Positions 1 through 48,131 of a stretch of 48,131 nucleotides of DNA are shown here, in pieces. Source of the stretch: an uncultured Acinetobacter sp. (GTDB lineage Bacteria > Pseudomonadota > Gammaproteobacteria > Pseudomonadales > Moraxellaceae); the NCBI GenBank assembly GCA_947627655.1, contig CANQWW010000001.1, forward strand, positions 1 through 48,131, in the 5' to 3' direction. Both the position numbers and the translations under genes were made by a program. The notes beneath the pieces are model-generated. The model did no database searches. It saw nothing but the letters and a program-made list of their open reading frames with translations, and was not told the origin of the DNA. How positions within the stretch are numbered: position 1 is the first letter of the stretch; each line of letters begins with the position of its first letter.

Positions 1-1261
1 CCTGTGCCAGTAGCTCGAATGCATAATCACTTTCCAGCAGTACCGGACGCTCCAGCAAAGCATCATAGGCTGCTTTGAGCTGGGATGAGAATTCATGGAT
101 CCCCTGCGAGGCACGATTATCGGTATGTGCCATCAGTTCAGCAGCTTGCTGACTTAACAATTCGATATAGGCCGGGTATTCGTCCTGGGCACGGGTATCA
201 AATTCGAATTCCGCATCCAGTAACTGGTCAATATTCAGCTCAACCAGTCGTGTCACCAGCCCCTGAGATTGGGCGGCATCCTGTTCTTCGGCTTTAGTAA
301 AGCCATAAGCGTTCCAGGCATCGTCAAAAGTACGATAAATCGCATCAAGTTTTGCTGCATCATTTTGCTTTAACAGGTGCAGGTAATCACTGACAAATTC
401 TGAATATTGTTGCAGCAGGGCCATTTCTCTGGAAGCTGAAGAAATTTCATCCTGTACCAGCGTCTTGAACAGATTCTCAATTTTGACACTGGCCTCACAA
501 ATCTGGTCGATCTGTGCCATGGATGAACTGCCACGCAAGGTATGCAGGGCACGAATCAAACTGTTGTAATCCTGCTTGGTATTGTCTTCATGTTGCAGGA
601 ATTCATGCAAGGTGGCCAAATGCTCTGCTGCCTCTTCCACAAAGATGGCCACAGTTTCTTCAATATCGCTGCGCTGTGCTGCAAGCACTTCAACTTCATC
701 TTGCTCTGTCACTGAGGAAGGTTCAACAGCATCCGCCAGCTCTAGACCGGTGTACTGGTTTTCGGCTGTCAAACTGTCTGCCAGCTGTAATAGTTCTTCC
801 AGTGCAGGCTCTGGTGTCAGCTGCTGCTGCAGTTGCTGACCCAGCAACACGACCGGGCGTAAATCTACAGTTAAATGCTGGACCTGCTTGAAGCACGGGT
901 ACAGGATATATTGATAAATATTTAAGCTTGCCTGAGCAAACTTCTGAATGGTCGGCGTCAGGGAAATTGAACCGGACAGCACCCGATTGAGGGTGTCTTC
1001 AACGGCCCAGGCCATTTCGCCCGCCTGTTTTGCCCCCACCATCCGGCCGGAGCCTTTTAAAGTATGAAAATGGCGGCGAATGGTCGTAAGGGTTTCCTGG
1101 TGATCAGGCGTAGCAAGCCACTGTGGAAACAGAGCATTTAACTCGACAAAAATCTCTTCGATCTCTTCGACAAAAATCTCTAAAATTTCAGCATCCTGAT
1201 CAAGATAACTATCTTCAGGTAATGCTATCATTTCTACTAAATCTTTTAATATTTCTTTCAT
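1..1261 (-). CDS. chpA: Pil-Chp chemosensory Hpt-domain histidine kinase ChpA (PilL), N-terminal part only; runs off the window's left edge
   Basis: Not in the ORF track because it has no stop in the window. Manual translation from the ATG at 1261 gives MKEILKDLVEMIALPEDSYLDQDAEILEIFVEEIEE...RRHFHTLKGSGRMVGA (Hpt motif), with a second Hpt motif ALHTLRGSSSM near 520-550. The frame is open in the segments checked, including the window edge. It lies directly downstream of pilJ. Confidence 0.9.
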   Translation of the reverse strand, partial: MKEILKDLVEMIALPEDSYLDQDAEILEIFVEEIEEIFVELNALFPQWLATPDHQETLTTIRRHFHTLKGSGRMVGAKQAGEMAWAVEDTLNRVLSGSISLTPTIQKFAQASLNIYQYILYPCFKQVQHLTVDLRPVVLLGQQLQQQLTPEPALEELLQLADSLTAENQYTGLELADAVEPSSVTEQDEVEVLAAQRSDIEETVAIFVEEAAEHLATLHEFLQHEDNTKQDYNSLIRALHTLRGSSSMAQIDQICEASVKIENLFKTLVQDEISSASREMALLQQYSEFVSDYLHLLKQNDAAKLDAIYRTFDDAWNAYGFTKAEEQDAAQSQGLVTRLVELNIDQLLDAEFEFDTRAQDEYPAYIELLSQQAAELMAHTDNRASQGIHEFSSQLKAAYDALLERPVLLESDYAFELLAQ

Positions 1262-1377
1262 AGCAAAGGCTTCTTACGTTTTGCCGCCAAGCAAGGCGTC
1301 CAACTTCATGATAACTGTCAGGTGTGACCTAACCAGTGAAGTTAAGTCCATCTTGTCGAGGCTGGATCTGTAATTGA

Positions 1378-1407
1378 GATGTGTCTTCACCTCAGTCAAG
1401 ACACATC
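1378..1407 (-). other. Intercistronic stem-loop between pilJ and chpA
   Basis: 10-bp inverted repeat GATGTGTCTT...AAGACACATC, extendable past one mismatch; no U-tract. Confidence 0.5.
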
Positions 1408-1429
1408 CTTTCCCCCAAAATTCTCTGAC

Positions 1430-3502
1430 TTATTCTGGAAGTTTAAAGTCAGATACAGATTCACGTAATGCATCGGCCATGTTTGCAAGTTCAGATACCG
1501 AACGTGCTGTATCAAAGGTTGCAGTCGTCGTTTGAGACGTAATTTCCTGTACGACATTCATCGTAGTGGCGATATGACCCGCAGACGCTGCCTGCAGTTT
1601 CGCTGCATCGGAAATGTTCGCAATCAGTTTCGCCAGGTTATTCGATACCGTCTGAATTTCATCTAGCGCCACACCCGCATCCTTGGACAAGTTCGCACCA
1701 CGCACAACCTCGGCAGTGGTATGTTCCATCGAAATTACGGCTTCATTGGTATCGGTCTGAATGGTTTTTACCAGGCCTTCAATCTGCTTGGTTGCCGATG
1801 CCGAACGTTCCGCAAGACGCTGAACCTCGTCCGCAACCACGGCGAAACCGCGACCTGCCTCACCGGCCATAGATGCCTGAATCGCAGCGTTCAATGCCAA
1901 GATGTTGGTCTGGTCAGCAATATCGTTAATCAGGGCAACGATGTTACCAATCTCTTGTGAAGACTCACCAAGACGTTTAATACGTTTTGAAGTTTCCTGA
2001 ATCTGTTCACGAATGGTATCCATACCGGCAATCGAACGGTTTACCACATCTGCACCATTGGCGGCAATCTGTACCGAACGCTCCGCAACCACGGCAGACT
2101 CTTCTGCGTTGGCAGATACCTGGTCAATCGACAGTGCCATTTCGTTAATCGCTGCAGATGCACCGGCAATTTCTTGCGCCTGATGTTCAGATGCTTCCGC
2201 CAACTGGTTGGTAATACTTTGCGTCGTTGCCGTATATTGCGCTACTTCCTGAGACGTTTCAGTAATACGCGACACCAGGTCACGCAACTGATCAATCGCA
2301 AAGTTAATGGAGTCGGCAATTGCACCGGTAAAGTCTTCCGATACAGTTGCGTATGAACGTAAGTCACCATCTGCCAGGTCGGCAATCTCATCCAGTAAAC
2401 GTAAAATCGCATTCTGGTTACGGTCATACTCTTCTTGCAGGCGGGTTACACGCTGTTTATCCGATGCTCCACGCAGACCCAACAGTTTGAATACACAAAT
2501 CAGGAAGCCAGTTAATAATAGAATCAGCAAGATCGCTGGAGCTGCAGTTTTCCAGCCACTATTGCCTGACAGTTTGTTCAGGTTATTTAAAAGCTCATCC
2601 GACTGGGCGAAAATGGACGCAGATGCCTGACGTACTTTTACAATTTGTGCTGAGTTTTGCAAAATAGTCGACGCGGCAGCCAGCAGGACTTCATCATATT
2701 CTGTCTTGATGCCTTCCAGGGTTTCACGCAGGTTTGGATCATCAATCCGCTGTACGCCCAGTTGTGCAGAACCGCTTAATTGTGCATTCAGATAAGAACC
2801 AAAAGTCTCGGTATCGGCACTGAAGTCATCGGCAGATTCACGCGAGCTATCCGTACCGGTCAATACCAGACTGATCGAACGCAAAATACGTTCAGCAATG
2901 AAGACCTGGTTTTTAGCAATCACCACCTGGTTCGATGGCATATTCTGATGGGCCATCTGGTCCACCATCAGGTTATATTCGGCCTGAATTCCCGGAATCG
3001 TTTCACCAATCGCAATGTTGGTATCATACAGCTGGTTAATAATTTTTTGTTGTGAAGCAATCAGCTCAATATTGGAAGAGACTTCTTGCCATTGCTGGTC
3101 TACGGTCCGCATCGCTTCATTATTGGCATGAATGCTTTTGACTGTTTCCAGGTTTTCAGCAAAAGAATTTTGCGAATCGGTCAGATTTTTCATGGCTTCA
3201 GGTGTACCTGAAGCAGTTGCCTCAGTCGCCTGACGCGAAATCGTTTGTGAAAGCAGACGCAGATCACCCAGGCTACGGGTTAGCTCGTTCCCGCGCGGCA
3301 CACTGTAGAAAAGATATAATAAGGTGATGGTTGCGGCCAACAGGCAGCCAATTGCCCCATAAATATAAGGTTTAGACTTCTCACTATCACCAAATACACG
3401 TGATAACTGATCGGTTTGTGATTGAATCTTTGCAAATAAGGCATTGCCGCGTTTACGGCCTCCGCCCTCACCTGTATTTTTTTTCTTAAGCTTAAAGCCC
3501 AT
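1430..3502 (-). CDS. pilJ: Type IV pilus methyl-accepting chemotaxis transducer PilJ
   Basis: Two TM segments, HAMP region, MCP signalling motif [33 protein letters not shown]; position in the pilGHIJ cluster. Confidence 0.95.
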
Positions 3503-3547
3503 AGAGCCTCTCCCCGAATTTACGCCCGCTGAGTATCGTGCGACAAA

Positions 3548-4084
3548 TTAATTTATAAATTTTATAGCTGCATTCATATATTTTGGATTTTGCAACAATC
3601 GACTGAACAGAAACACATGCCATTGCTGATGGTGCTGATGAAAATAGCCCTGACAGTATTCTTGCAGGTGCTGATCCAATTCAGTATTTTTAGAAAAGAA
3701 ACTTTTCTTATTAAAATGTTGAATCCCCAAAACCTGGTCAACGACCAGACCGACATATTGTTCATTATGGTGAATACATAAAACTTTTTGAGCAGGTGAA
3801 TATTGGCTTTTATGTCCAGCTATATATTGTGCCAAATCAGAAACTGCCAGTAATCTGCCCCGAATATTTGCCAGTCCCTGGACCCAAGGCTGGGTATTTG
3901 GAACCGGCGTATATGTCGGTGGATAGATGACTTCAGCTACTTCCCCCAGCGGAGCAACAAAATATTGCCCCATCATCTCAAAAGCTATGCCTGACCATCG
4001 GTTTGCTTCATTTTCATTGGAAACGTAGTTTTTATTACCCCGTTTAGCAATGCGAAGCAGTTCGATAAATCCGTTCGCTGCCAT
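3548..4084 (-). CDS. pilI: CheW-like adaptor PilI
   Basis: CheW motif VPNTQPWVQGLANIRGRLLAVSDL; lies between pilH and pilJ. Confidence 0.92.
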   Translation of the reverse strand: MAANGFIELLRIAKRGNKNYVSNENEANRWSGIAFEMMGQYFVAPLGEVAEVIYPPTYTPVPNTQPWVQGLANIRGRLLAVSDLAQYIAGHKSQYSPAQKVLCIHHNEQYVGLVVDQVLGIQHFNKKSFFSKNTELDQHLQEYCQGYFHQHHQQWHVFLFSRLLQNPKYMNAAIKFIN

Positions 4085-4103
4085 AGCATTTTATCCTACA
4101 TTT

Positions 4104-4472
4104 TTATTCTACATTGAGGTGTTGCTTGATCACATCAATTAACTGGTTTTCGTCTACCGGTTTGGTGAGATAGTCTGCCGCCCCCTGACGTTTCCCCCAG
4201 ACCCGGTCAGTCGCCTGATCTTTGGTGCTGACTATTACAATCGGAATATGCTTTGTGGTCGCTCCACGTGCGATCTGGCGTGTCGCCTGAAATCCGTTGA
4301 CGCCTGGCATCACCACATCCATCAACACCAGATCAGGCAATTCCGCCTGTGCCATGGTCACCCCATCGGCACCATTGGATGCTTCCAGCACTTCAAAACC
4401 GTTTTTATTCAAAATTTCACGAAAACGGAAGGTTTCTGTTGGTGAATCATCAACTATTAGAATACGTGCCAT
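4104..4472 (-). CDS. pilH: Twitching motility response regulator PilH
   Basis: Single receiver domain MARILIVDDSPT...DVVMPGVNGFQATR...DRVWGKRQGA. Start placed at the ATG at 4472, after a G-rich RBS. Confidence 0.93.
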   Translation of the reverse strand: MARILIVDDSPTETFRFREILNKNGFEVLEASNGADGVTMAQAELPDLVLMDVVMPGVNGFQATRQIARGATTKHIPIVIVSTKDQATDRVWGKRQGAADYLTKPVDENQLIDVIKQHLNVE

Positions 4473-4499
4473 GCCCCTGTCCCCCAAAAAATTATAAAA

Positions 4500-4883
4500 T
4501 TAAGCACCGATATGGTTGCGGATTGCATTTAGCAACTCATCTTTACTGAATGGCTTGGTCAGATATTCATCTGAACCGACCACACGCCCCTTGGCCTGGT
4601 CGAACAAACCATCTTTACTTGATAGCATAATAACAGGAGTGTTCTGATAATTTTGAGAGTTTTTAATCAAGGCACATGTTTGATAACCGTCTAGGCGCGG
4701 CATCATGATATCCACAAAAACAATATCCGGATTTGACTCTGCAATTTTAGATAATGCTTCGAAACCATCTACTGCAGTGATCACTTCACAACCTTCACGC
4801 TGAAGAAGAGTTTCTGCTGTACGACGAATAGTTTTTGAATCATCAATGACCATGACTTTTAGGTTTTGGAATTTATCGTCCAT
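4500..4883 (-). CDS. pilG: Twitching motility response regulator PilG
   Basis: KVMVIDDSKTIRRTAETLL...DIMMPRLDGYQTCALIK...SSKDGLFDQAKGR, typical of PilG. Confidence 0.96.
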   Translation of the reverse strand: MDDKFQNLKVMVIDDSKTIRRTAETLLQREGCEVITAVDGFEALSKIAESNPDIVFVDIMMPRLDGYQTCALIKNSQNYQNTPVIMLSSKDGLFDQAKGRVVGSDEYLTKPFSKDELLNAIRNHIGA

Positions 4884-5193
4884 TATTTAACCCTTCCCCT
4901 TATTAGAAACTATAAGCGCGATCAGGCTTATAGCAGAACTTTAAAATGATTTTGGATTATATTTAACATATCTGTCTTGGCATTATCAATGAACATTTTC
5001 TACCCAAGTCGTCAGAATTTTCTTATTTCAATAACAGATTCACACTTTCTTCGGTCCAATGATTTTTTTTGACAGACGCTAGTTTTTTATTGTCATAATA
5101 AAGACTAATATATCGCCATTATTACTTTAAAATAAGTATTTTAGTCAACTTTAAAATTACGATATTAATCAAATTTTATTTTGGGGATCAAAC

Positions 5194-5847
5194 ATGAGTC
5201 AGTGTTCGGAACAACCTGTATCTACTGATCAGGCAAAATCCATTCTGCGAAGAACGACCGTGCTGCTTGTCCTCTTGCTACAGGCCACGCTTACCCTTGC
5301 CAGCGCCTCAAGCGATACTCCAGCTAAAGCAAAATGGTATCGTTATTATGACAGCAAAGGGATTGCCAATATCAGCAGCAACGTGACCCCAAACCATATC
5401 CGCTATGGTTATGAAGCGCTAGATCAAAACATGCAGGTGATCCAGCGGGCCAAACCTTATAACGTCGAGGCTGATATTCGCCAGGCGCCAAAACGTGCGG
5501 CGCAAGCACAGCAGCAGGCTGAAGACTTAAGAATTAAACGTGCCTATAATAATAGTCATACTGCACGCCAGAAAAAGAATGAAACCTTGGCACAGCTGAA
5601 AAAACAGATCACTTTTCAGCAGGAGCAGCTAAAACAGTTACAAAATGACCGAATCATGTTTATCCGTCAGGAACGTGAGTTCTTGCGTAAAGGTCAAAAT
5701 GTGCCAGCACATCTAAAAACCACACTAACCAATAATGAAAAAAACCTGAACGCCCAAAAAGAAAATATTCAATCTTTACAAAGTCGCTATCGAAACAAAG
5801 AAGCAGAATACGACAGAATTATCCAGCGTTTAAAAGCACTGGAATAA
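5194..5847 (+). CDS. Hypothetical exported protein (DUF4124-like N-terminus plus long coiled coil)
   Basis: Hydrophobic signal-like segment, WYRYYDSKG motif, Q/K/E-rich heptad region; GGGG RBS upstream. Confidence 0.75.
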   Translation: MSQCSEQPVSTDQAKSILRRTTVLLVLLLQATLTLASASSDTPAKAKWYRYYDSKGIANISSNVTPNHIRYGYEALDQNMQVIQRAKPYNVEADIRQAPKRAAQAQQQAEDLRIKRAYNNSHTARQKKNETLAQLKKQITFQQEQLKQLQNDRIMFIRQEREFLRKGQNVPAHLKTTLTNNEKNLNAQKENIQSLQSRYRNKEAEYDRIIQRLKALE

Positions 5848-5897
5848 TTTTGCATTCCTGATGCAGCTTCTCTAGAAAGCGCGATAAAAGGACTCCT

Positions 5898-7025
5898 ATG
5901 CACCCTGCACCGTATACTCATGTTTTTACCAAAACCTGCCGCGCTACTTTTGTCTTCAGCCTGCTCTGTACGAGTCTGCTGTTAAGTGCATGCAGCCAAC
6001 AGGATGCTGAACCGGCTTCTCCCCCAGTTCAGCAAAAGATTGAACTGATCGCCCAGGATCTGGTGGCCGTGAAAACCGGGAATGCCGTGCAGCGAACCAG
6101 CTTTAGCGGTACGATTCGTGCTATTAATCAAAGCAGCATCCAGGCTCAGGTGACGGCAACCGCCAGCAGTGTCAATGCCCAAGTCGGCCAGCGGGTCCAG
6201 AAAGGTCAGGTGCTGGTGCAATTAAATAATCAAGATAATACCGCCCGTCTTGCACAGGCTCAGGCCAATCGCGCCTCGGCCCAGGCCCAGGCCAATCAGG
6301 CCCGGGTGATGATGGAGCGTAAACAACGCTTATTGAATCAGGGTTTTATTTCCAAAGCTGAATATGAGCAAAGCCGGGTTGACTATCAGACTCAGCTGGA
6401 AAATGTGCGCGCGCAACAGGCCAATGTCGATATTGCACAAAAAGCGGATCGTGATGGCGTCATTCGCAGTCCAATCAGTGGTGTGGTGACCCAGCGTCAG
6501 GTCGAACCTGGTCAAACGGTTTCTGCCGGTCAGACCCTTTTTGAAATCATCGATCCAGATCAACTAGAAATCCAGGCCAAAGTACCAAGTGATATGCAGG
6601 CTGATCTCAAAGTCGGTAGCAAGCTTGAATATCGTCTTCAAGGCAATCCAAATCTGTTGACTGCGACGATCAGCCGGATTTCGCCAATTGCCGATCAGGC
6701 CAGCCGTCAAATCGAATTCTTTGCACGGCCGCATGAAACCATCACCTCACTCAGCATAGGCGCTTTTATTGAAGGGGAGATCCTCAGTGCGCGCCAGGTG
6801 TCTGGTCAGCTGATTCCGCTGGATAGTATCCGCGATATACAGCAACAGCCTTATGTCTGGGTGATCCGTCAGCATAAAATCCTCAAGGTCAATGTAGACG
6901 TCTTGGAACAACGTTATAACGATAATCTCGCGGTGGTTCGTGGTCTTGAAAACAGTGATCAGATCAGCCGTGTCAGCTTCACGGATGCCGATATCCATAA
7001 AACCGTCAGCATCGGCCAAAACTAG
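5898..7025 (+). CDS. RND efflux periplasmic adaptor (membrane fusion protein), lipoprotein
   Basis: Lipobox LSAC; lipoyl half-motifs (GQRVQKGQVLVQL; IRSPISGVV...GQTVSAGQTLF) flanking an alpha-hairpin. Confidence 0.92.
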   Translation: MHPAPYTHVFTKTCRATFVFSLLCTSLLLSACSQQDAEPASPPVQQKIELIAQDLVAVKTGNAVQRTSFSGTIRAINQSSIQAQVTATASSVNAQVGQRVQKGQVLVQLNNQDNTARLAQAQANRASAQAQANQARVMMERKQRLLNQGFISKAEYEQSRVDYQTQLENVRAQQANVDIAQKADRDGVIRSPISGVVTQRQVEPGQTVSAGQTLFEIIDPDQLEIQAKVPSDMQADLKVGSKLEYRLQGNPNLLTATISRISPIADQASRQIEFFARPHETITSLSIGAFIEGEILSARQVSGQLIPLDSIRDIQQQPYVWVIRQHKILKVNVDVLEQRYNDNLAVVRGLENSDQISRVSFTDADIHKTVSIGQN

Positions 7026-7045
7026 ATTATTAAAGGATTAATAAG

Positions 7046-10000
7046 ATGTGGTTGACGCGTATTAGTGTGAAGTTTCCCGTATTTACTATCATGATGATGT
7101 TCTGTCTGATGGTGCTGGGCCTAGCCTCCTGGCAACGTATGGGCGTAGAAGAGTTTCCAGATGTCGATTTTCCCTTTGTGGTAATTTACACCAGCTATCC
7201 AGGTGCATCACCAGAAACCGTAGAATCTGAGATTACCAAAAAGCTGGAAGACCAGATTAATACCATTTCTGGTCTCAAGCAGGTCATTTCCCAGTCCAGT
7301 GAAGGTCTGTCGATGATTACGGCAGAATTTAACCTGGATATTCCGTCCCCGACCGCTGCCCAGGATGTCCGCGACAAGATTGCCTCCGTGACCGCCGAGT
7401 TCCGCGATGAGATTCAGGAACCTATAGTGGAACGTTATGACCCTTCTGCCAATGCGGTAATGTCAGTGGTCTTTGAATCCGATACTATGGATTTAAAATC
7501 GCTGAGCTCTTATCTGGATCAGCGTATCGTACCGCAACTGCGCACGGTTCCCGGCGTAGGTACAGTCAACCTGCTGGGTGATGCCCCGCGTCAAATCCGG
7601 ATTCAGGTGGAACCACAAAAGCTGCAAGCCTTTGGCATTGGCGTAGATAGTGTCATCAATACCTTAAAATCAGAAAACATTGAATTACCTGGTGGAACAT
7701 TGAAGTCGGGTAATTCAGAGCTGGTCGTTGAAATTAATGCCAAGGTTTTACATCCGCTGGCCTTTGGTGACCTGGTGATTGCCAATAAAAATGGCGCACC
7801 GATTTTCCTGCGACAAGTCGCCCAGATCGAAGACAGCCAGGCTGAACTAGAAACGGGAGCCTTTTTAAATGGCAAAGCTGCTGTGGCCGTCGACATTCTG
7901 CGCAGCTCAGATTCCAATGTGATTGAAGTCGTCGATCAGACGTATAAAACCCTGGAAAACATCAAGGCTCAATTGCCGCAAGGCACCAGCTTGAATGTGG
8001 TGGTGGACTCATCCAAGAGTATCCGTGGCACCATCGGTGATGTCGCCCGTACTATTATTGAAGGTGCGGTACTGGCGGTGCTGATTGTTCTGCTGTTCCT
8101 TGGTTCTTTCCGCTCTACGGTGATTACCGGCATGACCTTACCGATTGCCCTGCTGGGGACACTGACCTTTATCTGGGCTTTTGGTTTTAGCATCAACATG
8201 ATGACCCTGCTCGCGCTCTCACTCAGTATCGGCTTGCTGATTGATGACGCCATTGTGGTGCGGGAAAATATCGTGCGGCATGCAGATATGGGCAAGGATC
8301 ATGTCACTGCTGCACTGGATGGGACTAAGGAAATCGGCCTGGCGGTTCTGGCCACCACCCTGACCATTGTTGCGGTATTTTTACCTGTTGCCTTCATGGG
8401 TGGAATTATTGGCCGCTTCTTCTACCAGTTCGGGGTCACGGTCAGTATTGCCGTGCTGATTTCGATGTTTGTCAGTTTTACCCTAGATCCGATGCTGTCT
8501 GCCCACTGGGCGGAAAAGAAAAAAGACCCGAATAAGCAGCCGGGCCGGGTGAAACGTTTTTTTAGCTGGATTTCTAATAAGCTGGACAACTTAAGCCATG
8601 TCTATGAAAAACTGCTCAAGCTTGCCCTGCGCTTTAGAGTCATTACCTTATTAATCGCAGTGGCTTCGCTGTTTGGCGCGCTTGGATTGTCAAAAATGAT
8701 TGGGACCGAGTTTGTACCTGTGCCAGACAAAGGTGAAATCCGGATTAAATTTGAAATGCCGGTCGACGCCTCACTGGAATATTCTCAAGCGAAGCTACAG
8801 CAGGTTGATCGGATTCTGCATCAGCATCCGGATGTACAGGCCACGTATGGCGTGATCAACGGCGTGACGGATCGCGGTAAGAATCATGTCAGTATTCGGG
8901 TGACGGTCACCCCACGTACCGAACGTGAGAAAACCCTGACCGATCTGAACAATGAGTTCCGCGATCGTCTGCAGTCGGTGGCCGGGATTAGCATTACCTC
9001 GGTCGCCTCTGCCGATGAAACTGTCTCTGGTGGGCAAAAGCCGATTATGATTTCGATTAAAGGCCCAGATCTGGATGAATTACAAAAGATCTCCGATCGC
9101 TTTATGCAGGACATGGCCAAAATTGAAGGGATTGTTGATCTGGAAAGTTCATTAAAAGAACCCAAACCAACCTTGGCAATACAAATCAACCGGGTGCTGG
9201 CCAGTGATTTAGGCCTCTCGGTTAATCAGATTGCCAACGTGATCCGTCCTTTGATTGCCGGTGATGATGTCACCACCTGGCAGGATAAAAAAGGCGAAAG
9301 CTATGATGTGAATCTGCGTTTAAGTGAAGACCGGCGTAGTTTGCCCACTGATATCCAGAACCTATACCTCAGCTCCTCTAAAACCGATGCCAATGGTCAG
9401 CCGATTATGGTGCCTTTGTCGAGTGTGGCAAAACTGGAAGAAAAATTCGGTGCCTCGCAAATTAACCGTCGTGATCTGGCCCGGGAAGTTCTGGTCGAAG
9501 CCAATACGGCTGGACGTCCTGCGGGTGATATTGGTCGGGATATTGAAAAATTGCAGGCTGACTTCGACTTACCGCCCGGCTATAGTTTTGATACCCAAGG
9601 CTCAAATGCGGATATGGCCGAATCTGCCGGCTATGCGTTGACGGCGATTACCCTGTCGATCGTGTTTATTTATATTGTGCTCGGATCACAGTTCAACAGC
9701 TTTATCCACCCGGCTGCGATTATGGCGTCATTACCCTTGTCATTGATCGGCGTATTCCTTGCGCTGTTTCTGTTTAATTCGACCATGAACCTGTTCTCGA
9801 TCATCGGCATTATCATGCTGATGGGTCTGGTGACCAAGAATGCCATTCTGCTGATCGACTTTATCAAGAAAGCCATGGACCGAGGTGAAGAGCGTTATGA
9901 TGCCATTATCGCCTCGGGTAAAACCCGTTTACGTCCAATCCTGATGACCACCAGCGCGATGGTCATGGGCATGGTGCCGCTAGCTCTGGGTCTAGGTGAA

Positions 10001-10153
10001 GGTGGTGAACAAAGTGCGCCTATGGCCCATGCTGTGATTGGAGGCGTCATTACTTCTACTCTGCTAACCTTGGTGGTTGTTCCCGTGATCTTTACCTATC
10101 TGGATGACTTTAAGAATTTTATGCTGCGCCAAGTACGTAAAATCATGTCATAA
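7046..10153 (+). CDS. RND efflux transporter permease (AcrB/HAE1 family)
   Basis: 1035 aa; TM4 motif [16 protein letters not shown]10 [18 protein letters not shown]. Confidence 0.95.
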
Positions 10154-10166
10154 TTCCCAATCATGT

Positions 10167-10204
10167 AATGAGGTGACATTCAAGAATGTTCGCCTCATTT
10201 TTTA
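10167..10204 (+). terminator. Rho-independent terminator after the RND gene
   Basis: Hairpin AATGAGGTGACATTC/GAATGTTCGCCTCATT followed by a T run. Confidence 0.65.
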
Positions 10205-10249
10205 TTGTATAATCTCTGCTTTAACGCTTAATTTTTTAGGACAGTTTCC

Positions 10250-11968
10250 ATGCGCGCGAGTCGCTTTTTATTTGCAACGTTAAGAGAAACCCCGAACGAT
10301 GCTGAAGTTATTTCACATCAGCTCATGCTTCGTGCCGGTATGATTCGTAAATTGGCTTCAGGCTTGTACACCTGGTTGCCGATGGGCGTTCGCGTATTAA
10401 ATAAAGTTGCAGCGATCGTTCGCGAAGAAATGAATAATGCGGGTTCACTGGAAGTCTTGATGCCCGTGACTCAACCTGCTTCTCTGTGGGAAGAATCTGG
10501 TCGTTACGTACAGTATGGTCCTGAATTATTACGCTTTAAGGATCGTCATAGCAATGACTTTGTACTTGGCCCAACCCATGAAGAAGTGATTACCGATCTT
10601 GCACGTAATGAATTAAAAAGCTACAAGCAATTGCCTGCAAACTTCTACCAAGTACAAACCAAATTCCGTGATGAGATTCGCCCACGTTTTGGCGTGATGC
10701 GTTCACGTGAATTCATCATGAAAGATGCCTACTCTTTCCATGCTGACCAAGAATCACTGCAAGAAACTTACGACAACATGTACGAAGCATACTGCAAGAT
10801 CTTTACTCGCTTAGGTCTGGATTTCCGTCCAGTACAAGCGGATACCGGTTCAATCGGTGGTTCAGGTTCGCATGAATTCCATGTATTGGCTTCAAGTGGT
10901 GAAGATGATATCGCATTCTCTACAGAATCTGACTATGCAGCCAACGTTGAGATGGCTGAAGCCGTTCTAGTAGGTGAACGTGCTGCGCCGACTCAAGAGC
11001 TGAAAACTGTTGATACGCCAAACCAGAAAACCATTGCTGATGTATCGACTTTCTTAGGTACTGACCCTTCACATTCAGTCAAAGCATTACTGGTTCAAGG
11101 TGTTGCAACTGAAGCAGATAAAGTAGCACCAGTAGTGGCCTTATTCCTGCGTGGCGATCATGAACTGAATGAAATTAAAGCTGAGAAACATCCTTTAATT
11201 GCTGCTCCTCTTGCATTTGCAACTGAAGAGCAATTACAAGCACTTGGTTTAACAGCTGGTTTTGTCGGTCCTCAAGGTCTAGTAGAAAAAGGCCTGACCG
11301 TGATTGTTGACCGTGCAGCTTCTGTACTTTCCGACTTTGTTGCAGGTGCAAACGCAGCAGACCAGCATGCGACTGGCGTAAACTGGGAACGTGATGCACA
11401 GTTTACCGAAGTCTATGACTTGCGTAATGTGGTTGAAGGCGACCCATCTCCAGATGGTAAAGGCACACTGCAAATTAAACGTGGTATTGAAGTCGGTCAT
11501 ATTTTCCAGTTAGGTCAAAAATACTCTGAAGCATTGGGCTGTAAAGTCCTAGGCAAAGATGGCAAACCAGCTGTTGTCACAATGGGTTGTTACGGTATCG
11601 GTGTGACGCGTGCAGTTGCATCTGCTATTGAGCAAAACTATGACGAAAAAGGCATTATCTGGCCTGAAGCAATTGCTCCTTTTGAAGTTGCCATCGTACC
11701 GATGAATGCACACAAATCGCCACGTACTCTAGAAGCTGCTGAAGCGCTGTATGCAGAACTACAAGCTGCTGGTTTCGACGTACTGCTGGATGACCGTGAT
11801 GAACGTCCAGGCGTGAAATTCTCTGATCTTGAGATTACCGGTATTCCACACCGTATCGTGATTGGAGAGAAAGGGCTCGATGCTGGTACTTTTGAATATA
11901 AAGGTCGCCGTGATGCAGAGTCTGTAAACTTATCGCAAGAAGAATTATTGGCAAAAATTGCAAAATAA
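10250..11968 (+). CDS. proS: Proline--tRNA ligase
   Basis: Class IIa motifs ([31 protein letters not shown]), editing insertion domain, anticodon-binding domain. Confidence 0.98.
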
Positions 11969-11975
11969 TTTTCTG

Positions 11976-12019
11976 AAGAAATAAAAAAATCCCGCCAATG
12001 CGGGATTTTTTTATTTCTT
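11976..12019. terminator. Bidirectional intrinsic terminator between proS and the convergent four-gene cluster
   Basis: Perfect 20-bp inverted repeat AAGAAATAAAAAAATCCCGC-CAAT-GCGGGATTTTTTTATTTCTT. Confidence 0.9.
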
Positions 12020-12022
12020 GAT

Positions 12023-13426
12023 TTAGCAGAACTTATAACCACCAAAACAGTTAGGGGTTACTTTTTGATTTTGTAATAATTTATCAGTTAAAGTCAGTTG
12101 AGCTGGGCTACCATTGATATAGTTGGTAAATCCACCAACATCAATATTTAATTTACGTACTACCGCTACGTTTGCTAGTGAGCCTATCGCTTCAATAGCG
12201 TTAACATCAATCAGGTTTTCCGGTTTTAACAAAAAGTCACTAATTGCTGTAGCCACTTGGGGTAACACATACGAAATATCGACTTGATCTTGTGTTTTTA
12301 AATAGCCTAAATCTATAGGATCCTTAAATGACATCCACCAACCCGGTTGGGCGATATCTGCCTCATCAGAACCTTGCCACTTCACGGCTTGGCTTTGCAG
12401 TGATAAATAGCCTCCCGTACCATTCAAAGGAATATTATGAATCATATTCAGTGCCTGGTTAAAAGTAATATCAAGATTTAAGTTATCTAAACTTGATCCT
12501 GAATCCATTTTGAAAAATGAGTGTGTTCCAAGATTTATACCGAATAAACTAATCAACGCGGGAAATTCCACATACAACTGATCATTGGCCCAATTCGGAT
12601 TTCCAATCACATTGGTCATATTGCCACCTGCGGCTAATGGAATCGTCGGGATTGTTGAACGAATCCCTGATACACGCGCAGAGTTAATTCGACTCCCAGA
12701 CACGACTGTTTCTGGCATTTCAAAGTTTACACGCATCGAGGGTACGGTAATCCCAGTATGACCATCTGATCCAGGTTTACTCGTAAATTTTCTGGTTTGT
12801 CCGAGTGCTTTCAAATTTCCAGAAATTTTTTGATCGTCGGTTATACCGAATTTAGCTTCTTGTGTGAGTGACTCCCCTTGAGTTGCTGCCATTTTCATAT
12901 AACCACTAAAGCTTTTAATCCCATCGGTCGGGTTTTCGACGTTATCTGTTCCTAAAGTCAACAAACCAATAATATTCTCAGCACCTAAACGAAAACCGAC
13001 CACTTCACGTGTAGCAGCACTATTGCCTTTAATTGCAAACTCAACAAAAGGATTGGTGACTTGAGCACTTGTACCTGCACGTTCAGAAGTAAATACTGGA
13101 CTCTTTGTTTCATCATCGAAGGTCTGATTTAAACCACTCAAACCAATATTTGAAATATCAATATCACATCCAGTTTTAACACTATTATTTGATCCACCAC
13201 AGCCAAGCTGTAGCGTTTTGATATTCACATTTAATTCCATCAAGGCTTCAATACTTAATTTGCTAAAGTTAATACCTTGTCCTGCATCGTAGCTGTTTTG
13301 CAAATTCAGTAAGGCCTGTGCATCCACATGGGAAAGTTCTGAATCAGTTAAGACTGTCATCGCATGTGTTGTTGCCATCAGTCCAATCATCGACAGCGCT
13401 AAAGTTTTTAAAATTATTTTTGTCAT
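12023..13426 (-). CDS. Secreted FilA/DUF6160-like protein (467 aa)
   Basis: Start moved to MTKIILKTLAL (ATG at 13426, AAGGA RBS). Sec signal ending THA, then MTVLTDSELSHVDAQ; beta-rich G/N/T composition; ends in CFGGYKFC. Confidence 0.7.
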   Translation of the reverse strand: MTKIILKTLALSMIGLMATTHAMTVLTDSELSHVDAQALLNLQNSYDAGQGINFSKLSIEALMELNVNIKTLQLGCGGSNNSVKTGCDIDISNIGLSGLNQTFDDETKSPVFTSERAGTSAQVTNPFVEFAIKGNSAATREVVGFRLGAENIIGLLTLGTDNVENPTDGIKSFSGYMKMAATQGESLTQEAKFGITDDQKISGNLKALGQTRKFTSKPGSDGHTGITVPSMRVNFEMPETVVSGSRINSARVSGIRSTIPTIPLAAGGNMTNVIGNPNWANDQLYVEFPALISLFGINLGTHSFFKMDSGSSLDNLNLDITFNQALNMIHNIPLNGTGGYLSLQSQAVKWQGSDEADIAQPGWWMSFKDPIDLGYLKTQDQVDISYVLPQVATAISDFLLKPENLIDVNAIEAIGSLANVAVVRKLNIDVGGFTNYINGSPAQLTLTDKLLQNQKVTPNCFGGYKFC

Positions 13427-13455
13427 TCTATTGTCCTTTATTCTCATCGCTTATT

Positions 13456-15738
13456 TTAACGTGGCTTAATTCCTAATGTGCTGCGTATCATCCCGCCCGT
13501 CATAGCAATATTTGCAATTTTCTGCATCTGCCCATTGGTTTGCATTGCAAAGTTCGTTCTAAATGGCTCTGCGATATTTTGGCTTGGGTTAAAATTGACC
13601 TGATTATCCATGACCACAGTGTCTTCACTCAGACGAATTTTTCCATTAAGACCGAGCTCACCCTGAATACGGTTAAAGTTCAATGAAGAGATTAAAGGAT
13701 CACCTCTTAGGTTGACATCTTCATTACTGAGACTAAAGTAACTTCCTAAGTTTTCCGGATCATCGATTTCCGCTGCAGTCAGTGGTCTAAATTTGAACTT
13801 CCCTTGATACGATAAGAAATTTGTGTCTGGAGAGGTATCGGTTGGATCTACGCCTGGAATAATAAGTAAATCACCACTACCATCCAGTTTAAAAGCAATA
13901 TTCATCAGCACATCATCTTGTTTTGAAAAGCTATCATGTGCAACATATGCTCCGCAGTTAGTTGAACTTACTCCAATGCAATTATATTTTGAGCCTGGTA
14001 ATTGACCTATTGCTAACTCCGCACTTGCGGCAACAAGCAACTTATCTGCATAAATATGTAGACCTTCATCTTCATAACCAATAATACCGTTTGATTCAAT
14101 CAGTGCATCAATATTTCTCAAGCCAGCATAATAGTTTACCGGTTCACCATGAACGCCATTCTGACCATCAATCAAAATAATAGAAGTAGTACTCGGCAAG
14201 CCTGTTTTTGCATCGATACCATAACCTTCTGTTGATGCCATTATGTTATACGCCAAGCCCTGTTGACCTGTTGAGCCATAATTTGTCCCTTTTAACGCTA
14301 CATTGGCATTCAGGTTATAAACTGGAATACCAATCCCCCATGAGCCACCATCCCCGTCAAGTTCAGACAAGGAGTTATCAGAAATGAAACGTGCTTTGGC
14401 TGCAATCGATTGGAAGTCCATGCCACGGATCGCGATCAGGACAAAATCCTCACTATTTTCATGAGCAGCTAATACTTGTTTTAATGTATTGTTTTCAGCT
14501 TGCAATGCCTGTTTCAAATTGTCATTAACAATGAATTCAAGCTCTTTGCCCGTAATGGTATTTAGGTACAAATCCCCAAAGTCAATATAGGAGTTTTTAC
14601 CATGCAATTGACCTTGTGCATTCCTGGTGGTTAAAGGCCTAAGCTTAGAAAACTCAACTGCATAACTCCCTTTGCCAGTATGCCCAATTTCTAAAGTTGT
14701 TGGGCTCATCGTTGAAGGTATGTTGAGATCATTTTCATTGGTAAAATCAGCAGCTAGGGCAAAATGTAATCCCCCTGAACCTACTAAATCCTGATAACCC
14801 GCGGCATTTTTGCTTTCACGTGTATAAGTCCCAGTACTGGTTTTATTGCTGACATCAAAGGCAGATACTCTGGTCTGATCACCTGACAGCGCAAGACGTG
14901 CATTGGTCACTGCACCCGATGCCCCCATACGCATGATATTTTTTCGCTCATTATTGGGACTGTTATAGCGTAAATCTATATTGATACCTGGATTCGTCGC
15001 ATTACGCCCTGTAGCCACATCTGTGGTGTCAGCAACTCGCCCTAAATCGATATAATGATCTTGATCGCCGTTTTTCGTCGTCAGCACTATCCCCTCATCT
15101 GCAGCAATGTACATGTAGCCTTGCCCTGCAAAATTGAAGTTAAAGTCATTTAAGATCAGGCTATTTTCACCCAATTTATGGCTAATGGTGGCATTTTGCA
15201 GTCGAAAGTCGAGGCTTGCTTTTTCATCTTTATTGAATAAACCGGCACTAGTTTGCAACAATACACTGAGTGGCGTCGATGTACTAAGACCAATACTGCC
15301 TAAGGAATTTAGCGTCTGTGTTCCTGCAGTTCGAATCGAAGTAGAATCAGGTGCACAGTCTAAATTTTTACATGCTGTTTTCACTAAATTTAGATCAGCG
15401 GTCGCGCTAAAAGGTGAGACACTCGCTGCAATCCTTAAGCCTGCTCCAGCGGCTGTAGCACCCACATCAAACTCAATCTGACTCAGAATAGACTGTCCAT
15501 TGATACCTTGCATATTAAAACCATGTAAACCCAAGCCCATTTTTACCTCGGATTGCGGGTTTGGATCATACCAATTGATCTGCTCGGCTGTGGCTTTAGA
15601 TATTTCATGGGTGATAATAATCCCATCTTGACCTGTCACCTTAGATAGATCTTGCTCTGCAATTGGTTGCAATGCATAAGACTGTTGCACAAGACAAATA
15701 CATGCAGTGAGAACATTCAGTTTTACTATTTTTTTCAT
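13456..15738 (-). CDS. Secreted DUF6160-family (FilA-like) protein (760 aa)
   Basis: Signal peptide ending SYA, followed by LQPIAEQDLSKVTGQDGIII, the pattern typical of FilA/DUF6160 N-termini. Confidence 0.78.
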   Translation of the reverse strand: MKKIVKLNVLTACICLVQQSYALQPIAEQDLSKVTGQDGIIITHEISKATAEQINWYDPNPQSEVKMGLGLHGFNMQGINGQSILSQIEFDVGATAAGAGLRIAASVSPFSATADLNLVKTACKNLDCAPDSTSIRTAGTQTLNSLGSIGLSTSTPLSVLLQTSAGLFNKDEKASLDFRLQNATISHKLGENSLILNDFNFNFAGQGYMYIAADEGIVLTTKNGDQDHYIDLGRVADTTDVATGRNATNPGINIDLRYNSPNNERKNIMRMGASGAVTNARLALSGDQTRVSAFDVSNKTSTGTYTRESKNAAGYQDLVGSGGLHFALAADFTNENDLNIPSTMSPTTLEIGHTGKGSYAVEFSKLRPLTTRNAQGQLHGKNSYIDFGDLYLNTITGKELEFIVNDNLKQALQAENNTLKQVLAAHENSEDFVLIAIRGMDFQSIAAKARFISDNSLSELDGDGGSWGIGIPVYNLNANVALKGTNYGSTGQQGLAYNIMASTEGYGIDAKTGLPSTTSIILIDGQNGVHGEPVNYYAGLRNIDALIESNGIIGYEDEGLHIYADKLLVAASAELAIGQLPGSKYNCIGVSSTNCGAYVAHDSFSKQDDVLMNIAFKLDGSGDLLIIPGVDPTDTSPDTNFLSYQGKFKFRPLTAAEIDDPENLGSYFSLSNEDVNLRGDPLISSLNFNRIQGELGLNGKIRLSEDTVVMDNQVNFNPSQNIAEPFRTNFAMQTNGQMQKIANIAMTGGMIRSTLGIKPR

Positions 15739-15775
15739 TATTCATATCCTTACGCCGTCTACTGAGTCCATTAGG

Positions 15776-16498
15776 TTAACAACGACTTCCTGCAACGCCT
15801 GAACAGTTATAACTAAATATTTTTAAGTTCCCTGACATATGTAAGTTGCCATGCATATTTAGTCCCATAAAGCCTTTTTCAGCACCTTGGTCAAAACTTG
15901 GAACTGCGGTGGGGGTTTCAATAATGTTGCCATCCGTATCGATCGTTTTACGATTATAGGTTGTATACGTCGTTGTATTTGCATAGCCTTCCAGAGCACC
16001 TGTGCCTGTGCCGGTTTCAATGGACATGGTATTAAAACCAAGGTTACGAATTTTTAAAGGTTTATCATCAGAGAAAGTAATTTTCATCGCACTTTGTGCT
16101 TTACCGGCCGAATTAATGATGGTGTCACCATCTATCGAAAACTCATCAATTTGAAGCGTCCCTTGAAGGCCCTTAAAAACGAGCCATTTCTGATTACCGT
16201 TTTCATCGACATGATTATTCGGTGCAATTGCTAAGCGGCAAAACTGTTTTGTTGCACCACAAGCAGCCGGGTCTAACACATAGAATGCTTCTAGCACATT
16301 GCCATTGCCATCTTTACGGGAAATATCAGTTTTGCTTAAGTCTGTTGCATACACATGATTTAGCGATAAAGTCCAGTTTAAATCTGCACCACCTTGGCCC
16401 GCAATATCTGTCATTTCAACTGTATCGAGTGCTTCTAATCCGGCATAACTTACAACAGATGTACTCAGTAATGTTCCCAGTAGAAAATTTTTCAACAT
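15776..16498 (-). CDS. Secreted FilA/DUF6160-like protein (~240 aa)
   Basis: The AAGGAG RBS favours the ATG at 16498 (track start is 16504). Signal ending SYA, then GLEALDTVEMTDIAGQGG; ends in CSGVAGSRC. Confidence 0.72.
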   Translation of the reverse strand: MLKNFLLGTLLSTSVVSYAGLEALDTVEMTDIAGQGGADLNWTLSLNHVYATDLSKTDISRKDGNGNVLEAFYVLDPAACGATKQFCRLAIAPNNHVDENGNQKWLVFKGLQGTLQIDEFSIDGDTIINSAGKAQSAMKITFSDDKPLKIRNLGFNTMSIETGTGTGALEGYANTTTYTTYNRKTIDTDGNIIETPTAVPSFDQGAEKGFMGLNMHGNLHMSGNLKIFSYNCSGVAGSRC

Positions 16499-16510
16499 GT
16501 CCATACTCCT

Positions 16511-18343
16511 TTATAAACCTGTTGTTTTAATTTTTAGATGTTGAATCAGGACACCATCAATCACAGCTGAACCAAAGTTTTTGCTATTACCCGTGGTATC
16601 CTTAAACATAATACCGGTTGCATTTGCCCCATCTATCGCACGTAGTCTATTCGTGTCTGGGATACGCTCTACCGAACCAATCGCAATACTGCTATGCGTA
16701 GCCGTGTTGCCTTGATAACTTGTGCTACCACTCATGATCGGTGTACCACATTGATAAACATTACAAGTGGAGCCTTTCATATCAACACTCCCCAAGCCAC
16801 CACCATAGTTCTGATAAATTTTGTTATAAATAGAAGGGATATTGGGAATACGAGTCACTTCTAAAATAATATTATTGCCTTCAGATCCGACAACAAAAGG
16901 TTGATACATATTGCCTAAAACCAAGTTAATGTTAGGGCTATAGAGGTACACACCTTCATAATCATTAAAGATTGGAGCTTCTGAGCGATTCATTGCTGGT
17001 GTTGGACCGTCACCATCAGAATTATTATCGCGTGCAGCTGTACTGATACGTATTCCTCGGTGACTCAGATCTGCATCATCTTTAGTTAAAGTTTCAGGCG
17101 CATCATTGGTATTGAGACGGATAATGCTTGCCAGACCTAGTGTTTCACTATAATTGATATCGGATGACTCTAATGTTTGAAATAGCCTCACTTGTGAACC
17201 ATTTAAACTTAGGCCATTGGCAACAACTTGTAGACGTAATCGTTGATCTACTGATAATCCCGAAGTAGGAGCACCGGTGATAGGGTCAACTACATTACTA
17301 CTCTGGAAATCACGTGCAAAAATATCTGCCCATAAACCCAGTTTAATATTGTTATCCGCTGCTGTTCCATTTACCGGCATTAACGGTGCTTCAATAGCAA
17401 TATAACCCACATCTTTTGGAGTCTCGGTAAACTGCATCACATTTTCTTGCGTACCGGCATGAACCAACCAGGGGTTATCAGCAGTGCCCCAATTAAAGCC
17501 TTCATTACTAAAGCGTGTACTTAAAGAGCCGTCACTTTTAGAAAGTGCTAAGCCATAAATAAAAACATCTGCTTTGGTTTTCTGTTGTGAAATCTGACTC
17601 ACTACGGAATTAGAAGCTGATGGTACAGCTACTAATTTTGCTTCCTTTATGGGATCTTTTTGAGTTAACTGTGCTTGTCTAACTGCTTCAGCTTCTATCC
17701 AATTCTTAGTATCAGTTTCCACTTTTGCTGTCGCATCATCAACCACTGATTCCCGTTCTTTAATTCTTGCAATTGTGCGCCTTTCTGCTTCTGCGGCACC
17801 CCGCCAAATATGACTATTATAAAAAGCCTGGTATTCATTTAAAGCATTACTTCTATTCCAATACCGATCAATTTCTGCTTTTTCATAAGTAGCATATCTA
17901 CTGTTATAAAATTCAGTATATTTGGAACTATATAAAGTGGTGTCTGCTTTAACCTCACCATATTTCGTCGTGTACGCTGTCGTGTTATTGTTTACAGCAG
18001 TTTGATAAGCAGTTTGATAATCTGATGCATATTTCTTTTCATAATAATTATCATATAAGTATTGGTAGTTTTCACCCGTCGGAATAATCCGAATAAAACC
18101 CGTATCTGCTTTTCCTGGATCTACAATACTACGTGCATAACTCGAACCAGCTGACAGATCATTCGGCCCCTGAAACACCATTTTAAAATTATCAAGTACA
18201 AGTGCCACACCTTCGCCCGTTGTATCGGACAGGCTATGGTCTGATAACTCCTGCATCGCATGAGCAGCAGGAAAGATTGACATGCTCATTAATAGTGTCA
18301 AATAGCGCTTACGAAAACGATGAATTCGAATTGATTGAGTCAT
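16511..18343 (-). CDS. Secreted FilA/DUF6160-like protein (610 aa) with a Tyr-rich helical insert
   Basis: Signal ending AHA, then MQELSDHSLSDTTGEGVAL; first gene of a tightly spaced four-gene operon. Confidence 0.72.
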   Translation of the reverse strand: MTQSIRIHRFRKRYLTLLMSMSIFPAAHAMQELSDHSLSDTTGEGVALVLDNFKMVFQGPNDLSAGSSYARSIVDPGKADTGFIRIIPTGENYQYLYDNYYEKKYASDYQTAYQTAVNNNTTAYTTKYGEVKADTTLYSSKYTEFYNSRYATYEKAEIDRYWNRSNALNEYQAFYNSHIWRGAAEAERRTIARIKERESVVDDATAKVETDTKNWIEAEAVRQAQLTQKDPIKEAKLVAVPSASNSVVSQISQQKTKADVFIYGLALSKSDGSLSTRFSNEGFNWGTADNPWLVHAGTQENVMQFTETPKDVGYIAIEAPLMPVNGTAADNNIKLGLWADIFARDFQSSNVVDPITGAPTSGLSVDQRLRLQVVANGLSLNGSQVRLFQTLESSDINYSETLGLASIIRLNTNDAPETLTKDDADLSHRGIRISTAARDNNSDGDGPTPAMNRSEAPIFNDYEGVYLYSPNINLVLGNMYQPFVVGSEGNNIILEVTRIPNIPSIYNKIYQNYGGGLGSVDMKGSTCNVYQCGTPIMSGSTSYQGNTATHSSIAIGSVERIPDTNRLRAIDGANATGIMFKDTTGNSKNFGSAVIDGVLIQHLKIKTTGL

Positions 18344-18541
18344 CTCAAATTTCCTTCTTATCCGATGCTCCGCATCGTTATTTATCAGCTTCCTAGCTGT
18401 GCTCTAATTTTTTATATTTTCTAGTGGCATACATTCAGGTATGTATTTTTCTAATCAATATTCTCTGTCTATTATGCTCATTTTTATGTGTGATGCAAAA
18501 AGCAAAGCGCTGAAAAGCCAAGTTTCCGATGAATGAAATCC

Positions 18542-18575
18542 AAAAAAATAAACGGGACATAGAGTCCCGTTTATT
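18542..18575 (-). terminator. Intrinsic terminator of dcd
   Basis: Inverted repeat AATAAACGGGAC/GTCCCGTTTATT with a T run on the minus strand. Confidence 0.8.
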
Positions 18576-18591
18576 CAAAAGTTTAAGCTTA

Positions 18592-19161
18592 TTAGGCTTT
18601 CGGCAAAGTAACACCGGTCTGACCTTGGTATTTACCGCCCCGGTCTTTATAAGAAGTTTCACATACTTCGTCAGATTCAAAGAACAGCATTTGTGCCACA
18701 CCTTCACCTGCATAAATACGGGCCGGTAAGTTGGTGGTGTTGGAGAATTCAAGTGTGACGTGGCCTTCCCACTCTGGCTCAAGTGGTGTTACGTTAACAA
18801 TAATTCCGCAACGCGCATAAGTCGATTTACCTAAGCAAACGGTCAATACATTACGTGGAATACGGAAATATTCTACTGTACGCGCCAAGGCAAATGAGTT
18901 CGGTGGAATAATACACACATCAGATTCAATGTCGATAAAGCTTTTATCATCAAAGTTTTTCGGATCGACAATTGCTGAATGCACATTGGTAAACACCTTA
19001 AACTCACGTGCGCAGCGTACATCATAACCATAGCTTGATACCCCGTAGGAAATCAGCTTTTGACCATCTTCATCAAAACGGACCTGGTTTTCTGCATACG
19101 GTTCGATCATGCCATGTTTTTCGCTCATTTCGCGAATCCAGCGATCAGACTTAATTGCCAT
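18592..19161 (-). CDS. dcd: dCTP deaminase
   Basis: [10 protein letters not shown]...[11 protein letters not shown]...GKSTYARCG...[10 protein letters not shown]. Start placed at the ATG at 19161 (189 aa) rather than the longer track ORF. Confidence 0.96.
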
Positions 19162-19681
19162 TCTATAAAATCCAGAAATCTTAAAATCAATTATTGCGAC
19201 GTACTTTAACTGAAATCTCACTTAATGAAAATAAGCGATCTCACCGGATGTTGAATTGGTGCTTTTTTACCAGAATTATAGGCTTAATATCGCAGAATAA
19301 CTCAGCGGCACCGAAAAACTGACCAGCACTAAAGAGGCGGTTTTTTGCATGTTTTTTGGTTGAGCCACTAGCTAGCCTCGAGAAATCAGAACAGTGTCAT
19401 TGGAATCCGTATCTCTTTCATAGACCTCTCTTTTACCGCACGCTGAGTCATGATGTTTAAGTTACAAATTTAAGCTGTCTATCTTGCTCAATTTAATCAA
19501 CATATTGATAAAGTAAATTTTTGAAAAAAATGCGATTAAAAGTATTCAGGCAAAATATTTGCTGTTAAATTGTACAAAGACAACAAGTGATCATTCATAT
19601 TTTTTTTACATCCAGACGGTTTAGTACATTGTTGTTTTAATTATATTTTTAAGAACTACAGAATAATATTAGGAGTTAGAG

Positions 19682-20686
19682 ATGAATAAATGGATCAAGC
19701 TTTCAGTCATGAGTTTAGCACTGTCCGGTGTAGTAGCCTGCTCAAATGATAATGCACAAAATAACTCTGCCAATCAGACTGCAGCCGGTGAAAGTGTTGC
19801 TGCAGATAAGCTACAAACCCGCTTTGTAAATATCGCAACAGGCGGTGCCTCAGGTCCTTATAATGTTATTGGAACAGGATTGGCTGAAATTTATAATAAG
19901 ACCTACGGCGTTAACTCTAAAACCCAAACGACCGGCGCCTCAGTCGAAAACCTGAATTTATTGAAACAGAATAAAGTTGAAATGGCTTTTGTCATGAGTG
20001 ACAGCCTAACCGAAGCGATTAACGGCCAAGGCAGTTTTGGCACCAAGATCGATAATGTACAGCAGATCGCAGCGCTTTATCCAAACTATGTGCAAATCGT
20101 GACATCAAAACGTTCTGGTATCAAAAATATTGAAGACCTGAAAGGCAAACGTATTGCAGTTGGCGCACAAAACTCTGGTGTAGAAGTGAATGCTCGTAGC
20201 TTATTAAATGGCTTTGGCATCACTTATAAGGATGTGAAAGTTGATTATCTGGGTTATGCAGAAGCTGCTGATGCTTTAAAAGGTGGCAAGCTGGATGCAG
20301 CCTTCCTGACCAGTGGTATTCCTAACTCTTCCCTAATGGAACTGCAGCAAGGTTTTGACTTGCAACTGGTCAGCATCAATCCGGATAAGGTGAAAGCCAT
20401 CGCCAAAGATCAGGCTTATTTCTTGCCGATGACCATTCCTAAAGGTACGTATGGCAATGCTGAAGATATTCCTACTGCTGCGATCATGAATGCGCTGGTG
20501 GTTCGTTCGGATCTCTCTACAGATGATGTTTATAAACTGACTAAAACGTTCTTCTCCAGCCTGGATCAATTGGCAAATTCACATCAAGCTGCGAAAGAAA
20601 TCACTTTAGAAGGTGCGCAAAAAGGCCTGGTTGCTCCAGTGCATCCGGGCGCGCAAAAATTCTATGATGAGAATAAAGCGAACTGA
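19682..20686 (+). CDS. TAXI-family TRAP transporter solute receptor (lipoprotein)
   Basis: Lipobox VVAC; TAXI motifs IATGGASGPY, TGASVEN and PVHPGAQKFY; AGGAG RBS. Confidence 0.92.
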   Translation: MNKWIKLSVMSLALSGVVACSNDNAQNNSANQTAAGESVAADKLQTRFVNIATGGASGPYNVIGTGLAEIYNKTYGVNSKTQTTGASVENLNLLKQNKVEMAFVMSDSLTEAINGQGSFGTKIDNVQQIAALYPNYVQIVTSKRSGIKNIEDLKGKRIAVGAQNSGVEVNARSLLNGFGITYKDVKVDYLGYAEAADALKGGKLDAAFLTSGIPNSSLMELQQGFDLQLVSINPDKVKAIAKDQAYFLPMTIPKGTYGNAEDIPTAAIMNALVVRSDLSTDDVYKLTKTFFSSLDQLANSHQAAKEITLEGAQKGLVAPVHPGAQKFYDENKAN

Positions 20687-21171
20687 TGAAACGGATACAA
20701 GGTGCAGCAATCGCTGCACTTTTTAGTTTGGCTGCCTTTTTTATCACTTATTTTGGGATGAAGTTTCCTTATATCCTTGTTGAAGTTGAAGAGCAAAATT
20801 TTCAGTGCAAAATTAAGCAAAACACTTTTCAGCTCAGCTGGATTCACTCCGTAGAAAAAACCCAATGGAAGGAACGTTATCTTCAAGACAATAAAATTTT
20901 AATTTTGACAGAAACCCAGTTTGTTTCATTTGGTGCAGGAACACCTGATCAAGGTGTTATTAGTCGGCAGGAAGATGGCAACATCGAGATGCAAATTAAC
21001 AGGAAACTTAAAGAGCTCAATTGGGTGATATCTCGCAGGATGCAGGGAAAAATCGAGATCGCTGATCGGATCTGGAACATTTACAAGGACTTTCCTGATT
21101 ACAGCACGGTACACATCTCTATAAGAAAAGACAGCCTATGGAAAAAAAGAGGTTTAAATAATTGCCTATGA
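20686..21171 (+). CDS. DUF1850-like protein of the TAXI-TRAP operon
   Basis: FQLSWIHSVEKTQWKERY and FVSFGAG motifs; TGATG overlap with the receptor gene. Confidence 0.8.
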   Translation: MKRIQGAAIAALFSLAAFFITYFGMKFPYILVEVEEQNFQCKIKQNTFQLSWIHSVEKTQWKERYLQDNKILILTETQFVSFGAGTPDQGVISRQEDGNIEMQINRKLKELNWVISRRMQGKIEIADRIWNIYKDFPDYSTVHISIRKDSLWKKRGLNNCL

Positions 21172-23183
21172 ATCCACAAGAAACAAAACCGGTGCCAGAA
21201 GGCCTAAATGAACAGCAGCAGCAAGAATTATTAGAAAAGTTTGACCGCGAATCTGTGACTCGTAACCCGATCAATAAATCGGTTCGCCTGTTTATTGCTG
21301 CACTGGCAATAATCTACTCTCTATTTCATCTCTATATTACTTTTAATCCCTTACCCGAACTGATTCAGCGTGCAGCGCATGTATCGATTGGTCTGGCACT
21401 GATTTATCTGCTTTATCCTGCACGTCAAGCCGGCAGTCGCCAGAAAGTTGCCTGGACGGATTGGATTTGGGTCATTGCATCTTTTGCCTCTTTCTTCTAT
21501 CTGTTTACAGAATATCAGGCGATTATGACGACCCGAGGAGGCATTCCTAATACACTGGATATCGTGTTCTCAATTATGACTGTCGTCTTGGTTGTTGAAG
21601 GTGCACGACGGGTTATGGGCTGGATGCTGCCCATCCTTGGACTCATTTTCTTAAGCTATCCGTTTATCAGTCATTTTGACTGGATGCCGGATCGCTTGCT
21701 GACTCGCCCCTATACATTCAGTGATATCTTCGGGCAAATGTACCTAAAAACTGAAGGCTTATATTCATCAGCCATCGGGGCTTCGGTGACTTTTATTTTC
21801 CTGTTTATCCTGTTTGGTGCCTTTCTGGCAAAATCGGGAATGGGGAAATTATTTAATGATCTGGCGATGGCACTTGCCGGACATAAGCAAGGTGGTCCAG
21901 CCAAAGTCGCTGTCATCTCCAGTGGTTTTATGGGCAGTATTAATGGTACAGCCGTTGCCAATGTAGTGGGGACCGGTTCATTTACTATTCCCTTAATGAA
22001 GAAAATTGGCTATCACAAAAACTTTGCCGGCGCAGTTGAAGCCAGTGCTTCTGTCGGCGGTCAGATTTTACCGCCAGTAATGGGTGCTAGCGCATTCATT
22101 ATGGCGGAAACGACTGGGGTCAGTTATGGCACCATTGCACTTGCCGCCGTATTGCCTGCCCTACTGTATTACCTCGGTGTGATGGCACAGGTACATTTCA
22201 GAGCTGGCCGGGATAACCTGAAAGGCGTCCCCAAAGCTGACCTGCCACGGATCAAAGAAGTCCTGAAAGAACGTGGACATTTATTAATTCCAATTGTCGC
22301 GCTAGTGGTCTTCCTGTTTCAATCTATTCCAGTCAGCTATGCAGCTGTTTATACGATTTTATTAACCATTGTGATCGCAGCCTTCAGAAAATCCACCCGG
22401 ATGGGGCCTAAGGAAATTCTGGAAGCTTTGGCAGATGGTGCTAAACAGTCACTCTCCGTAATGGCTGCCTGTGCGGTAGTGGGGATTATTATTGGTGTGG
22501 TGAGCTTAACCAGTTTTGGCTCGGTGATGACTTCTTCAATCATGAGCATTGGTGCCGGCAGTCTGTTCCTGACCCTGTTCTTTACCATGATTGCATCGAT
22601 GATTCTCGGTATGGGCCTGCCATCCATTCCTGCCTATATCATCACAGCGACCATGGCCGCACCTGCTCTAGCCAACTTTGACATTCCTATCTTAGTGGCG
22701 CATATGTTTGTGTTCTATTTTGGCTTATTCGCCAATATTACGCCGCCGGTTGCTTTGGCCGCCTTCGCCGGCGCCGGAATTGCCGGTGGTGACCCAATGC
22801 GGACCGGATTTCAGGCCTTGCGCTTATCGCTGGCCGGTTTTATTGTGCCTTTCCTGTTTGTCTATAACCCGGCAATGCTGATGATTGACACCACAGATAT
22901 TGCAGTGAATGCCAAAGAATTTACCTTACCGGCCTGGAATGTCATTTTGAGTATCACGATAACCTCGATTGCCGGCATTCTGGCCTTAGGCGCGGCGGTA
23001 GAAGGTTATTTCAAGACTTCGATGAACTGGTTCTGGCGTATATTCCTGGGTGTCGGCGCCTTGATGATGATTGTACCGGAAACAATTACCGATATTGTAG
23101 GAACGGTTATGGTGATTATCGCTATAGGATTTAATGTGATTCAGGCCAAAAAAGAGAATACAGCTTCTCCTAAAACCTCATGA
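21168..23183 (+). CDS. TRAP transporter fused permease (4TM/12TM)
   Basis: GGPAKVAV, EASASVGGQILPPVMG, ILGMGLP and ITPPVALAAFA motifs; ATGA overlap with the upstream stop codon. Confidence 0.93.
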   Translation: MNPQETKPVPEGLNEQQQQELLEKFDRESVTRNPINKSVRLFIAALAIIYSLFHLYITFNPLPELIQRAAHVSIGLALIYLLYPARQAGSRQKVAWTDWIWVIASFASFFYLFTEYQAIMTTRGGIPNTLDIVFSIMTVVLVVEGARRVMGWMLPILGLIFLSYPFISHFDWMPDRLLTRPYTFSDIFGQMYLKTEGLYSSAIGASVTFIFLFILFGAFLAKSGMGKLFNDLAMALAGHKQGGPAKVAVISSGFMGSINGTAVANVVGTGSFTIPLMKKIGYHKNFAGAVEASASVGGQILPPVMGASAFIMAETTGVSYGTIALAAVLPALLYYLGVMAQVHFRAGRDNLKGVPKADLPRIKEVLKERGHLLIPIVALVVFLFQSIPVSYAAVYTILLTIVIAAFRKSTRMGPKEILEALADGAKQSLSVMAACAVVGIIIGVVSLTSFGSVMTSSIMSIGAGSLFLTLFFTMIASMILGMGLPSIPAYIITATMAAPALANFDIPILVAHMFVFYFGLFANITPPVALAAFAGAGIAGGDPMRTGFQALRLSLAGFIVPFLFVYNPAMLMIDTTDIAVNAKEFTLPAWNVILSITITSIAGILALGAAVEGYFKTSMNWFWRIFLGVGALMMIVPETITDIVGTVMVIIAIGFNVIQAKKENTASPKTS

Positions 23184-23184
23184 C

Positions 23185-23210
23185 AAGAAGAGAGCCTAGG
23201 CTCTCTTCTT
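23185..23210. terminator. Bidirectional terminator (perfect 26-bp palindrome)
   Basis: AAGAAGAGAGCCTAGGCTCTCTTCTT between the convergent TRAP permease gene and apbC. Confidence 0.7.
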
Positions 23211-23222
23211 AACTCTAAAACT

Positions 23223-24488
23223 TTAGAAAATCCGCGCTTGATCTTTTTCTGCTTTCGGCAATTTTGCAGCGATCTTTTCTGCAATCTCCAGATAACTGTC
23301 AGCCGCTTCGTCACCCGCAATGACTGAAGGTGTGCCAGCATCGGCATTTTCACGAATCACCGCCTTCAAAGGCAAACGGCCTAATAGTGGTATCTGGTAC
23401 TGTTCAGACAGTTGGTCGCCACCGCCTGTACCAAAAATCTGTTCTTCATGACCACAGTTCGAGCAGATATGGGTCGACATATTTTCAATGACGCCCATGA
23501 CCGGAATCTGTACACGATTAAACAGTTCAATGCCCTTGGTGGCATCCATCAGGGCGACGTTTTGCGGCGTCGTGACGATCACTGCACCGGTCACTGGAAT
23601 ACGCTGCGCCAGAGTCAGCTGAATATCCCCCGTACCTGGTGGCATATCAATGACTAAGACATCCAGATCTGGCCATAGTGTCTGGTTAAAGAGCTGCATC
23701 AAGGCACCGGTGGCCTTAGGTCCACGCCAAGCGACTGGCGTATTGTGATCACCGGTTAAATGACCAATCGATAACACGGCCATACCATAAGCATCTAGTG
23801 GAACAAAATGCTCGGCTTCGATCATCGGCGTTTTACCCGCATTGCCAAGCATGGTCGGAATACTTGGACCATAAATATCCGCATCCAGCACCCCGACTTT
23901 TAAGCCTAGTTTTTGCAAGGCCAGCGCCAGGTTCACGGTGGTGGTGGACTTACCTACACCGCCCTTACCTGAAGACACCAGAATGACATTCTGGATTCTT
24001 GGATGTTTGGGCACATCTTGCTGCTGTGGTGCAGCTTTTTGAATCGGTGGATTATTCGGATCCGCTTCTGCTGCTTTAGCCGTATTGCCTGAGGCATCAA
24101 CTACAGGCGGTAAATTCGGTTTTGCTGCTGTCTGTGGTTGATTCTGGCTAGAGCAGCTTTCCCCTTCTGCATGATGATGACCACAGCCAGCTTCTTTTTT
24201 ATGCCCAGTCTTTTGCTGAATCACATGCATATTCAACTCTTTGATACCGCACTGCTCCAGCGCATCCGCAAGTTCATCATGAATCTGCTGTAATTGCTCT
24301 TTTTCTTCTGGATAAGTGTTGACGGTGATCTGCAGGATTTCACCCTGTACATTGACCTGAGTAATTCTGTCTTTTAGCGCATTGCTCGAGTTTGGCAAGA
24401 CATAGTTTTGCAGTACATTCTGCACAGCCTCTTCGTTCACCTCCTTGGAAGGGGAAAAAACCGATTTAAGCGAAGAAAGCCAGGACAT
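23223..24488 (-). CDS. apbC: Iron-sulfur cluster carrier protein ApbC (Mrp/NBP35)
   Basis: Deviant Walker A SGKGGVGKST, DADIYGPS, DMPPGTGD, ENMS-x-CxxC. Confidence 0.95.
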   Translation of the reverse strand: MSWLSSLKSVFSPSKEVNEEAVQNVLQNYVLPNSSNALKDRITQVNVQGEILQITVNTYPEEKEQLQQIHDELADALEQCGIKELNMHVIQQKTGHKKEAGCGHHHAEGESCSSQNQPQTAAKPNLPPVVDASGNTAKAAEADPNNPPIQKAAPQQQDVPKHPRIQNVILVSSGKGGVGKSTTTVNLALALQKLGLKVGVLDADIYGPSIPTMLGNAGKTPMIEAEHFVPLDAYGMAVLSIGHLTGDHNTPVAWRGPKATGALMQLFNQTLWPDLDVLVIDMPPGTGDIQLTLAQRIPVTGAVIVTTPQNVALMDATKGIELFNRVQIPVMGVIENMSTHICSNCGHEEQIFGTGGGDQLSEQYQIPLLGRLPLKAVIRENADAGTPSVIAGDEAADSYLEIAEKIAAKLPKAEKDQARIF

Positions 24489-24715
24489 AGGTTACTCCAA
24501 AAAATAGATAGACATCTGAATAGCTTAGTTTAACGAGGTTTCAAGCTCAGGTTAAGCCATCTCTATCCAGAAGCTTGAGAGACAAATATGATTGCCAACT
24601 ATTTTACTTGGTTTTCTAAGCTTAAAGGGAATAAAGTTCATACAGTCCTTAATTTAGAATTACATTATATTATTGATATATAAATTTAATAAAAAAATTG
24701 ATGAAATTTTATTTA

Positions 24716-24761
24716 TTAAAAATCGACTTCATTTCAGTCACGTAATGAAGTCGATTTTTAA
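24716..24761 (-). terminator. Terminator-like 18-bp inverted repeat after the hydrophilin-like gene
   Basis: TTAAAAATCGACTTCATT-N10-AATGAAGTCGATTTTTAA. Confidence 0.7.
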
Positions 24762-24774
24762 GTTAAAGCATTTA

Positions 24775-25605
24775 TTAATGATTTTTATTTTGCTCGGACT
24801 TGTTTGATCCAGATGGATCAGTTGTATCCTGATCCTTTTTGGCAGCATCTTTGTTATTGCTCTGATCTGACGCCTGGGCTGGATCCTGATGGTCGGATGA
24901 AGAATCCTGATCCTTTTTCGAATGATCCGAAGGAGATTGATCATCGCCTTTTATTTTACTCATTGTCTCAGTGGCCATTTGTCGCAGTTCAGCCAGTTTG
25001 ACAGCAGCTTCATTGACTAACTCGGTAATCTTATGTTTGGTATCTTCAAACTTATGCAGGGCTTCATCTTTTAAGTTTGCCATACGTTCCTGCTGATCAT
25101 TCTGGCCTTCTTTTGTATTCTGGTGATCGGAAAGATGTGCTGATTTATCGTCAGAACTGTGATCCGCTTGCGCCTTTTTCGAATTTCCTAAATCTTGTTC
25201 ATCCTCTTTCTGGCTGTCTGATTTGCCATTTTTGAGTTCATTCAGAATCTTTTCGCCTTTCTGCAAGAGTTCCTCACCAATCGCAATCGCCTTGGCTTTT
25301 AAGTCATCCATTCTTGGGGTTTCAGATTTTTTATCTGACTGATCAGCAGGATCAGCTTGGCCATTTTTAGAGGCATCTTTTTGCTCTGGTTGCTTGCCAG
25401 CTGACTGTTGAGTGCCTTGTTGAGCTTCAGACTTTTCATCAGAATAGTGGTTCTGGGCTTCTCGTACTTCCTGATGTTCCTGCTTATGCTGTTTATCGAT
25501 CTTATTTTGCTTTTGCTCTTGTTCAGCTTGATCATGCAACACACGTGCCTGTTGTTCTTTATCTTGGTTCTGCTTTGATGTACTGGTCTGGTTATTCTGA
25601 GTCAT
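24775..25605 (-). CDS. Highly hydrophilic, probably disordered protein (hydrophilin/LEA-like)
   Basis: 276 aa rich in Q/K/D/E/S/N, no Cys or Trp, two short amphipathic helices; GGAG RBS. Confidence 0.75.
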   Translation of the reverse strand: MTQNNQTSTSKQNQDKEQQARVLHDQAEQEQKQNKIDKQHKQEHQEVREAQNHYSDEKSEAQQGTQQSAGKQPEQKDASKNGQADPADQSDKKSETPRMDDLKAKAIAIGEELLQKGEKILNELKNGKSDSQKEDEQDLGNSKKAQADHSSDDKSAHLSDHQNTKEGQNDQQERMANLKDEALHKFEDTKHKITELVNEAAVKLAELRQMATETMSKIKGDDQSPSDHSKKDQDSSSDHQDPAQASDQSNNKDAAKKDQDTTDPSGSNKSEQNKNH

Positions 25606-25916
25606 GAGTACACTCCTGAAGCGTTATAAAAATAGTCAGACAATTTTTTTAGCACAAAGCCTGCAACATAGCGGGGGAATTAAGCAAACTGCAACAAAGC
25701 CTGTACATGTTGTTGCTATTGATTGCAGGAAGTAGCATGAACGCCACTTCAGCAAATTTTCAAGTACTTATCACCCCATACGCCCAGCTTCGACCGTTAG
25801 TAGCTTCAGCCCGCGCTATTCCTCATGCTTCTGCTAAAGCATTTCTTTGTAATCCCTCCGCCATCATGTAAAATTGTGCTCCATTGCATAATGAATACGA
25901 ATGAGAGAGTTAATCC

Positions 25917-27974
25917 GTGCGTAAAATTTTAGTCACCAATGCCCTTCCTTACGCCAATGGCCCAATTCATATGGGACACTTACTCGGCTATATCCAGGCC
26001 GATATTTGGGTACGTGCCATGCGCGCGATGGGCCATGATGTGACCTATGTCTGCGCGGATGATGCTCATGGTACGGCGATCATGCTGCGTGCTGAAGCAA
26101 ATGGCATCAGCCCGGAAGCACAAATTGCCAATGTTCAGAAAGAACATATCCGTGATTTCGACGGTTTTGGCGTGCATTTTGACCATTATGATTCAACCCA
26201 TAGTGACACCAACCGCGCCCGTGCTTCAGAAATTTATCTGAAAAACCGTGAAGCAGATAATATTGCGGTGCGTCCGGTCAGCCAGTTATTCGACCCTGAA
26301 AAAGGTATGTTCCTGTCAGACCGTTTCATTAAAGGCACGTGCCCGAAATGTAAGGCGGAAGATCAATACGGCGATTCATGTGAAGTCTGCGGTACCACAT
26401 ACAACGCAACGGAATTATTGAATCCAAAATCGACCTTAAGCGGTGCAACACCGATTGAGAAATCTTCAGATCATTATTTCTTTAAACTGCCAAATTTTGG
26501 TGAATACCTGCAAAAATGGACCCGTGATGAAGGCCGTCTGCCGGTATCAATCGCCAATAAACTGGATGAATGGTTTGATAATGGTCTGAACGACTGGGAT
26601 ATTTCACGTGATGCACCATATTTCGGTTTTGAAATTCCAGATGCACCGAACAAATACTTCTATGTGTGGGTTGATGCGCCGATTGGTTATATGTCGAGCT
26701 TTGAAAACTACATCAAAACCAAACGTCCAGATTTAAGCTTTGACGATTTCTGGAAAAAAGATTCTAAAAATGAAGTCTATCACTTCATTGGTAAAGACAT
26801 CGTTTACTTCCACGCGCTATTTTGGCCGGCCATGCTGGAAGGTGCAGACTACCGCACTCCAACCGGTTTGTTCGTCAATGGCTTCCTGACTGTAAATGGT
26901 CAGAAGATGTCAAAATCTCGTGGTACATTTATTAAAGCTGAAACTTATTTACAGCACCTAAACCCTGAATACCTGCGTTACTACTTCGCGTCAAAACTTT
27001 CGGACAAGGTTGAAGATTCCGACTTAAACCTGGATGACTTTGTACAAAAAGTAAATTCAGATTTGGTTGGTAAAGTCGTTAACATCGCCAGCCGTTGTGC
27101 AAAATTCATCAACACTAAGTTTGATAACACGTTAAGTGCAACATGTGCAGAGCCGGAATTTGTACAAAGCTTCATCGATGCAGGTGATTCGATTGCCAAG
27201 GCCTATGAAGACCGTGAATTCTCTACGGCGATTCGTGAAATCATGGCACTTGCAGACAAAGCCAACCAGTACATTGATGAGAAAAAACCTTGGGCACTGG
27301 CAAAAATTGAAGGTAAAGAACAACAGGTTCATGACGTATGTTCTGTAGGCATCAACTTGTTCCGTCAATTGGCGGTTTATCTTGCGCCAGTATTGCCGAC
27401 CCTGGCTGAACAAGTTCAAGCATTCTTGCAATTAGACAGCTTTAACTTTGAATCGCGTAAGCAAATCTTAGTTGCACACGAAATTGCGCAGTTCCAACCG
27501 CTCATGCAGCGTGTGGATCCGAAAGCAGTTGCCGCCATGGTGGATGCATCTAAAGATTCTTTAGCTGCGCCTGCTGAAGCGCCAAAAGCGGAAAAGAAAA
27601 AAGAGAAAGCCAAAGAGAAGAAAGCTGAGCCTAAAGTCGGTGAAGCTGACATCATTACGATTGATGACTTCGTGAAAGTGGACTTACGTGTGGCTGAAGT
27701 TATAGAAGCAGCAACAGTTGAAGGTTCTGACAAGCTTTTACAACTCACTTTGAATGTGGGTGAAGCTGAGCCACGCAATGTATTTAGTGGTATTCGTGAG
27801 TTCTATCAGCCAGAAGACTTAAAAGGCAAATTGGTGGTAATGGTGGCGAACCTTGCTCCTCGTAAGATGCGTTTTGGTATCTCTAACGGTATGGTACTTG
27901 CGGCGGGTAATGGCGACGGTGTTTGGGTGATTTCACCTGAATCTGGTGCTAAACCGGGTGATAAAGTGTCTTAA
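25917..27974 (+). CDS. metG: Methionine--tRNA ligase
   Basis: HMGH and KMSKS motifs, Zn knuckle CPKC/CEVC, C-terminal tRNA-binding OB domain; GTG start. Confidence 0.98.
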
Positions 27975-27993
27975 GATTTAAGTTTTAAATAAG

Positions 27994-28024
27994 AAAAGCC
28001 TCTACTGATATAGAGGCTTTTTTA
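27994..28024 (+). terminator. metG terminator (copy 1 of a duplicated terminator)
   Basis: AAAAGCCTCTA-CTGATA-TAGAGGCTTTTTT. Confidence 0.85.
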
Positions 28025-28114
28025 TACCATTTATAAAATTTATTCCCTTGTTTTTGAAAAATATATCTATAAAATCCAGACGCTTTTTATTTTCTGTAAT
28101 TATTCGGGGTAAGC

Positions 28115-28471
28115 ATGAAAAAATTACTAGTTTCAGTTTTAGCGATGTCAACAATTGCATTTACAGGCTGTTCAATTCGTATGGCTGATATGACTGTGGC
28201 TTCAACTAAAAACTACAATCTAAATTCAAATCAGTTTGTGAAAGGCGAGCGCGTTACAGGCGAAGATAAAGTACCTGTAATTTTATTCCCGTTAGGTATT
28301 CCTAATTTCAAAACAGCAATAGATCGTGCAATTGAAAAAGACCGTTGTGCTGTTGCATTATCAGATGTAGTTATTACTCAATTGAATCAAGCATTCTTAG
28401 TTGGTCAAATTGGTTATCGTGTTGAAGGGACTCAAGTCATCGACCGCTCACAACCAGAATGTAAAAAATAA
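28115..28471 (+). CDS. Hypothetical lipoprotein
   Basis: MKK plus hydrophobic core and lipobox FTGC; two further Cys; GGGG RBS. Confidence 0.85.
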   Translation: MKKLLVSVLAMSTIAFTGCSIRMADMTVASTKNYNLNSNQFVKGERVTGEDKVPVILFPLGIPNFKTAIDRAIEKDRCAVALSDVVITQLNQAFLVGQIGYRVEGTQVIDRSQPECKK

Positions 28472-28486
28472 TCGTCTTTAATATAA

Positions 28487-28517
28487 AAAAGCCTCTACTG
28501 ATGTAGGGGCTTTTTTA
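28487..28517 (+). terminator. Terminator after the lipoprotein gene (copy 2; 29/31 identical to the metG terminator)
   Basis: AAAAGCCTCTAC-TGAT-GTAGGGGCTTTTTT. Confidence 0.85.
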
Positions 28518-28623
28518 CGCCTTTAAGTTCCCTCTCCTTTTTAAAGGATGAGCGTTATAACGTGCAAGAGGGAGAGGATTTATTGAATCACTGCCCCTTT
28601 TTAATCTTATAAAACATATTTTC

Positions 28624-28731
28624 TTTGCGTAGGCATTGCCTTACTTTTGAAAGATCAAAAGTAACAAAAATCTCTTGTTCACTTGATGATACGTCCATGT
28701 ATCACAAGTGAACGGCGACATCCATGTCGCC
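28624..28731 (+). repeat. Structured intergenic element, copy 1 (three hairpins, candidate pseudoknot; putative ncRNA or non-autonomous mobile repeat)
   Basis: Hairpins at 28641-28664, 28677-28713 (bulged A) and 28714-28731; same architecture as 48008-48117, with compensatory substitutions. Confidence 0.8.
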
Positions 28732-28749
28732 CCAAAATCACTCTAAATA

Positions 28750-29787
28750 TTAATTATCTAAAAATTTTGGAATATTCAATATTTCAGTAGGAATCTCTAA
28801 ATATTCATAGATAGCATTACTCTTATCTGCTAAACGTTCATCATTTGTAATGAAATAGTCACAATAACTTGCATAAGCTACATGTGAAATATCTGATTGT
28901 GCACTGACAAATTTTTTCTCATTCTTAACTTTCTTTTCTGGTCTAAAGCCACTTAAATTTAAATTTGTATAGATTGCATGTATTTTCCCAAAATTATGAG
29001 TCACATTTCTAATTTTTAAGAAATCATCGAATTCGACTTCAGCTAAGGAAGGATTACTCTTTTTAAGAGTTTCCCAAATTTTTTTTAAAACTTTAGGACT
29101 TTTAATTTTATTAATTTCATCAATATTTATCTGTAACCCTTTTCTATAAGCTAAGTGAGCATCCGTTTCATTATTGAGTTGCTTTAGATGATTAGAATTT
29201 TGTCGCACACTCTCCTCAAACTCAGGCATTTGTTTTCTTAAACCTTCCAATTCATTTTCTTTTTGTTTAATAAATAAATCATAAAGTGGATGTTTAATTT
29301 TTTCATTCTTTAGAATATTTATTTGCTGCTCAAGGAATTCTAATAATGCATATTGAGCCTTAATTTGTGAATCTGCCATGCCTTCATAATCTTGAATACC
29401 TCCATACATAGCAAAAATACTTTTCTGAAGTGGGTTTATAAATTCATCATATTTCAAACTCTCATTAATATATTTTTCATAGATTTCTTTTACTGAACCA
29501 GATAAAAGCCTCATTTGACCTGTAAATTCAAACTTCTCATTGATTTTTGCTTCAATATAAATAGCACTTAGTTGATCTAATAAAACTAAAAACTCATCAG
29601 AATATTTACTGTCTTTTATACCTGCTCTATAGATTTCCTGAAGTGTGATATTTGAATAAACTACTTGTACACGTTCTAAAAACCCTTTCACGAAGTCTGG
29701 CTCGGTTTGAATACAATTCAAAAAGCCATCTAAAATATTTTGATCTAAATAAGCTAACGGTTTTCCTGAATATTCTAGTTCTTTCAT
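28750..29787 (-). CDS. AT-rich hypothetical protein with split PIN-like nuclease motifs
   Basis: N-terminal LAYLDQNIL...SNITLQEI and C-terminal DISHVAYASYCDYFITNDERL; two sampled 60-nt lines are 27-28% GC. Confidence 0.7.
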   Translation of the reverse strand: MKELEYSGKPLAYLDQNILDGFLNCIQTEPDFVKGFLERVQVVYSNITLQEIYRAGIKDSKYSDEFLVLLDQLSAIYIEAKINEKFEFTGQMRLLSGSVKEIYEKYINESLKYDEFINPLQKSIFAMYGGIQDYEGMADSQIKAQYALLEFLEQQINILKNEKIKHPLYDLFIKQKENELEGLRKQMPEFEESVRQNSNHLKQLNNETDAHLAYRKGLQINIDEINKIKSPKVLKKIWETLKKSNPSLAEVEFDDFLKIRNVTHNFGKIHAIYTNLNLSGFRPEKKVKNEKKFVSAQSDISHVAYASYCDYFITNDERLADKSNAIYEYLEIPTEILNIPKFLDN

Positions 29788-29883
29788 TGCAGCTTCTTAT
29801 GAAGTAATTGGTTATATTATAAATAAGAAAAAATTTAGACTATATGCTAAAACTATTTAATCCCTTTAAAACATAAGAATCCT

Positions 29884-30852
29884 ATGAAAACTTTAAAACC
29901 AATATTCCTAGCAATTGCTCTCAGCACCGCAACCATCACTACCCTAGCTGCTGAAACCACCATTCCAGCCCAAAAACAAGTCGCTGGCTACTACCATCAC
30001 CAAATCGGTAATACCCAAATCACTGCCCTGCTTGATGGAACAAATTACCTCAATCCTTCTATGTTTACAGGGTTAACCAGTGAACAAAAAACTGAGATTC
30101 TAAAGAAATACCATGCTGACCAGGGCAAGGGTATCCAAACCTCAGTCAATGCTTTCCTGATCAATACCGGCAATCAACTGCTCATGGTCGACAGCGGTGC
30201 TGCCAGCTGCTTTGGCGAACACCTTGGTTCAATCTATAACAACCTCAAAGCATCAGGCTATCAGCCCGCACAAGTGAATGATATTTTCCTGACTCACTTA
30301 CATCCAGATCATGTCTGCGGAATTTCCAACAATGGTGTAGCAAATTATCCGAACGCGACGTTGCATATTGCAAAAATTGAATATGATTACTGGCTCAGCC
30401 CAAATACTGTAAAGAAATTACCTAAGGACAAACAGACGGGTTTCCTCGGCACAGTTGAGAAAATTAAAGCTGCACTCGCCCCTTATGAGAAAGCCAAAAA
30501 AGTAAAAGTCTTCTCTGACAAATCTTTAGCAGTCGGTGGCATCGAATTTAAGCCATCTTTTGGCCATACCCCAGGACATTACAGTTTTAAACTGAAAGCT
30601 GAGGGTCAGGAAGTCGCATTTATTGGTGATATCGTACATTCACATACTTTGCAATTCGACAAACCTGAAACAGCGATAGAATTTGATATTGATCCTAAAA
30701 CAGCGGTAGAAACCCGCTTAAAACACTTTGCCGAATATGCACAAGAAGGTCAGCTCATTGCCGCACCACATTTACCATTCCCGGGGATTGGTCATATTTA
30801 TTCAAAGGATGGAAAGAGCTATCAATGGATACCGGTGCATTTTAAAGACTAA
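29884..30852 (+). CDS. Exported MBL-fold metallo-hydrolase (methyl-parathion hydrolase/lactonase-like)
   Basis: Signal peptide; THLHPDH, GHTPGH, FIGDIVH and HLPFPGIG motifs. Confidence 0.88.
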   Translation: MKTLKPIFLAIALSTATITTLAAETTIPAQKQVAGYYHHQIGNTQITALLDGTNYLNPSMFTGLTSEQKTEILKKYHADQGKGIQTSVNAFLINTGNQLLMVDSGAASCFGEHLGSIYNNLKASGYQPAQVNDIFLTHLHPDHVCGISNNGVANYPNATLHIAKIEYDYWLSPNTVKKLPKDKQTGFLGTVEKIKAALAPYEKAKKVKVFSDKSLAVGGIEFKPSFGHTPGHYSFKLKAEGQEVAFIGDIVHSHTLQFDKPETAIEFDIDPKTAVETRLKHFAEYAQEGQLIAAPHLPFPGIGHIYSKDGKSYQWIPVHFKD

Positions 30853-30919
30853 TTTCAATGACAGCCTTTTCCCTTTGAAAGATGGCGAAACTGCTTCGTA
30901 AGGATGAAGATAAAAGGAC

Positions 30920-31543
30920 TTACTTCATCCCAAAGATCAGTTTTAAGCCCAATACTGTCATCACTGCGCCCGCAGCACGGTCAAAGCCAGCCTTAAACTT
31001 CAAATACACTCGACGCGGTTTTTCAGCAGAAAGTGCAACGGCTACCAGTGAACACCAGCCTGCATCAATAAAGAAGCACAGCACCGGTAAAATAAAATAA
31101 AAGTAGATGGGAATTTCTTTCGGTAAAAGTGCAGTAAAAATACTGGCTAAAATAATGGCAATTTTAGGATTAGAGAGCTGGGTAATCAGACCGGTGGTAT
31201 AGGCTCGACGCAATGACATTTGCGTAACTGTTTCATCATCTGCACTAATAGGTTCTTTGGCATGTTTAATAATTTTAAACGCCAGCCAAAGCAGATATAT
31301 GCCGCCACAGATTTTCAAGGCCAGGTAGGCAGAAGGTACTGCCAGTAAAAATGCCTGTAGCCCCAATACAGCAAGCAAACCGAAAATAGCCGCTCCCGTA
31401 CCGGTTCCTAAAGCAGTACACAAGCCATGTTTACGTGAAATCGCAATCGAATTTTTCGCAACATAAATAGATGTTGGCCCAGGACTCATTGCCCCTAACA
31501 TTAAGGCAAAGGCAATTGAACCCAAAATCAAAAATGATTCCAC
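30920..31543 (-). CDS. LysE/RhtB family translocator
   Basis: MSPGP, GGIYLLWLA and LSNPK motifs; several hydrophobic TM segments; GTG start. Confidence 0.9.
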   Translation of the reverse strand: MESFLILGSIAFALMLGAMSPGPTSIYVAKNSIAISRKHGLCTALGTGTGAAIFGLLAVLGLQAFLLAVPSAYLALKICGGIYLLWLAFKIIKHAKEPISADDETVTQMSLRRAYTTGLITQLSNPKIAIILASIFTALLPKEIPIYFYFILPVLCFFIDAGWCSLVAVALSAEKPRRVYLKFKAGFDRAAGAVMTVLGLKLIFGMK

Positions 31544-31582
31544 AATACAACTCAGCTAAATTTTGATTAGCTTATTCTAAGC

Positions 31583-31610
31583 AAAATGCAGCCTAAATGC
31601 TGCATTTTTT
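31583..31610. terminator. Intrinsic terminator-like hairpin downstream of the small lipoprotein gene
   Basis: AAAATGCAGC-CTAAAT-GCTGCATTTTTT. Confidence 0.65.
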
Positions 31611-31640
31611 ATACGGCAATACTCCATTTTGTGCTTGTTA

Positions 31641-31835
31641 TTATTTAACAGCAGGCTGCTGCATATCCTGTACAATCAATTGCGACTGAGACAAACGGTA
31701 GTCATGATCGTGCACCGGTACACCGCCAATAATCATGGTCCTGAGCTCTGTCCTCGGTTTGTTCACATGATCATTGTCACACGCGGTCAAACTCAGTAAC
31801 AGCGTTGTAAATAATATACAGGATAGTTTTTTCAT
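31641..31835 (-). CDS. Small lipoprotein (64 aa)
   Basis: MKK plus hydrophobic core and lipobox LTAC; strong AGGAGG RBS. Confidence 0.82.
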   Translation of the reverse strand: MKKLSCILFTTLLLSLTACDNDHVNKPRTELRTMIIGGVPVHDHDYRLSQSQLIVQDMQQPAVK

Positions 31836-32018
31836 TATTCTACCCTCCTGGTTTTTACCCTATTGGTCTTAGCTTAACATTTTCTGTATATTTTTCATTC
31901 AATTATTTTGTGACAAGCTGCATCATCAGTTCAGCAATTTTGGATACTTCATAAAAGCTCCCACTGCTGTTGCAGAACTTCGTTATAATTTTTAGGTTCT
32001 TTATGCTAAAGATTACAC

Positions 32019-32879
32019 ATGTTTGATTCAATTGCCCGACAGATTACTAACCAGGCCCTCCATCTACACGGTTTTCAAGTGACCTTGCGACGCCTGGATC
32101 AGGTGCATCCGCAAATATCAGGCAATAAGTTTTTTAAACTGAAGTATAACTTTCTGGAAGCACAGCGCCTTGGCTTTAAGAAGCTACTGACCTTTGGCGG
32201 TGCCTATTCCAATCATATTGCCGCAACGGCATTTGCCGCCCAACAGTTCGGTTTTGGCAGTGTGGGAATCATTCGTGGTGAAGAACTGCAGGATAAACTG
32301 CTTAATCCAACATTACAGACGGCACAAGATCTCGGCATGCAGCTGCATTTTGTTAGCCGTGAGGATTATCGCCGCAAACAGCAAGTTCAATTCTTAAATG
32401 AACTAGAACAGCAATTTCCTGAGCATTATGTGATTCCTGAAGGTGGCACCAATAATTTTGCGATACAAGGCTGCCGTGAAATTCTCACAGTTGCAGATCA
32501 ACAGTTTGATCTGATCTGCTGTGCTGTAGGCACTGGAGGCACCATCACCGGCTTAATTGATGCAAGTCAGCCTCACCAGCAGGTATTGGGATTTTCCGCG
32601 CTGAAAGGCGCTTTTCTGAATGAGGATATTGCCAAGTTGACCCGTAAAACAAATTGGCAAATTACAGACAACTATTGCTGTGGCGGCTATGCCAAGACTA
32701 CACCTGAACTGATGCAGTTTATTCAGCAATTTGAAGCTGACCATGACGTTCCATTAGAACAGGTCTATACTGGAAAAATGCTGTTTGGACTGACAGACCT
32801 GCTGCAAAAAGGCCATATCCCGGCTGAAACTGAAATTCTGGTGATTCATACCGGTGGTCTGCAAGGACGTAAGGCCTAA
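32019..32879 (+). CDS. PLP-dependent ACC deaminase/D-cysteine desulfhydrase family protein
   Basis: SGNKFFKL (PLP lysine), FGGAYSNH, PEGG, GTGGT, YTGK and IHTGG motifs. Confidence 0.9.
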   Translation: MFDSIARQITNQALHLHGFQVTLRRLDQVHPQISGNKFFKLKYNFLEAQRLGFKKLLTFGGAYSNHIAATAFAAQQFGFGSVGIIRGEELQDKLLNPTLQTAQDLGMQLHFVSREDYRRKQQVQFLNELEQQFPEHYVIPEGGTNNFAIQGCREILTVADQQFDLICCAVGTGGTITGLIDASQPHQQVLGFSALKGAFLNEDIAKLTRKTNWQITDNYCCGGYAKTTPELMQFIQQFEADHDVPLEQVYTGKMLFGLTDLLQKGHIPAETEILVIHTGGLQGRKA

Positions 32880-32887
32880 TTCATCAC

Positions 32888-33214
32888 TTATACTGTCCCA
32901 ACTGGCTGCTCATCATTTAAAGCAATCAGTCCCTTGGCCAGACGATAAATATTCCAGACAAACACCACAAACAGAATCACAAAACCTATAAGTACCGTGG
33001 TTAACAACCCTCCGATCAGATAGCCAATCAGGCTGACCCAAAAGGTTCTGATCTGCCAGCTGGCATGACTTTCCAGCCAGGTGCCCTGCATTTCATTCCG
33101 TTTAATATAGTTCATGATGACCGCAATAATGGGGGTAACTCCAACGAAGTAGCCCAGAATGTAGAGAATATAGGTAATCAGATTATATTGTTTTAGTTTT
33201 TCTATATCTGCCAT
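32888..33214 (-). CDS. Small membrane protein (DUF4870-like)
   Basis: Three hydrophobic segments; SHASWQIRTFW motif; AAGGA RBS. Confidence 0.8.
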   Translation of the reverse strand: MADIEKLKQYNLITYILYILGYFVGVTPIIAVIMNYIKRNEMQGTWLESHASWQIRTFWVSLIGYLIGGLLTTVLIGFVILFVVFVWNIYRLAKGLIALNDEQPVGTV

Positions 33215-33389
33215 TCGCTTTGTCCTTAGGCTGTGTGCTTGATCAAACTATATAAGTCGTTTTTATTGATTTCAAATGATGGGTGATGAATGACAATGAA
33301 GACGCTGAATGAATTTGTTATGGATGACTAGAGAAAGCTGAAATAAAATTGTCTATAATGCTTTCCTTTTCTTCTCCCTTGAGTGTGTC

Positions 33390-34573
33390 ATGTCTTCCAA
33401 GCAATACGATGTTTTAGTCATAGGTGCAGGTGCGTCAGGTTTAATGACCGCATATATGGCTGCGCAACGTGGTCGAAAAGTTGTTGTGGTAGAAAAAGCC
33501 AACAAGGTGGGCAAGAAGATTCTCATGTCCGGTGGCGGCAAATGTAATTTTACTAATCTATATGTCGAGCCTGAAAACTATATTTCTCATAATCCACATT
33601 TTGTGATTTCTGCGCTAACCCGTTATACCAACTGGGATTTTATCGGACTGGTCTGTGAGTATGGCATTGAGTATGAAGAACGCAAACATGGCCAACTTTT
33701 TACTCTGAATGGTGCCAAGGAAATCCTGTCCATGTTGTTGGCAGAATGCGACAAAACTGGTCTGGTCGAGATCAAAACCAGCTGTGAAGTCAAAGCAATC
33801 AAGGTTTCCAAGTCGCAACGTCTTCAGGATATTTCGAAGTGGAATCGGTGGTGGTTGCATCTGGCGGTTTGTCAATTCCAACTCTCGGGGGGTCTGGTAT
33901 TGGCTATGAAATTGCTAAACAGTTCGGCCATTATGTCTATCCGACCCGTGCCGGATTAGTGCCCTTTACCTTCTCGGACGGTTTTAAGGAAGTCACTACA
34001 CGTTTGAGCGGTAATGCCGTTGAAGCTACCCTGTCCAATGAACTCAACAGCTTCACTGAAGCGCTGTTATTCACCCACCGGGGGCTCAGTGGCCCAAGCT
34101 CTTTACAGCTCTCAAATTATTGGAATATTGGGCAAAGCTTTAAGGTGGATTTCCTGCCGAGTGTAGATCTGTTTGACTTCTTTAAGTTTAAAAAACAGAG
34201 CCAGCCGAAGGTCTTGTTACGGACTTTGCTCACCGAGCATTTACCAAAAAGCGTAGTCTTGGAATTACAGAATCTGATCTGGGCAGAGGTGACTGAAACT
34301 TCGATTGGTAATATCAGTGACGATAAACTGGAGCAAACCGCCAAACGTCTGCACGATTTTGAGGTGAAACCCTCAGGGACTGAAGGCTACCGCACTGCTG
34401 AAGTCACTTTAGGTGGGGTAGATACGACTGAAGTGTCTTCTAAAACCATGGAAAGCAAAAAACAGAAAGGCTTGTTCTTTGTCGGTGAAATTCTGGATGT
34501 GACCGGCCATCTAGGCGGATTTAATTTCCAATGGGCATGGTCATCTGCACATGCCGCATCAGAATATGTGTAA
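33390..34573 (+). pseudogene. Frameshifted NAD(P)/FAD-dependent oxidoreductase (BaiN/YhiN/HI0933 family)
   Basis: The N-terminal half (GAGASG, GKKILMSGGGKCNFTN) and the C-terminal half (ASGGLSIP, FTHRGLSGP, GHLGGFNFQWAWSS) are in different frames. The switch is at ~33800, between ...EVKAI and QGFQVATSSGYF... Confidence 0.85.
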
Positions 34574-34603
34574 TCCATACAGGCTTTAGAGTCAGTTTTA
34601 AGC

Positions 34604-34756
34604 TCACTCCAGATAGTCGGTTTTAAACAGGTCGAGATGGGCCGTACTTTCAAGACGGTCAATCGTTAATTGCATCTTCTGAATAGCATCTTGCAGATAG
34701 GAAGGCGCTTCTCTTTCTAAATTGATGTTTAAAATATTCTTAAGTGTATTCAACAT
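34604..34756 (-). CDS. Small hypothetical protein (50 aa), below the ORF-track cut-off
   Basis: MLNTLKNILNINLEREAPSYLQDAIQKMQLTIDRLESTAHLDLFKTDYLE; GGAG RBS 9 nt upstream; occupies otherwise empty space. Confidence 0.55.
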   Translation of the reverse strand: MLNTLKNILNINLEREAPSYLQDAIQKMQLTIDRLESTAHLDLFKTDYLE

Positions 34757-34881
34757 TTTAATGATCTCCATTTTATTTATCATTTATTTTTAATAAGCAA
34801 GTATTAGACCAAATACCCTAATACTTATTTGAATATTACATAAAATATTGATCAAAAAATAGCCCTGAAGATCATAGTTTT

Positions 34882-35055
34882 TTAAGAATCTTCTAAATTA
34901 TTGTCTTTCACTTCAGTCTCTTGTATAGAGGGCTTTTTCTGTTCACTTTCTTTAGATTCTGTAAAAATAAAACGATAAGCTGCGGTAAAGAAGCCAATCG
35001 TAATTCCGGCAATCACCAAGGGCTCAAGTATCTTATTAGGTTTTCTTTTATTCAT
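34882..35055 (-). CDS. Small single-pass membrane protein (57 aa), below the ORF-track cut-off
   Basis: MNKRKPNKILEPLVIAGITIGFFTAAYRFIFTESKESEQKKPSIQETEVKDNNLEDS; GAGGA RBS; basic N-terminus, TM helix, acidic tail. Confidence 0.65.
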   Translation of the reverse strand: MNKRKPNKILEPLVIAGITIGFFTAAYRFIFTESKESEQKKPSIQETEVKDNNLEDS

Positions 35056-35075
35056 TCATTTTTCCTCATGCCTGG

Positions 35076-35109
35076 AAAAAAATCGACCACTTAAGCGTGG
35101 CCGATTTTT
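35076..35109 (-). terminator. Intrinsic terminator after the CmpX-like gene
   Basis: Minus strand reads AAAAATCGGCCAC-GCTTAA-GTGGTCGATTTTTTT. Confidence 0.8.
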
Positions 35110-35124
35110 GTTGAACCGAACAGG

Positions 35125-36957
35125 TTAATTCGGGTCATCTTTCTTAGGGTGACTATCTACATTAGATTCTTCTTCACCCGTTGAACCAAATGGATTATTG
35201 CTCGCTGGATGAGTCGGATCTACTTGAACCGAATCAGGAACTGCCTGATCTGGATCTGGTGTAACCTGATCAATACCTGAAGCTTCATCATCCTGTGGTG
35301 CAGTAGTGAGGGATGCAGGGGTACTATTCGATAAGTCAGTACGCATTGGCACATTGTCATCATTAGACTGACCTGGAGTAGGCACGCTATTCGCCCCTGT
35401 TGTTGCAGTTGAATCAGTTGCTGAAGTTGAGCTACCTGAACCAAATGCTGCTGTCATGATATCGGTATCATTTTTCAAAGGGTTCGGCTCTTTGGCTTCA
35501 CGTTTTGCCTTGTCAATCAGATCAGTCAATACACGCTCTGCCGGCTGACGGCCACCTAGACCAAAGGCCAGTGCAAACGCGACTGCGACAGAACCCAGTG
35601 TCAGACCGAAAGCAAGATTGACGATCGAATCTGCGATACCCATGGCACGCAAGCCCATCGCCACAACAAGACCCATAATCAGCACACGGACCAGATTTGC
35701 TAACCAGCGTGAACTGTTATATTCACCACGTTGTACGATATTGGCCACAATATTGGCTAGCCAGAAGCCGATTACCAGAATCACTGCACCTAACAGAATG
35801 TTCGCACCGAAGTAGATGAACATCGCAATCAGGCTACTGATCTGATCAAAGCCCAGACGGTTTGCTGCTTCAGATACTGCAAACAGCATGGTGAACAGAA
35901 TAATCAGGCAACCCACGACATGAGATAGTTTCGTTGTCCCCAGGAAGCGCTGTACACCCAGTTTTGCCGGAACTTCATCTACACCTGTACCTGCCACGAC
36001 TTCTGTTACCAGATTGGCCACCAGCTTAGACACCACATATGCCAGAATCAGGATTAATGCTGCCGCAATGATATTTGGAATGGCATTCATCACTTCATAC
36101 AGCATGGCTGTTGCCGGCTCGGAAATCGCCTGAATACCCAATGCTTCAAAGGCAATAATCAGCGCTGTAATCAGTACAACGGCGAAGATAAATGAACCAA
36201 TGACCTGGGTGACATTGGAATTCTTGAAAATACCAACTTTTTCTGCCTGCTGTTGCACGTTCAGGCTACGCATCAAGCCTTCGACAATACCACGTACAAT
36301 TTTTGCTAAGATATAACCGACGAAAACAATCACACCCGCAATGAAGATATTTGGCAGATAGCCCACTACATCATTGACCATGTTCTGCACTGGATACAGC
36401 AAGCCGCTGAGGCCCAGAATCGACAGTACGATTGGCAGGAACAACAATAGGATCAGCCAGTAAATAATATCACTGATATTTTCACTGAGCGGTCTTACGC
36501 CCACTTCTGAACTGAGCTTTTCATCCAGTTGGGTACGGTTAAGTAGTTTTTGCAGGCCGACCTTGACCAGATTCGCCACGATCCAGCCAATGAATCCGAC
36601 TGCAATTGCCGCAAGTAACTGAGGAATAAACAACAGGAACTGCTGAAGCATATTACTGAATGGCCCGCTGACATTGGTCAGGTTCAGTACATTTAAAGCA
36701 CCGACCACTGCCATGATCAGGATCAGCCAAAATACGATGCGGGCAAGAATACTTTCCATATTGGAACGGTGGCCTGTTGCATGGGTCAACCGTTGATTTG
36801 TCCCTAATTTCTGCAAGAGCTTTTTAACCCCTGCAGACACTAATAAAGCAACGACCCAACCGACCAGTAAAATCGCCACAGCACTTAAAATGGGATGGAA
36901 TTGCTCCCAATAGTACATGGCATCATAACTGCCCGGTCCTCTCATATATTCATTCAT
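35125..36957 (-). CDS. CmpX-like TM-helix-repeat (mechanosensitive channel-associated) membrane protein
   Basis: Repeated P(Q/N)I..A..I..VG(W/Y)I.A modules, ALAFGLGGR motif, acidic low-complexity C-terminal tail. Confidence 0.85.
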   Translation of the reverse strand: MNEYMRGPGSYDAMYYWEQFHPILSAVAILLVGWVVALLVSAGVKKLLQKLGTNQRLTHATGHRSNMESILARIVFWLILIMAVVGALNVLNLTNVSGPFSNMLQQFLLFIPQLLAAIAVGFIGWIVANLVKVGLQKLLNRTQLDEKLSSEVGVRPLSENISDIIYWLILLLFLPIVLSILGLSGLLYPVQNMVNDVVGYLPNIFIAGVIVFVGYILAKIVRGIVEGLMRSLNVQQQAEKVGIFKNSNVTQVIGSFIFAVVLITALIIAFEALGIQAISEPATAMLYEVMNAIPNIIAAALILILAYVVSKLVANLVTEVVAGTGVDEVPAKLGVQRFLGTTKLSHVVGCLIILFTMLFAVSEAANRLGFDQISSLIAMFIYFGANILLGAVILVIGFWLANIVANIVQRGEYNSSRWLANLVRVLIMGLVVAMGLRAMGIADSIVNLAFGLTLGSVAVAFALAFGLGGRQPAERVLTDLIDKAKREAKEPNPLKNDTDIMTAAFGSGSSTSATDSTATTGANSVPTPGQSNDDNVPMRTDLSNSTPASLTTAPQDDEASGIDQVTPDPDQAVPDSVQVDPTHPASNNPFGSTGEEESNVDSHPKKDDPN

Positions 36958-37116
36958 GTTGTTATGCCCTCTTGTATTGCTTTATTTATAAGTATTCACA
37001 AACTTTTTGTTAGAAAGTTGCAAAGCTGTTTGCCGTACATACTTCACATTAGAATTCGGACTTTTTTTATTCAATGCAGAAATGCACAAATACAACAATT
37101 CACCACATTAGATTGC

Positions 37117-37147
37117 AAAAAAACCCTGCTTGTTAACCAGGGCTTTT
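37117..37147 (-). terminator. Intrinsic terminator
   Basis: Minus strand reads AAAAGCCCTG-N9-CAGGGTTTTTTT. Confidence 0.65.
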
Positions 37148-37158
37148 AGACAGGAGCC

Positions 37159-37533
37159 TTACTGACCAGAGCTGCTGCTAGAGCCAGCAGAGTCAGTTGC
37201 GGTAGCTATATCCATACCACCTGCAGTGTCTTCTGCAGTTGCTTCGGTTGTACCAGTGATACCACTCAGGTTAGCCGGCTGATCCAGATCCTGGCTTCGC
37301 CCTTCCTCAGCCTGAGCAGGGATCGTATCATTCATGGTAGCGGGTTCCATGGCCGGGTTTGGATGATCTGGTGGTGCATCACTCGATTTTGGATTCATAT
37401 CGGCAAACATATAGATCAGTAATGCCAGTAGAAAAACACCAACTAAAATCAGAATATAAACAGGAATCCTTTTTTTCTTCCGGTTTTCCTCGTCATAATC
37501 TGAAGGTGGTGTTTTGTTGAAATCATTAGCCAT
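37159..37533 (-). CDS. Hypothetical single-TM protein with disordered acidic C-terminus
   Basis: RKKKR followed by a hydrophobic helix; start placed at MANDF (GAGGA RBS). Confidence 0.75.
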   Translation of the reverse strand: MANDFNKTPPSDYDEENRKKKRIPVYILILVGVFLLALLIYMFADMNPKSSDAPPDHPNPAMEPATMNDTIPAQAEEGRSQDLDQPANLSGITGTTEATAEDTAGGMDIATATDSAGSSSSSGQ

Positions 37534-37675
37534 AACCATCCTCTCTGTTTTTATCATGTCATCTGTTATGTTTCATCATAACAAGTTGATTTTTTAACTT
37601 GTGTGAAAAAACTAGGTGAGATGGTGACGGCGTGTAAGTCTGTTACAGCGCAGAATTTTCTACGCTGTTCGTTAT

Positions 37676-38491
37676 TTAAAATAATCTTTTGCCGGGTTCG
37701 TGCTGCACTTCAACTGGGGTTTCATGTTCATCTTTGAGCTGTACGCCTGAAAGCTGCAATACACAGGATTTTCGCATCAGTGAAACGAGGCGCTGGATGG
37801 CCAGTGGATAGGATAGTCCTGCCGGACGGACATTCGAAATGCAGTTTCTGAGTGCATCATGACAGCCTAGAAACGCATCATAAGTATAGTAAATTCCCAT
37901 ACTATCCGGAGAACTCAGTCCAGGACGTTCGCCGATCAGCATCACCAGCATTTTGGCCTTTAAAATTTCTGCCACTTCATCGCCCAATGCGACACGACTA
38001 CCGCGAGCAATCACTAATGGTGCGATGCTCCAACCTTGTACTTTGCAAGCCTCCACTAAAGCAGGGATGAAATGTAGCGCATTTTCTTCAATGGCACGTG
38101 CAGACAGCCCATCTCCCGCAATGATCACGACATCCCAGTTGTCCTGACGTTCAGCCCGGTATTGCTGTAACATCGCTTTAGATTTATCAGACAGGATACG
38201 TCCCAAGTCAGGTCGTTTTAGATACTGGTCTTTATCTACTGCCTGGCTTTCAATTTCTAAAACTGGTAAGCCAATCTTGCCTAAATTGTCTTTAAGTTGA
38301 TCAATGTCGAGTGGCTTAAGCACAGCATCCTTGGCTTGGGCATGGGCCAGTTGGAATTCCAGACTTGGTCTGGTCGGCAAGCTGCCACCGGCACGGCCCA
38401 AAGCAATGCGTGCATCAGTATAGGCTTTAAGTTGTTGCCAGGGACTGTCTTGCAGCTGTGATTGAAATTGCACATCAGGAATCAGTTTCAT
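37676..38491 (-). CDS. eutC: Ethanolamine ammonia-lyase small subunit
   Basis: TDARIALGRAG, YLKRPDLGR, DGLSA, IGERPGL and RNCISN motifs. Confidence 0.95.
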   Translation of the reverse strand: MKLIPDVQFQSQLQDSPWQQLKAYTDARIALGRAGGSLPTRPSLEFQLAHAQAKDAVLKPLDIDQLKDNLGKIGLPVLEIESQAVDKDQYLKRPDLGRILSDKSKAMLQQYRAERQDNWDVVIIAGDGLSARAIEENALHFIPALVEACKVQGWSIAPLVIARGSRVALGDEVAEILKAKMLVMLIGERPGLSSPDSMGIYYTYDAFLGCHDALRNCISNVRPAGLSYPLAIQRLVSLMRKSCVLQLSGVQLKDEHETPVEVQHEPGKRLF

Positions 38492-38500
38492 CATCACTCC

Positions 38501-39886
38501 TCAAGACAACATTAAACGAGAAAATTGTTTCGGTAATTCAGTTGGCCACTGCAGCTGATTGGCTTGCTGAGACAGAATGCCCTGCTGTTGCAGCCAGTGA
38601 TCAAACTCGGGGGCAGGTTTTAGTCCTAATAACTGACGGATATATAAGGCATCGTGGAAAGAGGTGGTCTGATAGTTCAGCATCACATCATCCGAACCTG
38701 GAATCCCCATAATGAAATTCAGCCCGGCATTGGCGAGTAAAGTGAGTAACACATCCATATCATCCTGATCGACATCAGCATGGTTGGTATAGCAGATGTC
38801 ACAGCCCATCGGCACGCCCAGCAGCTTGCCGCAGAAATGATCCTCCAGTCCCGCGCGGATAATCTGCTTGCCGTTATACAGATATTCCGGGCCAATAAAC
38901 CCGACCACGGTATTGACCAGTAGCGGATTAAACTTGCGTGCCACGGCGTAGGCACGTGCTTCCAGGGTCTGCTGATCCACCCCATGATGACCATTACTGG
39001 ATAAGGCACTGCCCTGTCCGGTTTCAAAATACATCACGTTTTGACCGACTGTGCCGCGTTTTAAACTTAAGGTGGCCTCATAGCCTTCCTGTAACAGTTC
39101 CAGATTAATCCCAAAACCGGTATTGGCTTTTTCCGTTCCGGCAATGGACTGAAACATCAGGTCAATCGGGATATTTTTATTGGCCAGTTGAATGCCAGAC
39201 GTGATATGCGTTAGCACACAAGACTGGGTCGGAATCTTATATTCATGAATGACGTGATCCAGTAATTTCAATAATTCAGACAGGTTCTGCAGGTTATCCG
39301 TGGCTGGATTGATGCCAATGACCGCATCACCATTACCATACATCAAGCCATCCAGAATCGAAGCCGAAATGCCCATCAGATCATCGGTAGGGTGATTTGG
39401 CTGCAAGCGTGTCGACAGATGTCCTTCTAGCCCAATCGTGTTTCTAAACTGGGTCACCACCCGGCATTTCTTCGCCACCAGAATCAGGTCCTGATTACGC
39501 ATGATCTTGCTGACGGCTGCCACCATTTCCGGGATTAGCCCCATCTTTAAAGCTGTCAACTTTTCAGTGGTGGCATCTTCACTCAAGAGCCAGTTGCGGA
39601 AATCGCCTACTGTGAAGTGTGAGACAGGATAAAAGGCACTGGCATCGTGTTCATCCAGAATCAATCGGGTCACCTCATCTTCCTCATAAGGAATCAGTGC
39701 TTCATTCAGAAACTGTTTTAACGGCACCTCTGCCAGACACATTTGTGCAGCGACACGCTCAGTTGCATCAGTTGCTGCAATCCCTGCCAGCTGATCGCCA
39801 GAACGTTCAGGAGTAGCCTTGGCCATTAGCGTTTTTAAGTCCTTAAAAATATAGTGCTGATTGGCTACATTCATCTGATACAACAT
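38501..39886 (-). CDS. eutB: Ethanolamine ammonia-lyase large subunit
   Basis: RLQPNHPTDD, MYFETGQGSALS, NTVVGFIGPEY and CYTNH motifs. Confidence 0.97.
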   Translation of the reverse strand: MLYQMNVANQHYIFKDLKTLMAKATPERSGDQLAGIAATDATERVAAQMCLAEVPLKQFLNEALIPYEEDEVTRLILDEHDASAFYPVSHFTVGDFRNWLLSEDATTEKLTALKMGLIPEMVAAVSKIMRNQDLILVAKKCRVVTQFRNTIGLEGHLSTRLQPNHPTDDLMGISASILDGLMYGNGDAVIGINPATDNLQNLSELLKLLDHVIHEYKIPTQSCVLTHITSGIQLANKNIPIDLMFQSIAGTEKANTGFGINLELLQEGYEATLSLKRGTVGQNVMYFETGQGSALSSNGHHGVDQQTLEARAYAVARKFNPLLVNTVVGFIGPEYLYNGKQIIRAGLEDHFCGKLLGVPMGCDICYTNHADVDQDDMDVLLTLLANAGLNFIMGIPGSDDVMLNYQTTSFHDALYIRQLLGLKPAPEFDHWLQQQGILSQQANQLQWPTELPKQFSRLMLS

Positions 39887-39911
39887 AAGCGTTTGTTTCC
39901 TATACTTTTTT

Positions 39912-41354
39912 TTAGTTCAGTTCTTTTTCTGCTGCTTCAATACGGGCAAATTCTTCTTCCGGTGTACCTGCCACCAGATGATGACGGCTATACAACAGGA
40001 AGTAGAGAATCAGCACCACATAAATCGCAGCTGCCATTAACCAGACTTTTGGATCAACCAGGAAGCCAGCCACCACTGCAATTGCAGCTAAAACTAAAGC
40101 AATCGATGCTGTTACAATGCCACCTGGTGCTTTATACGGACGTGCCAGATTCGGACGAGATACTTTGAGTTTGATGTAAGACATCATCATCAATACATAG
40201 GAAATCGTCGCGCCAAAGACCGCCATCAGAATCAGCAGATCACCTTCACCGGAAAGTGATAATAAGAAGCCGATAATCCCCGGAATAATGATGGCCAGAT
40301 ACGGTGCATGATTAGTATTGGTTAGTGACAGTTTTTTCGGTAAATAACCGGCACGAGATAGCGCAAAGATTTGACGGGAATAGGCATAGATAATCGAGAA
40401 GAAACTTGCGATCAGACCTGCAAGCCCAACGAAATTTACAAAGCTCGCCATCCAGGTATTTGCTCCATATACTGCAACCAGAGCATCGACCAGCGGTGCG
40501 CCTGACTCTTTCATTGCATCTGCACCAGCAGCACCTGGGCCAAGAAGTAAAATGCTTAAGGCAAAGAATGCCAGAATCAACATAGAACCAATCAGGCCAC
40601 GCGGTAACGATTTTGCCGGCTCTTTGGCTTCTTCAGCTGCCAGTGGCACACCTTCAACCGCGAGGAAAAACCAGATTGCATAAGGTACGGCGGCCCAAAT
40701 GCCGAGATAACCCAATGGCAGGAAAGTGCTGGCACCAGCAACTTCAGTATTGACTGCAATATTGAACAGGTTTGCACTATTAAAATGCGGCAGCATCCCA
40801 AAGATGAACACCACCAGCGCTACAGCCGCAATTGCGGTAATAATAAACATGATCTTCAGCGCTTCACCCGCGCCTTTAAGATGCAGTCCCATAAACATCA
40901 GATAACTGACCAGATAAATGATCCAGCCGCCAATGCCAAACAAGGCCTCACAGTACGCCCCGATAAAACAGGCAATTGCTGCCGGTGCAATCGCATATTC
41001 GATCAAGATTGCACTGCCTGTCAGATAGCCACCAAAGGGACCAAAGGCGGTACGGGCAAAGCTGTAGCCACCACCCGCTGTCGGTAACATGGTGGACATT
41101 TCCGACATTGCCAGACACATGCATAAATACATGAATGCCACGACAATTGTGGCGATAAACATGCCACCCCAACCGGCCTGAGCCAGCCCAAAATTCCAGC
41201 CAGCAAAATCCCCGGAAATCACATAAGCCACGCCTAAACCGACGAGGAGTAACCAGCCTACGGCACCTTTTTTTAGTTGTCGCAGGGCAAAATAATCTTC
41301 TTGTCCTGTTGTTTCGGTAACACTGGTATCAATAACACTTTTTGACTCTGACAT
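39912..41354 (-). CDS. eat: Ethanolamine permease (APC family)
   Basis: GVAYVISGDFAGWNFGL and WFFLAVEG motifs; start placed at MSESK (GAGG RBS); upstream of eutBC. Confidence 0.93.
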   Translation of the reverse strand: MSESKSVIDTSVTETTGQEDYFALRQLKKGAVGWLLLVGLGVAYVISGDFAGWNFGLAQAGWGGMFIATIVVAFMYLCMCLAMSEMSTMLPTAGGGYSFARTAFGPFGGYLTGSAILIEYAIAPAAIACFIGAYCEALFGIGGWIIYLVSYLMFMGLHLKGAGEALKIMFIITAIAAVALVVFIFGMLPHFNSANLFNIAVNTEVAGASTFLPLGYLGIWAAVPYAIWFFLAVEGVPLAAEEAKEPAKSLPRGLIGSMLILAFFALSILLLGPGAAGADAMKESGAPLVDALVAVYGANTWMASFVNFVGLAGLIASFFSIIYAYSRQIFALSRAGYLPKKLSLTNTNHAPYLAIIIPGIIGFLLSLSGEGDLLILMAVFGATISYVLMMMSYIKLKVSRPNLARPYKAPGGIVTASIALVLAAIAVVAGFLVDPKVWLMAAAIYVVLILYFLLYSRHHLVAGTPEEEFARIEAAEKELN

Positions 41355-41392
41355 AAAAACCTCTTTGTTTTTATCTTCTTTCCCTGAAGATA

Positions 41393-41408
41393 TGCATAAG
41401 CCGTACCA
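41393..41408 (-). promoter_or_regulatory. Putative sigma-54 (-24/-12) promoter of eat-eutBC
   Basis: Minus strand TGGTAC-GGCTT-ATGCA has GG-N10-GC spacing and matches TGGCAC-N5-TTGCW; about 40 nt upstream of the eat start. Confidence 0.65.
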
Positions 41409-41505
41409 GTTCATTCCTTGTTCAGGAAAGGCAAACTGAATCGCTGCCCTATCGGAACGAAATGCGCTATAATTATCCACCTTCTGTTTTATACACCCGA
41501 GTTAT

Positions 41506-41928
41506 ATGGCGTATCGTCAACAAAGTGTATCGCTTGATCTTGACACCGACGTCACACATCAATGTGCTTTACACTACACCCGTGATCAGCATCTGATTGG
41601 AATTATTGAATTCAGCAAGCCAGGCTATCTGTTGCGCTGGCAGGATTTAGAGTATTTCCGTCGTCGCACGGAAGAAATGTCGGTGATGCCGTTTCCAGAC
41701 TGTATCAATGCCATGATCATTGATGTACGAAATGTGACTGCATGGCTCGACAATGACGTGCCGATTATTCCGTGGCGTCTTCTGGAAGAAGAATGTCCGG
41801 TACGTTTAGTCGTGCCTGCTGAACGTATCGAACATTATGCCGGTTTCTTTGAGCCGACTTGGCTGACCACGGATGTCGACACTGCGATTCAGGAAATCCG
41901 TGAATTTATTGATATGTTTGTACACTAA
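41506..41928 (+). CDS. Hypothetical protein
   Basis: 140-aa ORF with normal composition, preceded by TATAAT and followed by a terminator. Confidence 0.8.
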   Translation: MAYRQQSVSLDLDTDVTHQCALHYTRDQHLIGIIEFSKPGYLLRWQDLEYFRRRTEEMSVMPFPDCINAMIIDVRNVTAWLDNDVPIIPWRLLEEECPVRLVVPAERIEHYAGFFEPTWLTTDVDTAIQEIREFIDMFVH

Positions 41929-41953
41929 ATTTGACCGCATATAGCTAAAACCT

Positions 41954-41980
41954 AAAAGCCTCCTTTCCGGAGGTTTTTTT
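41954..41980 (+). terminator. Intrinsic terminator
   Basis: AAAAGCCTCC-TTTCC-GGAGGTTTTTTT. Confidence 0.8.
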
Positions 41981-42239
41981 ATACGCCTGCTTTTTTACGT
42001 GCCCTTGTCCGCTCCCCTTGCCCTTGCTCAAGCGCAAGTCACCAGATTCCTGGATCATTTTGCTGTTCGGTTTTAGTAACATTTCAGTAATAAACTCAGC
42101 TTGAGTCAAAGGAGATTTATCCCCTAAGATGAATATAAACGAGTACTTAGACTCTATAGCAATAATCACGATATAGTCTTCGCACAGTGTGAAACTGGCT
42201 CATACATAATAAGTAAAGAATGAAAAATGGAGTTTTATA

Positions 42240-43172
42240 ATGAAATCAAAATCTCAATTGACCACCCTGCTATGTGTCAGTGCCTTAAGCTTAGGGCTGA
42301 GTGCATGTAATAATAACCAGGCACCGAAGGATCAGCAAGACAGCCCGAACAGCGCCGGCACCCTGAATAAAATCAAACAATCCGGCACGATTGTCTTGGG
42401 TTATCGTGATTCCTCGATTCCGTTTTCTTATATTGCCGACAATCCGAATCAGCCAGTCGGCTATGCCCATGACCTGCAACTTAAAGTGGTTGAAGCTGTC
42501 AAACAAAAACTGAATCTTCCTGATTTAAAGATCCGTTATAACCTGGTGACCAGCCAGAACCGGATTCCCTTAGTTTCCAATGGTACAGTTGACCTAGAAT
42601 GTGGCTCCACCACCAATAACAAAGAACGTCAGCAACAGGTTGATTTCTCGGTCGGCTTCTTTGAAGTCGGTTCGCGCTTATTGACTGCGACCAATTCCGG
42701 TATTAACGACTTTAGCGATCTGAAAGGTAAAAAACTCGTGACTACTGCTGGCACCACCTCGGAGCGTTATATTCGTCAGCATGAAAAAGAGTTGGGCATT
42801 GGCGAAATTATTTCTGCCAAAGACCATGCAGAGTCCTTTTTAATGTTGCAAGGTGGCCGTGCCGCCGCCTTCATGATGGATGACATTCTGCTGGCTGGAG
42901 AAAGGTCCAAAGCTAAAAACCCGGAACAATGGCACATTGTCGGCACAGCACCAATCAATGAAATTTATGGCTGTATGATCCGTAAAGGTGATAGCGAATT
43001 TAAGCAGGTAGTGGATGATGCGATTAAAGCCACTTATAGCTCAGGTGAAATTAACAACATGTACCAGAAGTGGTTCCAATCCCCTATTCCACCGAAAAAT
43101 ATCAACCTGAACTTTACCATGTCGGATGACCTGAAAGCTCTGATCAGCAACCCGCATGACCGTGACCAATAA
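42240..43172 (+). CDS. gltI: Glutamate/aspartate ABC transporter substrate-binding lipoprotein
   Basis: Lipobox LSAC; GltI motifs RDSSIPFSY, SQNRIPL, DLECGSTTNN and MMDDILL. Confidence 0.9.
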   Translation: MKSKSQLTTLLCVSALSLGLSACNNNQAPKDQQDSPNSAGTLNKIKQSGTIVLGYRDSSIPFSYIADNPNQPVGYAHDLQLKVVEAVKQKLNLPDLKIRYNLVTSQNRIPLVSNGTVDLECGSTTNNKERQQQVDFSVGFFEVGSRLLTATNSGINDFSDLKGKKLVTTAGTTSERYIRQHEKELGIGEIISAKDHAESFLMLQGGRAAAFMMDDILLAGERSKAKNPEQWHIVGTAPINEIYGCMIRKGDSEFKQVVDDAIKATYSSGEINNMYQKWFQSPIPPKNINLNFTMSDDLKALISNPHDRDQ

Positions 43173-43188
43173 GCACTAAACCTTATCC

Positions 43189-43219
43189 ATCTGCTTAAGC
43201 CTGACCTGTTTAAGCAGAT
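43189..43219 (+). other. Intercistronic stem-loop after the binding-protein gene (probable mRNA stabiliser or partial terminator)
   Basis: ATCTGCTTAAGC-N7-GTTTAAGCAGAT. Confidence 0.55.
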
Positions 43220-43231
43220 TTGGGAGTGATG

Positions 43232-43975
43232 ATGAATTACAGCTGGAATTGGGGTATCTTGTTACAACCGACCGGGATTGGTGATAGCACCTATCTCAAC
43301 TGGATTATGACCGGTATCGGCTGGTTAGTCGTGATTGCGCTTGTCGCCTGGTCGATTGCCATGCTGCTGGGCAGTCTGCTAGGCATCATGCGGACCTTAC
43401 CCAGCCCAACGGCCCGAGCGATTGGGACTACCTATGTCACCATTTTCCGAAATGTGCCTTTACTGATCCAGTTATTTATCTGGTTCTATGTGGTGCCGAA
43501 CTTTTTGCCCGCCAGTATTCACAGCTGGTGGATCAATGATCTGGGGGCGAATACCACGGCGCTGATTTCAGCCAGTATTGGTTTGGGACTGTTTACCGCA
43601 GCGCGAGTTTGTGAGCAGGTACGTACCGGGATTGAAGCTATTCCACCCGGGCAAATCAATGCCGGCTATGCCATGGGCTTTAGCACCGCACAGCTCTATC
43701 GTTACGTGATTCTGCCACAATCATTTCGCATGATCTTACCGCCCTTAAGTTCTGAGCTGACCAACTGTGTCAAGAATACCTCGGTGGCCTCTTTGGTGGG
43801 AGTCGCGGAAATTATTTCCCAGATGAAAACCATCAGCGAATATACGCAAAACACTATTGAGATTTATACCTACGTTACGCTGATTTTTATTTTGATCAAT
43901 GTCTGCCTGATTGGCTTGATGAACTTTCTGGAAAGACGCTTCCAGGTGCTTGGTCTGATTGCGGGGACAAAATAA
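43232..43975 (+). CDS. gltJ: Glutamate/aspartate ABC transporter permease
   Basis: MNYSWNWG, FRNVPLLIQLF, EAA-loop region CEQVRTGI. Confidence 0.88.
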   Translation: MNYSWNWGILLQPTGIGDSTYLNWIMTGIGWLVVIALVAWSIAMLLGSLLGIMRTLPSPTARAIGTTYVTIFRNVPLLIQLFIWFYVVPNFLPASIHSWWINDLGANTTALISASIGLGLFTAARVCEQVRTGIEAIPPGQINAGYAMGFSTAQLYRYVILPQSFRMILPPLSSELTNCVKNTSVASLVGVAEIISQMKTISEYTQNTIEIYTYVTLIFILINVCLIGLMNFLERRFQVLGLIAGTK

Positions 43976-44658
43976 TGGAATGGTTCACTGCTTTTATTCA
44001 GGATTTACAACTATCGGCTCCGGCACTATGGCACGGTTTAACCATTACCTTAAAAGTCTTATGTTTTGCCACCATAGGCGGCGTATTGATTGGCACCGTA
44101 CTCGCATTAATGCGCCTGTCTTCTATCAGGGCGTTGAACTGGATCGCCAAGGGCTATGTGAATCTGTTTCGCTCGATTCCCCTGCTGCTGGTGCTCATGT
44201 GGTTCTACTTCGCAGTACCTTTTATCTATACTGGAGTCACAGGTAAATATCTCATGATGGACACGGCATTGGTGTCCAGTATTGTGGCCTTTATGCTGTT
44301 TGAGGCGGCTTATTTCTCTGAAATTGTCCGTGCCGGCATCCAGTCGATTTCCAAAGGGCAAACGGATGCTGCCTACGCCTTGGGTATGAATTACGGTCAG
44401 TCCATGCGTTTGATTATACTACCGCAGGCTTTCCGCAAGATGACCCCGCTGTTATTACAACAGACCATTATTTTATTTCAGGACTCCACCATGGTCTATG
44501 CAATTGGCCTGCTGGACTTTTTCCGGACCAATTATGTACGGGGCGACCTGATGTCTTTACTGACCCAATATATTCTGTTTGCCGGTCTGGTCTATTTCAC
44601 CATTAGTCTGATCGCCACCTATATCGTGAAAAAATTACAGCAGAGGTTAAGTGTATGA
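43975..44658 (+). CDS. gltK: Glutamate/aspartate ABC transporter permease
   Basis: FRSIPLL, EAAYFSEIVRAGIQS and PQAFRKMTP motifs. Confidence 0.88.
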   Translation: MEWFTAFIQDLQLSAPALWHGLTITLKVLCFATIGGVLIGTVLALMRLSSIRALNWIAKGYVNLFRSIPLLLVLMWFYFAVPFIYTGVTGKYLMMDTALVSSIVAFMLFEAAYFSEIVRAGIQSISKGQTDAAYALGMNYGQSMRLIILPQAFRKMTPLLLQQTIILFQDSTMVYAIGLLDFFRTNYVRGDLMSLLTQYILFAGLVYFTISLIATYIVKKLQQRLSV

Positions 44659-45398
44659 GTGAAGGAAAAATCATGATTGACCTCCAGCATGTCAGTAAGT
44701 GGTACAAGGATTTTCAGGTATTGACCGACTGCACCACGCAGATTTGCCAAGGTGAAGTCGTGGTGGTTTGTGGTCCTTCGGGTTCAGGAAAATCCACCCT
44801 GATTAAAACCGTCAATGGTCTGGAACCTGTGCAGCAAGGCAGTATTCTGGTAGATGGCGTTAAGATTATTGACCCGAAAACCAACCTAAATAAATTGCGT
44901 AGCCGTGTCGGCATGGTATTTCAGCATTTTGAATTGTTCCCGCATCTCAATATTACCGAAAACCTGACCATTGCCCAGACCAAAGTATTGGGCCGTTCTG
45001 AAGCCGAAGCCAAACAAAAAGGACTTGCCTATCTGGATCGTGTCGGCTTAAGTGCACAGGCCAATAAATTCCCGGCACAACTTTCTGGCGGACAACAGCA
45101 GCGCGTGGCGATTGCCCGGGCGCTAAGCATGGACCCGATTGCCATGTTGTTTGATGAACCCACTTCCGCGCTTGATCCGGAAATGATTAATGAAGTGCTG
45201 GATGTCATGGTCGGACTGGCCAAAGAAGGCATGACCATGATGTGTGTGAGTCATGAAATGGGCTTCGCCCGTCAGGTGGCCGACCGGGTGATCTTTATGG
45301 ATCAGGGAAAAATTGTAGAAGACTGCAGCAAAGACGATTTCTTCAATACCCCGCGTGGTGAACGTGCCCAGCAATTCTTAAACAAGATTCTGCACTAA
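44655..45398 (+). CDS. gltL: Polar amino acid ABC transporter ATP-binding protein
   Basis: Walker A GPSGSGKST, signature LSGGQQQR, FDEPTSALDPE. Confidence 0.9.
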   Translation: MSEGKIMIDLQHVSKWYKDFQVLTDCTTQICQGEVVVVCGPSGSGKSTLIKTVNGLEPVQQGSILVDGVKIIDPKTNLNKLRSRVGMVFQHFELFPHLNITENLTIAQTKVLGRSEAEAKQKGLAYLDRVGLSAQANKFPAQLSGGQQQRVAIARALSMDPIAMLFDEPTSALDPEMINEVLDVMVGLAKEGMTMMCVSHEMGFARQVADRVIFMDQGKIVEDCSKDDFFNTPRGERAQQFLNKILH

Positions 45399-45429
45399 GT
45401 TTTCGTTACGCACATTTTATTATGCACAT

Positions 45430-45458
45430 AAAAAAGCTCATCTTAGGATGAGCTTTTT
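45430..45458. terminator. Bidirectional terminator between gltL and fpr
   Basis: AAAAAAGCTCATC-TTAG-GATGAGCTTTTT. Confidence 0.88.
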
Positions 45459-45477
45459 AGAATAAGCTATTCAGGAC

Positions 45478-46239
45478 TTACCAGTAATTCTCAACTGCAA
45501 TATTGCCTTCACCACGGCGGTTCATGGTCAGGCCACGGGCTTTGAGCGCTTCTTTGGTATCTTCAACCATTTCCGGGTTTCCACACAGCATGACATGGCT
45601 GGTTTCCGGATTCAGTTGCATACTAGCGGCTTTTTCCAGTTCCCCATTAGCAATCAGTACGGGTAAACGCTGGTTGAGTTCTGCATTCGGGTCACGGGTA
45701 ATAATCGGAATAAACTTAAAGCCGCCATGCCCTTCACCAAAAACTTCAGCAATCTCCTGGATCCGATCGACATAAGCCAGTTCATCTTTGCTACGCACGC
45801 TATAGACCAGGTGAATATTTTTATAATTATTCCAGGTTTCAAAATCCTGCAGCATGGATAAGAATGGCGCCAAGCCCGTTCCTGTTCCCAAGAGCCATAA
45901 ATCTTGTGGCAAGGGCAACTGATAACGTGCCAAGGTCAGGTAGCCATAAGGAATTTTCTCCAGATAAAGTTCATCACCTATTTTAAGATGCTGTAAATTC
46001 GAAGTAAATTTACCTTCTGGGACTACAATCGAGAAAAACTCCAGGGTTTCATCAAAAGGAGAAGACACCACTGAATAGGCCCGAACCACCAGTTCATCAC
46101 CAACTTTCAGCCCGATACGGGCAAACTGACCGGCAGTAAACTTGAAATGCGCGGGTCTGGTCATGGTGAAACTAAACAGCGTATTGGTCCAACGGTGTAC
46201 AGATAAAACCTTTTCTAAGCTAAATTTTTCAATAGACAT
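45478..46239 (-). CDS. fpr: Ferredoxin--NADP+ reductase
   Basis: RAYS FAD motif, GTGLAPF, MLCGNPEM, C-terminal ENYW. Confidence 0.95.
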   Translation of the reverse strand: MSIEKFSLEKVLSVHRWTNTLFSFTMTRPAHFKFTAGQFARIGLKVGDELVVRAYSVVSSPFDETLEFFSIVVPEGKFTSNLQHLKIGDELYLEKIPYGYLTLARYQLPLPQDLWLLGTGTGLAPFLSMLQDFETWNNYKNIHLVYSVRSKDELAYVDRIQEIAEVFGEGHGGFKFIPIITRDPNAELNQRLPVLIANGELEKAASMQLNPETSHVMLCGNPEMVEDTKEALKARGLTMNRRGEGNIAVENYW

Positions 46240-46324
46240 GATTCAAACGTGGCATCAAAGACTATGCTCATGGTAGCATGACAGCATAATTTATTAATAT
46301 TTTTTAAATGTTAAGGCTCTATTC

Positions 46325-47203
46325 ATGCGCATGACTCTACGCCAGTTGGCTGTTTTTGTAGCAGTTGCTCAAGAAGGCACCGTCACCAAAGCCAGTGATG
46401 CAGTTAAACTCACCCAAAGTGCGGCGAGTATGGCTTTAGCAGATTTAGAAGATGGTCTGGGTGCGCCTTTATTCGACCGTCTTGGAAAGCGATTGCAGCT
46501 CAATGACTTAGGTCGTTTCCTTCTCCCTCAAGCCCTTGAAATTCTGGGTCGCTGTGAAGCTTTTGAACAGGCGGCCAAAGGTGAGTTGCAAAGTATTGAT
46601 CTGCGTATCGGTGCAACTCTGACCATTTCGGATTATTTAATGCCGGACCTGATGGCAGACTTCTTGAAAATCCAGCCTCAGGCCCATTTGCAGCTGCAAG
46701 TTGGTAATACACGCCAGATGATTGAAGCCGTAAATCAGTTCCAGCTCGATCTGGCACTGATCGAAGGCTCATGTCATCTACCACAACTACAGTGCATTCA
46801 CTGGCGTGATGATGAACTCGCCGTATGCTGTGCACCGGATCATCCTTTAGCCCAGTTGGGTCGTGCGCTGACTGCTGAAGACTTTAAAGAAGTAGACTGG
46901 ATTTTACGAGAAGAAGGTTCAGGTACCCGTGAAGTCTTTGATAATGCAATTTTGAAAGATTTACCCGATGCCAACATCCGTCTGACCTTGGGTCATAACG
47001 AAGCTATTTTAAAAATTGTCGCTGGTGGTTTGGGCATGTCCTGCATTTCCAAACTGGCCATCGAACCTTTACGTGAAAAAGGTCAATTGGTGATTCTGGA
47101 AACACCGTTCTGGTCCCTGACGCGTCCACTATTCATGTTGGTACATCGTCAGAAGTACCAAGGGCCTGGACTCAAAGCCTTTATGAAATTCTGCGAAGCT
47201 TAA
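46325..47203 (+). CDS. gigC: LysR-family regulator divergent from fpr (FinR/GigC-like)
   Basis: LysR HTH (TQSAASMAL), REEGSGTR CysL-like substrate-binding domain; divergent from fpr, as known for FinR. The symbol is assigned from recalled similarity and synteny. Confidence 0.75.
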   Translation: MRMTLRQLAVFVAVAQEGTVTKASDAVKLTQSAASMALADLEDGLGAPLFDRLGKRLQLNDLGRFLLPQALEILGRCEAFEQAAKGELQSIDLRIGATLTISDYLMPDLMADFLKIQPQAHLQLQVGNTRQMIEAVNQFQLDLALIEGSCHLPQLQCIHWRDDELAVCCAPDHPLAQLGRALTAEDFKEVDWILREEGSGTREVFDNAILKDLPDANIRLTLGHNEAILKIVAGGLGMSCISKLAIEPLREKGQLVILETPFWSLTRPLFMLVHRQKYQGPGLKAFMKFCEA

Positions 47204-47219
47204 TCAACTTGCAAATATG

Positions 47220-47241
47220 AAAGCGCCTTAGGGCGCTTTTT
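47220..47241. terminator. Terminator between the convergent LysR and cold-shock genes
   Basis: AAAGCGCC-TTAG-GGCGCTTTTT. Confidence 0.8.
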
Positions 47242-47249
47242 ATATGCGC

Positions 47250-47822
47250 TTAGAATTGGCTTTCACAAGGAATACCATCCCCATCACCATCCATTTTCGT
47301 ATTTGGGCAGTTTCTTAGAAAGAATAATGCTTCTTCATATGAACCCATTTGACTACAATGCTGGCGTCCATCACAGCTAAAATTCTGCTGTACTTGTGGT
47401 TCTTTAACCATATGCTGCACTTCTACCGACTGTATTCTGTTGCTTTGCCAAGCCTGATATTTGTTATAGACCACATAGGCTAAGCCAATCATAATCAGAA
47501 GCCCAATATAAGTGCTAAAGCGACTTGTCTTCTCTTGAGATTGTTCTCGTTGAGTAGCACGAGGCTTATTTTCTAATGCGCGTGACTGCGGTGTATGTCG
47601 AGGAGTTTCCGTTTTAAGCTCCAAACGTACAATATTGTCTGCTTTAAACTTGCCACTTTCTTCTACTTTACGAAACTTAAGCTTCTCCCCCACTTTAGGC
47701 AGTATATTTTTGTTTGGAAAATCTTGAATATGAAAAAATAAATCTTTAGATTCCCCTTCAATTGCAATAAAACCAAAACCACGCGCTTCGTTATAGGTTT
47801 TGACCTTTCCCTCTAAAAACAT
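47250..47822 (-). CDS. Cold-shock domain / TM / Excalibur calcium-binding domain protein
   Basis: RNP-like RGFGFI and LFFH, a central TM helix, and C-terminal C...C...C...DGDGDGIPCE. Confidence 0.88.
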   Translation of the reverse strand: MFLEGKVKTYNEARGFGFIAIEGESKDLFFHIQDFPNKNILPKVGEKLKFRKVEESGKFKADNIVRLELKTETPRHTPQSRALENKPRATQREQSQEKTSRFSTYIGLLIMIGLAYVVYNKYQAWQSNRIQSVEVQHMVKEPQVQQNFSCDGRQHCSQMGSYEEALFFLRNCPNTKMDGDGDGIPCESQF

Positions 47823-48007
47823 AATTCACTCTATTATTTGATATTTTTTCTTATTGTAATAAAAAAGAGGTAGCACAACATTACTATCCCACAATTTTAA
47901 CTAAACTTGTATAAAGCAATAAAAGATTGATTTAACTATATGAAATTTATTCACATTGATAGTTAAATATTACACAGCCTCATATTCTGTTTAAAAGTTT
48001 CAATGAA

Positions 48008-48117
48008 TTTGTGTAGGCAAAACCCTACTTTGGAAAGACCCAAAGTAGGCAAAGGTCTCTTATTACCCATACACGACGTCCTGTCGTGATGGGTAATGTG
48101 TGGCATCCCTGCCACAC
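48008..48117 (+). repeat. Structured intergenic element, copy 2
   Basis: Hairpins at 48024-48049, 48062-48097 (bulged A) and 48098-48117; same fold as 28624-28731. Confidence 0.8.
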
Positions 48118-48131
48118 GCGCGTAGCTTAAA

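Follow-up and report, generated by a model that had tools for sequence, protein, structure and literature searches.

A compact TwoAYGGAY-like repeat in Acinetobacter genomes, with twin GGA hairpins, a covarying pseudoknot and copies carried by an IS4-type MITE

The closest described family to the repeat studied here is TwoAYGGAY (RF01731; PMC2864571), in which, as far as the portions of that account covered here go, two GGA-loop hairpins lie side by side on one strand, a short one ahead of a long one with a bulge, with many copies per genome. The sections of PMC4333381 covered propose CsrA binding for TwoAYGGAY and describe the ANGGAN-type loop as a CsrA-binding loop. An extended form found in Pseudomonadota has a 3′ pseudoknot, variable copy number and inverted doublets, and the main text of the preprint concerned (bioRxiv 10.64898/2026.09.22.753630) already proposes a Csr sponge function and mobile-like expansion; that main text contains neither ‘Acinetobacter’ nor ‘triplex’ and, in the sections compared, names no mobilising transposase, although the supplement may treat some of these points. 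For Pseudomonas fluorescens SBW25, the parts of PMC2718517 covered report 47 copies of the 320 bp repeat R200, together with a tail-to-tail bias for intergenic repeats overall. Since SBW25 has 47 R200 copies and 48 TwoAYGGAY matches, the two are, by copy numbers alone, probably the same element; R200 goes unmentioned in the REPIN literature compared. An earlier note on the present DNA, made from the letters only, had suggested a likeness to R200. The likeness holds to the extent that Pseudomonas loci share the pseudoknot stem and twin GGA hairpins, and it is the identity of those loci with R200 that is drawn from copy numbers. YPAL of Yersinia inserts into terminators. It likewise has two neighbouring GGA-loop hairpins, but differs in the rows compared (PMC2267715, supplement) in being a single long palindrome with no T/A-tract pseudoknot.

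The window (the whole 48,131-nt stretch of Acinetobacter DNA that was analysed) contains two look-alike segments, at 28624..28731 (copy 1) and 48008–48117 (copy 2), and the modules claimed for them were confirmed at these positions (table 1). The segments are identical at 72 of 114 alignment columns, and both out-fold shuffled sequences on either strand, whether treated as RNA or DNA (z −6.0 to −8.4; none of 200 shuffles equal). An Rfam scan of the window gave no match at gathering cut-off and weak hits at E values up to 1. RF01731 itself had no hit in the window at its cut-off of 43 bits, and its sole match in the present genome (G000) was copy 1 on the minus strand, at a sub-threshold 26 bits (E 0.0995). 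One locus from Pseudomonas (L225) clears the RF01731 cut-off and has the same pseudoknot stem, and a long homologue gave a weak match to RsmW (E 0.031), also on the minus strand.

Table 1. Features in the window and their coordinates (position 1 is the first base of the window).
Feature	Position	Strand	Remarks
Separate palindrome, similar to those beside DUF559 genes	28528..28579		3′ arm holds the TGAG-palindrome-GCAAG cassette, 28549–28568
Copy 1, family 3′ tail motifs	28589..28634	−	GCCTAC and, about 25 nt on, a GGC-containing motif; degenerate here
Copy 1, T-tract/A-tract hairpin, 9 bp	28641..28664	−	Loop 28652–28655 forms the pseudoknot with the linker
Copy 1, linker	28665..28676	−	Pseudoknot strand 28670–28673 and T-tract 28665–28669
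Copy 1, second GGA hairpin, 15 bp, one bulged T, ANGGAN loop	28677..28713	−	Covariation
Copy 1, first GGA hairpin, 7 bp, loop core CATGGATG (CsrA/TwoAYGGAY-type)	28714..28731	−	ANGGAN in 74/79 copies
IS4-type MITE around copy 2	47879..48131		Left terminal inverted repeat starts at 47879; contig end truncates the right end
Copy 2, pseudoknot module	48024..48058	−	Hairpin 48024–48049; loop 48036–48039 pairs with 48055–48058
Copy 2, twin GGA hairpins	48062..48117	−	48098–48117 and 48062–48097

The fold was analysed in copies collected with a sequence-only profile, which yielded 178 hits and, with partial and cassette-bearing copies excluded, 79 non-redundant copies. On the minus strand, the loops of the first and second hairpins read ANGGAN in 74 and 76 of the 79, respectively, the strict AYGGAY form being present in 56 first loops and 13 second loops. 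All 15 pairs of the second hairpin change on both sides, and its bulge is a T (minus strand) in 76/79 copies. In an alignment of 84 distinct copies, which was fitted to the covariance model, 98.6% of cells are paired and 27 of 31 pairs vary on both sides. The AAAGA loop and TCTCTT linker, listed as unpaired in the earlier note, pair with each other to form a pseudoknot: three positions covary (0/2000 shuffles were as good), a fourth pair is a near-invariant G–C, and two of the pairs fall within the top 20 by mutual information. The T-tract of the linker is the predicted third strand of a triple helix. Covariation in the stems and in the pseudoknot supports selection on a single-stranded fold, as had been proposed from the two copies; the plus strand then favoured is not supported. 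The G–T closing pair that had pointed to it is not conserved, being formed in only 24/79 non-redundant copies, and the base behind it ends the minus-strand ANGGAN loop. Wobble pairs are more numerous when the minus strand is read, both in the stems (43 versus 19, p = 0.003) and in the pseudoknot (31 versus 13, p = 0.01), in counts where kin are not independent. They are scarce altogether: the stems hold 2337 Watson–Crick pairs, 43 minus-strand G–T, 19 plus-strand G–T and 40 other pairs, a ratio of 43 to 2337 as against 29 to 447 in the tRNA stems of the same genome, which suits DNA, or self-correction of palindromes. No basal stem enclosing both hairpins was detected (best flank duplex 4.33 bp, versus 4.36 bp in shuffles). 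Across the genus, a CTATCGYG motif lies at most 16 nt 5′ of the first GGA hairpin on the minus strand in 28 of 77 copies, compared with 0–1 in control windows; copy 1 does not have it.

With its loops scored as ANGGAN, the Acinetobacter element has the two AYGGAY-type hairpins of TwoAYGGAY, in the same order, short then long and bulged, as in the seed rows compared. It differs in the absence of the basal stem, in a second loop that is mostly ANGGAN rather than AYGGAY, and in the pseudoknot that follows directly. With the extended form, as presented in the main text of the preprint, it shares a 3′ pseudoknot, multiple copies and inverted doublets, although it measures only about 115–165 nt and is without the elongated basal stem. 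Alignment to Pseudomonas loci suggests that the two pseudoknots are the same. The Acinetobacter repeat is likely a minimal variant of extended TwoAYGGAY and descended from it, ‘minimal’ because the basal stem is absent and the score lies below the Rfam cut-off. It is not wholly novel. In the literature compared, neither the Acinetobacter form and its capture by an ISAbe18-like MITE nor the cross-phylum mirror-repeat signal and csrA-linked GGA hairpins treated below are described, and searches found nothing joining CsrA, GGA repeats and MITEs, or a triple-helix pseudoknot in bacterial intergenic repeats.

What had looked like a two-copy feature is a dispersed repeat. A covariance model built from 10 copies of the present genome gave 44 matches in that genome (80% complete), 12 of them free-standing and diverged, copy 1 included, and the other 32 near-identical to one another, like copy 2, and situated inside a MITE. 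Fifty-one of 60 other Acinetobacter genomes were positive, with 1–27 matches per positive congener, and nine had no match to the model. A class-wide draw gave matches in 5/140 genomes, all of them longer forms; this low yield is explained by the tuning of the model to Acinetobacter. Inverted pairs of the module (doublets) are found at L157, L163, L167 and L194. The repeat or mobile nature considered in the earlier note is therefore supported by copy number, genus-wide spread and the MITE. Viral sequences gave 57 pattern matches, which we attribute to chance (none was scored by the covariance model), and 10 matches in a phage collection all came from a single multi-contig record (contigs of 16–306 kb) that resembles a host assembly. 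TwoAYGGAY is an abundant family, of which the 115-nt Acinetobacter form keeps just the two GGA hairpins and the pseudoknot. This form is invisible to Rfam, present in most of the Acinetobacter genomes searched and found in a genus with tractable laboratory strains; its small size and wide presence therefore make it the simplest object for questions of CsrA sponging, of RNA versus DNA function and of a possible bacterial triple helix.

Some copies have unusual surroundings. One near-identical module copy is found on 16 Acinetobacter plasmids (H7–H21). In the present genome, a tandem duplication of approximately 228 bp covers the module and the start of a neighbour gene (C46:16100–16510), and long arrays of a 6-nt unit stand beside two free copies at contig ends (C136:6640–6794 and C158:1–85). 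In the relative G002, an insertion sequence whose 320-aa ORF is transposase-like, and which we take to be IS30-like, lies between two inverted module copies (L336; C23:104500–108500), one of which is cut at the pseudoknot hairpin.

The near-identical copies of the present genome are embedded in an element whose inverted ends have the core CTGTCCCA. That genome contains 41 left ends, 37 right ends and 22 complete copies of 279–352 bp; a target duplication of 10–14 bp (at most one mismatch), mostly in terminator-like hairpins, accompanies 11 of the 22. The element carrying copy 2 is itself inserted in a terminator-like hairpin, at a site that is empty in all seven relatives read. Its autonomous partner is a 1.27 kb IS4 element with the same ends and a DUF4372/DDE_Tnp_1 transposase, annotated in plasmids as IS4 family, ISAbe18-like; the sequence common to partner and MITE is confined to the ends (18–27 terminal bases), and in the present genome ends of the partner are found at the edges of contigs C122 and C150. 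ISAbe18-like elements thus have terminal inverted repeats and a terminator target in common with the carrier of copy 2, but possess their own transposase and lack the folded module. With its inverted repeats, target duplications, empty sites and autonomous IS4 partner, and with no transposase of its own, that carrier is a MITE. Copy 2 is probably a passenger, copied into terminators about 40 times by an ISAbe18-like transposase. The MITE offers a tangible mechanism for the multiplication of such modules.

Copy 1 is without MITE-type ends and lies between a 118-codon ORF, located after metG, and a convergent 345-codon ORF. The comparison of filled and empty sites that had been proposed finds its site empty in six of seven relatives, with G002 carrying a 98% identical copy after metG; for copy 2 the figure is seven of seven. 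The free copies show no definable target duplication. The convergent ORF (28750–29787, minus strand) is AT-rich, encodes 345 aa with no Pfam match and occupies a variable slot after metG; the genes in the slot after the module differ among relatives and public runs.

The separate palindrome near copy 1 is presumably boxC-like. The cassette that it holds, TGAG followed by a variable palindrome and GCAAG, replaces approximately 6–7 nt of hairpin 3′ arms, on either strand, in several unrelated repeat families, and has 41 strict matches in the genome versus 3 in the reversed genome. Beyond the window site it occurs at some 40 places in the present genome (e.g. C136:6621, C158:108, C45:16429 and C9:52) and at L140, L339 and L343; a cassette-free allele of the window site was found in G002 and in one public run. 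Clusters of boxC-like palindromes also flank DUF559 endonuclease genes in most of 20 congener loci (L376–L395), in an arrangement that resembles that of REP and RAYT. The DUF559 gene of the present genome (C3:44780–45520) has an in-frame stop, and a literature search by title returned no work on DUF559 with palindromic repeats so arranged.

With genes called crudely as long ORFs, only 2 of 130 free loci fall between divergent genes, compared with 236 of the 961 gaps of the present genome, and 47 of the 130 fall between convergent genes. Where the flanking genes are co-directional, 55 of 81 free loci place the GGA strand antisense to the mRNA, and both orientations occur within 7 of 58 site clusters (doublets included). 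The sites of free copies are maintained across several species, and their neighbours are unrelated, mostly housekeeping genes. A promoter on the GGA strand is unsupported, a −10-like hexamer being present in 23/77 copies and in 15–26 of the control windows, and no intrinsic terminator signal was found at the module; membership of the Rsm/Csr class of small RNAs, which has both, is not supported on these grounds. Public RNA runs, taken in small shares and as contigs, contained the cassette-free allele and showed no transcription. csrA was found in five of five congeners and not in the present 80%-complete assembly.

Integron attC sites are defined by RYYYAAC...GTTRRRY polarity and a cassette context. 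The suggestion that the module is attC-like failed on both counts: its long hairpin reads GTT...AAC on both strands, and its neighbours are mostly housekeeping genes. Assignment to the REP/REPIN elements with a Y1 transposase (RAYT) is likewise unsupported, as the present genome has no flanked Y1 gene and the module occurs in none of 18 Y1 loci.

The most likely role of the element, to which we assign a probability of roughly 55%, is that of a CsrA-binding RNA: a dispersed, minimal TwoAYGGAY-like repeat whose minus strand is predicted to fold into two GGA hairpins that would bind a CsrA dimer, and a pseudoknot that a U-rich third strand likely stabilises. The free copies would then be old residents of gene ends, spread by some enzyme; wherever read-through transcripts cover the GGA strand, these copies would act as modules that bind CsrA and fold compactly at the 3′ side. 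Copy 2 would be multiplied as a passenger, into terminators, by the ISAbe18-like transposase. Against this explanation stand the absence of any promoter or transcript sign, the antisense bias, the presence of both orientations in some site clusters, the few G–U pairs, the missing basal stem, the scarcity of strict AYGGAY second loops, the failure to find csrA here, the small number of lineages behind the csrA association and, in some long forms, the short connecting loops. The paucity of G–U is better accommodated if a nuclease or recombinase acting in trans recognises the structure in single-stranded DNA, as happens with REP elements, the free copies having spread in this way, with GGA forming DNA recognition loops and CsrA binding incidental. 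This explanation, which we rank next and regard as a real though lesser contender, draws further on the REP-like placement of the free loci between genes, on the occurrence of both orientations at the same sites and of inverted doublets, and on the cassettes, which swap 6–7 nt of 3′ stem arms on either strand just as in the DUF559-flanking palindromes. It wants a partner gene, however, and none was found: a Y1/HUH partner was sought, an HUH target having been among the candidates of the earlier note, and Y1 transposases are absent from the present genome and occur in 11/60 congeners, compared with 51/60 for the module; the module is missing from all 38 Y1 or DUF559 loci examined; neither a DUF559 partner nor any other recurrent neighbour of the module emerged; and the 141 neighbours of the pan-bacterial motif described below share no recurrent nuclease family. 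The association of GGA loops with csrA also counts against it.

Nearly all changes in the stems are two-sided with few wobble intermediates, as would be seen if the repeat were a tolerated relic whose palindromes stay perfect through template switching or gene conversion that mimics compensation, only the MITE being active. The congeners that lack a match and the relatives with an empty copy 1 site fit that view too. Copying of arms cannot, on the other hand, explain invariant loop bases, a conserved bulge, covariation between loop and linker or mirror symmetry, and the same sites are retained across several species, so that we think a relic improbable. Least credible of all, given the mixed orientation, the unrelated neighbours and the lack of promoter and terminator signals, is the view of every copy as a separate Rsm-type small RNA gene or as a leader that regulates the next gene in cis, for which the twin GGA hairpins and the CTATCGYG motif might argue.

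We also looked beyond the genus with a pattern consisting of a T/A-tract hairpin and a CAAAG tail, scanned over 2 of 64 database parts. It detected 123 loci across Pseudomonadota, Bacteroidota, Bacillota, Spirochaetota and others. Loop–tail pairing of at least 5 bp was present in 41 of 110 distinct loci, versus 13 when shuffled (maximum 23). The tail mirrors the purine tract of the stem base for base, G opposite G and A opposite A, with the full run in 56 of 83 eligible loci versus 24 when shuffled (maximum 31), in a test where the first four tail bases were preset by the search pattern and related loci do not count as independent. A major-groove triple helix of U–A–U and C–G–C triples on the minus strand would require just this register. 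In some long forms, judged by loop length, the plus strand is the better fit for a classical pseudoknot, and in some the connecting loops are, on a geometric reading, too short for a full-length minus-strand RNA pseudoknot. GGA hairpins stand beside the pseudoknot in 15 of 23 gammaproteobacterial loci outside Burkholderiales and in all seven loci from Negativicutes, compared with 0/20 loci in Burkholderiales, 0/17 in Bacteroidota and 0/31 among clostridia. Among the 50 of 123 loci tested, many of them in incomplete assemblies, csrA was present in 19/21 genomes with GGA hairpins and 5/29 without; leaving out the unpublished genome G325 gives 18/20 positives, a signal that rests on few lineages. 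Speculatively, the core unit could be, rather than the GGA hairpins, a pan-bacterial triple-helix pseudoknot (T/A-tract stem with a mirror-image third strand) at the heart of a large, unrecognised superfamily of self-spreading structured repeats that gained CsrA-binding hairpins only where the lineage carries csrA, with the Acinetobacter element as the smallest complete form. If so, capture by a MITE would allow a several-fold shift in the CsrA-binding capacity of a genome within a single burst.

A second type of element in the present genome (C46:4950–5500, C76, C144, C181 and C95:3450–3950) pairs the pseudoknot hairpin with a long stem that comes after it and has no GGA loops. A second MITE family, with different IS4-type ends, carries three of its copies.
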